A DNA stretch of 64,000 nucleotides from a virus (taxonomy: Duplodnaviria; Caudoviricetes), in IMG/VR virus record IMGVR_UViG_3300035685_000002, positions 39,061 through 103,060 of that record; one strand, given 5' to 3'. The notes beneath the pieces are model-generated. The model was given only the letters and a program-made list of their open reading frames with translations, ran no database searches and was not told the origin of the DNA. The translations under genes were made by a program, and so were the position numbers. Positions 1 to 64,000 of this stretch are shown piece after piece (position 1 is the stretch's first letter; each line of letters starts with the position of its first letter).

Positions 1-1
1 A

Positions 2-3000
2 GCTGCTGGGGTTACTACAGCAACCACTGCGGTATGGGCATTTGTCTCGCCGTGGGTAATTGCTGTATCCACAGCTCTGGCACCTTTCCTGCCTGTAATT
101 CTGGGTGTGATTGGTGCCGTGGCGTTGTTCGGAGTAATTTGGAGAACAAATCTGTTCGGGTTGGGATCGGCTATTAAACCTTTATTAGACTTTAGTATCG
201 GGCTGCTCAAAATCGTTGGTGCTGCCATCTATGTCGTATCTGGGCTTTTCCTGGTTATTACTGCTGTTAAGTTGGCTGGAATGGTACTCAGGAATGTCTT
301 TGGTCTAATTGGTAGCACAATTCACCAAACCCAGAAAACAGTTGCTGGATCTTGGTTTGGTGATTTCTTATCGAAATTAGCAGCTCCCTTTAAATTTGCC
401 TGGAATGCGCTAAACACCCTTGCTGATGGAATTTTGGGGATTGGGAGGGGAGGGCAAATAGTTAATGAAATACTTGAGGATATTGCCAAGCATCCCGTCC
501 GGTTCCTGCAAACATCGTTCATGGCTATCAACTGGCTTGTCAAATCCCTTATTAAACCTTTATTACTCCTCACGACAGGTGCCTGGGGATTGGCTAAAGC
601 ATTCGGAGGCGGAGTGGTAGGAGCGATATCTTCTATCTCTGGTCTTCTTGGTGGTGTTATTAATGCCCTAGAAGCTTTGTGGACAAGTGTTGCCAGCTTC
701 TTGCAGTCTGCATTCCAAAACACTCTTAATTATTTTGGACAGATTGATTGGGTAGCAGTATCCACTGGAGCCACGGATGCCCTGACAGGAATTGGGATGG
801 CAATCCTCCAGCCATTTGTCTGGGTCTATAACCAGATTGATGCGATCGCTAAAAAGTCCACAGAAGTTTTTGATGCACTGGGAGCCAAACTTTCCAAAAT
901 TCCTGTTGTTGGGCTAGCGTTTCAAAAGGGTTTAACACCTCCCCCTACAACAGAGGCTGCACAATCTCCTTTAGTTGCAGAAGCTGCAATTCCCAGCCTC
1001 ATTCAACAAACACCTACCGGAGCAGCGATATCATCGCCAGTAGTTGATGCTCAATCTCCATTAGCAGCTGCTTCTGGACAGGTGCAACAAGCATGGACTG
1101 GTTTTGGTTCTTGGTTTGGCTCATTTATGCAGAACCTGCCCGAAGATGCACAAATTGCTGGTCAAGGACTCATCTCTGCATTAAACTGCTGGCCCACGGT
1201 TGTGATTCCCCAGTCTTGGGAAAGAGCAGCTGGAGAAATTGGCGGGAGTCTGACTGGGTTAACTCAAGAAGCTGTAACTCGCGGGGAAGAGATTGCTCAG
1301 GGTATGCAACAGGCTATTGAACCCTCCCTTTTAGGTGTCTTCCAGAAAGTAAAACTTTTGAGGCAGGGATTTGACATGAAAGGTGTCCAGATGATTCTGG
1401 GTGAAGAATCTCTGGGCGACCAGTTGTCCAAACTCCAAGGCGCAACCATTGATTTCAGAAGATCTTTTGTTAATGCATTGCTCCACTTGGACTTCTCAGC
1501 CGCAGGTGAATCCCTGGCAACCTATGGGAGAGCGTGGCTATCTACAGGTAGCGGAATACTGGGGACGGTTAAGAGCATGACCAGCTCGATGATTGCGTTT
1601 GGGATCTATTCCTTGCTGGGACTCAATCCACTGTTGCTGGTTATGGGTGGGATTGCATTGGCGGGATTGGCGATCGCATTCAACTTCCTAGGAATTCGCA
1701 CGATACTTGGTGGATTAATTGGGGTTATTAAAGGTTTATTAGGTGTTTTTGTTTCGACGATTAAGTTTGCCGTTAATTTAGGACGAGCAATTGGCACTAT
1801 CTGGCAAGGCATTCAGTTGATGGATTTCGACATGATCAAGGTCGGAGCTGTCAATGCTTTTAGCGCAATAACCGGATATGTCAAGGATTTGTGGCAGTCT
1901 TTGAGTCAAGGACTAGGTGGGGTACTTCAGGTATTACGCGGACTATTTGAGGGACTAGGACAAGTTGGTGGAGGGGTATTGAGCCTATTTGGAATGAAGG
2001 GAACGTGGGTTTCTGATGTATTTGGACGGATATTCTCGTTTGTAGGTAATCTTGCTAGTGCTTTTATTTCTATGGTGACCCGCCCGCAACAGGCATGGAC
2101 GAGATTTAAAGAGTTACTTGACTCAATACTTGAAAAAGTCCAGCAAGTATTAGGTAAAGCGAAAGATGTGGCAACAAACGCTATGGAGGGAGTAAAAAGT
2201 TCTCCGCTGGGTCAAAGCGTTCGGATTGTTAAGAAAGTAGTCACTGGAGAATCAAGTTCAATTGGAGATGCAGTTGACCAGGTTCGATTTGAAGAACGTC
2301 TCAAGGGGAAGGAGCCTGGACTCAATCTTGGTGAACAAGTTACAGCAGCCAAAATAAATGCAAAGAAACGATTTGATAATGCCGTTGCTTTTACCGGGGG
2401 GCTGTTTAGGAGAAGGTCAAAAGATGAAGACTTGGTTGCGCCAGTTAATAGCTCTAGTCAGAATAATACTCCGCAAGTACCCAAACTTGGAACTGCTGGA
2501 AATCCAATAAAAATTGATCAAAACTTCCCTATTATACCCCCGGTTAAAATAGATACTCCAGATATCGATCCGCTCAATGATACCGACATTCCCCAAAAAT
2601 CAACTAGTAGGATTCAGAAATTATCAGCCGCATCAGATTCTACAAGCAATGCTGTTTCCTCGCTTGGTACAGTAGTCGGAGCATTTTCCCCTCAGTTAGC
2701 TGCTCCTCTCTATGTTGCAACATCTTTATTGTCCGCTGTAAATAATCTTGGTGATGTAGCAACAAGTTCCAAAGAAGCGCTCGCGGGATTTGCGGATGCC
2801 TTCCCCGGACTTGGTAAAAGCATGAGTGAAATGGGGCAAAGGGCCAGGGATATTTACTCAGGATTCACTTCTTGGGTTGGGGGAGCTTCTATATTTGAAA
2901 AGGCATCGGGATTGATGGCAGGAGCGAATCAGTTTCTGTCTTCTAAGTTCGAGGGAGTCACTTCGTCAGCCCAAAAGCTTTGGAGACAGGTCGTTGTGAA

Positions 3001-5524
3001 TTATCAAGCTTTCGGAGCATACGACACTGCCTCAATGCTCATGTCGAAGACTAGTAGCTTTTTGTCCTCTAGATTCGAGGGAGTTACTTCGTCAGCTCAA
3101 AAGCTTTGGAGACAGGTCGTTGTAAACTATCAAGCTTTCGGAGTATACGACACTGGTTCGATGCTTATGTCAAGGGCTAACAGCTTTCTGTCTTCTAGTT
3201 TTGATTCCCTAAAGGCTTTTGTAGCACAAGCCTGGACTAAAGTTGCCTCATTTTATGAAGGAACACCATTAGCCGCTACTGCATCTAAGGTTATTGGAGC
3301 GGCTAACGAATTTATTTCAACTACATTTAGCAACCTCAAGTCATTCGCAAGCATGGCTTGGCAAGAGCTGGTAGCAGGATATGAGAAGAGTGGATTAGCT
3401 GCTAGTGTTTCTAAGATTATTGGAGCAGCCAATGAATTTATTGCCAATACGTTTGGACCAGTCAAAGAATTTGCTACCAATGCTTGGCAGGCAATTGTCA
3501 AAGCATATCAAGATAGTGGATTGGCGGCTGGGGTTTCTAAAATTATCGGTGCGGCAAATGAATTTATATCTTCTACATTCAACTCTGTTAAGCAATTCGC
3601 GATAAAGGCTTGGCAAGCAATAGTTACGACTTATCAAGAGGGCGGCGTAGCCGCAGTTGGTTCCAGGGTTATCGCTGCCGCTAATGAATTTATATCAACT
3701 AGCTTTGCCAAAGTAAAAGAATTTGCTGTTCAGGCATGGACGAGCATCGTTGCCACATACCAGAAAGGGGGGCTTGCCGCTGTTTGGGCGAAATTGATGG
3801 GTGGTGCCAATGAATTCATATCAAGTAGCTTTGCCAAGGTCAAGGCATTTGCAGTTCAAGCCTGGGCTGGCGTAGTAGCTTCGTATGAGGGCAGCGCCCT
3901 AGCGGCAATGCTATCCAATACCATTTCTAGAGCCAACGAGTTTATTTCAACCAGTTTCGCCAAGGTGAAAGAATTTGCGCTAAAAGCCTGGGCGACGATG
4001 GTCGCTACCTACCAGGAAGGGGGGATAGCTGCGGTTGGCTCTAAAATTATTGCGGTTGCCAACGAATTCATTTCAAGTAGCTTCGCCAAGGTAAAAGCAT
4101 TTGCCATTCAAGCTTGGGCAAGTATTGTTGCAACGTATCAACAAGGTGGATTTGCTGCTATAGGTTCAAAAATTATTGCGGCTGCCAATACGCTTATATC
4201 AACCAGTTTCGCTGGGCTAAAGAACTTTGCCTCTCAGGCTTGGCAATCAATTGTGTTGGGGTATCAACAAGGGAATATTGCAGCGATCGCGTCCAGCGCT
4301 ATTGCCAGAGCCAACCAGCTGTTATCTGGTTCATTTGGTTCACTAAAGGACTTTGCTGGTAATGCTTGGGGTGAAATTGTTGGAGGATACAAACAGGGGC
4401 TTATAGCTACTCAAGCTCAAATTGCGCAAAAAGCAGCAGCAGCAGCTGCTGCTGCGACACAGGCAGCTGTCGAAGTTCCTGCGAATGCTGCGATCGCTGC
4501 CAGTGAGCAAGGTGTAGCTGTTGCAGCTTCTGTTGCTGGTACGGCACAAGTTCAATCGTCGGTTGCAGGAAGTGCGGCGGCGACTACAGGGGCTGGTGTA
4601 GTTGCGAGTGCGAATACGGTAATGTCTAGTTCATTTGCCCGGTTAGGCATGGCAGCCTCTAAAGCCTGGGCGTTTATCGTTGGACCACTGCTACCTATAA
4701 TAGTGATTGTTGGCGCACTCGCCTTAGTTATTGGTAGCGTCTATTTTGCATTCAAGTCCAACTTCCTGGGTTTTGGTTCGCTACTTAAAACGTTCTGGAA
4801 GTCACTGCAACAGCTAGGGAAGAGTTTGGCTACGTTATTCTCTCCCTTGATGCCGCTGTTTAAGCTGGTTGGTGGATTGATACTCCTAGTAATAGTAGGA
4901 CCAATAATGCTGGTGGTTGGAGCCTTAACTCTAGCAGTTATGGCAATTAATGCACTGGTTCAGGGAGTGATTGCGATCGCCTCAACTGCATTTAATTTCC
5001 TCTGGGGACTAATTCCACAACCGTTGAGATGGTTGATTGAGCAAGCATCTAAGGGAATTGAATTTGCAGTAAATGCCTTGTTTGGTGGAAACAAGGGTGG
5101 AGACCAAGCAACTGAAGACCTTCCGCATTTTGCAACAGGTGGTCCTGTTTCCGCAGGAAGTCCAGGTGGTTCTGTTGCTGCGATTTTGCATGATAACGAG
5201 TTTGTAATGAACCCGGATGCGACTCGTGAGAATTATGGACTATTGCAGCTCCTTAACAGTGGGGTGCCAGCTGAAGATGCGATTCGGATGATACCCACTA
5301 CACCTCCAGCTCCTGTAGCCCTACCTATGGGAACTGGAGGTGGTGGTACTGTTAGCACAACTCAGCCCCCTAATATTGAGTTAAGTATTACCTTTAGTGG
5401 GGATATTGTTTTAGGTGGGTCAAGCAGTCAGGAGAGTGCTAGGGAGTTTATGGATATGATTGGTCCTGAGATTGAGCAGTTAGTAGTAGAGGCAATGCGA
5501 CAGCGAGGTGAATTTTCTAGATAA
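2..5524 (+). CDS. Phage tail tape measure protein (5'-truncated by window)
   Basis: Frame is open from position 2. Ala/Gly-rich amphipathic helices with periodic W/F, 12 x 42-aa repeats, and a typical C-terminal FATGG...LHDNEFV motif. Confidence 0.9.
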   Translation, partial: AAGVTTATTAVWAFVSPWVIAVSTALAPFLPVILGVIGAVALFGVIWRTNLFGLGSAIKPLLDFSIGLLKIVGAAIYVVSGLFLVITAVKLAGMVLRNVFGLIGSTIHQTQKTVAGSWFGDFLSKLAAPFKFAWNALNTLADGILGIGRGGQIVNEILEDIAKHPVRFLQTSFMAINWLVKSLIKPLLLLTTGAWGLAKAFGGGVVGAISSISGLLGGVINALEALWTSVASFLQSAFQNTLNYFGQIDWVAVSTGATDALTGIGMAILQPFVWVYNQIDAIAKKSTEVFDALGAKLSKIPVVGLAFQKGLTPPPTTEAAQSPLVAEAAIPSLIQQTPTGAAISSPVVDAQSPLAAASGQVQQAWTGFGSWFGSFMQNLPEDAQIAGQGLISALNCWPTVVIPQSWERAAGEIGGSLTGLTQEAVTRGEEIAQGMQQAIEPSLLGVFQKVKLLRQGFDMKGVQMILGEESLGDQLSKLQGATIDFRRSFVNALLHLDFSAAGESLATYGRAWLSTGSGILGTVKSMTSSMIAFGIYSLLGLNPLLLVMGGIALAGLAIAFNFLGIRTILGGLIGVIKGLLGVFVSTIKFAVNLGRAIGTIWQGIQLMDFDMIKVGAVNAFSAITGYVKDLWQSLSQGLGGVLQVLRGLFEGLGQVGGGVLSLFGMKGTWVSDVFGRIFSFVGNLASAFISMVTRPQQAWTRFKELLDSILEKVQQVLGKAKDVATNAMEGVKSSPLGQSVRIVKKVVTGESSSIGDAVDQVRFEERLKGKEPGLNLGEQVTAAKINAKKRFDNAVAFTGGLFRRRSKDEDLVAPVNSSSQNNTPQVPKLGTAGNPIKIDQNFPIIPPVKIDTPDIDPLNDTDIPQKSTSRIQKLSAASDSTSNAVSSLGTVVGAFSPQLAAPLYVATSLLSAVNNLGDVATSSKEALAGFADAFPGLGKSMSEMGQRARDIYSGFTSWVGGASIFEKASGLMAGANQFLSSKFEGVTSSAQKLWRQVVVNYQAFGAYDTASMLMSKTSSFLSSRFEGVTSSAQKLWRQVVVNYQAFGVYDTGSMLMSRANSFLSSSFDSLKAFVAQAWTKVASFYEGTPLAATASKVIGAANEFISTTFSNLKSFASMAWQELVAGYEKSGLAASVSKIIGAANEFIANTFGPVKEFATNAWQAIVKAYQDSGLAAGVSKIIGAANEFISSTFNSVKQFAIKAWQAIVTTYQEGGVAAVGSRVIAAANEFISTSFAKVKEFAVQAWTSIVATYQKGGLAAVWAKLMGGANEFISSSFAKVKAFAVQAWAGVVASYEGSALAAMLSNTISRANEFISTSFAKVKEFALKAWATMVATYQEGGIAAVGSKIIAVANEFISSSFAKVKAFAIQAWASIVATYQQGGFAAIGSKIIAAANTLISTSFAGLKNFASQAWQSIVLGYQQGNIAAIASSAIARANQLLSGSFGSLKDFAGNAWGEIVGGYKQGLIATQAQIAQKAAAAAAAATQAAVEVPANAAIAASEQGVAVAASVAGTAQVQSSVAGSAAATTGAGVVASANTVMSSSFARLGMAASKAWAFIVGPLLPIIVIVGALALVIGSVYFAFKSNFLGFGSLLKTFWKSLQQLGKSLATLFSPLMPLFKLVGGLILLVIVGPIMLVVGALTLAVMAINALVQGVIAIASTAFNFLWGLIPQPLRWLIEQASKGIEFAVNALFGGNKGGDQATEDLPHFATGGPVSAGSPGGSVAAILHDNEFVMNPDATRENYGLLQLLNSGVPAEDAIRMIPTTPPAPVALPMGTGGGGTVSTTQPPNIELSITFSGDIVLGGSSSQESAREFMDMIGPEIEQLVVEAMRQRGEFSR
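2924..4400 (+). repeat. About 12 tandem 126-bp (42-aa) repeats in the tape measure gene
   Basis: Units of the form ANEFISxxFxxxKxFAxxAWxxxVxxY. The first two units (starting 2933 and 3059) are near-identical at DNA level. Confidence 0.85.
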
Positions 5525-5536
5525 TAAAGGTTTATT

Positions 5537-6823
5537 ATGGTGAGTTTTGGAACAGAGAAGACTCTCCTAGCACTTGCTCAGGTAGAGTTATTGCAAGCTG
5601 CATTTGAATGGGATAAACAAAATTCCTGGGTGAAGAGGACAAGGGATGGTCGATTTGGATCAGGCTCTTCTCAATCTATCTTGGCTCCCAAAGATCGGGT
5701 TACCGATAATCCTGGTGTTAGAGAATCTCTATCTAAAGTTGGAATAAGTCCTGATGAAGTCGCGATCGCCCTTGAACGGCTAGAATCTCGCCCCAAGGAT
5801 TTTAGTCCAATTTATTCCATGATCTTGCTGCCATTTCAAAGAGAATATTTAGCCTCTAGAAATTTAAAACAGCAGGATCTGGAAAGATTTGATAGAAGGA
5901 TAAGAGAAGTAAATAAAATTGTCGCACAAGGAAATTGGGAGAACAGTAAGGACTTAGCGTGGAGAGTGGGAGCTATAAAGGCTGAGGTTAAATATGGAGA
6001 TCTGATTAACGACCTGGTAGACATATCCCTACCAGCAGAAGGCAGGTCTGGACTTAAACCACTTTTAGATATTTTTAAGGATAATACTGCTTACAAAAAG
6101 CTACTTAAACGATTAAACAAAAAAACACAGTCTAATGCAATACGACAAGTTAGTTCAGAAGAAGCCAAGGCTATTCAAGATTTGTTTCGCAAAGTTCAGG
6201 ATGTCACTCCTATAGAACAACGTATGACTGGAATTGTGGAAATACCAGAAGATCGCCGAGATAGTTTAATCAAAACCGCAGTAAAACCAGGTAAAGCTTT
6301 TCAGGAACTCGTCTATCCAAAGTTAGATGCAATTCTTGACGCTTTGATGGAAAGAGGATTTACAACAAGTTCTGCTGAACTGAGGAAGGAGGCAGATAAG
6401 ATGGGTTTCTCCGTAGACCCGGCTCTAGAGAAAGATTTTAGATACATCAATGTAGGTAATTACAAAGGACAAGCTGTCAAGTTTGTCATGGATCATGAAC
6501 TAGGACATCAGTTGGAAATACAACTCAAACAAGTTGAGACATCTAAGCGGTTTATTGATGCTAGAGCCACTTCCCCTTTTCTGCAAGATTTGAAAGAATA
6601 TGGTATGCCTGGGGAAAAGGTAAGACCAGATAACTTTTCTCATCCTTATACAGGAAAGGTTTACGACACAGATGCAACAGAGGTCGTATCAACTGCCACC
6701 CAGGCACTCGTTAGTCCTATGGTTCTCTCAGTGCAAAGCTACTTAGATAGGGAGCATATTATGTATGGACTATCCGTCATGGACATGAAAGAAGGTGATC
6801 GCTTTCCGGGAGGTGAAAAGTGA
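5537..6823 (+). CDS. Putative virion-packaged zincin metallopeptidase
   Basis: HELGH (HExxH) motif followed by PYTGKVY...TEVVS. N-terminal AAFEWDKxNSWVxR..GxF motif shared with ORF 7695. Confidence 0.6.
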   Translation: MVSFGTEKTLLALAQVELLQAAFEWDKQNSWVKRTRDGRFGSGSSQSILAPKDRVTDNPGVRESLSKVGISPDEVAIALERLESRPKDFSPIYSMILLPFQREYLASRNLKQQDLERFDRRIREVNKIVAQGNWENSKDLAWRVGAIKAEVKYGDLINDLVDISLPAEGRSGLKPLLDIFKDNTAYKKLLKRLNKKTQSNAIRQVSSEEAKAIQDLFRKVQDVTPIEQRMTGIVEIPEDRRDSLIKTAVKPGKAFQELVYPKLDAILDALMERGFTTSSAELRKEADKMGFSVDPALEKDFRYINVGNYKGQAVKFVMDHELGHQLEIQLKQVETSKRFIDARATSPFLQDLKEYGMPGEKVRPDNFSHPYTGKVYDTDATEVVSTATQALVSPMVLSVQSYLDREHIMYGLSVMDMKEGDRFPGGEK

Positions 6824-7161
6824 TAATCGCAAAAATATTTAAAGAGAATTTTGCTGTATGCAATATAGGATTAATTCCAGCAGATAGGCGGTTGACAGCT
6901 CTTTCTAGCCAGATCTGTGACACAACAATTGAAGTACTAAGTGATCGCTTGTTTGATGAGTTGCTTTGTTATTTACTATTTGTTCGCGATCGCAAAAATT
7001 TCCCTATTGTAATGATGGAGGGTAATAGCTTCGAGTTTATTTCCACAACTTACAACGATCTGGTCTTTGTACTTAATACGTTGCCTTCCGACTATCGCTA
7101 CGAAGTAAGTGGTGATGTGATGATTGTAGACGACCCACTTCCTAGATGGGCAATACACTGA
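6820..7161 (+). CDS. Hypothetical protein, translationally coupled to the peptidase
   Basis: GTGA start/stop overlap; 113 aa. Confidence 0.6.
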   Translation: MIIAKIFKENFAVCNIGLIPADRRLTALSSQICDTTIEVLSDRLFDELLCYLLFVRDRKNFPIVMMEGNSFEFISTTYNDLVFVLNTLPSDYRYEVSGDVMIVDDPLPRWAIH

Positions 7162-7682
7162 TGGAATTGAAATACGAGTCAGATTGGGGCAAGCTGTTTG
7201 ATAGGCTCAACAAGCTTGAGGCGAATGTAAAGTCAGTCGGCGAGAGTATCTGTCAAGATGCTGTCCAGAACATGGATGATCTGTGTCGCGATCACCTCGC
7301 AAGCCAAGGACGGGGAGGAGCTACCCCACCATTGACGGCAATGACAAAGCATATTTACTCGATTGATGGTGAACCGGATGGTAGCGGTATCCGGAACCAC
7401 ATGGAGGTCAAAACCGGTTGGGCGGGTAATGAGTATACAGCTGTGCTGGGAATCCTGGACGGAAAGCCTACTATTGTTGCCAAGGTGCAAAATGACGGAT
7501 GCATTATTGATATCACTCCGGCTATGCGAGGGTACTTCGCAGCTCGCTACGGGATTTTCTTTAAGGCGGACAAGAAGTACCTGGTGGTTCCAGGGCGCAG
7601 GTTTTGGGACGAATCTTGGGAAAAGACTAGGAGTGAGACAATAAAGGAACTGTCTAGTTTTTTCCGTAACGTCCTAGGGTAA
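7161..7682 (+). CDS. Phage virion morphogenesis / tail completion protein (HK97 gp10 / Mu gpG-like)
   Basis: PPL..T...G, QN.GC.I..T..MR and C-terminal VP.RRF pattern; TGATG coupling to the previous gene. Confidence 0.55.
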   Translation: MELKYESDWGKLFDRLNKLEANVKSVGESICQDAVQNMDDLCRDHLASQGRGGATPPLTAMTKHIYSIDGEPDGSGIRNHMEVKTGWAGNEYTAVLGILDGKPTIVAKVQNDGCIIDITPAMRGYFAARYGIFFKADKKYLVVPGRRFWDESWEKTRSETIKELSSFFRNVLG

Positions 7683-7694
7683 TAAAGGTTTATT

Positions 7695-8468
7695 ATGAGT
7701 AATCCGATTGATTCGGTATTCAAATCCTATCAACTGCAAATTCTATGTGAAGGTGCTGCTTTTGAATGGGACAAGAAAAACTCTTGGGTAAATCGAGGAG
7801 AGGGAGGAAAATTTGCAAAGTCTGCCGGGAGTAGTACTGAGGATGCTGACAAGGAATCCACTTCTGGTGCTAAGGATAAGATATTTAAGTCGGTGAGCGC
7901 AAAAGTTGATCAGATAGCAGGTGCGCTCGACAAGTTGCCAGAGAGCGATCTCCAAAAAATCTCCCAAGCAATCAATAGTCCCAATATGCAGAAAGCACGG
8001 GTAGCGGCGCGGGCTAAATTCGATGCAATCGGCAAAGAGGCGGGAGAGGCATATTCAATGGCTAATGCTCAGATGGCTCCCGTTTTTCAGAAGCATGGGA
8101 GCGATTTTAAGAAAGCCGTTGCGGAAGCGAAACGGATTGCCAAGGGAATTGTAGATACCACCAAGGAGAATCCTGAGCTTGTTGTAGCTGGAGCGATGGG
8201 AGCTATTTTGGCAACTGTTGGTACGGGGGGTGCGATCGCATTCTTCACTATCCCTAACTTATTTGGATTAGGTGGGGTTTACGGTGGAATCGCGGCAATG
8301 GTAGGACAGCAAAGTGTTAGTCAGGTAGTATCTGCTTTTGCATTAGGCGGGCTTTCTCAGATTTCGTTTGGTGTAAGCATAGATTTAATAGCAGGTGGGC
8401 TAGCTCTCATGGTGAGCGATGCCGCTATTCTTGGGGATGCGGTTTCACAGAAATTGAAGAAAAAGTGA
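7695..8468 (+). CDS. Putative virion-packaged protein with C-terminal hydrophobic helices
   Basis: Shares the N-terminal AAFEWDKKNSWVNR..GKF motif with ORF 5537; Gly/Ala-rich TM-like C-terminus. Confidence 0.55.
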   Translation: MSNPIDSVFKSYQLQILCEGAAFEWDKKNSWVNRGEGGKFAKSAGSSTEDADKESTSGAKDKIFKSVSAKVDQIAGALDKLPESDLQKISQAINSPNMQKARVAARAKFDAIGKEAGEAYSMANAQMAPVFQKHGSDFKKAVAEAKRIAKGIVDTTKENPELVVAGAMGAILATVGTGGAIAFFTIPNLFGLGGVYGGIAAMVGQQSVSQVVSAFALGGLSQISFGVSIDLIAGGLALMVSDAAILGDAVSQKLKKK

Positions 8469-8677
8469 TGAATCGTGATCGCCACCCTTATCTCTCTAAT
8501 TGGTATATGTTTCGTGCGCCCGGAACAATGTGCCTTAATTGTGGCGAGAAGCTCAAGAGTCATCCCCGTCGCTGGGTCTGGGTTTACGGCTGTAATGGGA
8601 TGTTCTTAGGATACGTGCATGGATATTCTTGCTACGTGGAAGATGATAATGATGATACGGAGTATCAGAAAACCTAA
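8465..8677 (+). CDS. Small hypothetical protein (CxxC)
   Basis: Overlaps both neighbours; CLNC motif. Confidence 0.5.
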   Translation: MMNRDRHPYLSNWYMFRAPGTMCLNCGEKLKSHPRRWVWVYGCNGMFLGYVHGYSCYVEDDNDDTEYQKT

Positions 8678-9636
8678 TGTTTTTTGTTATCTACGAGGCT
8701 CAGTCAGGGCAGCTATTAAATCCTAAGTTGCAGTTCCGCTGGGAGGGGTTTCAGATAGTCCCAAGTGAGAAGGGAGCTGTTGTGGATATTTCGGCTGCTG
8801 ATGACAGGCAGTTATTAGGACTCTCTCCAGATGAAGTCAGGGCAATTCTGCCTACGATTAATGGGGCTATTACGTTTACCATCAAGTCACCACATCCCGA
8901 TCCGAGGATACATATCGGCTGCTGGTTGATTGGTAATTTGCGAAAGTACTTAATCGATTTTGCGCTACCCTCAGCATTGCTTAGACCCGTGATTCTGCAA
9001 AGACGAGTAGAGCCGATGTCTGACCGAGTTAGAATTCCCGCGCCGGGGGGAGTGATACCGGAACAAATCGAGGCTGGGGTTGAGGTTATGCAGATACCTA
9101 GTGGGAAACATATTAAAGGTTTATTAAGGGGGAGTGAGATCTTTTTAAATAGTCCGATGCAAGACGATGAGGGATATTTGGTTTTTAAGTACACGCCTGT
9201 TTTGGAAAAAAATAATCAAATCTCTCAAGTGCCTTGTTTTATGGTGAGGGGTGGTAAGAATATAAACCATCGAAGGATAAACGCAAAAGAGTATTTACCT
9301 GGGCTGAAATGGGAAGTGTTGTCTCAGGTAGATGTTGAAGCAGAGATTATGATAGTTGGCGCGTCAGAAACGGATGCGCAAAAGATTGCAGAATCTGCCG
9401 TAGGATTTTTGGGTTCTAGAGGATACATAGATGCTCCAGCTTTTGATTTACAGATCGCCGTTTCGGTACTAGGAACGATTCAAGAAGGTCCGATGCGGGT
9501 GGGAGAGTCGCCAGGGATTGAGGGCTTGTCGGCGCTGACATTTCGGGTTAGGTTGTTGAACTTGATTCAGAGTACGACCGCTGAGAGGGTTGATCTGAGG
9601 ACGGACTGGGAGATTCAGGCTAGATCGAATGTTTAG
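8677..9636 (+). CDS. Hypothetical protein, possibly a tail terminator/neck structural protein
   Basis: 319-aa ORF at the end of the tape measure operon; function inferred from context only. Confidence 0.45.
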   Translation: MFFVIYEAQSGQLLNPKLQFRWEGFQIVPSEKGAVVDISAADDRQLLGLSPDEVRAILPTINGAITFTIKSPHPDPRIHIGCWLIGNLRKYLIDFALPSALLRPVILQRRVEPMSDRVRIPAPGGVIPEQIEAGVEVMQIPSGKHIKGLLRGSEIFLNSPMQDDEGYLVFKYTPVLEKNNQISQVPCFMVRGGKNINHRRINAKEYLPGLKWEVLSQVDVEAEIMIVGASETDAQKIAESAVGFLGSRGYIDAPAFDLQIAVSVLGTIQEGPMRVGESPGIEGLSALTFRVRLLNLIQSTTAERVDLRTDWEIQARSNV

Positions 9637-9711
9637 CAAAATGCAGAAGCCTTGATGTTTATTACACAGATTTGTGATAAAATAATGTAGTAAACATCAA
9701 ACATCAAAAGT

Positions 9712-10335
9712 ATGTCTTCAACTAATTTGGCAAAAGAGGCTGGCTTAGTAAGCAATGTTAATCCAGAAACGGGAATCCGGTATGGGGTGATATCTGCACA
9801 TAGTGTGCCTTGGCTACAAGATGAGATTATTACTCATGGAGAGTCTATTACTTATCGGAATTACGTTAGCGAATTGCAAGATCGCATTCGCTATGCACCT
9901 ACCCAAGAGGATGGCAACTTGAGCGATGTTCTTGAGGATTACTATTTAGGCGATCGCGCTAAGGATGACATCTTAGAATCTGCCCAAGAGCATGAAGGTG
10001 CCTGGACGGAGGAGGATATCGAGGAGCTTACGCAAAGCGTTTTAGATGCTATTTCTTGTCTAGAGTTCGATGAAGAAGAATACGAGTATGAAGATGAGGA
10101 GTCTCGCTTTTTACTTGGATTCCTCGGTGGTGGACCAATGATCTGGGTACTCAAATCACCCGTGATAACGAATGTTCGCCTGTGTTCCCCCTGTGCTCCC
10201 GGTGCTGGAGATTTAGATTCTCCAGATGATGATGGATACGCATGCTATGCGGTATCAGAAGAGTGGTTCGATGAGGACAATCCCTGTCCCTATCCCACTT
10301 GGGCAGCAATAGAGGCAGAAGTGATCAATATTTAA
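9712..10335 (+). CDS. Acidic hypothetical protein (accessory cassette)
   Basis: Promoter motif at 9673-9696; terminator at 10337-10369; D/E-rich. Confidence 0.75.
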   Translation: MSSTNLAKEAGLVSNVNPETGIRYGVISAHSVPWLQDEIITHGESITYRNYVSELQDRIRYAPTQEDGNLSDVLEDYYLGDRAKDDILESAQEHEGAWTEEDIEELTQSVLDAISCLEFDEEEYEYEDEESRFLLGFLGGGPMIWVLKSPVITNVRLCSPCAPGAGDLDSPDDDGYACYAVSEEWFDEDNPCPYPTWAAIEAEVINI

Positions 10336-10336
10336 C

Positions 10337-10369
10337 AAAAAGCCCCGCAGTTTATCTACGGGGCTTTTG
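10337..10369. terminator. Intrinsic terminator
   Basis: AAAAGCCCCG..CGGGGCTTTT hairpin. Confidence 0.75.
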
Positions 10370-10389
10370 CTTTTTAATAAAGGTTTATT

Positions 10390-10599
10390 ATGCGGCTAAT
10401 TGATGTTTACAAACCAGGCACTAAGGTTGTTAATAAATTTGACGGGAGAGTTGTTTTTGTTAGTTCGTGCGATCGCTGCCAATACGGTTATTGGACAGTC
10501 ATCAAAGGCAAAGATTTCGCGGTTGCCAGTACCCTGGATTCTCTCATTTTTGCAGGTTGGAAAGCTCAAAGAATTAATTCTCTAGCTGCTAGAATTTAG
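10390..10599 (+). CDS. Small hypothetical protein
   Basis: ATG overlaps the last base of the 16-bp palindrome. Confidence 0.5.
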   Translation: MRLIDVYKPGTKVVNKFDGRVVFVSSCDRCQYGYWTVIKGKDFAVASTLDSLIFAGWKAQRINSLAARI

Positions 10600-10696
10600 G
10601 GGTAATTCCCAGCGCGATTGAGGAGATGTTGAGACCATCCCCGCGATCGCATTACCACTGGGGCTATTCACCAGAAACGACCTGGCAAACAGCATG
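10587..10696 (+). promoter_or_regulatory. Extended -10 (TGCTAGAAT) plus conserved structured leader, copy 1
   Basis: Homologous to 54681-54787 (minus strand); two predicted hairpins. Confidence 0.7.
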
Positions 10697-11539
10697 ACCA
10701 ATATAGCAGCCCATGAGGGTATGTGCGAGATTATCCGTCAAACTGAAGACGGCATCGAGTTCTATACCGTTACATCTACAGGTAAATCAGGAATGAGCCA
10801 ATCAGGATTATCCGTCTTGGCAGGTGTAACCAGGCAAGCAATCATCAAACTCGAAGAAACCCTCGTAACCAAAGCCCCTTCAAAATCGTTAGAACCCTTT
10901 GTAGGTAAAGACTTGACCCTTGTAACCGAAAACGAAGCTTTTGTAGAAGGCAAGCCTGTCGGCAATCTGAGGATCTACAGTTCTGGTTTTTGTAGCAGTG
11001 TGATTCAGCACTATGCCTTTAAGGGTAATGAGACTGCTCAGTATAGCATGGGCAAATTTTCCGATATGGGAATCGAAAGGTGGATTCAGCAAATAACTGG
11101 ATGGAGTAAGTCGGAACCCCAAGGACAGCCTTACTGGTATCGTCGCCTTATTATGTATCGTGAGAAGACGAGAATTCCGGTCGGCTACTTCTCTGTGTTT
11201 GAGGAAATCATCTCGCTAATCGGAGACCTAGAAGCTCAAGGATACGTTATTCCAGCCGGATGCGTCCCTGATGCCTCTGTCGGTAAATGCTGGGCAACCT
11301 ATCTCCGGAAGGTAGAGAAGATTAATCCCAAAGATGTCGCTCTGAAGTACAAGCACTACTACCCGGACTGGGCGCACTCCGTCAAGGCATTTATCTATCC
11401 CCTGGAATTCTTACCTAAGTTCCGAATCTGGATGGAGGAAACTTACAAGCCGATTAAAATGGTTGCATATTTCCAGAAGAAAGATCCAACGGCGATGCCA
11501 TCAGTTTGCAAGTTGCTTGGTCTGCCGGAAGGAAAATAA
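10694..11539 (+). CDS. BstA-like protein (KilA-N-like N-terminus plus BstA-type C-terminus)
   Basis: PxGYFSVFxE, PDxSVGxxW, YxHxYP and YPxxxLxxFRxWxxxxY motifs recalled from the BstA family. Confidence 0.6.
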   Translation: MTNIAAHEGMCEIIRQTEDGIEFYTVTSTGKSGMSQSGLSVLAGVTRQAIIKLEETLVTKAPSKSLEPFVGKDLTLVTENEAFVEGKPVGNLRIYSSGFCSSVIQHYAFKGNETAQYSMGKFSDMGIERWIQQITGWSKSEPQGQPYWYRRLIMYREKTRIPVGYFSVFEEIISLIGDLEAQGYVIPAGCVPDASVGKCWATYLRKVEKINPKDVALKYKHYYPDWAHSVKAFIYPLEFLPKFRIWMEETYKPIKMVAYFQKKDPTAMPSVCKLLGLPEGK

Positions 11540-11563
11540 CAATAAGCTAGTTTACTTCTAGCC

Positions 11564-11598
11564 ACAACAAAAAGCGACCTATCAGGTCGCTTTTTGTT
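11564..11598. terminator. Bidirectional intrinsic terminator
   Basis: ACAAAAAGCGACCT-ATC-AGGTCGCTTTTTGT between convergent genes. Confidence 0.8.
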
Positions 11599-11625
11599 AT
11601 TTAATCTAAAACGAGTCTTACGCAA

Positions 11626-12057
11626 CTATCCCTGTCTTTCCCATCCTCTATAGCAACTAATAATCTGCTGATATCGCTCATCGATTTCATAGGCAAATCC
11701 AAGCATATAGGGATCTAGTTCTTCATTGTAATATCCTTTTTTTTCTCCGTGTACTTGCTCTCCCCAGATAACTACAAGATTTTGTCGTATATAAATCTCT
11801 GATTCTTTGGGCAAAATAATGCTGTAGTTTGTGTCCACCCAAGGAGAATTGAAAGTTGCAAAGAATATATCACCGACGATTACTGGAAAGGCTTCTTCAA
11901 ATTCTGCTTCACCAACTTCTTTGATACATAGAACTTGAACTTTTATCTCCAAGCCTTTGTAAAAAGATAGGTCTTGTAGAATCCTCGACACAATCCAGTT
12001 AGGGCAATTGGTTGCCCACTCTGGAGACTTGATTAATTTATCTTGCATTGTTCTCAA
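11626..12057 (-). CDS. Hypothetical protein (accessory cassette)
   Basis: Promoter motif at 12064-12087 (minus). Confidence 0.7.
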   Translation of the reverse strand: MRTMQDKLIKSPEWATNCPNWIVSRILQDLSFYKGLEIKVQVLCIKEVGEAEFEEAFPVIVGDIFFATFNSPWVDTNYSIILPKESEIYIRQNLVVIWGEQVHGEKKGYYNEELDPYMLGFAYEIDERYQQIISCYRGWERQG

Positions 12058-12143
12058 CTTAATTGTTTACTGTATTATTTTATCACGTTTAAGAGTTATA
12101 TTAAACCTTTATTAAGAAGGCGACCTACTGAGGTCGCCTTCAA

Positions 12144-12617
12144 TTAGCTGGATTGCTTGAGTCGATGCAGCTCTAAATGCATCGGGTGGTTTGGATATTG
12201 CTGCTGCCAATAGTCTAGACAGCGATCGCAAGCCAACAATCTCAAAGCATCATCATGGGATACCTCTTCAATTGTCCCAACTGGCTCACCATGATCATCG
12301 ATAAGAGTCACAGTAACCACAAATGCCTTAGCTTTCGGGTCATGCATTAAAGTCTCTCGAATATAGGGGAAGCCCCAGTTACAGGTTGCGTTTTTGTCTT
12401 CTTGAGGCATTCCGTCCCACATATACTCCGCAATAGAGTCTGAAATGATAGCTATGTGAGCACTAAATGGCTTCAAGATCCATATCCACTTCTCATCGGA
12501 ATCGCAATTGTTCTTTAACTGATTGCGATTATAGATAATTAGATCATCCTGATGAGAAGTCAAGAGTTCTGGATTGCGAACGGCAATCTCCAGCATCTGC
12601 TCGTAAATTCTTTTCAT
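12144..12617 (-). CDS. Hypothetical protein (accessory cassette)
   Basis: Promoter at 12632-12655; hairpin at 12116-12141. Confidence 0.7.
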   Translation of the reverse strand: MKRIYEQMLEIAVRNPELLTSHQDDLIIYNRNQLKNNCDSDEKWIWILKPFSAHIAIISDSIAEYMWDGMPQEDKNATCNWGFPYIRETLMHDPKAKAFVVTVTLIDDHGEPVGTIEEVSHDDALRLLACDRCLDYWQQQYPNHPMHLELHRLKQSS

Positions 12618-12693
12618 TGATTTACTTAATTTGTTTACTACATTATTTTATCACAAAATGATATAATATTGGTGTAAACTAATCGAGAAAGAT

Positions 12694-13080
12694 ATGTTCA
12701 CAGACAAAGAGCTAAAAACTGTATTGTATGCTCTCAGCTATCTACAAGCTAATTACGACGATGCAGTATTAGACGAGATGGAGTCGGGAGGATTGTTCGA
12801 GACTCAAGAAAATACTCCACTAACTCCTGAACAAATAGAGGGCTTGAGAGAGCGACTAGCTAATGCTGAACCAAAACTGTACCAGGTACAGGTATTTGGA
12901 GAAATGACCTCGCACGAGGGTGAAGCTGAACACACTTCAGAACTAGTTTGGCGATCGCAAGAGGAAGCACTAGCTTATGCAAATGACTTTATTGATGAAG
13001 TCTGCGATCCAGAGATCTACATCAAATCCCTCAAAAGAGAAACAGTCAAAACCAGAGTGATACAACTCGATCTGGAATAG
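12694..13080 (+). CDS. Acidic hypothetical protein (accessory cassette)
   Basis: Promoter at 12657-12680; terminator at 13093-13131. Confidence 0.7.
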   Translation: MFTDKELKTVLYALSYLQANYDDAVLDEMESGGLFETQENTPLTPEQIEGLRERLANAEPKLYQVQVFGEMTSHEGEAEHTSELVWRSQEEALAYANDFIDEVCDPEIYIKSLKRETVKTRVIQLDLE

Positions 13081-13143
13081 CCAGCTATTCCCAAAACAAA
13101 GCCCGCCAGGTTATTGGCAGGCTTTGTTTTGTATGCGGACAGA

Positions 13144-16100
13144 TTAAGCTGCAATCAAAGCAGGCACAACCACCGTTCCCAGATGCTGCACCTCTGCATA
13201 GAATCCCGCATCAATTAGATCCTTAGCTACGCGCTCCGGCTGAACAACCCAGAATCGATGATGGAACCGCACTAGTCGTTCACCGAGTAATGAAGCAACT
13301 GGAGTGGTAGGGGCATCAGGTTTGTGATACTCATCGATTATTGCCTCAATACGCGCCATACTCTCGATTTGTGCCTGCGCCGGGGTTAGATGGATAACCA
13401 ACATCCTGGCATTCTCCAGGGGCATGGCATGGTCAATAACAATCTGTCTTTCATCGTTGTTAACGCCGAGCTTGCCCCAAAGAATCAACTTCTCCCGCTC
13501 CTTTAATAAACCTTTAGTACGCTTATAGGTCGATGGGAACACAACTGCTTTGCAAGATGCAGAAGTGTCCTCCATTCCCTCGATAATCATCATCTCGTCT
13601 CCCTTGCGGGTAAGAATCGGTTTCAACTGAGTCAGGAGAGCAATTACCCTCACTCGCTTGTCATTAGGATGTGACCAGCGTACAACGTAATCGTCACTCC
13701 CCTCAAACCCAATCTCCTCCTTCTCGACAACCTCAGCTAGGGGAATCGGACTGTAAATGTTGATGATTTTTTTAGCATTTTGCAAAGGGTGTCCCGATGC
13801 ATAAAACTGGAGAAACTGTTTCTCCAGGGAGAGTTTCTCGTCAAGGGAGTAGTCTGGAAACGACTTTATAGGTACGGCGCTCCAGTCTATCTGCACCTCC
13901 TCCCCGCCAAGCATATCGAGGAGAGATAGTTGACCGGACGCCTTGTCCTTCTCCTTGCTCTTGAGGGTTCCCGATGCCCAGCCCAGGACACTCTCTAGGT
14001 TCTCTGCCAGCTTTCGCCTGTTGAGATCTATGCTGTCAAATGCCCCACTGTAGATCAGGGCCTCAACAGATCTCTTGTTGAGGTTGGAATTTAATTCCCT
14101 TACTCGGTAGCAGAAATCTTGGAATGACTCGAAGGGGGATGAGGCGCGGGCTTCTAGGATGGACTGGATGATTGTGTCTCCTAGGTTGGCGATCGCGCTC
14201 AACCCAAATCGAATCCCATTACCATCCGGGAAAAACTCCTCTTGAGAGCGGTTAACGTCGGGTGGGTAGATTGGGATTTTCATGGCGATCGCGGCAGCTA
14301 GGTGTTGCTGAAGCTTATCTTTCTTCCCTTGATCATCTGTTAGAAGTGCCGCCATAAACTCTACAGGGTAGTGAGTCTTGATGTAAGCAGTTTGGTATGA
14401 AATATAGCCATATGCCATAGAGTGTGACATATTGAAGCAATACTCGCTAAATTTCTTTATCGCCTCGAATAGATTTCTTGCCACAGACTCTGGAACACCA
14501 TTATTGATACAGCCTGAAATGAATTTATCTTCCTGAAGCTCCATGTCTTTCAAGCTCTTCTTTCCCATAGAGCGCCTTGCAGAGTCTGCCTGTCCAGAAG
14601 TGTAAGAAGCTAAAACCTGGAAGATTTTCATAATCTGCTCTTGATACACCATTTGTCCGTAGGTGTATCCAAGAATCGGTTCTAGCCGAGGGTCTACATA
14701 GGGTTCAATTTCTCCCCTGTTCTTGCCGGCAATGAATTTAGGGATGAATCCATTGTCCAAAGGTCCAGGACGATAGAGGGCCAGGATTGACGAAATATCG
14801 TCAATGCAAACAGGGGCAATCTCTCGAATTGTGGAACGCATACCAGAGCTTTCCATCTGAAAGATACCGTCCATACCTCCTGTTCGGTAGAACTGATAAA
14901 CCGCTGGATCATCCATTGGAAATTTATCAGGATCTAGATCTATTCCTTTGGTTTGTTTCACCAATTTAGAAGCCCTATTGATGGTAGTCAGGTTTTTGAG
15001 TCCTAGAATGTCCATCTTAATAAGACCCAGGTATTCCAAATCTTCCATTGGGTACTGAGTGACGATAGATCCATCTCTGGCAATCATTAATGGAACTATC
15101 GTATCTAGCGGCTCTGCCGAAATAACAACACCGGCTGCATGGACTCCTGATGTTTTGTTGACTCCCTCCAATCTTCGGCTCAGATCTATGAGATTTTTAA
15201 ATCCTGAATCGCTCTCATACTGTTGCTTAAACTCAATAACCGGAGATTCGTCAGATATCATCTTGTTCAGCTTTTCAGGCTTGCCCCGAACAACTGGTAT
15301 TTGTTTCGTATAGTTTTCAACCTCCTTATAAGGAAAATTCAAAACTCGACCGCTATCTTTGATGACAGCCTTGGAGGTTAGTCTGTTGAACGTGATGATT
15401 TGGGCAACGCGATCGCTCCCATACTTCTCCACAAAATACTGAATGACTTCTGGTCTTCTCAAAACACAGAAATCGGTGTCTATATCCGGGTAAGACTTGC
15501 GCTCTTCGTTCAAGAAGCGACTAAATAGTAACCCATGATGAATAGGGTCAATGTTGGTAATCTTCATTGAATACGATACGAGAGATCCAGCGGCTGAACC
15601 CCTGCCAGGTCCAACTGGGATACCCTTAGAACGCGCCCAACGGATTGCATCTCCTACGATGAGAAAATACTGGCACAACCCTTTTCCAGATAGAACACCT
15701 ATTTCATACTCCAGCTGATCTTTGTATTTCTGGTGCAACTCTTTTGGTACTTTTTTGAGTCGCTCCTTCAAACCTTCTTTTGCCCAGGTACGCATATGAG
15801 TCTCAGGTGTCTCTCCTTCTGGTAGGGGAAACTTTGGCTCAGTTGGTTCGGAGAAAAGATCGTAGTCGTCAGTGATGCGATCGCTCACCTTCACTGTATT
15901 AGCGATCGCCCGTTCTACCACATCAGGACTCAGATGGTCTCGAAACAGCAGCCGCATCTCCTCAACGGATTTGAGATACTCAGTCCCGGTGTAGCGCATC
16001 CGTTTCTCATCGCTTACCAATTTTCCGGTTTGGATACACAGCAGGGCGTCATGAGCTTCCACGTCGTAGCAGGAGATGAAGTGGGAGTCATTCGTGGCGA

Positions 16101-16710
16101 TAATCTCAATACCCAGTTCTTCGCCCATCTTCACTAGGACTGGGTTTACTACCCTCTCCTCTGTTTGTCCGTGATCCTGAATTTCTAAGTAGAACCTATC
16201 CCCGAATACTCGTTTGTACCATCTGGTGACTTCGTAAGCCACATCTAACTTTCCAGCCAAAATAGCCTGGGGAATTTCTCCGCCCAGGCAGGCACTGGTT
16301 ACGATCAACCCTTCGTTATATTTTTCTAATAAACCTTTATTAACGCAGGGTCTGGCAAAAATGCCCTTACCCAGGAAACCCTTGAGATGGGAAATGGTCG
16401 TCAGTTTGACCAAATTCTGGTAGCCCTTCTTGTCCATCGCCAGGACAACTTGATGGTACTTGCGGTGACGGGTCGTTTTATCCTCGATGTCGCCGTTAAT
16501 GACGTACATCTCATTGCCGATGATTGCCTTGATGCCCTTCTTGGCGCAGAGCTTAATGAGCTGGATTGCGCCGTGCATCACTCCGTGATCTGTGATGGCG
16601 ATCGCCTTTATTCCTAGCTCCACGCAATAGTCAAGCAGCTTGTCGATCTGGCTAGCACCATCCAGGAACGAGTAGTCAGTGTGAATATGTAAAGGTACGA
16701 ACTGGGTCAT
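13144..16710 (-). CDS. dnaE: DNA polymerase III alpha subunit, contiguous and intein-free
   Basis: PHP domain LHIHTDYS..DG, GRGSAAGS, PDIDTDF, HAAGVV, EYCFNxSH and a C-terminal OB fold. Confidence 0.97.
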   Translation of the reverse strand: MTQFVPLHIHTDYSFLDGASQIDKLLDYCVELGIKAIAITDHGVMHGAIQLIKLCAKKGIKAIIGNEMYVINGDIEDKTTRHRKYHQVVLAMDKKGYQNLVKLTTISHLKGFLGKGIFARPCVNKGLLEKYNEGLIVTSACLGGEIPQAILAGKLDVAYEVTRWYKRVFGDRFYLEIQDHGQTEERVVNPVLVKMGEELGIEIIATNDSHFISCYDVEAHDALLCIQTGKLVSDEKRMRYTGTEYLKSVEEMRLLFRDHLSPDVVERAIANTVKVSDRITDDYDLFSEPTEPKFPLPEGETPETHMRTWAKEGLKERLKKVPKELHQKYKDQLEYEIGVLSGKGLCQYFLIVGDAIRWARSKGIPVGPGRGSAAGSLVSYSMKITNIDPIHHGLLFSRFLNEERKSYPDIDTDFCVLRRPEVIQYFVEKYGSDRVAQIITFNRLTSKAVIKDSGRVLNFPYKEVENYTKQIPVVRGKPEKLNKMISDESPVIEFKQQYESDSGFKNLIDLSRRLEGVNKTSGVHAAGVVISAEPLDTIVPLMIARDGSIVTQYPMEDLEYLGLIKMDILGLKNLTTINRASKLVKQTKGIDLDPDKFPMDDPAVYQFYRTGGMDGIFQMESSGMRSTIREIAPVCIDDISSILALYRPGPLDNGFIPKFIAGKNRGEIEPYVDPRLEPILGYTYGQMVYQEQIMKIFQVLASYTSGQADSARRSMGKKSLKDMELQEDKFISGCINNGVPESVARNLFEAIKKFSEYCFNMSHSMAYGYISYQTAYIKTHYPVEFMAALLTDDQGKKDKLQQHLAAAIAMKIPIYPPDVNRSQEEFFPDGNGIRFGLSAIANLGDTIIQSILEARASSPFESFQDFCYRVRELNSNLNKRSVEALIYSGAFDSIDLNRRKLAENLESVLGWASGTLKSKEKDKASGQLSLLDMLGGEEVQIDWSAVPIKSFPDYSLDEKLSLEKQFLQFYASGHPLQNAKKIINIYSPIPLAEVVEKEEIGFEGSDDYVVRWSHPNDKRVRVIALLTQLKPILTRKGDEMMIIEGMEDTSASCKAVVFPSTYKRTKGLLKEREKLILWGKLGVNNDERQIVIDHAMPLENARMLVIHLTPAQAQIESMARIEAIIDEYHKPDAPTTPVASLLGERLVRFHHRFWVVQPERVAKDLIDAGFYAEVQHLGTVVVPALIAA

Positions 16711-16781
16711 TCTGATTCACCACAATAAATGTTTAATGAAAACGCGAAAATCGCCAGTTATTGATAACTGGCGATTTAATT

Positions 16782-17195
16782 CTAGGGATTTACGATGTCA
16801 GCAAGCTTTCGCTCTATTTCAGCCCATCTCTTAACAAGATCTGATTCCGAGTTAGATTCTTGATAAGCTTGTCTCCACTTTTTGTTAGCAATTAGGTAAA
16901 CCATCCATAAGATGTCTATTGCTCCCGTGGTTTCACCCGCATCGTCTGTAGGTTCATCTACATAGCAGGTGACTACCCATTCGACAGCTTCCTTGGTTAC
17001 AGGCTCTGACATGATAAACTCTGCATCCATTCGTTTGAGTTCCTCGTAGGATAGGTTTATCTTTCGAGAACCAAGCATTACTGCAATACTGTCGGGATAG
17101 GTATCTGTCACATAGAACTGGGCTTCATGTCCCATTCCTGCATTCATTTTGATACTGTCTCCAGTTTTGGCGTTGTAATTCACTTTATTGTTCAT
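16782..17195 (-). CDS. Hypothetical protein (accessory cassette)
   Basis: Promoter at 17210-17233; terminator at 16748-16777. Confidence 0.7.
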   Translation of the reverse strand: MNNKVNYNAKTGDSIKMNAGMGHEAQFYVTDTYPDSIAVMLGSRKINLSYEELKRMDAEFIMSEPVTKEAVEWVVTCYVDEPTDDAGETTGAIDILWMVYLIANKKWRQAYQESNSESDLVKRWAEIERKLADIVNP

Positions 17196-17287
17196 CTAAG
17201 TCTTTAATGTGTTTACTTAATTATTTTATCACATAACTGCTCACAAACAAACAAGCAGCGGCGCGGTTGCACTGCTGCTTGTTTGTT

Positions 17288-17569
17288 TTACGACTTCATC
17301 GAGAACTGGTAGTCAGCTGTCTCGATATCCAGTTCTTGAAGATACTCTCTGAAATCATCTGGGGTCTTGCTCGTTGTCAGGATGCGAACGTTTGGGCTAA
17401 CTAGTGCCGCGATCGCACTCCTATTTTTCTCCCTCACAAGCTCCATCCTTGCAGACATGGCTTCCGGTTCTTCGAGGATTACATAGTCCAGATTGGATAG
17501 CAGATCCTCGTCGGTGCCGTTAACAATAGCTGCTGGATTGGTGATGATTACTTCTTGTTGTTGTAACAT
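17288..17569 (-). CDS. Hypothetical protein
   Basis: 93-aa ORF with downstream terminator at about 17245-17288. Confidence 0.65.
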   Translation of the reverse strand: MLQQQEVIITNPAAIVNGTDEDLLSNLDYVILEEPEAMSARMELVREKNRSAIAALVSPNVRILTTSKTPDDFREYLQELDIETADYQFSMKS

Positions 17570-17708
17570 TGAGAAAACTCCAGGTTTTTAGACTGGGCGA
17601 TCGCTAGTTATCTAGGCAGGCGATCGCTTTGTCTTTGTTTACTCTTTTATTATAGTATATTTGTGATAACAATGCAAGTAAAAACCCCGGCATATCCGGG
17701 GTTTGAAG

Positions 17709-17990
17709 TTAGCGCCTATTGGTCGCAATGTTTATGCATTGCTGGTAGTAGTGAACCCTTGATTCGATTCGCTCACAGAAGTCCTGATCTGCGGCAGCAC
17801 GGTCGTCTTTGGAAAAATATTTTCCGCTAAAGAATCCAACGGATAAGCCTCGTTTGGCTTCTTCGACATGATCCATGTTTATTAGATATGTTCCAAAGGA
17901 TTGGTCATCATATTGAACCAGTGCTACCGCTAGTCGAACCGTTGCTGGTTCTTTAGGTAGCTCTACTTTCATGAGAATTTTCATGATCAA
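17709..17990 (-). CDS. Hypothetical protein (accessory cassette)
   Basis: Variant promoter at about 18004; hairpin at 17680-17704. Confidence 0.65.
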   Translation of the reverse strand: MIMKILMKVELPKEPATVRLAVALVQYDDQSFGTYLINMDHVEEAKRGLSVGFFSGKYFSKDDRAAADQDFCERIESRVHYYQQCINIATNRR

Positions 17991-18076
17991 TAGCCTGCTA
18001 ATATGTTTACCTTTTTATTATACTCTGTTTGTTATAACAAAACAACGAAACCCCGGAAAATCCGAGGTTTCTGAGT

Positions 18077-18361
18077 CTATAACAGTGAAACGTTTGCTTT
18101 GATTACTTTTTCCCCCACTTGGACGTACCACTGGTATCTTCCGCCCCATTGATTAAGAGCTATTCCCCTCTGAGGGGACGTTGGGGAAACGTCGCTGTCT
18201 ACGTCATTGATGATATAGACTTTGTTGCCAGTTTGAACTGGGATAACTTCTATTTCTTCTGGATTATCTACGGGAATAGCTTCTCCGTTATACAGAAAAA
18301 ATGTACCATTATCGTTCCAAAAGGCGAATCCTTCCTTGCCCTGATATCGTACTTTTTGCAT
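18077..18361 (-). CDS. Hypothetical protein (accessory cassette)
   Basis: Promoter at 18382-18405. Confidence 0.65.
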   Translation of the reverse strand: MQKVRYQGKEGFAFWNDNGTFFLYNGEAIPVDNPEEIEVIPVQTGNKVYIINDVDSDVSPTSPQRGIALNQWGGRYQWYVQVGEKVIKANVSLL

Positions 18362-18448
18362 AGCTAATAAACCTTTAATAGCGTTTACTGTTTAATTATA
18401 TCATAATGTGATAAAATATACTTGTAAACACGAAACAGGTATTTACTC

Positions 18449-19078
18449 ATGGACATTCAAGACCATCTCGCAGATTACGCCAAAGAGCTGCGAGGCAACT
18501 GGCAAAAGTTTGAGTGTTTTATCTGGCACAGGGAAAGAGACTTACTTGATCCAGAAAACTGGGCAGTCATTTATACATCTGGTCGAGACAGCGGACTTGC
18601 TACTCAAAGCAATGCAGCCGCGATCGCCAAGGCTCTGGAACCGTTCCTAGAGGATGAGCAGGAGAATATCTTTAATGAATCTCACAGTCATTGGGCTGTT
18701 GGATATCTAGATGGATACTGCATCCGCGTTCATCCTCTTGATGACAAAAAGATTCCAGTGCTAGACGAATATACTCCGGCTTTTCGGAAATATTGTGAGT
18801 TAGCACTAGCCTTGAAGAATTACCCGATCCTGGATGAAGAAGACTGGTCAAATCGTTCCTACGAAGCGACCGTTGAAAATATCAAGAATGAAGGTCGTAA
18901 CCTAATCAAAGATGGAGTCGAAGAAGACTGGGCAGAAAATGTCTATTCCTGGCTTTATGAAAACGAGCAGGGTGAAATCGAGGATATCGATGACCAAGGT
19001 GCTTATCCATCGGAGGATGCGATCGCACTCGCCCTAAAGGCACTCGATATGCTTGATGAGGAATACGCAGAAGCATGA
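18449..19078 (+). CDS. Acidic hypothetical phage protein (accessory cassette)
   Basis: Promoter at 18407-18430; terminator at 19088-19115; HWAVGY motif. Confidence 0.75.
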   Translation: MDIQDHLADYAKELRGNWQKFECFIWHRERDLLDPENWAVIYTSGRDSGLATQSNAAAIAKALEPFLEDEQENIFNESHSHWAVGYLDGYCIRVHPLDDKKIPVLDEYTPAFRKYCELALALKNYPILDEEDWSNRSYEATVENIKNEGRNLIKDGVEEDWAENVYSWLYENEQGEIEDIDDQGAYPSEDAIALALKALDMLDEEYAEA

Positions 19079-19116
19079 CATAGAGTAAAAAAAGCCCCCA
19101 TATTGGGGGCTTTTTG

Positions 19117-19779
19117 CTATCTGCGCGTCTTTTTAATCAAATCCCTGTTAGCTGTATAGAATCCCTGCGAGCTGGGATCGGCAAACCACTTCCCCTGTTC
19201 CTTACCGCTAGTAAGAGAGCCTCCGATCCTACTCAATGCAAGCGCCCGCACTCTATCATCATCAATTCTTCCGTATAACTCGGTCATAATGCTGCTGCGA
19301 TGCATTAACCTGTCGTCGTTCTCTTTTAGGATGAGGGAAATAGCATCCACCTTCTTCATCCCGCTAAATCTAGGCAAAAAGTCAATCTCAACGTTACCGT
19401 CATCACTCATTCGGACAGTAGCGAGGGGAGTTTCTTCTCCCTCGAAATCTAGAACAATATCCTCGTCACTCTCGCCTTCGGTATTCGGCTCCTCTTCAGT
19501 TGGTACATCGAGAGGAATCGCCTGCTGCTGGTAGTGCCCGTTGCTACTGGGAGGTGCGGCGGGAGTTGCAGAAGTCAATCCAAGTTGGAGAGTGCCCTGC
19601 ACTAGACCCTCCGCCTGACTCCTTAAACTCTCTGCGACTGACAGTTTCGATTCAACTTCTTCTAGCCGCTGTCTCAGCTCTTCTGCTTCTTTGCGAAGTG
19701 AGTCAGATAAATCAGAATAATAAACCTTTAATATATTCGCAGCGTCAAGTGGATTGTTTAGTATAACTTCTTGTTGCAT
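19117..19779 (-). CDS. Coiled-coil protein with possible C-terminal winged helix
   Basis: N-terminal heptads, acidic linker and wHTH-like C-terminus; start MQQEVIL chosen. Confidence 0.55.
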   Translation of the reverse strand: MQQEVILNNPLDAANILKVYYSDLSDSLRKEAEELRQRLEEVESKLSVAESLRSQAEGLVQGTLQLGLTSATPAAPPSSNGHYQQQAIPLDVPTEEEPNTEGESDEDIVLDFEGEETPLATVRMSDDGNVEIDFLPRFSGMKKVDAISLILKENDDRLMHRSSIMTELYGRIDDDRVRALALSRIGGSLTSGKEQGKWFADPSSQGFYTANRDLIKKTRR

Positions 19780-19814
19780 TTCAGTGTATAAAGCTATAGT
19801 TAAATGATACTCAT

Positions 19815-20102
19815 ATGCGTAGAGATATGGCACCCGATACCGGCAGCAGAAAATATTTCGACAAAGAGCTAGGGAATAGGAAGAAGACTATTCAAGTCCA
19901 AGCCCATGACAGAGTGATCGTTTCACGGATATACGACTATATATGCGAAGGGTGCGATCGCCGCACTATCCGAGAAACCTTCTCCTTCCGATGTCCTTTG
20001 TACTGTGAGAAGTGCAGACCCCCACAGGAAATAAAAGGCAGGAGGTTGCACAACAGGAAAAAAGAAGAGCAGAAGTTGTATCGGCAACTGTCGCTGGTAT
20101 AG
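19815..20102 (+). CDS. Zinc-ribbon protein
   Basis: CEGC...YCEKC. Confidence 0.6.
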   Translation: MRRDMAPDTGSRKYFDKELGNRKKTIQVQAHDRVIVSRIYDYICEGCDRRTIRETFSFRCPLYCEKCRPPQEIKGRRLHNRKKEEQKLYRQLSLV

Positions 20103-20245
20103 GACAAACCCCCTCCTCAATCGAGAAGGGGGTTTTAGTTTAGGCGTCACGCCTATTCATCCCTGTCGTCGTGCCTATGTTCTTCTATCCACTTTTCTGA
20201 ACAGCAGCCGATCTCTTGATACAGGTCTCCGACCAACCCTTTTAC

Positions 20246-21698
20246 AGAAAAGCGATGTTGAAAGCCCACGTCTTTTAAGCGTGGGATGAAAACGAGCGAC
20301 TGTTTAGGTTGCGAAATTTATTCCGCCAGTTCCTCCTTAATGATACAATAACTAACACAGGGAGGTGATTCTATTGTTTGGATGTCAGCAAGTTTTAATT
20401 CATACAAACAAAGATACTCAATCAATAATCGAGTATCTTTGTAGCGAGTCGAACAAAGTATTCAACTGTGCTGTGTATTATGCTCGTCAAGTATATTTCA
20501 AGGCGCACAGATATGTCACCAAAGCCGAATTAGATGATGAATTGAAGACTAATCGGCATTTTCAAGCCATGTATTCTCAGGCGGCTCAACAAACTTGTCA
20601 TAGTGTCTTTGAAGGTTTTAAGTCTTTCAAAGCTCTCAACAAGTTATTTAGGCAGGGGAAGTTAGCAGAAAAGCCTAGACCTCCCAAATATCGCAAAGGT
20701 GGTTTGAATATTGTTAGCTATCCCAGGCAAGCTCTGAAATTGATAGATGGACAGATTCGTATTCCTCTGGGAACTAAAGTCAAAGCTTGGTTTGGTATTG
20801 ATTCATTCACAATCCCTATGCCAAGCAATTTAGACTTTAAGGACATCCGGGAATTAAGGATACTTCCCAGAAATCAGTGTTTCTATGCTGAGTTTGTCTA
20901 CAAGCTAAATGCAGTGGAGACCCACCTCGATCCTGACAGCGCCTTGGCAATCGACCCAGGTATGGATAACTGGTTAACTTGTATTTCCACAGTTGGAACC
21001 AGTTTTATCATTGATGGAAAACACGTTAAATCTTTGAATCGCTGGTACAACAAAAAGGTTTCAACGATTAAAGAAAGCAAGCCTCAAGGATTCTGGTCTA
21101 AAAAGTTAGCACATCTAACGGAGAAAAGAAACCGTCAGATGCGCGACGCTGTTAATAAGGCAGCAAAACTGGTAATCAATCACTGCATTGAGAATAATAT
21201 TGGAACCATTGTTTTTGGCTGGAACCAAGGACAAAAACAAGAATCAAACCTTGGTTCCAAGAATAATCAAAAATGGGTACAGGTTCCTACGGCTCGACTC
21301 AAAGGACGAATTTCCCAATTGTGCGAACAGCATGGGATTCGATTTGTGGAAACCGAGGAATCATACACCTCCAAATGCTCGTTTGTTGATGACGATTATC
21401 TCCCGAAATATGGTGAAAAACCCACGAACTGGAAGCCGTCAGGAAAGCGAGTGAAACGCGGTTTATATAGAACTGCTCTCAATTGGTATGTGAATGCGGA
21501 CTGTAACGCCGCAGGAAACATATTGAGGAAAGTAGCGACGATACTTGGATTTAATCTAAGTGGAGTTGGTAGGGTGCTTTTGACAGCACCCCAGAGAATT
21601 AAACTCTGGTCAGCTAAGAAGACGCGGAGGGACGCGGTTTTAACCCGTCCCGAAGTATCCTCTTAGAATCCCCCGTACTTCAGTCGGGGGAGTGTCAA
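20246..21698 (+). mobile_element. IS200/IS605-family TnpB-only element (IS1341-like)
   Basis: Left-end hairpin (CCCACG..CGTGGG at about 20265-20286); right-end hairpin ending GTGTCAA at 21698; preceded by TTTAC; no tnpA and no target-site duplication. Confidence 0.85.
20365..21666 (+). CDS. tnpB: RNA-guided endonuclease TnpB
   Basis: AIDPG (RuvC-I), EESYTSK and NADCNAA (RuvC-III). Confidence 0.93.
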   Translation: MILLFGCQQVLIHTNKDTQSIIEYLCSESNKVFNCAVYYARQVYFKAHRYVTKAELDDELKTNRHFQAMYSQAAQQTCHSVFEGFKSFKALNKLFRQGKLAEKPRPPKYRKGGLNIVSYPRQALKLIDGQIRIPLGTKVKAWFGIDSFTIPMPSNLDFKDIRELRILPRNQCFYAEFVYKLNAVETHLDPDSALAIDPGMDNWLTCISTVGTSFIIDGKHVKSLNRWYNKKVSTIKESKPQGFWSKKLAHLTEKRNRQMRDAVNKAAKLVINHCIENNIGTIVFGWNQGQKQESNLGSKNNQKWVQVPTARLKGRISQLCEQHGIRFVETEESYTSKCSFVDDDYLPKYGEKPTNWKPSGKRVKRGLYRTALNWYVNADCNAAGNILRKVATILGFNLSGVGRVLLTAPQRIKLWSAKKTRRDAVLTRPEVSS

Positions 21699-21906
21699 CT
21701 CATCGAGGCGAATTTTTAGTTCTGGATACTGGGCAAACACTGGATGATTGGACATTAGCTCTACAATCTCACCGAGCAAGTAGCCGCGCTCTAGGGCTTC
21801 TATGAAATGTCCGTTGTTGAGTGGTTCTCGCATACTTGTAACACCTGTGCATTTGTTTATTGTAGATACAGAAAAACCCCTTCTCGGCATGAGGAGGGGT
21901 TTTTGA

Positions 21907-22524
21907 TTAGGCGATCGCAATCATTACTGATTCAGGATCTTCTAGGTTATCTAGGGCATCATTTACTGCTCGCTCGGCACCCATTCCAGGAAATCTATCT
22001 TCAAGCATTAACTCGATTTCGTCGAAATCAATCCCTTGTTCTTCGCAGTAGGCACGGGCTTCGTCTAGGAAAACTTCTAGCTCTGCTTCGTAATTAGCGT
22101 TGTGCGCTTTATCTGCACAGTAATCACTGCAAAATGACTCGTCCATATCGCTGCCGTAGATATCCCAGGCACGGAAAGGATCTTCTGGAAGAACTTCTCC
22201 ACACTGATCGCAGTAACCTTTCTCGATATCGAGTTCTTTGGCTCGCTGCTTCAGAAAGTCTGGATCACATGATCCAAAATGCACTGTCATGCCTGTAGTA
22301 TTTCCCATGCCGATGATAATCTCCTCGTCGGGGCAGTCTTTCTGCCATTGGGTTTGGATCTTAATTGCAACCTCAACAGCTTCCACCGCTGAGTTGTAGG
22401 TCTTACCCTCCCCCTCGTATTTTTCAACAAGGGCACCGGGATTAACGTAGTCATAACTCCCTTTGGAGATTTCTACTGTGTAATCGCCGTCTGGGTATTG
22501 AATCTGTCTTGTAACTGTCCACAT
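21907..22524 (-). CDS. Acidic hypothetical protein with Zn finger (accessory cassette)
   Basis: CDQC...FCSDYC; promoter at 22539-22562. Confidence 0.7.
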   Translation of the reverse strand: MWTVTRQIQYPDGDYTVEISKGSYDYVNPGALVEKYEGEGKTYNSAVEAVEVAIKIQTQWQKDCPDEEIIIGMGNTTGMTVHFGSCDPDFLKQRAKELDIEKGYCDQCGEVLPEDPFRAWDIYGSDMDESFCSDYCADKAHNANYEAELEVFLDEARAYCEEQGIDFDEIELMLEDRFPGMGAERAVNDALDNLEDPESVMIAIA

Positions 22525-22802
22525 ATATTTGTTATCTGTGTTTACAATATTATTTTATCACACTATATACCGTATTAATACTAATTGCTTTTGCGAATTA
22601 CTGAGGGTTGATAAATATGGCACTTTTTGAGTTACGATTAACTTGAGGCGAAGAACCGTGCTAGCAGCGAGGCGATTCGTGGCTCAGGTATTTGGGAGAA
22701 CCTATCCTAGGGCAACCTCTGTTTACCGATGCTAGCGAACAAAGAAGCGGCGTAGTCCCTACAAACTGCGCCGCTCTTGTTTTGTTTAATAAAGGTTTAT
22801 TA

Positions 22803-23231
22803 CTAGAACGAACTCTCTACGGTTTCAGTGCTCCAGACGAATCGCCCGCCCCGGAACTTGAGGCTGGACTGGATAGAGACAAGCGATCGCTTCTTCTCCA
22901 AAGAATCCATTAGACCAGGAAAAATCTGCTGGCAGTAAGCGAGAGTCTTTTGCAGCTCTGTCTGCCGTTGCTCCTCCCACCCTTCCAGGAGTTTGCTGCG
23001 ACCGGGGATTTTTGCCATGTCGTGGAGGGAAAGTTTATGGCGATCGCTTCCCTTGACTTCAACAGAGATATCGCTAGTCTTCCGTTGGAAGAACACCACA
23101 ACTTCCCCCAGTCCATCCGCTTGAGAGTGTTCCAAGGCTTGAAGTATGAACGGCTCTAGGGCTGAAATAATATCTTTGGGTTTCGAGCTGTTACCTTTGC
23201 GGTAACCAACAAATTGAGAGCTTACGGTCAT
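22803..23231 (-). CDS. Hypothetical protein downstream of the gp25-like gene
   Basis: 142-aa ORF starting 2 nt after the gp25-like stop. Confidence 0.55.
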   Translation of the reverse strand: MTVSSQFVGYRKGNSSKPKDIISALEPFILQALEHSQADGLGEVVVFFQRKTSDISVEVKGSDRHKLSLHDMAKIPGRSKLLEGWEEQRQTELQKTLAYCQQIFPGLMDSLEKKRSLVSIQSSLKFRGGRFVWSTETVESSF

Positions 23232-23233
23232 TG

Positions 23234-23713
23234 TCAGAATCTGTGTAGGGGGTGTTCGTCTAGATAGATTTCATCAAGGAAGGAGCCAACGTCACCATTC
23301 CAGATTGCTCCCTGGTAGGAGTAGAAGGGGAAGGTCAGCAGATGGCGATCCGGTTCGCCTTTTGGGGTGAAGTAGATTTCTGTTCTTAGAGCATTCTGGT
23401 AGTTTGTGTATTCTGACACCCGGACAAATAGCTGATCTAACCCCGCCACCCATCGCTTGATCTCCGACTCTGCGTGATAGACCCAGTATTCTGGCGCGTA
23501 GTTCGACAGTGGCTCGAAGAGATCTACAGCGATACCGAAATCTGGATGCAAGGGGTCTTCACCTTTTTTGATCAAGCACACGGAAATGATGGCATGGCTG
23601 ATCGTCCGCACTCCGGACACTATGTTCATGTTCCCGTATTCGTCATAAGGAAGCCAGAGTGACCAAGCATTGCCATAAAATCCGTAGAGATTGGAGGCGG
23701 AGAGTAGGGGCAT
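23234..23713 (-). CDS. Baseplate wedge subunit, gp25/GPW-like
   Basis: I..AI......GE.P..PDFG....LFEP motif. Confidence 0.75.
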   Translation of the reverse strand: MPLLSASNLYGFYGNAWSLWLPYDEYGNMNIVSGVRTISHAIISVCLIKKGEDPLHPDFGIAVDLFEPLSNYAPEYWVYHAESEIKRWVAGLDQLFVRVSEYTNYQNALRTEIYFTPKGEPDRHLLTFPFYSYQGAIWNGDVGSFLDEIYLDEHPLHRF

Positions 23714-23816
23714 GAAAAAACCGACCAAGGGTCGGCTCTTTGATAAGGAGCTTATTTCTCAATAGTATTAAGGTTGGACAGGTGGTAATAAACCTTTATT
23801 AACAACCCACAAAAGT

Positions 23817-24116
23817 ATGGATAATACATCCTGGTTTTTGGTTAGCATTCGAGCTACCTGGGGCGAGTACGAGCAAGTTCAACAGATTCGAGAAGAAAAT
23901 AGGCGATACCCAAAATTGGCTTATTTTGAGGGAGTACTTGAATTGCAAGGCAGCCTAGCTTCATTTACGCCTGAAATTCTTTCATTTATTGATCAGCTAC
24001 TAATTACACCCGATAGTCTAGTAAGTGCTATGATTACCAGTGATTCTCTGGAAGAATTTCTGGACTATGGTCAAACGAAGCAATTGCTTGATTTAACGTT
24101 ACAAAACAACCTCTAA
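23817..24116 (+). CDS. Hypothetical protein
   Basis: 99-aa ORF. Confidence 0.55.
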   Translation: MDNTSWFLVSIRATWGEYEQVQQIREENRRYPKLAYFEGVLELQGSLASFTPEILSFIDQLLITPDSLVSAMITSDSLEEFLDYGQTKQLLDLTLQNNL

Positions 24117-24141
24117 ACCAAAGGTTGTTTTGTTTGATTAC

Positions 24142-24399
24142 CTAGATGTTTTTCTCTAGATGCTTTTTGTAAACTCCTGCAACATCCTCTTCAGTTAATC
24201 CGAGAATTTCACCAATCCTTGCTATGGATTCAATTCGGTTTGAGTCTAGATAGTTTTTCTGTGCCTCCTCAATTTCTTTTGTATCCATGCCGAGAATTTC
24301 TCCAGCTTCTTTTAATCTACCAAGAGGTGTTTCAGACGTTAATTCGGCTTCGGTAATTAGGTTTATGCTATCTACCACTTTTTTGTGAAATTCTTCCAT
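24142..24399 (-). CDS. Hypothetical protein
   Basis: 85 aa with an internal GEILG repeat. Confidence 0.6.
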   Translation of the reverse strand: MEEFHKKVVDSINLITEAELTSETPLGRLKEAGEILGMDTKEIEEAQKNYLDSNRIESIARIGEILGLTEEDVAGVYKKHLEKNI

Positions 24400-24525
24400 T
24401 ATTTACTCGTTTTTTAGATATCAATACTACTATTTTATCCCAAAAATACATATATCAATCGAGCGATCGGTAATAAACCTTTATTAGTTGCCAAAGCAAA
24501 AGCTCCCCAACTGGGGAGCCTCTGA

Positions 24526-25113
24526 CTAGTAATCTAGTCGGCCATCCTCAAGGAATCGCCATTGATTGGCTTCAATAGCCTCCTTGATGACTTCTTCCTT
24601 CATAGAATGCTCAATGTCTAGATACCCAAGTCTTTCAAGTTCCTTGGAGCGATCGCAGACATCTTCTTCAATACATCTGGTTAGCTTGTTCAGGGCTTCC
24701 ACAACTTCTATGGGTACTGGGTAATCATTACCCTGGTCGTATTCCATCACAACCATCATTGATTTGTGGTGGTGATAGTGATTGGATTTTCCTGCGATAC
24801 TGATCGAAACATCCCATTCCTCTATGATTTGGCTGAGTCCTGGTTTGTCTGGACAGATGCGAGGAAGTAATATATCCCAATCACTGATCCGACCGTAGAA
24901 CGCTACTCCATCACCTTGGCAATAGCTGAGAGAAAATCGGATATCATCCGATGGATATCCCCATTCCTTTAAGTACCCTACAAACGATTCTTCTAGTCGT
25001 TCAGACGGAAAGCTCTCGTACTCCTGCTCTCGAAGAAGCGTGATCGCATTCTCCTGGGCTTTAGCAGATAGTTCCTCGAACTTGTAGACTATGTATGTTC
25101 TGGTTTCAGGCAT
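24526..25113 (-). CDS. Hypothetical phage protein (accessory cassette)
   Basis: YKFEELS..AQE.A N-terminus; promoter at 25128-25151. Confidence 0.75.
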   Translation of the reverse strand: MPETRTYIVYKFEELSAKAQENAITLLREQEYESFPSERLEESFVGYLKEWGYPSDDIRFSLSYCQGDGVAFYGRISDWDILLPRICPDKPGLSQIIEEWDVSISIAGKSNHYHHHKSMMVVMEYDQGNDYPVPIEVVEALNKLTRCIEEDVCDRSKELERLGYLDIEHSMKEEVIKEAIEANQWRFLEDGRLDY

Positions 25114-25158
25114 GGTTTTGCTTGTATTGTTTACCTTATTATTTTATCACATTTAAAC

Positions 25159-25689
25159 ATGATTTACGGTATTTTAGATGTAGAAAGCGTTGGACTTCAC
25201 GGCGAGGGTTTTGCTGCGGCAATTACTGTTATTAATGAGAAAGCGGAGATTCTGGATTTGGTTTATTTTGGCTGCCCGGATGAAGCGGCAGAAGGTAGTG
25301 AGAGCGATCGCACCTGGATCAAAGAACACGTAGTCCCCTTCCTCCCGGAACCTAATTGCGAATCACCAAGACAGGTTAGAGATGGCATCTGGGATTTCTA
25401 CATGAGGTGGAACAAGGAGCCAGAATTTTCCCTTTGGGCAGATTGCGGGTTTCCGGTTGAGGACAGGTTTTTGTTGATGTGCGTCGAGGATGGGGGAAGC
25501 GATCGCGTTTGGGATGGCCCATATCCATTGCAGGAAATAGCAACAATACGCACTGCACTGGAATTAGATCCGACGCTGCCATATGAGCTGTCCCAGGCAG
25601 AGCAGCACAATCCGATTATCGAAACTCAGCACATCGGAGCCAAGCTTGTAAAGTGGTTAGACCAGTTGCGTCTAAGAGTTCATGAATAA
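25159..25689 (+). CDS. DEDD-like 3'-5' exonuclease domain protein
   Basis: ILDVESVGL, WAD...D and HNP..E. Confidence 0.6.
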   Translation: MIYGILDVESVGLHGEGFAAAITVINEKAEILDLVYFGCPDEAAEGSESDRTWIKEHVVPFLPEPNCESPRQVRDGIWDFYMRWNKEPEFSLWADCGFPVEDRFLLMCVEDGGSDRVWDGPYPLQEIATIRTALELDPTLPYELSQAEQHNPIIETQHIGAKLVKWLDQLRLRVHE

Positions 25690-26230
25690 TAAAGGTTTAT
25701 TAAAGCAGTCCAGCAAAATTAAGTTACCGTTTGACCCTCAGATTGTTACCGCTAAGTATCAGAAGCACGACGATGGTGATACGGTTATCGTGCAGGGCGG
25801 CTTTACGGCGGTAGTGAGGATTGCTCGGATAGATGCACCAGAGGTTCCTCATACGCTACAGCAGAAGGCTTTTAAATCTAAAGTTGCCCTATCTCAGTAC
25901 AAGTGGGGTAAGGCTGCCAAGGATGCAATTACTAGCAAGATAGAGGAACAGGGACTCAATATTACTTTTGAGACTGTTGGGTTTGATAATCGCTACAACC
26001 GTAATCTGGCGATGGCACGATTCCATGATGGAACCGACTGGGGAACTCATCTTGTTGAGCTGGGTCTGGCAATGGTTTATGACAAATATGCTGTCCTAGG
26101 ATTGGACTATGAACAGCTTAAGAATGCGGAGCGGATAGCCAAGGAAAAGAAAAAGGGGCTGTGGTCTGATCCTGATTTCGTTGCTCCTTGGGAATTTAGG
26201 AAGCTGCTGAATCTAAATGTTGTTGATTAG
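25682..26230 (+). CDS. Thermonuclease (SNase) family protein
   Basis: DGDT, VRIARIDAPE, DxRYxR and KKGLW...PWEFR. Confidence 0.9.
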   Translation: MNNKGLLKQSSKIKLPFDPQIVTAKYQKHDDGDTVIVQGGFTAVVRIARIDAPEVPHTLQQKAFKSKVALSQYKWGKAAKDAITSKIEEQGLNITFETVGFDNRYNRNLAMARFHDGTDWGTHLVELGLAMVYDKYAVLGLDYEQLKNAERIAKEKKKGLWSDPDFVAPWEFRKLLNLNVVD

Positions 26231-26311
26231 CAAAATGCAAAACCGCCCACCTGAGTGGTGAGCGGTTTTTAGGGGATGAATGCAAAAGCCCCCGGATATC
26301 GGGGGCTTTTA

Positions 26312-26767
26312 TCAGTTGACTCGATACAAAAGTATCTTGTCTTTGTCCTTAGTTCCGAGTCCGAGCGCACCTAGCACCTGTCCCCAGAATTTGAAATCTA
26401 TATCCGTGAGGCAGATTTCGTCAAAATCATATGGTGCGAGGAAATGTCCTCGTCCATCTGCCGCGATCGCATCCTCCACAAATTGATCCAAATCCTCAAC
26501 AAGAGCTTCGATAGCATCATTTGCATCTTCGCACTTATTTTGTTGATAATTCCGGATCATTTCAATCAGATCTTCGTCATATGGCAGTTTAGAGTGTTCG
26601 ATGATGAATTCGGTCTTAAAAGACCATAACGAGTCTTTTATGCACTCCGCCGCTGCTTCATCTGCTTCCTCTTCAGAAGCTGCTACAGCGTATTCACCGC
26701 CGTCGATCTCGTAAATGTCGAGACCGTAAAATGTATGACCTTGCTTTTCGATGGTTTCGATTTCCAT
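26312..26767 (-). CDS. Acidic hypothetical protein (accessory cassette)
   Basis: Promoter at 26782-26806; terminator at 26284-26310. Confidence 0.75.
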   Translation of the reverse strand: MEIETIEKQGHTFYGLDIYEIDGGEYAVAASEEEADEAAAECIKDSLWSFKTEFIIEHSKLPYDEDLIEMIRNYQQNKCEDANDAIEALVEDLDQFVEDAIAADGRGHFLAPYDFDEICLTDIDFKFWGQVLGALGLGTKDKDKILLYRVN

Positions 26768-26861
26768 AACACCTTGTTTCGTGTTTACATAAACTATTTT
26801 ATCACACTTTAATAAAGGTTTAATAAAAAATCGCTCTCCAATATGGAGGGCGATTTTCCCA

Positions 26862-27422
26862 TTAAGCTTCTACAGGAATGTCAATATACTCAACTTCAAA
26901 CTGAGACATCGTCTCATCGAACCGTTCCTTCAATCGATCGGTTCTTGATTTCAACCACTCGATCAAATCGTCTTTGGTCTTTACCTTGGGCAGTTTTTCG
27001 TGTTCTTCCAAAAGGATGTGCTTGCAGAAAAATTTCCAGTTTTCTAGTCGTTCTTCTCGTAGAGTCCACTTTTTGTAATCCCCTAAATGGGTTTTCCGCC
27101 AACCTCTGCTCCCTTGATACCAGTACCAAGCATTTTCTAAGTAATGCATTGGTAATCCATCCTGGGAATGGAGGTGGAATTGAATTAAAGGTCTCAGTTT
27201 ACGTGCTCGCTTCGCGATTAAATCGTGTTGGCACCCAAAGGCATCCTCTACCCATCGACCTCGTCCATTTTTCTGTCGATACGTGTCGGCGGTAATAGAG
27301 AAATGGGGCTGGCGATTGCCATATATGTAGTGCATTCCGTAATGCACTACCCCTTTGTATTGGTAACCATCCTCCATCCAGGGAGATAGGTTGTACTGCT
27401 TTTTCTTTTCGATACTGTTCAT
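26862..27422 (-). CDS. Hypothetical phage protein (accessory cassette)
   Basis: Promoter at 27437-27461; hairpin at about 26827-26857. Confidence 0.7.
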   Translation of the reverse strand: MNSIEKKKQYNLSPWMEDGYQYKGVVHYGMHYIYGNRQPHFSITADTYRQKNGRGRWVEDAFGCQHDLIAKRARKLRPLIQFHLHSQDGLPMHYLENAWYWYQGSRGWRKTHLGDYKKWTLREERLENWKFFCKHILLEEHEKLPKVKTKDDLIEWLKSRTDRLKERFDETMSQFEVEYIDIPVEA

Positions 27423-27508
27423 TGTTCAGTATTATGTGTTTACATAAACTATTTTATCACATTTTTAATAAAGGTTTATTACAGAAACTTGGATGCAAGA
27501 ATTTAGGA

Positions 27509-29488
27509 ATGCAGACCAGGATGAGACTAACAGCATCTAATAATAAAGCGATCGCCCGCGCCACAGATCCTGGAGGCATCGCAGACCGTCGCAAATTCGC
27601 CGCCCAAATGACAAGAGTTAGAAAGTATTCTGTTGAACGCTGGTACAAAGAGGGCGGCTACTGGTTCTTGTCTTGGGTAAAAGAACATTACAGAACATGG
27701 ACTGGCGAACTTCTCCGTTGGGAAGATCCCTTCTCAGAAGAATTTTACTTAATATGGGGAAATCCCTGGATAGTCTCCATATATGCTGAAAAGTCAGCTC
27801 AGGTGGGATTTTCAGAAGGAGGAATAGCTTTTACCGCCTTTTGTTTAGGCGCACTCCGCGTACCTACGGCTTACGGAGTGGAGCAAGAGCGGAAACTGGG
27901 AGACATGGTTGGTCCCAGAATTCAGCCAGCGCTGGATAACATTGCACCAATTCAAAAGCTCAAGGTGGATTATAAGAAATCTGTTGGTCGCAAAGATACA
28001 GACACTAAGCAGCGGCAGATTACCGTGGGCGGGGTCTTGCTGACCTGCTTCTATGCCAGTACTAGTTCAGGGGGTAAGGGCGGAGACGGAAGAGGGCGGC
28101 AGGCGGCATCTGGACTGTCTTCTTTTACTGCCTGGGTGTTGGCTTGTTTGGATGAGATTGAACTCTGGCCGAGCGGAGCGCTGGATGTAGCTCGGCAAAG
28201 ACAGGAAGCATCCCCTCTGCCAACTAAGCCACTGAGGGCTGGATCGACTCCCGGCCATGAAGGTGGCATTGTGGATACTTACTCGCGAGGGGCAAAGTAT
28301 TTATTTCAGTGGGAGGTGAGGTGTCCTTGCTGCGATCGCCTCCAACACCTCGACCCCTTTGGCAATCTCCTTATCGCGGTTCCGGTAGATGAGGAGGGGA
28401 ATGAGGTTGCAGAAAGCAGCGAGACAGAGTTCATCGACATCATGGGGCGTCCGCGCCGCTGGTTTCATCGCGAGCCAGAGCGTCCGATAGAGACGGCATT
28501 TGTGGGATGTCTGCATTGTGGTGGGGAACTGAGCAAGGAAGCGATCGCACAAGGTCGGTTTACCTGCATTAATTCCGGCATCTCGTTACGGGAGTTGCAC
28601 GATAAGTTACTAAAGGAGCAGGTTCCGCTGTACGATGACGTGTCCCTGAGGTTGCCTAAACTCGCGACAGCAAGGTTTAGCGCACCGGAGAGAATACGCA
28701 GATTAATCCAAACGCGAAATCCCGCCGACGAAATTCAGCAGGGATTAGGTAAGCCGGTATCGATTGGTGGTGGGCGGATTAACCTGACGCGAACCTTGTG
28801 GTGTGTGGGTCGTCCCTATCCGGTTCAGGCAGCGCAATGGGAGGAATACATTGTCATCGGCGTAGACCAGGGAACGGTAGGGAACTGGGTTGTTGTTTGC
28901 AAGTTCTGGGTTCCGGATGACGGGGAGGATGACGAGGATCGATGGTATCGCGCCTTTGGGGAAGTCGTCTCGTATCAACACTTGGGGGGTGGGTTCGCGG
29001 CGATTCATAAACTGGCTCAATTGTATGAGGCAGACCTAGTAGGGATAGACAACGAACCGGAAGTGGAGAAAGCCGGCGAGTACGCCCGACAGCATCCGCC
29101 AGATTACGACAACGAGGGCTACGCCGTTCTGCTGTTCGACCAGTTAAAACTTAACGGACCCAAATACAAGCAATCTGTCAAAGATGTCCAGGGCGTCGAT
29201 GTTCCGATAATTGCGTTGCACCGAACGGCTCAATTGGATGCGGTGCGCGATCGCATCCACCAGCTCCAGTATCGATTCCCCAAGGACACCATTTACGACC
29301 CCAAGGATGATGAGAATTTCTTGTACCACTTGCAGACATCTGAGCGATTAAAGACTGGGCAGTGGACGGAGCCGCAGGGGACACCAGATCACTATCACCA
29401 TGCGCTGGGGTTTGCGGAGATGGCTCTGCTGTATTGGCTAGTAGAAGCACCGGAACCGATGGTGTTTGGCACGATGAAGCGAGATTAG
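27509..29488 (+). CDS. Terminase large subunit (lambda GpA-like)
   Basis: KSAQVGFSE Walker A, CLDE Walker B, STP coupling motif, CxxC pairs, IGVDQG nuclease motif and PDHY. Confidence 0.88.
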   Translation: MQTRMRLTASNNKAIARATDPGGIADRRKFAAQMTRVRKYSVERWYKEGGYWFLSWVKEHYRTWTGELLRWEDPFSEEFYLIWGNPWIVSIYAEKSAQVGFSEGGIAFTAFCLGALRVPTAYGVEQERKLGDMVGPRIQPALDNIAPIQKLKVDYKKSVGRKDTDTKQRQITVGGVLLTCFYASTSSGGKGGDGRGRQAASGLSSFTAWVLACLDEIELWPSGALDVARQRQEASPLPTKPLRAGSTPGHEGGIVDTYSRGAKYLFQWEVRCPCCDRLQHLDPFGNLLIAVPVDEEGNEVAESSETEFIDIMGRPRRWFHREPERPIETAFVGCLHCGGELSKEAIAQGRFTCINSGISLRELHDKLLKEQVPLYDDVSLRLPKLATARFSAPERIRRLIQTRNPADEIQQGLGKPVSIGGGRINLTRTLWCVGRPYPVQAAQWEEYIVIGVDQGTVGNWVVVCKFWVPDDGEDDEDRWYRAFGEVVSYQHLGGGFAAIHKLAQLYEADLVGIDNEPEVEKAGEYARQHPPDYDNEGYAVLLFDQLKLNGPKYKQSVKDVQGVDVPIIALHRTAQLDAVRDRIHQLQYRFPKDTIYDPKDDENFLYHLQTSERLKTGQWTEPQGTPDHYHHALGFAEMALLYWLVEAPEPMVFGTMKRD

Positions 29489-30105
29489 CTTTTTAGTGAT
29501 TCGGTTTTCTGGATGAGCCAATCTCTGTATTTATGCATTGTCGAGCGGTCAACAAATATTTGTCGTTGCAGATTCTCAATTTGCGAACACTGCTCTTGAC
29601 CCACCAAGGGCTTGACTGTTTCTGCTAGTTCTAGGAGCTTGTCTGTGCGAGAGATTCCGTTGTCTAATGTCGCACTCAGAATCTGCACAATTTGCATTAG
29701 AGTGTCGTAGTTCTCCTCAGCAAAGTTCCTCTTGCGCTGCAAGCGGGATTCGACGGCGACAATGAGTTCATGAACCCTGAATGGCTTAGTGAGATAGTCG
29801 TCAGCTTCGGTCATTCCCTCCCGGATATCATTCTTCCCGGCTTTGGCTGACAGAAAAATGAATGGGATATTTCGAGTTTGTATAGAGTGATTGTTGATTT
29901 GATCTTTTAGCCAGAAGCCATCATGTTCCGGCATCATGATATCTGAGATTATTAGGTCGGGTATTTGTTCGCAGGCGATCGCCAACCCTTCACGAGCACT
30001 CGCTGCTTCCAGAACCGTATACTCAGCGCTTGAAAGCATTTCTGATAGATTAGCTCTTATATCATGAACATCCTCAACGATGAGGATTTTTATCTCGCTG
30101 GGCAT
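29485..30105 (-). CDS. Response regulator (REC domain plus coiled tail)
   Basis: ILIVED, PDLIISDIMMP, FLSA and DDYLTKPF. Confidence 0.92.
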   Translation of the reverse strand: MPSEIKILIVEDVHDIRANLSEMLSSAEYTVLEAASAREGLAIACEQIPDLIISDIMMPEHDGFWLKDQINNHSIQTRNIPFIFLSAKAGKNDIREGMTEADDYLTKPFRVHELIVAVESRLQRKRNFAEENYDTLMQIVQILSATLDNGISRTDKLLELAETVKPLVGQEQCSQIENLQRQIFVDRSTMHKYRDWLIQKTESLKS

Positions 30106-30234
30106 ATGAATTCTTAATGCTGTTCATGTATTTTAACAAGGATTTAATTTGAGGGGAGGGGCGATCGCCCTCTTTAATAAAGGTTTATTAGCAATTCGCA
30201 AAACAAAACCCCACCAATTCGGTGGGGTTTTAGG

Positions 30235-31050
30235 TTAGTCGTCGTCATCCTCTAAATAATCATCGTCATCTTCGGAACCTGACTTCCGACAGGTTATTTC
30301 ATCCGGTTCTGCCGATATTCGCTCCCCGCATTCGAGGCACTCCCAGCCGACAAACGTCTCTTCTGAGAAGTCGTTCCCAACACTGGGGATTAATAAGGGT
30401 GCGACGGTAAAGCTCATTGGGCGATCGCAATGGTATTTGAGTTGATACTCAATTACCTTGTTATTGACTTTAAGGCTGCTCCAGAATCCCTCCGGGAACC
30501 GCTCCTTAATCTTCACCCAATCAGGCTCTTCATTATGAAGCTGGTTGTTTACCGCCCAAGCTCGCAATGAGACCTGGAAGCGATCATCTGCGTCAAAAGT
30601 ATCTTTCCAGATGTGAGAAATACTCCAGTAGAAATCCATCGGATCTTTACCATTGTCTTCAACCCATTGTTTATATTCAGCCTCCGACTCCTTGGCTTCT
30701 TGATAAAGCTTGTTCCATAGCTTGTCCATGTCTTCATCGAGGCTTTCTGATTCAGCAGAAATGTATTCGCGCTCATCTTCAGACCATTCTTTATCGCCAC
30801 ATGGGTGAGATAAATACAACCCATATTCAAGTTGTCCCTTGTAGACTCGCCAAAGAAAGTAAGTCTGATATTGTTTCCAGTACCCTTCGTCCATGTAATA
30901 GACGGTGATACCTTTATCAAACACCTCCAGCTCCTGTTCCCAGAGGCCATTGGTACTAATGGCTTCTAAAGCTTCTTGACGCTCTTCGTCCGGGAAAGAG
31001 TCTAAGACTTCTAGGACGCGATCGCTCACAACCTTTGATTGATTTGACAT
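30235..31050 (-). CDS. Acidic hypothetical protein (accessory cassette)
   Basis: Promoter at 31064-31087; terminator at 30205-30231. Confidence 0.75.
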   Translation of the reverse strand: MSNQSKVVSDRVLEVLDSFPDEERQEALEAISTNGLWEQELEVFDKGITVYYMDEGYWKQYQTYFLWRVYKGQLEYGLYLSHPCGDKEWSEDEREYISAESESLDEDMDKLWNKLYQEAKESEAEYKQWVEDNGKDPMDFYWSISHIWKDTFDADDRFQVSLRAWAVNNQLHNEEPDWVKIKERFPEGFWSSLKVNNKVIEYQLKYHCDRPMSFTVAPLLIPSVGNDFSEETFVGWECLECGERISAEPDEITCRKSGSEDDDDYLEDDDD

Positions 31051-31195
31051 GATACTTGTATTGAGTTTACTACACTATTGTATCACAAAATACAGTGTAA
31101 CTACATTAAAGGTTTATTAGAGAAATCGCAACAACAAGACCCCACCTGGATCAGTGAGGTCTTGTTGTTTATCTGAGTTTTAACTAGCTGGCAGC

Positions 31196-31360
31196 CTACA
31201 GCTCATAAACCGTAGCTATCTCCCTTGCCCTATCGAACCGCCCTTTCTGTATTTCGTCATTTACACACTCTCGTAGGAGCTTTTTTGTCTCCGGTTTCAG
31301 AGAATCAGAGATTTTCCTTACCTGACCCTGGCTTGCCTGAAGATTTTGTTGGCTTGACAT
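31196..31360 (-). CDS. Small hypothetical protein
   Basis: MSSQQ... start is uncertain; terminator at about 31129-31170. Confidence 0.45.
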   Translation of the reverse strand: MSSQQNLQASQGQVRKISDSLKPETKKLLRECVNDEIQKGRFDRAREIATVYEL

Positions 31361-31538
31361 ATGTATGATGAGGTTGTTCATTTCGGTGGACAGGGAGGGG
31401 AATCGCTCTGTTTTGGGAACGTGGGGCGATTTTCCTCCCATGAGCTTTTAACTCATTACATACTATTATACCTTGAAAACATGGATAATGGAAGTATTTT
31501 TGTGATAAAATTATATAGTAAACAAATTGATTACGATC

Positions 31539-32339
31539 ATGTCAGAAATGATTAAGAGTTTTGCGACCATGTTACTTGCTGACGCTTTTTGGAGCGAATG
31601 GGAGGATGATGAATTTGTCATCGACCTCATAACCCAAGAAGAACGGGAAACATTCCGCCGAAGCTATGCCGGATCTGGTTGCGAGGTAGTACAAGGACTG
31701 GAATACGTAATTGAAGATCTAGAAATAGACATCAAGCCATTTCTGCCGATTAGTTTAGTACAGAAAATTGTTGACCATGTCAACAATGCATGGTCTGAAA
31801 AATATTCTGTAGAACAACTACATGAATATTGCCAAAGGGCATCCCATCGGCTGATATTAGGACAGATCGGTCATGGCGTAACTGCTACCGACGATCCGAA
31901 TATTGGCGAGATGTTTGAGGAGTTGGAAATCAAAGTTCCTCATAGTATTTCTGAAGGAGCCTATGAAGAGGGATGGAGTCTTGTTCGAGAAGTTGAACAG
32001 CGCCTAGCTCATAAAGCTGGGCACCAGTGGGTGAAATGTTCAACAAGCAAGTACACCTGCCTAATACTCGTTCAGGATATAGGTAATGGAAAAGCCTGGT
32101 TCTCTGTTAAGGCTACGAGCCTTGACTCGTTCAAGTCTAGCTGGGTAACCAATATGCCGAGCATTGTTGATGTAACAGCAAGCTCTAAATGGAAGCATGA
32201 GGTTGCAGACTGGGAAATGCCCTTTGATGAGGCAATACTCAAAATGCGGACACTCGAAGAGCAGATGAAAGTCGCCGCTTTTAAAGAGCGGATCAATCGA
32301 GATCTAGAAAAAGACCAAGAAGAATTCGATTGGTTATAA
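31539..32339 (+). CDS. Hypothetical protein (accessory cassette)
   Basis: Promoter at 31501-31524; terminator at 32342-32368. Confidence 0.7.
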   Translation: MSEMIKSFATMLLADAFWSEWEDDEFVIDLITQEERETFRRSYAGSGCEVVQGLEYVIEDLEIDIKPFLPISLVQKIVDHVNNAWSEKYSVEQLHEYCQRASHRLILGQIGHGVTATDDPNIGEMFEELEIKVPHSISEGAYEEGWSLVREVEQRLAHKAGHQWVKCSTSKYTCLILVQDIGNGKAWFSVKATSLDSFKSSWVTNMPSIVDVTASSKWKHEVADWEMPFDEAILKMRTLEEQMKVAAFKERINRDLEKDQEEFDWL

Positions 32340-32654
32340 ATAAAACGCCCGGAAATCCGGGCGTTTTTAATGACTGTTTAGTAATTTGCAGAAAGTTGCT
32401 TGCAAAAAGCCCCCTGGTTATTAGGGGGCTTTGCTTTAGATTGGTCGCATTTCGATATTTTGTTCACAAGCGAATTCCATTTGTGCCATCGATAGTTCTA
32501 CGACGGGTCGCAAATCTACGGAGGAAGCGATCGCATCTTCCATGACCTCCTGAGGGATAGACCGACGAGCTTCTTCTCGATAAAAAGCACCTGGAATATC
32601 CAAGTGCTTTGGCTTTGTGGTTGAGGGGCGATCGCGCTCCACAAGAAACAATCT

Positions 32655-32903
32655 TCAGGAATTGATGACTGTATCCGGCAAGACTCCGTGAGCCGCAAAG
32701 TGAGTAAGTAATGGTAGCAACTTAATCACTTGTTCTTGAGAAAGATGCATTCGCCTCGTTTTAATACCTTCAAAATCTTTGTCAATTCCTAGCCAGATAG
32801 CTGCTTCTGTTGCTAGAGAACTTTCCTGAAAGGAACACTGCGAGCCATTTAGATCCGTGAACTCGACAAACAGCCAGCCACGTTCTGTTTCCTGTAAATT
32901 CAT
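32655..32903 (-). CDS. Small hypothetical phage protein (accessory cassette)
   Basis: QESSLATE..IWLG..RMHL; promoter at 32920-32944. Confidence 0.7.
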   Translation of the reverse strand: MNLQETERGWLFVEFTDLNGSQCSFQESSLATEAAIWLGIDKDFEGIKTRRMHLSQEQVIKLLPLLTHFAAHGVLPDTVINS

Positions 32904-32985
32904 TGGTTGTACTCAATTGTGTTTACATATATTACTTTATCACATACTGAGATAGAAAAGAGCGATCGCGCCTAATAAACCTTTA

Positions 32986-33966
32986 TTAGAAAGCAAGCTC
33001 AGACTCATCAAACGCACACCGATCCTCAATCCGGTTAGCCACCCGTTCCAGCTGGCGACGAGCATAGTCCAGATCGGGAATGCAACGAGGGTCATCATCT
33101 GGAGGAACTAATTGGTAAATACCCTGAGCATCTGGCTCCAAGTTCAACGACTGGTTGGTTAGCCAGATGTAGAACCCGTGTTCGTCTCGGTGAACAGTCC
33201 AATCTAGTTCGGAGGTCATGACTAGGCGGTTACCCTTCACCATCACTGGTAAATCAATCACCTCTTGCTTAACATCCTTAGTACCGCACGTCTCGTCGCT
33301 CCGGCGATAAGTCTTGATGCCCTTGAAGACTACGTTATAGAACAGGGTCGAGATTGTACCACCGTGATCTGGCATCTCGCCAAACTTGGGCTTCAGTTCT
33401 CCGTCCTTCCATTCCTTGGGATAAAGTTCGAGCAGGGCTGACTCCAGGTGTTCATATAGGAGGAGAGCCTTGACAAAATTGAAGTTGCAGACTCTGGCGG
33501 GCTTACCCCGGACACCTTTCGTGAACTCCGCTTCAATCGTGAATAGTCCGAACTGGTTCGAGAGGATCTTCTGCATCTCGTACACTTCTGTTCGGCTGGA
33601 GTTGGCTCCCTTCCAGTACTTCTTAAGCTGCTTGATTACGCAGACGTGAGCCAGGGTGAAACGCTTGATTGAGTGTATGATACGATTTCCCGCTTGGGTG
33701 ACCAACTGGTGGAATCCTTTGTAGTATTTGCCGCCGATCTTCATGGCAGGCTTGATGTCGGAGAATATCTTTAACTCCTTGGCGGCTCTGTACATATAAG
33801 CGTTGAGAGTACCGAGCGCTGTAAGGATCTTTCCCTTAGTCCAAGACTTGCTGCCGTTCCAGGTATTGCCGTAAGTAATAGTTGCAAATTCTATGTTTAG
33901 CGCGTCTATGTCTTGACGGCTGGGTAACTTATTTCCGAATCCCTTGATAGCAGAGGGTTTTAGCAT
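32986..33966 (-). CDS. Basic hypothetical protein, possibly DNA-binding
   Basis: Long Lys-rich ORF; start uncertain; stop lies inside the 16-bp palindrome. Confidence 0.55.
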   Translation of the reverse strand: MLKPSAIKGFGNKLPSRQDIDALNIEFATITYGNTWNGSKSWTKGKILTALGTLNAYMYRAAKELKIFSDIKPAMKIGGKYYKGFHQLVTQAGNRIIHSIKRFTLAHVCVIKQLKKYWKGANSSRTEVYEMQKILSNQFGLFTIEAEFTKGVRGKPARVCNFNFVKALLLYEHLESALLELYPKEWKDGELKPKFGEMPDHGGTISTLFYNVVFKGIKTYRRSDETCGTKDVKQEVIDLPVMVKGNRLVMTSELDWTVHRDEHGFYIWLTNQSLNLEPDAQGIYQLVPPDDDPRCIPDLDYARRQLERVANRIEDRCAFDESELAF

Positions 33967-34428
33967 TATAATTAAGTCAGAAATGAAATGTATGTTTAGA
34001 TTTTGCCGTTGAGTTTCCAGCTCAGCGGCTATTTTTATTTTGCCATACCTAAAGGATTCTGCGTTGGCGATTCGCAAAATGCAAGAAATCTGGGAAAACA
34101 AAAATCGCTCAAAGCCTTGCTGGTCAATTGCGCGAACGTAGAAGTTATGGAGTTCTCAACCTCAATGTAGGGAGCTTAGTGCTGCGCTATCTAAAATTTC
34201 GACAAAGAGGAAGAAGATGTTGATGCTGAAATTCATGAGAAATAAGAATAGAGAATCCGGATTGGATTTGATCGAGATTGAGGAAATGCACTGGTTCTAC
34301 TCAGAATGCTTCTACGTTCACAAGGCGTTTCGATATAAAATAAGTTGATTAGTTCTAGCAATTTGCGAAAGGTCGTTTGCAAACAAAAAACACCCAGTAC
34401 TTCCGGGTGTTTTTTATGAGAGCTATTT

Positions 34429-34953
34429 TTACAGACTGAGGATGTCTTCAGGATAAGCATCTTCGATATTAATCTCAGGCTTATCTAGACCTAGTGGTAG
34501 GCGATTAAAAAAGCTGTAATATTCTTCCTCTGTGCATACTCCCCAGCCTCCTACGGTTTCCTCTGTTGGGAAATGGTAAGTTGCGTAACAAAACAGCTGC
34601 TCTCCTTGTCGTAAATCTTGAACTCTTGCTGCTCCTTGGCTTTCACCGAAGTTTTTATACAAGACCCAGCTCTCCTCGATTTCGGGAGAATAATCCCACT
34701 CCCCACTAACAAGCAAGTTGAAATTTAGCTTTGTGAAGGGTGAATTGATTTCAAGAGGCTCAGTTCTGAAACAAGCCCTCTTTGCTATCTCTAGATAGGC
34801 ATAGGGAGCTGTAACCTTGTAGACCATCTCCTCTTCCTCGCTTAGACGGCACACAATGATGTCACCTGACTGAGGGGTATCGGAGAAGATAGTTTGTTTG
34901 CCTCGTTCTAGAACATAAAATGGCGTTTTCTGTGTTTTGACAAAGTAAAACAT
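34429..34953 (-). CDS. Hypothetical protein (accessory cassette)
   Basis: Promoter at 34973-34996. Confidence 0.7.
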   Translation of the reverse strand: MFYFVKTQKTPFYVLERGKQTIFSDTPQSGDIIVCRLSEEEEMVYKVTAPYAYLEIAKRACFRTEPLEINSPFTKLNFNLLVSGEWDYSPEIEESWVLYKNFGESQGAARVQDLRQGEQLFCYATYHFPTEETVGGWGVCTEEEYYSFFNRLPLGLDKPEINIEDAYPEDILSL

Positions 34954-35096
34954 TATGCCACCTTGTATATTGTGTTTACTGTATTATTTTAGCACAATAT
35001 ATGTTGATAAGTTGTAGTAATTTGCAAAAAAGTCGTTTGTAAACGAAAAGCCCCCAACCATCGGGGACTTGATGGAGTGAAGAGCGATCGCACTAC

Positions 35097-35312
35097 TTAC
35101 GAATTTATTCGCGGTCTTTGGAAGATTAAAAGAAGATGACCTGCTCCTATAAAGTCTTGAGGGTCGTCGCCTTCACCAACTTCAATTGCCCACGGCAAGA
35201 ACTGAGTGGAATGCAATATCCAGCCTTTGGAGGCATAGCTGTTGATGTAATCCTGAATAAAGCTGGGATTAGTTTCATCTTCATGCGCTAGGCGAGTAAC
35301 AAGATACTCCAT
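35097..35312 (-). CDS. DUF4177-like small protein (accessory cassette)
   Basis: MEY...IN.YASKGW.L...LLIFQR pattern; promoter at 35328-35351. Confidence 0.6.
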   Translation of the reverse strand: MEYLVTRLAHEDETNPSFIQDYINSYASKGWILHSTQFLPWAIEVGEGDDPQDFIGAGHLLLIFQRPRINS

Positions 35313-35440
35313 ATATTGCCTTATTAATGTTTACTGTATTATTTTATTATGTTTTGAGTTAATAGACTTTAGTAATTTGCAAACAAAAAGCCCCCAGATT
35401 ATCTGAGGGCTTGATGAGATGAGTGGCGATCGCACTATCT

Positions 35441-35671
35441 TTAGCATTTCTGAGAGGTTGTCGGCAGCCTCACTTTCTTTAGCCAGGTTGGACCAAACTG
35501 GTTCCGCACCTGTTGTAGTAGACAGCTTTTGCCTGGATGATTCCATCGATAGGACGCCACCATCCATTCGTCTAATAACTGAGACTTCCACTTGCGTCCC
35601 TTTTCCTGGGCATATAGCGCGATCGCCTCTTGCTGTTCAGGATTGAGTTTCTTGAATTGAGTATTCATCAA
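35441..35671 (-). CDS. Small hypothetical phage protein (accessory cassette)
   Basis: GRKWKSQL..W...LQQVRNQFGP.WL; promoter at 35683-35706. Confidence 0.7.
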   Translation of the reverse strand: MMNTQFKKLNPEQQEAIALYAQEKGRKWKSQLLDEWMVASYRWNHPGKSCLLQQVRNQFGPTWLKKVRLPTTSQKC

Positions 35672-35873
35672 TTTGGTTATATTGTTTACTATACTATTTT
35701 AGCATAAAACGTATTAATAGGTTTTAGTAATTTGCAAACGACCTTCTGCAAATAGGCGTGATCGCCCCTCCCAAAAATCCCCCTTAACCCCCAATTGGTA
35801 AAATTTCATCACATTGAACTGTGTCCTTTGTAGGGTCGGATCGTCCTGACCCTTTCTTTAATAAACCTTTATT

Positions 35874-38114
35874 ATGGTTAATTCCTCAAATCCCCTTGCC
35901 CTCCAACCACACGACCTCGGCATCAAGTTCATGCCCCCAGCGAGTCAAACAGACCCACGGGTGCCAATGGCTGAGGAGTTCCAACTAGAAAGTGAAATAT
36001 TCATCGAGCTTTGGCGCTCATCCCGCAGACAGGGATGGATACTCCCTCCCAAGTTCAATACAGATGGCAGGAAGCTGCTGATTCAGGACGGAAGTGCCCA
36101 GCTCAAGATCTATAAGGAAGAGCTGAAGCTAAATGCTCAGGTCACGATTCCAGCGCTAGAGAATACGAGTTCGGTAATCAAGACGGATAACTATCTCTCT
36201 CTAGTTGCCTTCTGCGCTGAAGTGGGGCAAGCCCAGGATGCAGCGCTGGGGAAGGTGAGTTTCAGATACCGCCATCCGCTGAACCAGGGAATTGAAACGA
36301 TCCAGAAGGAGAACTCTAGGCGGTATAGATCGTTCTGGATGCTCGTCTTGAGTCCCTCCCTCCCAACTGCCGACACACTACTTGCGGGAATGACGACTGA
36401 GGCGAATGGAGATAGGAGACTTGCGATCGCCAACACAACCGATTCTGGATTCTCCCTTACCCCAGGCGTTCAGATTTACGCAATGGATTCGCGTCTCACG
36501 GCAGGTGTGCCATATGTGGTTGCAGTGGGGTCAATTGAGTTCCTACCTATTTGCCAGATTCGCCGATACCAGAACTACCAGGAGGATGGCTACACCTACG
36601 GGTACGGTGGGGAAGACCCTTTGGAAGTCGGGGTGAACATTGTTTCCCTAGCGCAACCTTTGAATCCCGGCGACATCATGAGTCGGGTAGAAGGTCGCAT
36701 TGAAGATGTCTGTGCGGGCATTCCCGGTTCTGGCAGTTCGTACAAGCGCACAATCCTCAACCTCGTGGCCGGTCAGGTTGCGGGGAATCCTGGTAAAGCG
36801 GGACAGTCGGCTAGTGCGCCTAATGGCTCTGTTTGCCTAGCGAATGATCAGCGCGTGACGTTTAGTAATCAGGCGATCGCACAGCCCTATGCAGTCACAG
36901 TTGTCACAGCCAGTAACGGTGGAGTTGGAACGGGTGGGAGATCTAGGGCACTTTTGGGAGTCGGACTGAATACCAATGCGCCGATGGGGTCGGTCTTTAG
37001 TGATGTCCGGGAAGATCATAAGATTTATACCGCTAATGGGCAGGAGCAATCCTCACAGGGTACATTCTCCAATCTGGGTGGCAGCGGCTCTCTTCAGTGG
37101 CTGGCTAGTGAGAACTCGACTATCTTGCCGGGTACGGTCGCATACTTCGTGCCATCTGTCCGCTATCCTGCCGGTTCTGGCCTGAACCTACCTTTTGCGA
37201 AATGCGAGAAGGCTTGGCGCGATGGGGCTGCGATCGCCCCTGAAAATATCCGTCAGGGATTTGAGGGGGATCTTGACGACTACCAAGACCCGGTCAATAA
37301 CGAGTCCTTCATTGTCATTGTGGGCAGTGAGCGGGCGGCTATTCACTATATCTATAAGAAGATTATTATCACTACGGATGGGGATGGGACGGCTGTCATC
37401 CCACCCCAGGAGCGCGGATGCTTTGCCTTCATCCAGGGTTACCCCGGACGAGTCAATGCGCCGGTTCAGCGGGGACTTAAGAGGAATACTGCGTACCAGG
37501 CGCTGATTTACTATCCACCAAGATCAACCGAGGCGTGGCAGTTCCAATTCGTCTACTGCGAGTATCAAGGAACTGGATTGAAGGAGCCGGATTGGTTAGA
37601 TGGGGCAGAGATAGTTTCTCCTGCTCAGTTTTTTGCCCATACTCAGGGTGGTGGTTTATCGGTGCATCGGACAGGTGCTCAGACTCGTTATAGTGCGATC
37701 GCCTTCCACCTCCCCTCCGTTACCAATTCCCTAGTGCCCAGTTACCAGTTCGATGCTCCCATCCAGCTAGCGGGGGAACCTTACTTAGGGCCGGACACGA
37801 ATCGCAAGCTTCCTTTACTTCCTGGATTTGGACTAGCGCTGCCCACACCGGGACAGGTGATTCGGGTGGAGAAGAATGCGGGGGTTCAGGCGCGATCGCT
37901 CAACGCCTCACTATTAATCAACAAGCAACTGGTGGGATTCCGCACACCAGTACTGCAAAGCAAATCCCCCTTCCAAGCAGCTGTTTACTTTGCTGTTAAG
38001 AAGGGGGATGAGTTGAGGTTGATTGTTCTTACTTATAACTCGCCGGGGACGGAGAGCGTTAGCGTGGTGGCGGATTCTAGGTCTGGGTGTGCGATCGATC
38101 TATTCCGTCTTTAA
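35874..38114 (+). CDS. Putative virion structural protein (baseplate/tail fibre-associated)
   Basis: 746 aa, beta/Gly/Pro-rich; has a leader terminator like other virion genes; both ends lie in 16-bp palindromes. Confidence 0.5.
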   Translation: MVNSSNPLALQPHDLGIKFMPPASQTDPRVPMAEEFQLESEIFIELWRSSRRQGWILPPKFNTDGRKLLIQDGSAQLKIYKEELKLNAQVTIPALENTSSVIKTDNYLSLVAFCAEVGQAQDAALGKVSFRYRHPLNQGIETIQKENSRRYRSFWMLVLSPSLPTADTLLAGMTTEANGDRRLAIANTTDSGFSLTPGVQIYAMDSRLTAGVPYVVAVGSIEFLPICQIRRYQNYQEDGYTYGYGGEDPLEVGVNIVSLAQPLNPGDIMSRVEGRIEDVCAGIPGSGSSYKRTILNLVAGQVAGNPGKAGQSASAPNGSVCLANDQRVTFSNQAIAQPYAVTVVTASNGGVGTGGRSRALLGVGLNTNAPMGSVFSDVREDHKIYTANGQEQSSQGTFSNLGGSGSLQWLASENSTILPGTVAYFVPSVRYPAGSGLNLPFAKCEKAWRDGAAIAPENIRQGFEGDLDDYQDPVNNESFIVIVGSERAAIHYIYKKIIITTDGDGTAVIPPQERGCFAFIQGYPGRVNAPVQRGLKRNTAYQALIYYPPRSTEAWQFQFVYCEYQGTGLKEPDWLDGAEIVSPAQFFAHTQGGGLSVHRTGAQTRYSAIAFHLPSVTNSLVPSYQFDAPIQLAGEPYLGPDTNRKLPLLPGFGLALPTPGQVIRVEKNAGVQARSLNASLLINKQLVGFRTPVLQSKSPFQAAVYFAVKKGDELRLIVLTYNSPGTESVSVVADSRSGCAIDLFRL

Positions 38115-38161
38115 TAAAGGTTTATTAAAAAAGCCGCCCCAGTCATGAGACGGCTTTGCTG

Positions 38162-38641
38162 TTAGTAAAATTTTTCTCTCAGGGCGCTGAACATTTCATG
38201 TTGAACCCACATCTTTAGTTGGTTCAGTTCTTCTGGCTCTAGTTGAAATTCAGAGCCGCAACCCTTGTTTAAGGCTTGGACTCCCTGTAGAGAGGCTTGC
38301 TCGCAGATTGCTTCGATTCTGGGAAGTTTTTCTTGCCAGATGCGATTACGCTCTTCCTTGCTTTTATTCTTTTCTTGTTGCTGGCGATCGCGTTCTTCAA
38401 TCTCTTCCTGTATTCCAGGAATCAATTCTACTGGGACGAGTCTATGAAAAATGTGCTTTTCTAGGTATCCCAGTTCATACCCTCTCCGATTAAATACGAG
38501 TCCATTTTCTAAAGTTATCTGTCCTCTTTTAGGAGATATTCCTTTTATCCAAGAACAAAAAGCCTTTCTGTCTGGATAGTTTAAGCCTGCTCCCGCAACT
38601 ACGCCAATCTCGTCTCCGACCAGTAATTTGTTGGTTTCCAC
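38162..38641 (-). CDS. Hypothetical protein (accessory cassette)
   Basis: Promoter at 38655-38678. Confidence 0.65.
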   Translation of the reverse strand: METNKLLVGDEIGVVAGAGLNYPDRKAFCSWIKGISPKRGQITLENGLVFNRRGYELGYLEKHIFHRLVPVELIPGIQEEIEERDRQQQEKNKSKEERNRIWQEKLPRIEAICEQASLQGVQALNKGCGSEFQLEPEELNQLKMWVQHEMFSALREKFY

Positions 38642-38718
38642 TTTGTTTGAAGTATGTTTACATAGTTATTATACCGTATTTGTGATAAAATAATATATGT
38701 AAACTACAAAACACATCT

Positions 38719-39114
38719 ATGACTACCTACAGATGGTCAAGTGCCCAAGAATGGTTAGAAGAGAAGCTGGAGAAGCTCGCTGAAGCTGGAGACATAAAGG
38801 AGTTAGCTGGAATAGCTAATGCCCTGATGTATAAGGTAGAAGGTGATGATATTCAGGATATCTTCCAGTCCGAAATGGAAGAAGATGGATACTTTAAGCC
38901 GGATGATGAGGAAGCGGAGCAAGAGTTCCGCGATCGCATCGAAAATTGGCTAGAAGAGCAGTCAGATTATAAATTTTTCCCTAGCGAGGATCAGGAAAAT
39001 CCTGATTACGACAAGCTTGATGAATACCTCTGTTACGAACGCGGAGACAGTTTTAAAAATCTTTATGAATCTCATGATGGCGATGCTGACGAGGCGATTC
39101 GCTGGCTCTCTTGA
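38719..39114 (+). CDS. Acidic hypothetical protein (accessory cassette)
   Basis: Promoter at 38681-38705. Confidence 0.75.
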   Translation: MTTYRWSSAQEWLEEKLEKLAEAGDIKELAGIANALMYKVEGDDIQDIFQSEMEEDGYFKPDDEEAEQEFRDRIENWLEEQSDYKFFPSEDQENPDYDKLDEYLCYERGDSFKNLYESHDGDADEAIRWLS

Positions 39115-39207
39115 GTTAATAGCCTGCCCAATTGGGTGGGCTTCTTTAATGAGAATTTAATACTACAATGTGATACAATATTATATGTAAACTTAAGACG
39201 GTTACAA

Positions 39208-39456
39208 ATGGCAAAGAAAAAGAAGAAGCCAAATCTCAACAGGAAGGGTTCTATCTTCACTTCCGGACAGGAAGTGCGATCGCATGAACCTAATAATTCC
39301 TACCATACCTGTTTAGGGATTCGACCAGCGGGTCCAGCAAGTCGTCCAATTTATCGATGCTTGGAAAGACTTCAGCCTCAACTAGGAATACTGGAACCTC
39401 GATGTCCGGATTGTTATCGAAGACAGATTGAGTACAACAAGTCTCATGGTCTTTAA
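39208..39456 (+). CDS. Small basic Cys-containing protein (accessory cassette)
   Basis: Promoter at 39169-39193; terminator at 39457-39489. Confidence 0.55.
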   Translation: MAKKKKKPNLNRKGSIFTSGQEVRSHEPNNSYHTCLGIRPAGPASRPIYRCLERLQPQLGILEPRCPDCYRRQIEYNKSHGL

Positions 39457-39549
39457 CAAAAAAGCCTGCCCAACTGGGTGGGCTTTTTGTTAAACCTTTA
39501 ATATTAATATGTGATATAATAGTATACGTAAACACAAATTACAAAATAA

Positions 39550-39918
39550 ATGAAATACGTTCAAGCATTAAAGCAAAACTACTCTGACGTAGTCGTTCCT
39601 GATAACGATATCTGGAACGTGCCAGATGAAGACCAACCGTTTGAGATCGAACATGGGAGATTTCCTTTTGCCAGCATCATTAAGCTTAGGGGTCTGGCTA
39701 TGACTCCAGGTGGAAAGATATTCGGTATGCGATCGCTCACCGATATGAGAGAAGACGGATATGTAATGAGAGGTCGTGTTTCAATTGAAGGCAAGAAATA
39801 TCCAGCTTTTACTACTGATCGGATATTTTGTAACTCCAGCGGTAAATTAATCAACGTTGCAATACTATATGTTTGCAATATTGATCCTACTAATGCTGAA
39901 CCACCGCGACTAGATTGA
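39550..39918 (+). CDS. Hypothetical protein (accessory cassette)
   Basis: Promoter at 39510-39534. Confidence 0.7.
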   Translation: MKYVQALKQNYSDVVVPDNDIWNVPDEDQPFEIEHGRFPFASIIKLRGLAMTPGGKIFGMRSLTDMREDGYVMRGRVSIEGKKYPAFTTDRIFCNSSGKLINVAILYVCNIDPTNAEPPRLD

Positions 39919-40012
39919 ACTGGAAACCTGCTCACCTGGGCGGGTTTTTTAATAAACCTTTAATAGCAAATATGTGATAAAATATTATATGTAAACACAA
40001 TTCGCGTAAGTC

Positions 40013-40408
40013 ATGAAAAAGCTAACCAAAGAGCAGTTCGATCAAAAATGGCAGCATATCAACTCCATAAATGAAGCTGCCAAGCTTGTCGAAGAAGCGA
40101 TAGATGCTTACAAGGCTCAAGCCCAAATGTATTGGGATGAAGTTGAAGAGGCGGTTGCTAAATATAATGAGGCGATCTCTCAAGCCTCAGAATTCAAAGA
40201 TGAAGTCTGTTCAGAAGCTCAAGAATACTACGATGAGCGATCTGAAAAATGGCAAGAATCCGAGAAAGGGAAATCATACCAAGAGTGGATCGACGAGTGG
40301 GAGTCCTGTTTGGATGAAATAGAGGTAGAGCAACCTGAGGAACTAGAAGTTCCGGATATGGAAGCTCCGGATATTCTGGAGAATCTACCTGACGAACCAA
40401 ATAGTTGA
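40013..40408 (+). CDS. Highly acidic coiled-coil protein (accessory cassette)
   Basis: ERSEKWQESEKG..Y..W motif; promoter at 39973-39997. Confidence 0.75.
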   Translation: MKKLTKEQFDQKWQHINSINEAAKLVEEAIDAYKAQAQMYWDEVEEAVAKYNEAISQASEFKDEVCSEAQEYYDERSEKWQESEKGKSYQEWIDEWESCLDEIEVEQPEELEVPDMEAPDILENLPDEPNS

Positions 40409-40578
40409 ATCAAAAGCCCCCTAGGGCTTTTTTTTAATAAACCTTTATTAGATTGCAATCCTCCTGGCACATTTTAGCTAAATGCTAAAATGACCAGAAA
40501 ATCAGTAATATTCACCCCGCGAAGCCGCCGTGTCCAAAAGATACGGCGGCTTCGCTTTTTGCATTTAGAGAAAGATCT

Positions 40579-41004
40579 ATGGCTTTAATTGAAGCTGCTC
40601 TACGTACACCGAAGGAACCATTGCAGATTCCCTATCCGCGTAATTTCAACGGGGAGAAGAGCGGGAGGGAGACTGACGCAGAATTCCATATCTCTTGTGA
40701 GCCTCGCTACCTAACCCGTGAAGAGCTTGAGATTGCCGAGCAGTTCTGCCAGAAGCTGCCCTACTCGCAGGCTGTTGTGAAGACGGGCGCAGTGATGATC
40801 GGGGACGATGTCCTGCTGGACAAAGACCATGACTATCTGGACGAGATCGAGAAAGCCCAAAGTCTCCCTTCTACTCGCTACCTAGATGGCACATCCGAGC
40901 GCTCCGTTCCTGAGCGGGTGCTGATTATCCGTGAGTGGGGCTATTTCGGGAATGGTTCCAAGGTTTTGGATTCTAAGTCTGCCGAGAAGGCTGAGAAGAA
41001 GTAG
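40579..41004 (+). CDS. Hypothetical protein, first gene of the sheath-tube operon
   Basis: 141-aa ORF directly upstream of the sheath gene. Confidence 0.65.
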   Translation: MALIEAALRTPKEPLQIPYPRNFNGEKSGRETDAEFHISCEPRYLTREELEIAEQFCQKLPYSQAVVKTGAVMIGDDVLLDKDHDYLDEIEKAQSLPSTRYLDGTSERSVPERVLIIREWGYFGNGSKVLDSKSAEKAEKK

Positions 41005-41028
41005 TTAACTATTTAGGAGAAATTTGTA

Positions 41029-44000
41029 GTGGCAGTAATTCGTAGATTTGGATCTAAGCCGGGTGGTCCAGGTATTGTCGTTCATGAGCGGTCTGGGATT
41101 AATCAGTTACCCGACCCCTCCTACGGCAGCACCTTTATGCTGGGGATTCTAAAGCGCGGACCAATGGGCGTCGTGGTGCCCGTCCGCAGCAAGCGGCAAT
41201 ATCAACTAATCTTTGGAGATCCGTCTTCAGACTCCTGGCACCTATTTGGAGATAGCTCCCACTTATGCCCAGATGCTGTTGACGGTTTTTTCTCTACTGG
41301 TGGCGGCGCTGGGGTACTGATGCTTTGCCGACCAGAGCTAGACAAGACTGCCAAGCCAGCAACTAAGACGTTTCGGGGGCGTAATGGCGCTGAAGTCTTA
41401 AGAGTCAAGGCCGCTAATGAAGGTCGCTGGGGCGGATACGCTGCCAATATCAAGGCTTCCCCTATCGTTTACGCAACCAGTAGAACCTTTACCCTTGTAA
41501 CCCCTGGTGTTGAACGGAATCAGATGCGGGGCGGTACGGTGCGTTTTTCTAATTTAGGGAACCGCTCCTACTCTATTGTTAGTAACAGTAAGGCAGACCC
41601 CAATTCGGGGGAGACCGTCTATACAGTCGGGGCCCAGTATGACCTTGTGCGGGAGCGAGTGTCGGGTCCTGTTGCTCTAACCGGGCGCTCTACTTATTCC
41701 CCTTATGCTCAGATTGCCGGAACGATCGCATTCCCCTTGTACCGCCCTGTCACTGGTACTGCCACGATCAACGAGCGAGTTGTTACCGGAGTTGGCACGG
41801 CATTCTCTGCTGAACTGATGGTCGGTTCCAATCTCTACTACAACGGCGAAGCCCGGAGTATTGAGAGCATCACCTCAGATACAACCCTTACTGTTGCCGA
41901 ACCCTTCTCCGTACCATCAGCGGATGGCGTGACACTAGAGCAGGACAACCTTGTAGTTACTGGAACCAATACTCAGTTCACCGCCGAGTTGGCTGCGGGC
42001 ATGGAGTTGTTCGTTAACTTCAATGGTACGAGACAAGGTCGGAGAATTGCAGCTGTCTCTTCCCCCACTCAGTTAACTCTCACCTCTGGGTTTACAGATG
42101 AAGTTACCCCCGGCACTCAGGCGAGTCGTAAAAATATGACTTTAACTGGTACGGGTACTGCCTTCTTGACTGAAATTCGACCAGGGCAATTCATCGTAGA
42201 TCCCAACCGAGCTGGTTCTACCGTAAAGGTTACTGAGGTCATCTCGAATACCGAACTGCGAATTGAGGCTCCATTCCTAGGTAACTTCGCCGACGCCCAG
42301 CTTACTCGTCAGCCATACCTGGCGACGATAGAACTCGTGCCCGGTCGCAACGAAGGATTGGCAATTGAAATTTCCCAAGGACTAAAAAGACCCGAAACTA
42401 ATTTCACTCTGACAGTCTACTTTAATGGGTCTCAAGTCCTGCAAGTTCCTGACTGCTCACTAGATCCAAACGACCCGGATTTCGTTGACACTAAGGTCAG
42501 TAACGCCAATATCGCTCACGCGACTGGAACTCGGAACTATACCCAGTGGATTGAAGCAGAATCGCTTTGGTCAAGCAGTTATACCACCTCTGAACAGAAC
42601 GACGTGCGTCCCTGTAACGGTGCTGGTGAAATCCTGCATCTGACCAGCAATGCCATGTATACTGTCGAGGATCTGGAATGGGACAAGATTGTTGGGCAAC
42701 GGATTTATCCAAATCCCTACGAGTACTACCGGGATTTCTATACGATCCAGAATGCGATCGCTCCTCTCACCCTTCAAGGCACCCTTTCTTCAGCTGGCGT
42801 TAACGTAACCGGAACTTCTACTCAGTTCCGAGATCAAGTTAAGTCCGGGCAGTACCTCTATGATCCAGCTAGCAATACAGTTCGCAAAGTGCGCTCGGTT
42901 ATGAGTGACACTCGCCTAACACTGGAAACTCCCTTCCCGGTTGACATGGTTGCTGGGACTAAGAGTAAGATTGCTGGTTCTATTAGTGTTGGCGATCGCT
43001 ATGATCTTCAGCTATCAACAGGTATTGGCACTCGCTTCCTGGTTGTCTTCCCACAATATTTGGAGGGCGGGTATGACGGCGACACGGGCACACTGATGCC
43101 CCATTACTTCACGCAGTATCTCGATATTGACTACAACTTCATCGAGAAGTACACGTTGAATCGCAACCTGGGGTTAGTGAAGATTGCTGTACCTGGAATT
43201 AGTGATGAAACGGTGCAGAAGACCGGGATCTACTACGCACAGGAGCAAGCTTACGAGTTCCGGGCGGAAATTCCTAGCTACATTACCAGTGCATCAGTCG
43301 CAGAGTCGTTTGTAATCAATCGCCTGGGTAGGAATGATTTCCAAGCCGTAGCCTTTCCTAGTTATGCAACCATCTCATCCCCTCTTGGTGCGGGTGAACG
43401 CTTTGTTCCCATTACAGGGGAAATACTTGGGGGAGAAGCAGAACGGGCAGTTACATACTCTGGATACCATCATCCATTCGCTGGTATGCAGGCAATTATG
43501 CCCCGGATTTTGAAGCTCCCCGTTGCCCTGGACATGGATGACGAAGCTATCTTAAACCTTGCGGGAATACAGCCCATCAAGATAATGGATGGGAATGCGA
43601 TTGTCTTTGGTGCTCGCGTACCTGCACTTAGCGGCATTTACGACTTCAAGCATATCCGCGAGATTCAGTCCAATTACGTCCGGGTATTTCTAGAAGCTCG
43701 GAACTTGTTAGAGATGCTGTTCCAGCCGAACCAGCCGGGGGTGCTTAATGAGGCGATCCTCTTGCTGAACGAGTTTGCTCGTAATGAGTACCGTAAAGGA
43801 ACCATTACTCAATATCTGAGCTTCCAACAGGCGATAAACATTTCTTCGGAAATTCGCTCGGATACTGTCATTGCCGGAACTGACTCTAAGAGTTCCTTGA
43901 TAGCAATCATTAACGGCAAGCTCAATATCATCTTTAATTACACCCCGACCGGAATTGTAGAGGTGCTGAATATCACTGTTGGTCCAGACCTTTTGGTCGA

Positions 44001-44034
44001 GTCCTATGGTGCATCACTTGCTAGTGCTGCTTAA
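41029..44034 (+). CDS. Tail sheath protein
   Basis: PG..V.E N-terminus, ANEGRWG, LEGGYDG and C-terminal LN..GI.PI....G..VFGAR sheath motifs. Confidence 0.88.
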   Translation: MAVIRRFGSKPGGPGIVVHERSGINQLPDPSYGSTFMLGILKRGPMGVVVPVRSKRQYQLIFGDPSSDSWHLFGDSSHLCPDAVDGFFSTGGGAGVLMLCRPELDKTAKPATKTFRGRNGAEVLRVKAANEGRWGGYAANIKASPIVYATSRTFTLVTPGVERNQMRGGTVRFSNLGNRSYSIVSNSKADPNSGETVYTVGAQYDLVRERVSGPVALTGRSTYSPYAQIAGTIAFPLYRPVTGTATINERVVTGVGTAFSAELMVGSNLYYNGEARSIESITSDTTLTVAEPFSVPSADGVTLEQDNLVVTGTNTQFTAELAAGMELFVNFNGTRQGRRIAAVSSPTQLTLTSGFTDEVTPGTQASRKNMTLTGTGTAFLTEIRPGQFIVDPNRAGSTVKVTEVISNTELRIEAPFLGNFADAQLTRQPYLATIELVPGRNEGLAIEISQGLKRPETNFTLTVYFNGSQVLQVPDCSLDPNDPDFVDTKVSNANIAHATGTRNYTQWIEAESLWSSSYTTSEQNDVRPCNGAGEILHLTSNAMYTVEDLEWDKIVGQRIYPNPYEYYRDFYTIQNAIAPLTLQGTLSSAGVNVTGTSTQFRDQVKSGQYLYDPASNTVRKVRSVMSDTRLTLETPFPVDMVAGTKSKIAGSISVGDRYDLQLSTGIGTRFLVVFPQYLEGGYDGDTGTLMPHYFTQYLDIDYNFIEKYTLNRNLGLVKIAVPGISDETVQKTGIYYAQEQAYEFRAEIPSYITSASVAESFVINRLGRNDFQAVAFPSYATISSPLGAGERFVPITGEILGGEAERAVTYSGYHHPFAGMQAIMPRILKLPVALDMDDEAILNLAGIQPIKIMDGNAIVFGARVPALSGIYDFKHIREIQSNYVRVFLEARNLLEMLFQPNQPGVLNEAILLLNEFARNEYRKGTITQYLSFQQAINISSEIRSDTVIAGTDSKSSLIAIINGKLNIIFNYTPTGIVEVLNITVGPDLLVESYGASLASAA

Positions 44035-44090
44035 TTAACGCCCGCTAATAAAGGTTTATTAGCGGGCACTGTCACCTTAAGAGGAAACCA

Positions 44091-44678
44091 ATGCCGATCC
44101 AATTAAACAAAGCCGTCTTAGAGCAGAATATTTTCACCAAGGCTAATCAGACTCTAACGATTACTGGTCTTGGTAAGATGCTCATTCTAAGTAGAGATGC
44201 CATTACATTGGAAATGCCGACGATAGAACTCGCAGACAAGACCAATGTTCCGGGGGGACGTAACAACCCTGGTGAATTCAATTGCGTAGTCCAATTAGCG
44301 CATGATGATATGCGTAGGAAGATGATTAGCTGGTATCACCAGTGTCTTAACTACGGCAATGGTGTTAATGCCAACTACAAGAAGCCAGCATTACTGACGT
44401 TTAACCGCCACTTCCAAGGAGCGCCGGATGCCCAATTTGGCAACGGCAGTTCTGCGAGAAATCCTTTAAATATAACCATCCTGGGAACTTGGCCTAAGAG
44501 TTGCGAGATTCCTGAGTACTCAATGAGTGATGGTGATGACGGGGATGCAGACTGTCAGTTGACCCTGAATATTAGCTATGACGACATTGAGTTTGAGGCC
44601 AATGAAGTTAATGGTCTTGGTGCGCTTACTGGTTATAGAAATACTGGTGGGGCGAATACCAATCTTCTAGGACTCTAG
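44091..44678 (+). CDS. Tail tube protein (T4 gp19-like)
   Basis: Follows the sheath; WY......YKK, GTWP and LTLNISYD. Confidence 0.75.
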   Translation: MPIQLNKAVLEQNIFTKANQTLTITGLGKMLILSRDAITLEMPTIELADKTNVPGGRNNPGEFNCVVQLAHDDMRRKMISWYHQCLNYGNGVNANYKKPALLTFNRHFQGAPDAQFGNGSSARNPLNITILGTWPKSCEIPEYSMSDGDDGDADCQLTLNISYDDIEFEANEVNGLGALTGYRNTGGANTNLLGL

Positions 44679-44694
44679 ATTACAGACTGAGTAC

Positions 44695-44725
44695 AAAAAA
44701 ACCGCTCCTGATGGGGCGGTTTTTG
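44695..44725. terminator. Bidirectional intrinsic terminator
   Basis: AAAAACCGCTCC..GGGGCGGTTTTT. Confidence 0.75.
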
Positions 44726-44774
44726 CATTTCGCAAGACATTGGTAATGGGTGGTCGCCGTCCAATAAACCTTTA

Positions 44775-46979
44775 TTAAAAATTGCCCGCTTCCTGCAACC
44801 TCCATGCCAACTTAGTGTTGCGCTCTTGCAACTTCTGCGATTTAACTGCAATTTGCAAGGGTCTTTCCTCTCCGACCACTACCAAGAGCTTTTTAGCGCG
44901 AGTGGCTCCTGTGTAGATGAGATTTCGCTGAAGCATCATGTACTGGCTCATCGACACAGGCATGACAACTACTGGAAATTCTGCACCCTGTGAGCGATGA
45001 ATACTGATACTGAACGCGAGCATCAAGTCTCCAAGCTCTGAGAAATTATAGGCAAGGAACCGACCTTCTGGATTGTCCAAGTCAGGGAACCAGATGATTA
45101 CTTCCTTTTCCTGCTTATCGATCCGGATTATCTTACCGATATCCCCGTTGTACACGAGCTTGTTGTAGTTATTCTGGGTTTGGATGACGCGATCGCCCTC
45201 CCTAAATCCACCAACTTCCTCCTTGGCGTCATCAACCGGATTCCAGGTCAACTGTATCATTTTATTCAGCTCAACGTTCCCTACATCCCCTTTGTTCATG
45301 GCGGAGAGGCATTGGATATCATCTTGTTTCCAGCCGAGTTGAGGGAGTTTATCGGCAATTAACCATTTAATAGCACTGATGATCTGACCTTGAGCGCACT
45401 TTATCCACAGTGCGTCTGTCCTGGGGATTGCAGTATCTTTGGTAATAATTTCTAGCTCCGGTAACCGCCCTTCATTGATTGCCGATGAAGCCTGAATAAT
45501 CCTGCTGGTTGCTACTTGGCGGAAGATTTCAGTTAGTCTAACTACAGGAAGTTCCCCTGAAATAATTAAGTCCTTCAAGACATTACCAGCCCCAATAGAA
45601 GGTAGCTGATCCACGTCACCCACAAATGCTACTACAGCATGGTCGGGGATTGCCTGGAATAGGCTATTTGCTAGCTTGAGATCCATCATTGAAGATTCAT
45701 CTATCAGGAATGCATCTCCGCTGACCGGATTCTCTCTGTTATGAGCAAACCCTCCGCTCCCGTTCCAGCCGAGTAGTCTGTGGATTGTGCTGGCGTCTCT
45801 TAACCCGGTTGCCTCTCGGATTCGTTGGGCTGCCCGTCCGGTGGGCGCGATCGCAATCACTCTCCGTCTTTGTTTATGCCAGAACTCAATCACAGCCTTA
45901 GAAATTGTGCTTTTCCCAGTACCGGGTCCGCCACTGATTATCGTTACCCCATTACTAGCGGCTGTTGCTACGGCTGCTCTTTGTTGCGGCGCTAACTCTA
46001 TCTCATTATTGAGTTCGTAGTCCCATAACCACTCATTGATGTCTATATTAGACTGCATACGACCGCTCAGACTTTTTATCCGCTCTGTTAGCTCCTGCTC
46101 GGCTCGGTAGAACGAATTGAGGAAGATGTTGCCATTCTCTTCTACCAGGCGGCGGGATAAACCAGTTTTTGAGTCCTTAAGTTCCTCAATCTCCTGCGCA
46201 ACGGTTTCTGGGACTGGTTTGAAACCGGGAAGTGCGATCGCCTCACACGTCATGCAGATCAATTCATTGCGGGGCAGATAGCAGTGACCGTGCATATTAG
46301 CTACGCCTTTCATCACATACAGGATTGCTGCCTGTATCCGGACTGAGGAATTTAGACCTATGTTTAATCCCCTGGCTACTTCGTCCGAACGCTTAAACCC
46401 AAACCCCTGGACTTCATCTGCCAGGATGTAGGGATTTTCCTGAATAGTTCTAATTGCAGCCTTTCCATATTTCTTGAAAAGTTTGGCAGCATATCCAGCT
46501 GATACCTTTAACTCGTGCAGGAATGCGATCAAGTCGCTCATCCCTTGGCTAGCGTGGAACGACTCTACTATATTGGGCAGATTGCTCTCGGTAATTCCCC
46601 GGAAGTTGAGCAGTTCCTCAGGGTCTTCTTCCAGGATCTGGAAGATTCTTTCTCCATATTCCTCTGTTAGCAACTTGGCAGTTTTGGGTCCAATCCCTTT
46701 TAAAACCTGGAGGAACGCAATGATGCCCTCAGTCGAAGTCGGCTGAGGGCAAGAGTAAGAAGTGAACTTGAATTGTGTTCCAAACTTTGGGTGTGTTGTC
46801 CAGTATCCCGCTAGCTCTACCTCCGCTCCTTCACGGGCGTCGGGCATTGTTCCAGCAGCTGTGACCACTTCAAAACTACTGGTTTGAAGTCGGATAACGG
46901 CAAATCCAGTCTCTTCGGATAGGTATGATACTGAGGCGATCGCGCCCTTCAGTATTTCCAGTTGTTGTTCCACGAGCAT
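44775..46979 (-). CDS. recD2: RecD2/TraA-like ATP-dependent SF1B helicase
   Basis: HPKFG.QF, HhH repeats, GGPGTGKS, IDESSM, GDVDQLPS and SIHRSQG.EF. Confidence 0.93.
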   Translation of the reverse strand: MLVEQQLEILKGAIASVSYLSEETGFAVIRLQTSSFEVVTAAGTMPDAREGAEVELAGYWTTHPKFGTQFKFTSYSCPQPTSTEGIIAFLQVLKGIGPKTAKLLTEEYGERIFQILEEDPEELLNFRGITESNLPNIVESFHASQGMSDLIAFLHELKVSAGYAAKLFKKYGKAAIRTIQENPYILADEVQGFGFKRSDEVARGLNIGLNSSVRIQAAILYVMKGVANMHGHCYLPRNELICMTCEAIALPGFKPVPETVAQEIEELKDSKTGLSRRLVEENGNIFLNSFYRAEQELTERIKSLSGRMQSNIDINEWLWDYELNNEIELAPQQRAAVATAASNGVTIISGGPGTGKSTISKAVIEFWHKQRRRVIAIAPTGRAAQRIREATGLRDASTIHRLLGWNGSGGFAHNRENPVSGDAFLIDESSMMDLKLANSLFQAIPDHAVVAFVGDVDQLPSIGAGNVLKDLIISGELPVVRLTEIFRQVATSRIIQASSAINEGRLPELEIITKDTAIPRTDALWIKCAQGQIISAIKWLIADKLPQLGWKQDDIQCLSAMNKGDVGNVELNKMIQLTWNPVDDAKEEVGGFREGDRVIQTQNNYNKLVYNGDIGKIIRIDKQEKEVIIWFPDLDNPEGRFLAYNFSELGDLMLAFSISIHRSQGAEFPVVVMPVSMSQYMMLQRNLIYTGATRAKKLLVVVGEERPLQIAVKSQKLQERNTKLAWRLQEAGNF

Positions 46980-46994
46980 ATTTCTTTCCTTTAA

Positions 46995-47393
46995 TTAAGA
47001 GCGTGGGTCAATTATCTGTTCGTAACCATGTCCATCGGCATCGTATTCCAGCGCGATCGCCTGATTCTCCTTAACCCATTCCATAAAGGTAGATGGGGAT
47101 TGGTAGGTTGCTAGAGACTTTTCTAATTCCTTGCAACCGCGATCGCTCAGTGATGCATAACTGCCATACTCCTGGCGTATCTTGCTATTGACAAGCTCTA
47201 CGTAATATTCGATAGCTGTTTCCTTGATTGCGCAAGCTTGTTCTTCCAAGAAGAACACAGCACCTGGATCTGGGTGATTGTTGGGAGTTTCTCCCTTTTG
47301 GAAGCTGATAACCTGTGCATTGAACCAGCCGACGCATCGCACAAGGTCGTGGAACAGTTCCACTGGGACGGTCATCATTTCGTCGTTGTCCAT
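46995..47393 (-). CDS. Hypothetical protein
   Basis: Start MDNDE lies just downstream of a 16-bp palindrome. Confidence 0.6.
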   Translation of the reverse strand: MDNDEMMTVPVELFHDLVRCVGWFNAQVISFQKGETPNNHPDPGAVFFLEEQACAIKETAIEYYVELVNSKIRQEYGSYASLSDRGCKELEKSLATYQSPSTFMEWVKENQAIALEYDADGHGYEQIIDPRS

Positions 47394-47474
47394 TAATTTC
47401 CCTAATAAAGGTTTATTAGCCGATTTAGCAAAATGCAAAAACACAGCGGTAGAATTATCTACCGCTGTGTGTCT

Positions 47475-47858
47475 TTAAGTTAGCCTTTTCCAGAGTTGAG
47501 CTGTGAACCCTTCCTCTGCCTCATCTGGGAACTTCTCTGCCATTTGAGCGATCGCGTGTCCCCATGAAGCGGCTCGGATGTAATACCCCTGCCGAGCAGA
47601 AAGGTCATCATGTCCAACAGTGCCGCGTGTATATCCGTAATTAATGGTACAGCGGTACTCGTCACCCATATTGTTGACGTTTCTTGGCATCGGATTTGCC
47701 TCCTCGAAGGCGATAATAGCGGCGTCAGCATCCTTGATCCGTTTTTTCAAGTCTGCGGAGATGCCGTGCATTCCTTGAGCATCTATTTGCCTTGCCATGT
47801 CCTCTGCTAGCTTTGTAAATTCTTTAGCCCAGTAGAGAACTGCCTTGACGTATCTCAT
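47475..47858 (-). CDS. Hypothetical protein with RCTxN/RQGYY domain (accessory cassette)
   Basis: Promoter at 47873-47896; C-terminal domain shared with the spike C-terminus. Confidence 0.7.
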   Translation of the reverse strand: MRYVKAVLYWAKEFTKLAEDMARQIDAQGMHGISADLKKRIKDADAAIIAFEEANPMPRNVNNMGDEYRCTINYGYTRGTVGHDDLSARQGYYIRAASWGHAIAQMAEKFPDEAEEGFTAQLWKRLT

Positions 47859-47939
47859 AAAATAGTTCTATGTGTTTACTTTTATATTTTATCACAAGTA
47901 TGATATAATTTGACAGTAAACACAATTAAGTAATCAAAA

Positions 47940-48347
47940 ATGTTGAGTAACTGCGAAGACTGTAAATACTTCAGCAAAGATGGCTGTGCTATCAATCCTG
48001 TTCACTGGAATGTCTGGGATTTGATCCAACCAAAACGTCCCAAACTCCTTAATGACGAAACTAGGGACGCGATCACATCCAATGCCCAGTCATGTCAACA
48101 CTTTCAAGTAGCAGAGGATTTACAGATAGTCCATGCCCGAATTGGACTTCCTCTCCGAACCTGGAGACAAATTGCCGAAATGGAAGATGTCGATCATGGC
48201 TACACGCTACTGATTGAATCCGCGCAGCAAGTCATTTACACATGCGGCTCACAAAGAAACTCTGAACCTGATTACGGGTCTGAGTTCAGAGATGTTGTGG
48301 GTGAATTAGAAGACGGTCTTAAAGATATTCCCTGGTGGAATTCTTAG
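47940..48347 (+). CDS. Cys-rich hypothetical protein (accessory cassette)
   Basis: CEDCKYF...CAINP; promoter at 47899-47922. Confidence 0.65.
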   Translation: MLSNCEDCKYFSKDGCAINPVHWNVWDLIQPKRPKLLNDETRDAITSNAQSCQHFQVAEDLQIVHARIGLPLRTWRQIAEMEDVDHGYTLLIESAQQVIYTCGSQRNSEPDYGSEFRDVVGELEDGLKDIPWWNS

Positions 48348-48417
48348 TAAATTGCATAAAAAGCGGTAGAGAAATCTGCCGCTTTTTATTTAGATAATCT
48401 ATTTAGGGAGTGGAAGT

Positions 48418-48708
48418 ATGAGCAGATTATCTCAATGGTGGAATATTCCAAACGGAATGCAGCGCAAGAGGATGGAAGCCTTGCAGGCTAATCGGGTTCG
48501 CTCCTATGAGCGTATTGCTATTTCTCGACAAGAATACAATGAGGCTTGTTCCAATCCACACAAAAAGAATGAATGGGTTGAAGCTGGTAAAGAGCTTATG
48601 GCTCAATATCCACAATTGATTGAACTCAAGATTGATGTGTGGGGCGGAGCTTCGGTTCTCTGTGTCCTAAAACGAACTGAGGATGGTGTGCAAGTTCGGG
48701 ATAGATGA
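48418..48708 (+). CDS. Hypothetical protein
   Basis: 96 aa with a GGAG RBS. Confidence 0.6.
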   Translation: MSRLSQWWNIPNGMQRKRMEALQANRVRSYERIAISRQEYNEACSNPHKKNEWVEAGKELMAQYPQLIELKIDVWGGASVLCVLKRTEDGVQVRDR

Positions 48709-48779
48709 TGTTTAGCAAATTGCAACAAAACAGCGGTAGAACAATCTACCGCTGTTTTGTTTTGGATAATAAACCTTTA

Positions 48780-49114
48780 TTATTCTGCAAACTTGTCGCG
48801 AACATAGTTCCAGCCCCGCATGACCATATCCTCTTACTCATGAGGTGGTGGTGCGGATGGGTCTTGGGCGATCGCAATCCCTTCCAGGAATTGCCTAATG
48901 CGGGAATCTATATCATCTAGAAAGATTTGCCCTTTGTCGCCAACACCTATCTGTAACCAGACTTCATAAACGACGTTGAGGCTTTCTACTAATCCCACTT
49001 CAATTCTATGCCAGTCGTGATTTGTGGACAGATATCTGAGATGGCGATATCTGTTTCTTCTTCGCCTGGAAGCTGTCCACATCCTGCGGGTAAACTCCAA
49101 CCAAATTTCGACAT
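48780..49114 (-). pseudogene. Possibly degraded accessory gene
   Basis: ATG 49114 gives MSKFGWSLPAGC.. and stops after 41 aa; coding-like sequence continues in another frame with an internal TAA. Confidence 0.3.
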
Positions 49115-49181
49115 ATACTTCAACTAGTTTTTTGTGCTATTTATTTTATCACAAAAATGATATACTTGATAAGTAAACATA

Positions 49182-49697
49182 TTGGATGACCCAATGCAGT
49201 TCAAAGATTTAAAGATTGGCGATCGCTTCACCATTCCCGTCTACAAGCAGCACCCATCTAACCAAGAAGGGCAGTATGCAATCAAATTGTCGGAAATGGT
49301 ACACGAAGTCCGGTCTGGAAACGAAAATCCAAGACTTATTAAGGAGTCGCATGGGCATGGAACTATTTCTACTCCTACCTGGATTGATCCAGATATTGAG
49401 GTTGAGAAGTTACCTGATATGAAAGGTAGCTTTGGGGAAAACAATTCGATTCCAGTTATTGGTCAATTAGTTTGGTTTAAAGACGAGCATATTGGCAGCA
49501 GTGCCTCCCCCGTAATGTATGAAAATGTCAGAGAGGGCATAGTCTACAGGGTATTTCAGAACTTTTGTGATATTCGCGAAAGTGATGGCAGCACAACTTC
49601 TCAAAATATCTATGGTGTATATGATCACAAGCCAAGAATTGAAACCCAGATGGTTGAAGAATTCTTCGGCAGTTACGAAAAAACGGTTCTGATTTAG
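49182..49697 (+). CDS. Hypothetical protein (accessory cassette)
   Basis: Promoter at 49156-49179; likely start MQFKDL. Confidence 0.65.
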   Translation: MDDPMQFKDLKIGDRFTIPVYKQHPSNQEGQYAIKLSEMVHEVRSGNENPRLIKESHGHGTISTPTWIDPDIEVEKLPDMKGSFGENNSIPVIGQLVWFKDEHIGSSASPVMYENVREGIVYRVFQNFCDIRESDGSTTSQNIYGVYDHKPRIETQMVEEFFGSYEKTVLI

Positions 49698-49770
49698 AGA
49701 TCGGTAATCATGTTTTGATGAAATTGCATACAAAAAAAGGCGGCAGATTTCTCTGCCGCCTTTTTTTGTA

Positions 49771-50385
49771 TTAAGAATACCGAATTGTCATCAGTATTTC
49801 CGCAAGATTGTAGTAGCACGATTGAATGTCGTCTGTACTACCCCCTTCTATGTAAAACTGGGCACAATATTTCCAGTCTTTTTGAGGCGTTGTCGCTAGT
49901 AAATTAGCGAGTCCCTCTAGAGTGTCAGGGTCTGTTGCTCCCTTATCTCTGATAGTTAGACATAAGGCTTGGGTTTTTTTACAAAACAATTCTTCTAGCT
50001 TGGACATAGTAAGGGAATCTGTTAGCCCTAAAGCATCCCAATCTATGATAAGAGAACTTTCTGGCATATAGCTGGGATGAAGATTAAATTCCAGAGGTAA
50101 AGGGTTATGTATTTCTCCTTTTTCGTTCTTCATGAACATACTATAAAGCGGTTCCTCTGTTGATATGCCTTGTCGCTTTGCTCTTGAGATATCATTCCAA
50201 GTAATATCTTCATAAGCCCATCCCCTGATATAACAGTAGGGGAATGTTACTAGTATGGGATAAATATGTCTTTGTTCGACATCGTGATTAGGGCGTGACT
50301 TCTCGATAAATTCTTTAAATTCTGTAAAGAATGGACGGAAGCCATAAACCTCTGTGTTGCCTTTTTCTTGAAACATATTGTTCAC
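49771..50385 (-). CDS. Hypothetical protein (accessory cassette)
   Basis: Promoter at 50391-50414; terminator at 49731-49769. Confidence 0.7.
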   Translation of the reverse strand: MNNMFQEKGNTEVYGFRPFFTEFKEFIEKSRPNHDVEQRHIYPILVTFPYCYIRGWAYEDITWNDISRAKRQGISTEEPLYSMFMKNEKGEIHNPLPLEFNLHPSYMPESSLIIDWDALGLTDSLTMSKLEELFCKKTQALCLTIRDKGATDPDTLEGLANLLATTPQKDWKYCAQFYIEGGSTDDIQSCYYNLAEILMTIRYS

Positions 50386-50708
50386 AATTTAGTTTACTTA
50401 ATTATTTTATCACAATTATGGTAAAATAATAATACACGACACAAAGGTGTATTATGCAAAAAAGTGACATAAGTATCAAATGGATGAACAATCGATTTGG
50501 TCACAGAAAAGTTGTTTGTCCCGGAATCGATTTAAGATATACGGTGATGTTCTTCCCTCGCGTGTGGTTCCATAACCCACACGCTTCAAGAACACTGGAG
50601 CGATGGCGAACCACACCAACCTTTTCGGATTAATTTTGAAAATAGCAATGCTTGCAAAACAGCGGTAGAGAGATCTGCCGCTGTTTTGTTTTGGATAATA
50701 AACTTTTA

Positions 50709-53318
50709 TTAAAGGGCGATCGCCTCCATCGTAAACCCAGCCACCAATTCATCCGGGAATAGTGCCTGCATCCGAGTGATCGCCTCTTCACCCGATACCA
50801 CATTAAAGTAGTATCCCTGTCGAGTTGCCAAGCTCCAGTCCGCAGAGTACCAAGCGTTGCGGGTACACCGGAACCAGGATATCGATTGCAGTTGAACAAT
50901 TTCTTGCTGCTGACTGACTATTGCAGCGCCCTGCCGGATGAGTTCTTCTCCTTGGCGAGCGATCGCATCATCTGCTGCATCTAGCTGCTCTCCCCGTCTA
51001 CCAACCAAATTACCTAGTTCATCAAAAGCGCTTCGGAATTGGTACAGGTAATCCTTGATATAGATACCCTCGATAAACACCCCATCCGGCGATACACTAA
51101 TGGCATCATTTAGTCCAGCTGCACCAAGAGAAATGGCATCACCAGACGCATTGATGTAAGACTTGGTGATGCCGCGATTATCCTTATTAGCAATTGTAAT
51201 TCCCTCATCTGGGTCGAGAAACATACCCACTAGATTCTTGCCATCTTGTAGTACCTTGAGCGCCATTGGTAATTGAGATAAGAATCCTCCACCGGCCGCG
51301 CCAAATCCAAAACCGCCCCAAGGACTGGTTGCTCCCACGCCTCCCATTCCTGCGAATACCTTGCTAATGCCTCCGGGTGCAAGGAGCTGGCTCACGGTTT
51401 TTTGAACCTCTAGAGCTGCTCCTACTCCGGTAGAATCGGCATAAATCTTGGCTGCTTGTTCGGTAAGTTTTAATAGCCCACCTCCGGATTTACCGGGAGT
51501 GGAAGCGATCGCTTTCTGAGCTTGATGGAACCCCTGCTCTAACAATGGGCGGAGTTTTTCTGTTAGGGGCTTGATTAACTGCTCCAAGCTATCCTTCAAA
51601 TCCAATTCATCCGGCAGTTCTAAGGGCGACTTTGTTTTTGCATCTTGCAAAGAGTCACCCACTTGTAATCGGGACAAAAAGTCCTGGATCTTGGGGACTT
51701 CTTGAATCAGGGGTTGAGCTTTCGTGAATGTCGCTAGGGTGGTTGAAATTTGGGACTGCTGGATGTTGGCGACTAGAGAGGGGAGATCTTTGGTGGTGAT
51801 CGCATCCTTCATCAATTCCGGCGTTACCGGGAGTCCACTGGGAATAAACTCCATCGCTGCTGTTGTTCGGTCTTTTAGAAATGAGTCAGCATCGAATTCG
51901 CCCAGTGTGAATGTGGGAGTTATCCCCAGTCCTGTGGGTTTCGCTATATCTTGGAGAACCGAGGGGAGTGCGTCAAGGGTGTCTTGGTCGATTATCTTCC
52001 CGGTAAGCGTATTGAATTTGTCCAGGACTGAATGCGCTTCGTTGATAACGGATTGTAGAGGCCCGATGCTTTTATGTAGCCCCATCTCCACCAAGTTCTC
52101 AATGGCTTCCATTCCTTCAGGGGCAAGTCGGGATAATAAACCTTTAATAAGATTGTCTGGGTTATAGCCGAGTCCTTTAACTAGGGGAGCAGCTTGGTCG
52201 ATTGCTCCATGTAAGTCTTTGGGGAGTACTTCTTTGAGTTTCCCCAGTAGCTGGTCTGAACTGAATCCTCCGTTGACCACGCCCTCGATCTTGCGGGCGA
52301 GGTTGCCGATGTCGTTTCCTAGGACTTTGTCGAGTTGGGGGGCGATCGCATCCGCCAACTGTTTAGTATCCAGTGAGTTGAGTTGCTGAAGGGCATTGAG
52401 TCCTTGGTCGAACGTCTTACCGAGTGTTCCCTGAATTTGAGTTAGCAGTCCTTGGGCGTCTCCCATGACGTGGGACAGGGGGTTGCCTGGGATGTTCTTG
52501 AGTACGCCATCCAGTTGTTCCAGCAGCTTGGAGGTGGAAGAGAGTTTGCCAAAGATATTTTTCTGTAGGTCTTTGACGTTGGACGCGATGCCTCCCAGTG
52601 GGCCGGTGAGGTTGACTTCCTTGTTTTGGAGCTTGAGCGCGGCGTTATTAGCATTTTGCAAAACTAGTTCACCGTTATCCAGCAATTGGGAGAATGCTCC
52701 GGCTGCGTTCTTTTGGCTGATTTCCCCGTTTGGTGTCTGGCTGAAGCTTGATAAGGGGGTTTCTAGAATTACGTTGCCATCAAACGAGAGAGTGTTCCTG
52801 GCTCCGCCCTTGGTTTGTTCGATAATACTGCCTTCCTTGGTTTCGGTTCTGGCAATTCCAGTGGCTTCTACATAGCGCATCTTGCTGGAATTGAACTCGT
52901 CGGATACTTCGATGGTTCCCTCGCGGGTTGCAAAGCCGTAGAGTCCCTTATTAATGTCGTGTTCCGGCGAAGGGGGGTCGATTTTGTTGTACAGGCAGCC
53001 GATGCAGATCCAGTTGTTGGGGCGTCCCATTACTGGGATTAGGAATACCAGTGTCCCTTCTTGGAGTGGGACGACGTTGCCACCGGGGGCGGCGTTGCAG
53101 GTGAAGAGGGAAATCACAGGAATGAAGCCGTCATCACCATTAGGTAGATCTGCCAGGGGGTCGATCAGGTCGCAGCGACATTTAATTCTGCCCTGCTTTT
53201 TGGGGTCGTTCGTGGCTGTTATATATGCGGGGACGCCGCCCATCACATAGCCTTCGGCTAAATGGGTGGCGTAGGACTTGGGATCTTCGGGGTGGGTGAG
53301 GCGTTGGAGTGGGAGCAT
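50709..53318 (-). CDS. Baseplate spike, gp5/VgrG/GpV-like
   Basis: DP...GRIK OB-fold, P.EGT.V...P..G.P, beta-helix-like segment and a long helical insert. Confidence 0.75.
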   Translation of the reverse strand: MLPLQRLTHPEDPKSYATHLAEGYVMGGVPAYITATNDPKKQGRIKCRCDLIDPLADLPNGDDGFIPVISLFTCNAAPGGNVVPLQEGTLVFLIPVMGRPNNWICIGCLYNKIDPPSPEHDINKGLYGFATREGTIEVSDEFNSSKMRYVEATGIARTETKEGSIIEQTKGGARNTLSFDGNVILETPLSSFSQTPNGEISQKNAAGAFSQLLDNGELVLQNANNAALKLQNKEVNLTGPLGGIASNVKDLQKNIFGKLSSTSKLLEQLDGVLKNIPGNPLSHVMGDAQGLLTQIQGTLGKTFDQGLNALQQLNSLDTKQLADAIAPQLDKVLGNDIGNLARKIEGVVNGGFSSDQLLGKLKEVLPKDLHGAIDQAAPLVKGLGYNPDNLIKGLLSRLAPEGMEAIENLVEMGLHKSIGPLQSVINEAHSVLDKFNTLTGKIIDQDTLDALPSVLQDIAKPTGLGITPTFTLGEFDADSFLKDRTTAAMEFIPSGLPVTPELMKDAITTKDLPSLVANIQQSQISTTLATFTKAQPLIQEVPKIQDFLSRLQVGDSLQDAKTKSPLELPDELDLKDSLEQLIKPLTEKLRPLLEQGFHQAQKAIASTPGKSGGGLLKLTEQAAKIYADSTGVGAALEVQKTVSQLLAPGGISKVFAGMGGVGATSPWGGFGFGAAGGGFLSQLPMALKVLQDGKNLVGMFLDPDEGITIANKDNRGITKSYINASGDAISLGAAGLNDAISVSPDGVFIEGIYIKDYLYQFRSAFDELGNLVGRRGEQLDAADDAIARQGEELIRQGAAIVSQQQEIVQLQSISWFRCTRNAWYSADWSLATRQGYYFNVVSGEEAITRMQALFPDELVAGFTMEAIAL

Positions 53319-53379
53319 ATAAAAAAACGCCCCCGTCATGGGAGCGCTCTATTGAGTTGGCTCATTCGATTTTCTCAAA

Positions 53380-53739
53380 TCAGTACAAGCCTAAAGCACG
53401 AGCCTGATCTTGCGGTGCCCATTTGAAGTGCTCTGCAAAGGGCTTGTCCGGAGTGATGTTTTCTGGAGGATCTACGTCCATATCTGGCATTTCGGCTTTG
53501 AGTTGGTCTTTTTCTTCCTGAGACATTTTTGCTAAAGTTGCCCAGGAGAATGTAAATCCCCATGTTGTCGAAGTTGACCAAAGTAGGTAATTTAGTTCAC
53601 CTTGGTAACTTAGTTGATTTGAGTAATCGACTAACTGGTTCGGGGTTAGTTTGCCTACGATCGCTTCAAACTCATCGAAGTTTTCTTGCGCGATCGCCTG
53701 ATCAAGATTTTTGATAATCTCAGGTGTTAGTTTGCTCAA
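53380..53739 (-). CDS. Hypothetical protein (accessory cassette)
   Basis: Promoter at 53754-53777. Confidence 0.65.
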   Translation of the reverse strand: MSKLTPEIIKNLDQAIAQENFDEFEAIVGKLTPNQLVDYSNQLSYQGELNYLLWSTSTTWGFTFSWATLAKMSQEEKDQLKAEMPDMDVDPPENITPDKPFAEHFKWAPQDQARALGLY

Positions 53740-53822
53740 AGTGTTCTCCTTTTTGTTTACAAATATATTTTACCACAAAACCATTTCTGTTTAGTTAGAT
53801 GGTTTTGTGATAGAGAAATGAT

Positions 53823-54683
53823 TTATCCAGCCTTGGGTTGTTCTACTTTTCTATTCACCATTGGAATAACGTTCCTAGTCAAGGATTCTTTGACCGCATC
53901 TAGTGGTTTGTAGTCATGGTTGATGATTAGACGAGCTGCCAATTCTTCTATTTGAGAGATCCACCGAAGCTCGTCAGCCGTCAATGCATCTCTCAGTTTA
54001 GAACGATCCTTAACCCCCAGGTCGCTGCACAGTTTGTTAGATTTTCGTCCAAACAATCCGAGGTTTACAGCTTCAGAGCAATTGACGTACATCCATTGGA
54101 TAGCTCCTGCGGAAAGCTTGTCTCTGTGAATTGCGACATACTGTTTAACGGCGTCAGTTAAATCCAGGCGAACCTGTTTACCCTCCTGTCGTTTTTCTAG
54201 CCAATCCTGCCTGGATTCTTCGTCGAACTTCATACGAAAGCCATCAGAAAATAGCTGCTGGAGAGATAGTCCTGCTAGTAGGTCAAGCAGATCGTCGGCT
54301 TCACTACTTCCCAGTCTTTTGCAGATTTTAAGGAAAGGGACAATGCTTTCTACTGAAAGTAGATCGACTTTCCTTGCGTCTTTCCCCTCCGTCTCGACTC
54401 GAACTCCTGGATGGAGTTCGATGCACTCTGCATAAGGCTTTGAGGAATTTACGTGCCTAAAACTGGATGGACTAAGAGCTTCCTGTGATTCAATTATTCT
54501 CTTGTATCGTTTAGTGCACTGGTTCCGGTCATAATTCGGGTAAGCCAGAAGAACGGCTTGTGTCTTGCTGACACCGAACTTATTTGTTGGTGTCCACAAG
54601 TTTTCAGGCAATAGATAGCCCTCGATTGACGTACTCCCGAACGGAATTTCGGCGCGAGTCGCTTTAGTGTTAGTATTCGTCAT
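53823..54683 (-). CDS. Antirepressor-like DNA-binding protein (P63C-type N-terminus, KilA-C/DinD-like C-terminus)
   Basis: AEIPFG...IEGYLL; R..GK..R..LTD...LFG....LRDAL..EL. Confidence 0.55.
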   Translation of the reverse strand: MTNTNTKATRAEIPFGSTSIEGYLLPENLWTPTNKFGVSKTQAVLLAYPNYDRNQCTKRYKRIIESQEALSPSSFRHVNSSKPYAECIELHPGVRVETEGKDARKVDLLSVESIVPFLKICKRLGSSEADDLLDLLAGLSLQQLFSDGFRMKFDEESRQDWLEKRQEGKQVRLDLTDAVKQYVAIHRDKLSAGAIQWMYVNCSEAVNLGLFGRKSNKLCSDLGVKDRSKLRDALTADELRWISQIEELAARLIINHDYKPLDAVKESLTRNVIPMVNRKVEQPKAG

Positions 54684-54787
54684 GTTATTCGCCACTTATT
54701 CTGGCGGATAGCCCCAGTGGTAATGCGATCGCGGGTATGCTGCCAACATCCCCGATCCGCGCTGGGTTTTGCCCTTTAATTCTAGCA
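54681..54787 (-). promoter_or_regulatory. Extended -10 plus conserved structured leader, copy 2
   Basis: Homologous to 10587-10696. Confidence 0.7.
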
Positions 54788-54903
54788 ATTGGGCTGTCTT
54801 GATTTTGTTCAATAAACAACAATTAATAGAGCAGAATAATAAAGGTTTATTAGAAAAGCGATCGCCCACATTTCAGTAAGCGATCGCTTTTTCAAATCTA
54901 TAT

Positions 54904-55257
54904 CTATTTCTCAACCGTAAAAGTCCACTTCTTCCAATCACCGCTACCAGTAAAGCCTTGGATAATCACACTGTCGCTAGCAAAAGCGACAGTATCGTTG
55001 ATTCTCACGCTCCACACCCCGTAGCTATCGGCGATATGGATTCCGCCCCAGTCCTTATCTCTCCAGAAGCCGACCTTATTTAAAACTTGATTGGTTTCAA
55101 TCTTTGTGCTGTACAGGGAGTGTTCCGTACAGCTCGTATAACTACCTCTTTCCAAAACGTTAGCTATGCGATCGCGCACCTCCTCTAAATTCTCAAGCCG
55201 AACAGTTGTTGGTTCCGAATACGAACGCTCACTGGTGATTTGCCCAAGTTCAGTCAT
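54904..55257 (-). CDS. Hypothetical protein
   Basis: 117 aa; HIP1-stem terminator at 54853-54892. Confidence 0.65.
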   Translation of the reverse strand: MTELGQITSERSYSEPTTVRLENLEEVRDRIANVLERGSYTSCTEHSLYSTKIETNQVLNKVGFWRDKDWGGIHIADSYGVWSVRINDTVAFASDSVIIQGFTGSGDWKKWTFTVEK

Positions 55258-55339
55258 GTTGCAGTTCTATGGTTGATTAATTACATTATAAGCTATTATG
55301 TGATAAAATGTATGTGTAAACCAAAAAACAAGGCTTCTT

Positions 55340-55663
55340 ATGTTAGACACATACGAACAGGTTCAGCAATATGTAGATGAGTACGGTTCAGCTGATCAGG
55401 TCTTACGACCGGAAGATTATTGGAACGCTATAAACGTCCAGAACGCCTGTAATCTCTCTGGGGTCATCCTATCCTTTTCCGAAGCAATGGAAAAGATAGG
55501 GGAAGAGGCGCGGCATAAAGAGCGGGGGACTAGTTGGAAGAACAAGCACCCCATTGCTATCTTGTTTGCCTGTGTTGTTGCCAATTTGACTACAGGAGAT
55601 TTGATCAATACTGCATATTATGCAGAGGCTTACAGAATTTGCCACAAGAAGGCAAATAACTAA
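55340..55663 (+). CDS. Hypothetical phage protein (accessory cassette)
   Basis: VQNACNLSGV...HPI; promoter at 55299-55322. Confidence 0.7.
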   Translation: MLDTYEQVQQYVDEYGSADQVLRPEDYWNAINVQNACNLSGVILSFSEAMEKIGEEARHKERGTSWKNKHPIAILFACVVANLTTGDLINTAYYAEAYRICHKKANN

Positions 55664-55809
55664 TCGAAAAAGGGTGTATTAAATGCACCCTTTTTTAATA
55701 AACCTTTATTAGGTTGCGGGTCGGGTCGGTATCATTGCCAAGAAAACTCATTATTGCATGCAACCCACAAGGCAGCGAGCTATCTCGTTGCCTTGTGTTT
55801 TTTTTACTT

Positions 55810-56757
55810 ATGGTCACAACACCTACATCTCCCGGATTCTCCCAGCCCGAACAGCCTAACGACAGTGATTCCATCAGCGCGACCCTGACATTGGATCAGT
55901 TCAAGCTCAAGAAAGTTCAGTTGCAAGATTTCCCAAATACCTTGCCGCTGGGATTCTTTGTGGGCGATCGCCGAATCATCAATTTCTCCCTAAACCCCTT
56001 CGACCCAGAGCAGGACTTACTCCTTGCCAAGCTGTACTCAAACCAGAAAGCCGACCTCAAGCAGATATTGGGTCAGTTTTTGCCGCAGGCAATTGACAAG
56101 ATTGGCGACTACACTGTCCAAGAGCTAGCCAGGGAACTCTCCTGCACACCACAGAAGCTAATCGAGCGGATGCCACTAGCCGATGCCTTGACCGTCGTGT
56201 TGAATCAGCGGCAAAGTAATGTTGGGGAAGAAATCGCAATCAACGAACAGTGTCCCAACTGCAACACCCGCAATAACGATGACCCCGAAGAAGGGCGTCC
56301 TTACCATGACCTGGGAGAAGTTGAAATAGGACTGCTGCCCCAGCTCAATGACAAGCTAGTGCTAGAGGTTAACCTCACTAAGGGATTTAAGATCGGGCCG
56401 GACTTGTGCAAGAAGGTCTTGATGCAGCCGATGAAGCTTTACGACCTACCCAAGCTCGCTAAGGTGCCACGGGGTAAGTTGGATTTAGCGATGATGTACT
56501 TGCAAGTTTGTGCGATTCCGGAGTCGTCTATGCTTTCCAATGTGGCAGGGCAATTGTTCGACGATGATACCTACTCCGGGATTAAGAACTTGAAGGATCG
56601 GGAGTTGCTACTTTCTGCTAGTCGTAAATTACAGCAGCTTGGTCCCGATATGAACTTGATGCTGAGTTGTTTCAACTGCGGTCATGAATGGCGGACATCT
56701 CTGCCCTGGCCAGATCTGAGGAATTTCTTGTTTGCTTTTGCAAGCCCAGCCGAATAA
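55810..56757 (+). CDS. Baseplate hub / tail assembly chaperone-like protein (T4 gp26-like), paralog 1
   Basis: LPxG, D..R..G...CPNC and C-terminal CFNCG. Confidence 0.55.
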   Translation: MVTTPTSPGFSQPEQPNDSDSISATLTLDQFKLKKVQLQDFPNTLPLGFFVGDRRIINFSLNPFDPEQDLLLAKLYSNQKADLKQILGQFLPQAIDKIGDYTVQELARELSCTPQKLIERMPLADALTVVLNQRQSNVGEEIAINEQCPNCNTRNNDDPEEGRPYHDLGEVEIGLLPQLNDKLVLEVNLTKGFKIGPDLCKKVLMQPMKLYDLPKLAKVPRGKLDLAMMYLQVCAIPESSMLSNVAGQLFDDDTYSGIKNLKDRELLLSASRKLQQLGPDMNLMLSCFNCGHEWRTSLPWPDLRNFLFAFASPAE

Positions 56758-56818
56758 ATCATGTCTGCTATGTTGCGTTAATACAAAAAAACAGCCCGGT
56801 TATCCGGGCTGTTTTTTG

Positions 56819-57289
56819 TTATTTCTCTTCGTCAATTTCCTCCTCTTCATCAGAATCTTCTTCTAGATTCTCAATGATTTCTTCCAAAGACTTGACAACA
56901 GAATGATAGACTTCTAGTTTTTCCAGGTACTGTCCTCCCGAAATAACATTGATTATGTCGAATTTCTCAGGATTTATCCCGTACTCTGCGGCATACTGGT
57001 TGCAGTATCCTGGGCGATCAAGGTGCGATGATAACCAATTGAGCAAATCTCGGTTATAGACATCTGCTTCAATCGAGTCTTCGTCTCGCTCCTCAGCGAT
57101 CGCATCCAGTGCATCAACAACAAACTCGTACTTCCAATCTTCTGGCATCATGTCTCCATGTGCTTCATGGATTAGATCTCGGAGTTCTTCAGGACGCTCG
57201 TCTTTGGTTACCCAAAACTTTCGTCCATCGCGTTCCTTTTGCTCAAAATACGCTAGGTACTCTTGAGCTAGGGAATGTATAGTCTTCAT
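56819..57289 (-). CDS. Acidic protein, Ocr (T7 gp0.3)-like DNA-mimic candidate
   Basis: EELRDLIHEAHGDMMP resembles Ocr DDLHDAIHMAADNAVP; D/E-rich tail; promoter at 57309-57332. Confidence 0.45.
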   Translation of the reverse strand: MKTIHSLAQEYLAYFEQKERDGRKFWVTKDERPEELRDLIHEAHGDMMPEDWKYEFVVDALDAIAEERDEDSIEADVYNRDLLNWLSSHLDRPGYCNQYAAEYGINPEKFDIINVISGGQYLEKLEVYHSVVKSLEEIIENLEEDSDEEEEIDEEK

Positions 57290-57401
57290 GGTTGTAATAC
57301 CGTTTTAGCGTTTACTACATTATTTTATCACATAAATTACAATAAACCTTTATTAGGTTTTAGCGATTTGCAAGAGTTGAGGAAGTTTATTAGCAGGCAG
57401 A

Positions 57402-58484
57402 ATGCGATCGCCCTCATCCCCTCTATTCCCTTCCCATCAATCCCCACAGTACCCGCCCACCTTATCAACCCTCACAGCACTATCTCAATTTCGCAACAAG
57501 CTACCACTGGGTATTTCATTGGGACGCGAGAGGATAACCGAGTTTCAGCTCTTTCCCTATACAACAGAGATGGATTTCATGCTCTCCAGGTTGTTCCCTG
57601 AAGAGGGGGAAGTCCAGCAAACGCATATTGGGCAGATTGTTACGCAGGTGTTTCCCGCAATAGTCCAGCATATTGGTGGATACTCTCTCAAGGAGCTGTC
57701 TACGCTGCTCGGAGTTCCACCCCTGCGCCTCTTTGACAGTCTGTTTGCTGCCGATGTGTTGACCATTTTCTTAAACATCCGGGTGGAATCTTCGGGGGTA
57801 GATATCGCCTTCACTAATACTTGCCCCAGCTGTCTGACCATAAATGATGACGATCCGGCTAAAGGGAGACCGTATCACGACATCTCTGCATTGGACATCA
57901 GATACTGCGATGCTGCGCCAATAAGGCAAGTGGAATTGATAAGTGCAATTTCTCTGCCCGATGGAGACTGTTCAATCATTGAACTCGCCCCTATGACATT
58001 TGGTCAGTTTCAGCAACTGGAAGGTTGCCCAGATAGTCTCCTGGAACTAGAAGTATTGCAACGCCAGGTGCGGAACCGAGATTTTGATTACCGATTGATT
58101 CGCAATCTGCGAGACAGACAGAACTTGCTTAAAGTTTCTCGCGAATTGTTCCGGCTTGGTCCCGACATGGAGATGGCGGTGGCGATGCTCTGCTACAAGT
58201 GCCGATTTGAGTGGGAGAGCCACATGGCACCATCCCAGGCATATTCGTTCTACTACAATCTACTGCGACCACCTAAGGAAGAATACCTACAAAATATTCT
58301 GTTCTTCCTAACCTTTGGAGAGCAGGCTCCTTGCAAGTCAATTCAAGAAGCTAAACAGCTGCCTGTGCGAGAGCGGAATTTTTACGTCCAGAAGCTCAAT
58401 GAGTCGTACCAGAAACAGAAGGAGGAGATGGATAAGGCTAACCGTAAGGGAGGTAAGGGTAAGAACATTAAGCGGTCATTTTAA
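57402..58484 (+). CDS. Baseplate hub / tail assembly chaperone-like protein, paralog 2
   Basis: Shares CP.C...NDDDP..GRPYHD, DR..LL..SR.L..LGPDM and C..C with ORF 55810. Confidence 0.55.
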   Translation: MRSPSSPLFPSHQSPQYPPTLSTLTALSQFRNKLPLGISLGRERITEFQLFPYTTEMDFMLSRLFPEEGEVQQTHIGQIVTQVFPAIVQHIGGYSLKELSTLLGVPPLRLFDSLFAADVLTIFLNIRVESSGVDIAFTNTCPSCLTINDDDPAKGRPYHDISALDIRYCDAAPIRQVELISAISLPDGDCSIIELAPMTFGQFQQLEGCPDSLLELEVLQRQVRNRDFDYRLIRNLRDRQNLLKVSRELFRLGPDMEMAVAMLCYKCRFEWESHMAPSQAYSFYYNLLRPPKEEYLQNILFFLTFGEQAPCKSIQEAKQLPVRERNFYVQKLNESYQKQKEEMDKANRKGGKGKNIKRSF

Positions 58485-58529
58485 TTTATTATGTGATAAA
58501 ATAATATAGTAAACACATCTAAGTTTTCT

Positions 58530-58865
58530 ATGAAAACCGCAACCGTATTTGACTGGAATAAGCTACTCAATAAAGCAATGAAAGACTGTTTAGACAGTAT
58601 CTTTGATTGTGAATGGGACGAAGATTCTAACGCATATTACGAAGAGTTTTTGAGTCAGGTAGAAAAGTACAGGAAGAAAGATGACCAAAAATGGGCAAAG
58701 TTCCTGTACAACGACCAGCTCAAACAAGAAGGAGATTCTGACGAACTCTTCTGTGGGGGAACCGTATTTGAGTTTCTCGATGATGTATGCAAAGCAGCTA
58801 TCAAGCAGGTTGACTGGGTGATCGCGACCCAGCACTGCGAAAAGCTCTTAGAACGAAAAGAGTAA
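58530..58865 (+). CDS. Acidic hypothetical protein (accessory cassette)
   Basis: Promoter at 58492-58515. Confidence 0.7.
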   Translation: MKTATVFDWNKLLNKAMKDCLDSIFDCEWDEDSNAYYEEFLSQVEKYRKKDDQKWAKFLYNDQLKQEGDSDELFCGGTVFEFLDDVCKAAIKQVDWVIATQHCEKLLERKE

Positions 58866-59006
58866 TATAGACCGCAAACCCAAACGGGTGCTACATAAGG
58901 TAGTACCCGTTTTTAATAAACCTTTATTAGTAAAAGACCCTTATTCGCTAGTTAGACGAACAAGGGTTTTTGTGTAAAACTATTTCTGTCAGAAAGAGAC
59001 AGAGCA

Positions 59007-59414
59007 TTACCTGTTTCTTTCCAAGAAAAGCAATGACTGTCTCCATTTCTTCTCTACGAGGGGCCTTAGCTGACTAGCTGGAACAAGAAATTTGTGTTCC
59101 GGATAAAGGAAATTGTAATCTGGGTGTGTACCATCTCCAGGCCAATGCTCAGAAACGAAGCGATTACTAGCCTTCCCTTTATATACTAGGTTTAATTCCA
59201 CCCACTTTTCTACTGAGTAGATATTATCAAGGTGCCACGCTCTTTCTCTTAATGCCTCAAAAGTTTCATAGTGCCTGCTTCTTATCATGACTCCAGCGAG
59301 TCTGACGTGATTAATGACTTTCCCCTTTTGATAGACTGGAGTGATCGCAACAAACTCATCTTCCACTTTATGAAATCTCCGGTGAAATCCCTTTATCTCA
59401 ATAGTCCAAGCCAT
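59007..59414 (-). CDS. Hypothetical protein
   Basis: Variant promoter at 59433-59455. Confidence 0.6.
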   Translation of the reverse strand: MAWTIEIKGFHRRFHKVEDEFVAITPVYQKGKVINHVRLAGVMIRSRHYETFEALRERAWHLDNIYSVEKWVELNLVYKGKASNRFVSEHWPGDGTHPDYNFLYPEHKFLVPASQLRPLVEKKWRQSLLFLERNR

Positions 59415-59458
59415 TAGATTTGCTCGTTTATGGATTACATGAATATATTATCACAAAT

Positions 59459-60703
59459 ATGTACGACAAACACTACGAAGCTAGAAATTTCCAGAAATCC
59501 AATCCCCGCCTTATCTCTTCGCCAGACTTGTGGCGAGTAGATAACGGGCAGCTCCTTGCTGCCTATCTGGATAGACTCGCTCAACCCTTACCCAACGGAC
59601 TGGATTCCCCCTTCAGTTCCAAAGCTCCCGGTACTGCCCATGAAGTAATTGGCAGTAACCTCATTCACTTACTTGATGCCTTTGGGTACGAATCGAACAA
59701 GTTATCCGACCAGGAGATAATTCAGTTCTTCCGCTTCATTGGGGCGGAGACGATGCCTGCGGAGAATGCGGTATTGCTGATGAGATTTGGGAGGAGCGAT
59801 CGCGCCATTCAAGATCGCATTCCAGTTGAAATCCCCGTAGGAACAGAAGTCCGCAGTCGCTATAATCCCAATCTCGCAGTTTACACACTGTATTCAGCGA
59901 CTATTGGGGATGCAAGAGATCCAGACGCTCCCCATATAGAGATACCAGCCCGACTGAATCAGCTGGGTCCACTGCCTGCGATCCGAGACGATGAGTTTAC
60001 AGAAACACAAATTGCCTTATCGTTTCTAGCTAGAGCCACCAACATAGATGTTGTTTCCACGGGTCGGTTTGCAGAGACACTTTCTGAGACCGTGCTCCGT
60101 ACTCGTGATGGTATTCGCACGGGTACGTTAGGACGCTTTTATCAAGATGGGGTTGTAGATTTCGAGCGGGAAGATTTCCTGGGTCGATGCGTCAACCGCA
60201 GTGATTACGCCTGGTATGCCAAGGAGATGGGGGCAACCAAAACCAATGTTCTTCCTGGCGTAGCGTATGGCTCAGATGGCTACTGGGGAAACCTGGTGTC
60301 CATTGCGGTTTACCCCCCGGATATTAAACCTTTAATAGAAGTCCCTTATTCTTCCATCACCTTGGTAGATACCGAGTTCGGCATTATTGCTGCTGAGATA
60401 GTACCAGTTACGGGAACTATCTGGATTAAAGTGACGCCTAGCTTGACGGATTTTCAGGTGAGAGACTTGGCTGCGATCGCAATCATGAACAAAATTAATC
60501 CCCCCAATGGTCTCTGGGGGGATAAAGATTTGCCGAGCAATTTGGCAGATGCCCTGGAGCGAGAGGTTGGAATTTATGCCGTGCCCCAAATGGATTTAAA
60601 GGTTGAAGGTACGGATGAACCTGTCTCTACGTTTGACATCAAGCCCTGGCATCTGTGGGAAATTCAGGCAAGTATTGAGTTCAAGATAATTAGGACGACT
60701 TGA
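59459..60703 (+). CDS. Baseplate J/gp47-like protein
   Basis: IP.GT.V, A...G, G...ET..E...R and V...DY. Confidence 0.7.
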   Translation: MYDKHYEARNFQKSNPRLISSPDLWRVDNGQLLAAYLDRLAQPLPNGLDSPFSSKAPGTAHEVIGSNLIHLLDAFGYESNKLSDQEIIQFFRFIGAETMPAENAVLLMRFGRSDRAIQDRIPVEIPVGTEVRSRYNPNLAVYTLYSATIGDARDPDAPHIEIPARLNQLGPLPAIRDDEFTETQIALSFLARATNIDVVSTGRFAETLSETVLRTRDGIRTGTLGRFYQDGVVDFEREDFLGRCVNRSDYAWYAKEMGATKTNVLPGVAYGSDGYWGNLVSIAVYPPDIKPLIEVPYSSITLVDTEFGIIAAEIVPVTGTIWIKVTPSLTDFQVRDLAAIAIMNKINPPNGLWGDKDLPSNLADALEREVGIYAVPQMDLKVEGTDEPVSTFDIKPWHLWEIQASIEFKIIRTT

Positions 60704-60704
60704 G

Positions 60705-60965
60705 ATGCTGAGAATTGAGCATTCTGGAATTCCTTCTCCCGTTTCTACTCATGGGTACTATGAAGGAGAACCTGTCAAGATAAAGAAGATTCGGTATGAC
60801 GGTACGAAGTTGCCTTACTTTGTGATGAAAAATGGTGGCAATTCAGACCTGTGGAAAGAGGTGTTGGATTACAACCAGATTGGTTCGATATTCGAGCTGG
60901 AAGAGGGGATAATGTTGGCTGTCCCTCAGGATGTTGAGGTTTTTAAGACTCACCCTGAAGCTTGA
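60705..60965 (+). CDS. LysM-like baseplate protein (tail X / gp53-like)
   Basis: G...LW..V...N......L..G..L.VP. Confidence 0.65.
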   Translation: MLRIEHSGIPSPVSTHGYYEGEPVKIKKIRYDGTKLPYFVMKNGGNSDLWKEVLDYNQIGSIFELEEGIMLAVPQDVEVFKTHPEA

Positions 60966-61044
60966 ATGACAAGCAAAAACACCAAAGAGCGATCGCATTA
61001 TTAGTGAATGCGATCGCTCTTGCTCAAAAAAATTTACTAGCAGT

Positions 61045-61494
61045 TTAAAGAAACACCAAAGGTGAACACTTGAATAGGGTTCCCAATTTCTCCGCCTGGG
61101 CTTTGCTGATAGTTCTTTTGCCCTGAGTAATTTCTGACACTATTTTGTAAGACCTAAAAACACTTACTAAATCTTTTTGCGTAAAATTTCTCTCTGTCAT
61201 TAATTCGTTCAATATCTCATATGGTTTTGCTCGTTCTAGTTGATAATGTTGGTCTTCAAATTCTTTTACAAGTACTGCTAGCAGATCTAGCATCTGTAAG
61301 TGATCTGGTGTTGTTTCTTCATCCAAGTCCAATATGTCATGTATTACAGATATGAAGAACTCGTTATCTTCTTCTGTTTTTATTGATCTTGGTTGTATTA
61401 TCTCCAGTAATTCACTGTAGGTTTTGTTTCTCAAGGAAGGTCGCGAATCGCTCATTATTTTTGCTTTATTTGATTCTGGGTAGTATTTTACCAC
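61045..61494 (-). CDS. HigA-like HTH antitoxin / transcriptional regulator
   Basis: PR.I.TEE.N, LDLLAVLV.EFE, LM......QKDL.....VSEI..GKR.IS..QA..L. Confidence 0.8.
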   Translation of the reverse strand: MVKYYPESNKAKIMSDSRPSLRNKTYSELLEIIQPRSIKTEEDNEFFISVIHDILDLDEETTPDHLQMLDLLAVLVKEFEDQHYQLERAKPYEILNELMTERNFTQKDLVSVFRSYKIVSEITQGKRTISKAQAEKLGTLFKCSPLVFL

Positions 61495-61497
61495 GAA

Positions 61498-63558
61498 CTA
61501 CTTGTAGCCGTATCTCTTCATTTCTCCGTGGTAGTCCCATCGCCCTCTTGGTCCCATGTCGATGTGGAAATACCCCCCATCTTCATCAAGACCTGCACCC
61601 CCCGGCCAGTTGGGCACTATTTCTTTGAGGAAGTAGTTGATAAAGTCTGGTGGCTCAATGTCGAGCGCGTGTCCTGACATATGCTCGGAATTTACAGCGG
61701 CTCCAGGTGTTGCGGCGTTCGTTTTTGGATCTCTATACCAACTGGCTATACGCCACTTACCCTTGCCCAATTTCTTAGTGAACTGCTCTAGGACTTGGGC
61801 GACCTTGATGATATTCTTGACGATCTCCTTACTCTCAGGCACTCTGCTGCCATTCCTGGTTGCATCTCCCCACGTATAAACTCCTCCAGGGACGATTGGA
61901 TCTCCCATCTTCAAGGAACTCCACTCTGGTGGATTTATTACCTTGTTCGGATCGATCGCAGGGTCATTAGGATTGACGACGGTTACCCCCACTGCGGACT
62001 TCTCTCCAATGTTGAATCCCGCAACCGTGGTTGCCCCGATCGCACTCTGCATTTGCAGAGCAGTTCGTTTGAATACCACAGGCTTGGAGATAAAGATACT
62101 GGGGTTGCTTTCAAAATCCAAAATGACTTCGCTGGTTGGAGTTTGGGCAGATGTTTCCGTAACTGTATTTCCCCGGACGATTACCACGTCTCCCCGGAGG
62201 GCTGCCTCTAGGGATGCGACTCTTGCTTTGGACTGCTGGAGATTGGAAGTGCCTTGGGACGAGGTGTCGAATTTCGTGTTTTTGGCAAATTTTAGATTAG
62301 TAGTGCCTAGAACGAATTGCTCTGCTGGAGTGGTAGCCTTTTTCTGAGAGTTATTTTTAATCTCACCAAAGAAGTCAGTCCCTTGTTTCTGGGTTGAGTT
62401 GGTCTGAGGAGTATTATTTGCCGGGGTTGGCAAAGCCTTGGAATTATCCTGAGCAGGGGTCGGGTTAGTGGTTGGAACAGTGGTTGTGGGTTTGATTGGA
62501 TTTGTGGTCTTCTTTTCGTCAGCCTTGGGTGTTGCGGGTGGGGTGGCAGTGGTGCTGGTTGGCTTACTGGTATTTCCAGAAGTATTAGGAGCCATGATCT
62601 CAGCTTTGACCGTACCGTGCCCCGCAGCTACGAGTCCGATCTTCTCGGCAGCTCCATAAGATAAGTCAATATCCCTTCCTGCAACGTATGGACCCCGGTC
62701 GTTCACCCGGACTACGACAGATTTGCCGTTATAAGTTACCCGGATCTGAGTTCCAAAAGCCAGTGTCTTGTGAGCGCAGGTCATTTTGGAGGAATCAAAT
62801 ATCTCTCCATTGGCAGTCTTCCTGCCGTCAAATCCATCTGTTTTCCCGTAGAAGGAGGCTCCCCAATTGTGAGTTTCCTTAACCGTTCCGCCGCTGCTCG
62901 TATCCTCTACCTTGTTCTGGCTATCAGGTGTTGCGGCTGTGTTCGTGGCGGAACTGCCGGATTGCTGTTGGAGTGCGATCGCCGCATCAACAGCCACAAC
63001 AATAGTCCCATCCGGTGGCATCCTGCCGTACTTGTAGATCTTGCCGCCAGAGAATTTATTGACTCGATACCCGTTGCTAAAGCCAATCTCGACTTCAACC
63101 GTTTGGGCGTCTTTAAGCTTCTCGAATATCTTGGCATCTGGGTCATTGAGTACGAACCGGGCTTCTGAGTGACGCCGGGTGTGTAGCCAGACGTGAGGGG
63201 GATGCTTGGCGATCAAGAGATGTCCCTCGCTGGAGTCGAACTCCATGTCGTCAATTTTTACCCGGAACTGAGCGACCAGTCTCTCATCCGCGCCTCTATC
63301 CTTCTTCTTGTCTGCGCCGGGTAGGGGCTTGATTAGGTCTTTGACATTACTAACTTGGATGGCGTCAAAGTTTAAGGGCTTGACCGGAGTGGTCTTAGTA
63401 AGTGGTGTGAGCTTAGTCTTGGTATCTACTTTGAGGGTAGAGGTATCGAATTTAGCGGTGTCCGCTGGATTGAATAGGAGTGGACCAGCGGGAGCTGGGG
63501 TCTGGGTGTTCTGTTTTGTTGTCGTTGCGGTTGGGGTGGCAGTAGCGGTGTCTGGCAT
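61498..63558 (-). CDS. Baseplate hub-like protein with RlpA (DPBB) lytic transglycosylase and M15A peptidase domains
   Basis: ASFYG..GRKTANGE..AHKTL..VNDRGP..DLS (RlpA); SWYR..N...S.HM.G.A.DI...HID (M15). Confidence 0.8.
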   Translation of the reverse strand: MPDTATATPTATTTKQNTQTPAPAGPLLFNPADTAKFDTSTLKVDTKTKLTPLTKTTPVKPLNFDAIQVSNVKDLIKPLPGADKKKDRGADERLVAQFRVKIDDMEFDSSEGHLLIAKHPPHVWLHTRRHSEARFVLNDPDAKIFEKLKDAQTVEVEIGFSNGYRVNKFSGGKIYKYGRMPPDGTIVVAVDAAIALQQQSGSSATNTAATPDSQNKVEDTSSGGTVKETHNWGASFYGKTDGFDGRKTANGEIFDSSKMTCAHKTLAFGTQIRVTYNGKSVVVRVNDRGPYVAGRDIDLSYGAAEKIGLVAAGHGTVKAEIMAPNTSGNTSKPTSTTATPPATPKADEKKTTNPIKPTTTVPTTNPTPAQDNSKALPTPANNTPQTNSTQKQGTDFFGEIKNNSQKKATTPAEQFVLGTTNLKFAKNTKFDTSSQGTSNLQQSKARVASLEAALRGDVVIVRGNTVTETSAQTPTSEVILDFESNPSIFISKPVVFKRTALQMQSAIGATTVAGFNIGEKSAVGVTVVNPNDPAIDPNKVINPPEWSSLKMGDPIVPGGVYTWGDATRNGSRVPESKEIVKNIIKVAQVLEQFTKKLGKGKWRIASWYRDPKTNAATPGAAVNSEHMSGHALDIEPPDFINYFLKEIVPNWPGGAGLDEDGGYFHIDMGPRGRWDYHGEMKRYGYK

Positions 63559-63688
63559 AGTAATAAAAAAGCCCCGGCGCAAGGGAGGGCCGGGGTCGGG
63601 TGTCTTCTACAGATTAGGAGTATTTTATTGGGCTGCTTCTTTAATAAACCTTTATTAAAGAAACCTTGTGTGAATCTGAAGTTCGGAA

Positions 63689-63970
63689 TTATTGGCTCTT
63701 AATTGCCAAAATTGACTTCTGTAAGTCAATCGCTATCTCTACTGAGCTATTTAAAATGGCTTCTGCTTCACTAAGCGAGAGCCTAGCTTCTCCGCTCAAA
63801 AAGGTGGCTATGTCAGATAAGAAGCTGGATAGATGCAATATAGGAATATCGTATTCCACCATTGCTTTGTTCTCGTCTTCCTTGTCGCAATACTTGACGG
63901 CAGTAATAAGTTTCTCCAGTTCATAGCAGTAGTATTGAGCAAGTCCAACATATAGTTCGAGTTTGCCCAT
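63689..63970 (-). CDS. Hypothetical protein
   Basis: 93-aa ORF. Confidence 0.55.
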   Translation of the reverse strand: MGKLELYVGLAQYYCYELEKLITAVKYCDKEDENKAMVEYDIPILHLSSFLSDIATFLSGEARLSLSEAEAILNSSVEIAIDLQKSILAIKSQ

Positions 63971-64000
63971 AGTGCCTTTTTCTTTACCGGACGCGATCGC

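Follow-up and report, generated by a model that had tools for sequence, protein, structure and literature searches.

Predicted antisense RNA elements in front of BstA-like and antirepressor-type genes of cyanobacterial phages

Two copies of a conserved element in a large phage genome

The window, i.e., the whole 64,000-nt stretch of DNA analysed here, comprises bases 39061-103060 of a 103,060-bp IMG/VR virus record (IMGVR_UViG_3300035685_000002, herein G000) that is 88% complete. The genes of this phage include those for a tape-measure protein, a terminase, a tail fibre, a DnaE-like polymerase, and a RecD-like helicase, its DNA contains HIP1 sites (GCGATCGC), and DNA of the same phage occurs in biocrust and soil metagenomes, with no RNA run among the matches. 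Together, these features point to a large tailed phage whose host is a filamentous cyanobacterium.

Two stretches of the window, at 10587-10696 on the plus strand (copy A) and at 54787-54681 on the minus strand (copy B), carry a conserved element of about 105 nt, in both cases at the position that an earlier note on this DNA had given. The parts of the two copies and the genes behind them are as follows:

10587-10595, plus strand: sense extended -10 promoter of copy A (TGCTAGAAT), read as a motif, with a transcription start inferred near 10602
10596-10693, plus strand: 5' untranslated leader of the BstA-like mRNA and predicted target of the antisense RNA, with a sense fold of 20 conserved pairs
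10694-11539, plus strand: BstA-family gene (gene A, 281 aa, P0001), assigned through PADLOC, PHROG, and tblastn
10700-10708, minus strand: candidate antisense extended -10 (TGCTATATT) in codons 3-5 of gene A, its hexamer ending 3 nt before the complement of the ATG
10663-10693, minus strand: predicted 5' hairpin of the copy A antisense RNA, with 13 pairs here and 11 in the consensus
10608-10662, minus strand: predicted long three-part, terminator-like hairpin of the same RNA, complementary to the outer and inner stems of the earlier note
10590-10607, minus strand: predicted 3' tail of the same RNA, weakly U-rich in this copy
11566-11598, both strands: two-way terminator hairpin at the end of the single-gene BstA cassette, a 15-pair stem followed by a T run
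54779-54787, minus strand: sense extended -10 promoter of copy B (TGCTAGAAT), read as a motif
54684-54778, minus strand: 5' untranslated leader of the gene B mRNA
53823-54683, minus strand: gene B (286 aa, P0064), known by the matches of its C-terminal domain
54668-54676, plus strand: candidate antisense extended -10 (TGTTAGTAT) in codons 3-5 of gene B
54684-54712, plus strand: predicted 5' hairpin of the copy B antisense RNA, with 11 pairs and the 7-nt loop CUUAUUC
54713-54766, plus strand: predicted long terminator-like hairpin of the same RNA
54767-54784, plus strand: predicted U-tract tail of the same RNA (UUUUGCCCUUUAAUU...), ending over the sense -10 and transcription start

Both copies begin with TGCTAGAAT (10587-10595, plus; 54787-54779, minus), from which the alignable block runs to the ATG (10694; 54683), a distance of about 98 nt in A and 95 nt in B, and then continues for about 10 nt into the ORFs. 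The two leaders are identical at a fraction of 0.78 of their positions and share an identical 28-nt block that is present nowhere else in the window, with 0 such blocks expected by chance, and the whole 103-kb record contains exactly two copies. The proteins encoded behind them are unrelated (best BLASTP E 5.9), in agreement with the earlier statement that no gene duplication is involved. Comparison with Rfam, which the earlier note had asked for, yields no family that matches either strand: the scan of the whole window against Rfam 15 gave nothing at gathering thresholds, the sar and C4 families included, region A gave nothing at E up to 10, and region B gave only noise, consisting of snoRNA and miRNA models at E about 1 or above.

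Genes behind the element

The membership of gene A in the BstA family is solid as judged from its protein sequence. It matches the PADLOC model of BstA over residues 16-264 (E 6.8e-38) and PHROG 6287 (E 1.6e-34), and tblastn aligns 85% of the protein with BstA of phage BTP1 at 27% identity (E 2e-14). Among its BstA homologues, P0002 (77%) is the closest. Gene B, in turn, has a C-terminal domain that is common to cyanophage KilA-N proteins, including those of Nodularia phages, and that matches the PADLOC defence candidate PDC-S22, while its N-terminal part is without an assigned family. The gene B family is modular, since this C-terminal domain (PDC-S22; "transcriptional regulator" phrog_2657) is found on varied N-terminal domains, KilA-N among them; in the related phage G001, the two gene B paralogues differ in their N-terminal halves.

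Further copies in other phages

In an alignment of the protein B homologues, three ORFs carry the string ...GWGYPPE.VANNM..., which is the leader read in frame, and the alignment thereby pointed to the related 107-kb phage G001. Here two copies, D and E, each lie directly before the start codon of a B-family gene, and the phage has the same standard promoter as the window phage. The sense motif that precedes copies B, D, and E belongs, as in copy A, to the class TG[CT]TA[GA]AAT, which is unlike the standard promoters of the phage. Regarding annotation, the database ORFs of the gene B homologues P0065, P0067, and P0078 are extended upstream through the leader (e.g., ...YGWGYPPEQVANNM...); these N-terminal extensions are probably artefacts, the frame happening to be open there.

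A search of further phages with a covariance model of copies A, B, D, and E returned two much more diverged copies in G004, a complete phage genome of 147.7 kb, with E about 1e-8, a rough value, as are all E-values from covariance models built within this analysis. A first loose search had missed these two copies, and cmsearch found them. Copy F1 precedes a KilA-N gene with a B-type C-terminal domain and copy F2 a gene with a BstA-type N-terminal domain, and hence G004 and the window phage present the same pairing of gene types behind their two copies. In the cultured Nodularia phage vB_NpeS-2AV2, the sense model also gave a weak match that lies exactly in front of the KilA-N gene; with a covariance model of the antisense strand, this copy rises to 38.4 bits (E 4e-10, equally rough). 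The antisense model gives, in addition, weak matches at the exact expected position before the antirepressor gene of Aphanizomenon phage CL131 and before a homologue in G002; on reading, the CL131 sequence has the same layout. In all, five to six further copies were found, and the association with one gene class is exclusive, in that every one of them precedes a gene of the BstA, KilA-N, or antirepressor type; the copies represent about four phage lineages and are not independent of one another.

Other searches returned little. Exact matching of a 28-mer and a 15-mer of the leader to viral contigs gave chance matches only, a 19-mer had no exact match in genome contigs nor a 20-mer in metagenome contigs, a gapped leader pattern retrieved only G001 from viral contigs, and blastn against GenBank phages gave no match. 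The locus search guided by the BstA protein returned a single distant locus from viral contigs (L003, IMGVR_UViG_3300021061_000050), none from metagenome contigs, and only one irrelevant Flavobacteriaceae match from genome contigs; the DNA polymerase and protein B as single queries retrieved no related loci. The distant BstA-like gene of L003 (L003:2900-3030) has an unrelated leader, yet the antisense motif TGATAATTT is located four nt before the complement of its ATG. Judging from this locus, the face-to-face promoter layout may extend more widely than the family that the models recognize. Furthermore, a 459-nt contig from a soil/biocrust metagenome carries a third, B-like variant (aligned at 10625-10663) in which the stems are kept (CCCAGCGCG...; CGCCA/TGGCG) but the 6-nt loop differs, and so does the gene that follows, as seen with 30 nt per flank.

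Conservation of the element

Genes B and D are orthologous, encode proteins that are 67% identical, and show identities of 0.71, 0.81, and 0.43 at the three codon positions. The leaders of this pair are identical at 0.79, whereas the 120 nt upstream of the -10 reach 0.55, the same value as shuffled sequence. Thus, the conservation of the element equals that of codon positions one and two, in contrast to the randomised third positions and upstream DNA. In the paralogous pair D/E, protein identity is 53% and leader identity is 0.91. Conservation of the leader amid randomised surroundings indicates purifying selection combined with partial homogenisation within a genome.

Structure and strand

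On the sense strand, the stems that had been described earlier, i.e., an outer CCCAG/CTGGG stem, an inner stem, and a second hairpin, are all present in the minimum-energy folds. The further claim that the changes between copies preserve pairing does not follow from A and B alone, for which none of the 20 pairs has changed on both sides and the differences are one-sided or shift the register, but it does hold once the distant copies from other phages are added, which bring true compensatory changes. Among the four close copies (A, B, D, and E), the 20 consensus pairs show essentially no variation, and the conserved blocks are mutually complementary beyond column-shuffled controls (z -5.1). With the G004 copies included, 10 of the 20 pairs show two-sided changes, a number matched by none of 500 shuffles, and the diverged copies, when folded independently by minimum energy on the sense strand, adopt the same architecture.

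The covariation is nevertheless specific to the opposite strand. A MAFFT alignment that was not fitted to any model, read antisense, contains 30 pairs, 14 of them with two-sided changes; 96.6% of its cells are paired, none of 500 shuffles reaches it in any of five measures, and slid controls yield 1-6 pairs. The short second hairpin of the sense strand corresponds to an 11-bp helix on the antisense strand, and this 5' helix is paired in 66/66 cells across 6 sequences, five of its pairs having changed on both sides. Read antisense, the conserved pairs comprise 137 Watson-Crick, 28 G·U, and 1 A·C cells, that is to say, a wobble pair on the antisense strand is a mismatch on the sense strand, and the reverse is almost never seen. 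Since G·U wobble pairs can be selected for in RNA but not in double-stranded DNA, the covariation through G·U pairs indicates that selection acts on an RNA rather than on duplex DNA.

Folding energies agree with this strand assignment. The minimum free energies range from -32 to -44 kcal/mol for the antisense strand and from -21 to -31 kcal/mol for the sense strand, the antisense fold being the more stable by about 5-22 kcal/mol in 7/7 copies, and the alifold energies are -40.5 (antisense) and -21.0 (sense). Moreover, the antisense z-scores lie between -3.4 and -6.0 in all seven copies, with 0/200 shuffles as good for each, whereas those of the sense strand lie between -1.0 and -3.1. Four of the six loops contain a turn of the YUNR type, a motif linked with rapid antisense pairing.

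Promoter and terminator motifs on the antisense strand

An extended -10 motif (TG..A...T) on the antisense strand, ending 3-4 nt short of the ATG complement, is found in 8/11 genes of this class versus 7/131 other phage ORFs; in copy D, the TAGAAT is present and the TG is missing at the exact position. The unrelated target proteins share N-termini rich in Asn, Ile, and Thr (MTNI, MTNT, MDNSN, MINTI, MSNLT). The location of the antisense -10 within codons 3-5 would explain this shared composition, as well as the conservation that reaches about 10 nt into unrelated ORFs. At the other end, a long antisense hairpin is found in 7/7 copies and is directly followed by a U-run in B, D, E, F2, and CL131, while the tail is a weaker mixture of U and A in copies A, F1, and Nodularia; the A-run that stands before the first stem of the sense strand is the complement of the U-run. 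The antisense RNA delimited by these motifs would be about 95-105 nt long, from the start codon to the sense transcription start, and in copy A the 5' arm of its 5' hairpin is the complement of the translation initiation region of the mRNA. In regard to a partner in trans, the search of G000 and G001 gave no complementarity of at least 11 nt beyond chance or HIP1 sites.

Proposed mechanism and alternative explanations

In the reading that we prefer, with a probability of roughly 0.6, a cis-antisense RNA of ~95-105 nt, transcribed convergently with the gene's own promoter, represses translation of the gene. Each copy would be a small regulatory cassette with two convergent promoters separated by about 110 bp. 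From the sense promoter (TGCTAGAAT), a BstA-like or KilA-N/antirepressor-type gene would be transcribed into an mRNA with a leader of ~92 nt, and the antisense promoter TGnTAnnnT within codons 3-5 would give an untranslated RNA that is fully complementary to this leader. The latter would start at the complement of the start codon and fold into a 5' hairpin of 11-13 bp and then into the long three-part hairpin, whose U-tract would end it at the sense transcription start. Pairing with the mRNA would probably begin as a loop-loop contact between the 5' hairpin and the complementary small hairpin of the mRNA, and the full duplex would hide the ribosome loading site up to the start codon, thereby blocking translation, and would be exposed to double-strand RNases; promoter interference from the convergent transcription may contribute as well. 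The predicted outcome is a tight, switch-like control of DNA-binding proteins that would be harmful at the wrong time. Furthermore, given the long blocks of identity between the two copies of a genome, each RNA may target the mRNA of the other gene as well.

The earlier note had read the element as a cis-regulatory leader or an aba-like element. As a conserved, structured, and non-coding element outside Rfam, tied to BstA- and antirepressor-type genes, it stands, and the pointer to the antisense-RNA control of antirepressors was apt, but the strand has to be reversed, since the selected structure is that opposite to the mRNA (28 G·U vs. 1 A·C cells), is the more stable one, and has promoter and terminator motifs of its own. 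In a structured 5' leader acting in cis, the sense fold would control the stability or translation of the mRNA, either as a protective 5' stem-loop or as an operator of the encoded protein. The good extended -10 located 8-13 nt before the first stem in all copies agrees with such a leader, as does the common architecture of the independently folded diverged copies, and the 20 conserved sense pairs, 10 of them compensatory, mean that the sense fold may matter too. However, the antisense strand alone has eight to ten extra pairs, the A·C mismatches of the sense strand fall exactly at antisense G·U pairs, the sense z-scores are weak, the sense fold leaves the start region open, and both the opposite-strand -10 in codons 3-5 and the A-run before the first stem are left without explanation. 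The G·U bias, the stability, and the promoter and terminator motifs are thus better accounted for by a cis-antisense RNA gene, and we regard the cis-acting leader as unlikely. Nor is the antisense structure readily reduced to an insulating terminator, whose hairpin and U-tract would only shield the sense promoter from stray antisense transcription: the long hairpin and the U-run do end at the region of the sense -10 and transcription start, and the phage has many hairpin terminators, but the covarying 11-bp 5' hairpin between the start codon and the terminator, the -10 motif 7 nt before this hairpin, and the restriction to one gene class would all be unexplained, which makes this explanation quite improbable.

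An aba-like function, in which the gene's 5'-terminal DNA would counteract the cognate BstA protein, the phage would be spared self-abortion, and a second copy would raise the dose, draws on the solid BstA membership of gene A and on the aba of BTP1, a 63-bp sequence that spans the bstA start codon and of which several copies are needed in trans (PMC8585504). Of the well-supported copies, however, only two precede BstA-related genes (A, and F2 with its BstA-N-like gene), while B, D, E, F1, and that of Nodularia precede KilA-N or B-family genes, and G001 has two copies and no detectable BstA in a record that is 63% complete. Conserved terminal direct repeats like CCCGCC are not seen, the loops vary in length from 5 to 7 nt, and covariation through wobble pairs is a mark of selection on RNA; the aba-like alternative raised earlier is consequently set aside as very improbable. 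Translation of the leader, as an upstream ORF encoding a leader peptide (MLRPSPRSHYHWGY... in A, MLAAYPRSHYHWGYPPE in B) or as an N-terminal extension of the protein, might be suspected from the ATG that is kept in all four close copies, from the small ORF of copy A, which ends in an ATGA overlapping the main start codon, and from the three homologues in which gene callers ran through the leader. This candidate was rejected because the frame differs between copies: 1-nt indels shift it, giving HWGYPPE in A and B, AGAIR in the small ORF of D and E, and LGL in the main frame of A. In addition, all six A/B differences in the small ORF are nonsynonymous, and GGAG abuts the ATG with no spacer, so the chance of a translated leader is minimal. 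An equally negligible chance is left to a put-like RNA that would let RNA polymerase pass terminators, as in phage HK022. The presence of the element twice in a genome, in each case with a pair of stem-loops close behind a promoter, recalls such an RNA, but the candidate was rejected on the gene layout: behind copy A there is only one gene before a strong two-way terminator, and the genes beyond are convergent, so that read-through would be useless. The strand evidence, too, favours an antisense RNA.

Relation to known regulatory systems

Small antisense RNAs that gate antirepressors, such as P22 sar and P1 c4, are classics of enterobacterial phage biology. To our knowledge, such an antisense RNA has so far been reported neither for cyanophages nor for any defence gene of the BstA family. 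Judging from its sequence and layout, the element most likely represents an RNA family outside Rfam and a phage cis-antisense regulator of antirepressor-type genes, and, if the antisense reading is true, it would be the first such case both for cyanophages and for a BstA-family gene. It would suggest how a phage restrains a potentially self-harming abortive-infection protein, and it would account both for the ORFs wrongly extended through the leader and for the shared Asn/Ile/Thr-rich N-termini. Moreover, its occurrence in cultured phages of bloom-forming Nodularia, and probably of Aphanizomenon, makes the proposal directly testable.

In phage P22, pairing of sar RNA with the mRNA of ant prevents translation of the antirepressor (PMC12197685, PMC13397905, PMC2629481). 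Like sar, which belongs to the immI region (arc, sar, ant), the predicted RNA is small, encoded in cis, and antisense towards the promoter of an antirepressor-type gene; it likewise complements the translation initiation region, is rich in hairpins, and would block translation by pairing, and the start-codon complement is near the 5' end in the sar sequence as well (PMC13397905). In contrast to sar, which has 68-69 nt, the predicted cyanophage RNA has about 95-105 nt and covers the whole leader, its promoter lies within codons 3-5 of the target, and two paralogous units are present per genome. The targets are of the KilA-N, BstA, and Bro-N types, the hosts are filamentous cyanobacteria, no Arc/Mnt-type partners are seen, and the element and sar have no similarity in sequence or model (Rfam cmscan of both strands).

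The c4 RNA of P1 and P7 (c4-icd-ant) is also a structured small RNA that blocks a ribosome site upstream of an antirepressor in a loop-dependent manner (PMC12197685). However, c4 is cut from the leader of the same strand and pairs with short sites, unlike a fully complementary transcript of the opposite strand, and the cyanophage element has no match to the Rfam C4 family. The type I toxin-antitoxin system SymR/SymE resembles the predicted unit in that an antisense RNA lies opposite the 5' UTR and start of a potentially harmful gene (PMC5415839), but the cyanophage targets are two-domain DNA-binding proteins of ~250-290 aa instead of small toxins, and their harm is putative. As regards the aba of prophage BTP1, it is similarly located at the 5' end of bstA, spans the start codon, and is phage-specific; unlike the cyanophage element, it acts as DNA, with 63 bp and terminal CCCGCC direct repeats that are essential (PMC8585504), whereas the cyanophage element shows covariation of the antisense-RNA type and mostly precedes non-BstA genes.

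A more speculative and rather unlikely proposal is that the paired antisense RNAs constitute an RNA-based self-identity switch for BstA-type abortive infection, i.e., a functional counterpart of aba. The phage's own RNAs would silence its BstA-like and KilA-N-type effectors, the fast-evolving loops might provide a specificity private to each lineage, and the identical blocks might allow cross-control of both genes as one small regulon. For the proposed antisense RNA in general, we infer its synthesis and its repressive effect from the covariation, the motifs, and the gene association described above.

Promoters, palindromes, and lifestyle of the source phage

The BstA gene as a marker of a temperate phage is so far unsupported here, since the record of the window phage, which is 88% complete, yielded neither a tyrosine integrase nor a serine recombinase. 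The related phage G001 is classed as a provirus by IMG/VR and carries two small resolvase-type genes near one end (G001:96100-102228).

The genome of the window phage contains about 40 copies of a stereotyped promoter, TGTGATAAAATA-N5-GTAAAC. Within 2 mismatches, this pattern occurs 23 times in the window phage and 20 times in G001, compared with 0 for a reversed control pattern; examples are located at 9673-9695, 12645-12667, and 55299-55321, often paired back-to-back. Genes A and B are exceptions to this standard promoter, with a different -10 and a long leader, and each of them forms a single-gene cassette that has its own terminator or the promoter of the next gene directly behind it.

In addition, a 16-bp palindrome-like motif, TAATAAAGGTTTATTA or TAATAAACCTTTATTA, occurs in about 60 copies in the 103-kb window phage, with a variant, TTAAACCTTTAAT, in the related phage G001. 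As a probe for related phages, it gave single chance matches only. The motif is mostly found at gene borders, where it often provides a stop codon in both directions together with the ATG of the next gene, as at 5523-5536, 7681-7694, 10376-10389, and 54838-54851. A 69-aa ORF on the plus strand (10390-10599), without a promoter of its own or a family match, begins in a copy of this palindrome, immediately behind the terminator of the preceding gene, and its end overlaps the sense -10 of copy A.
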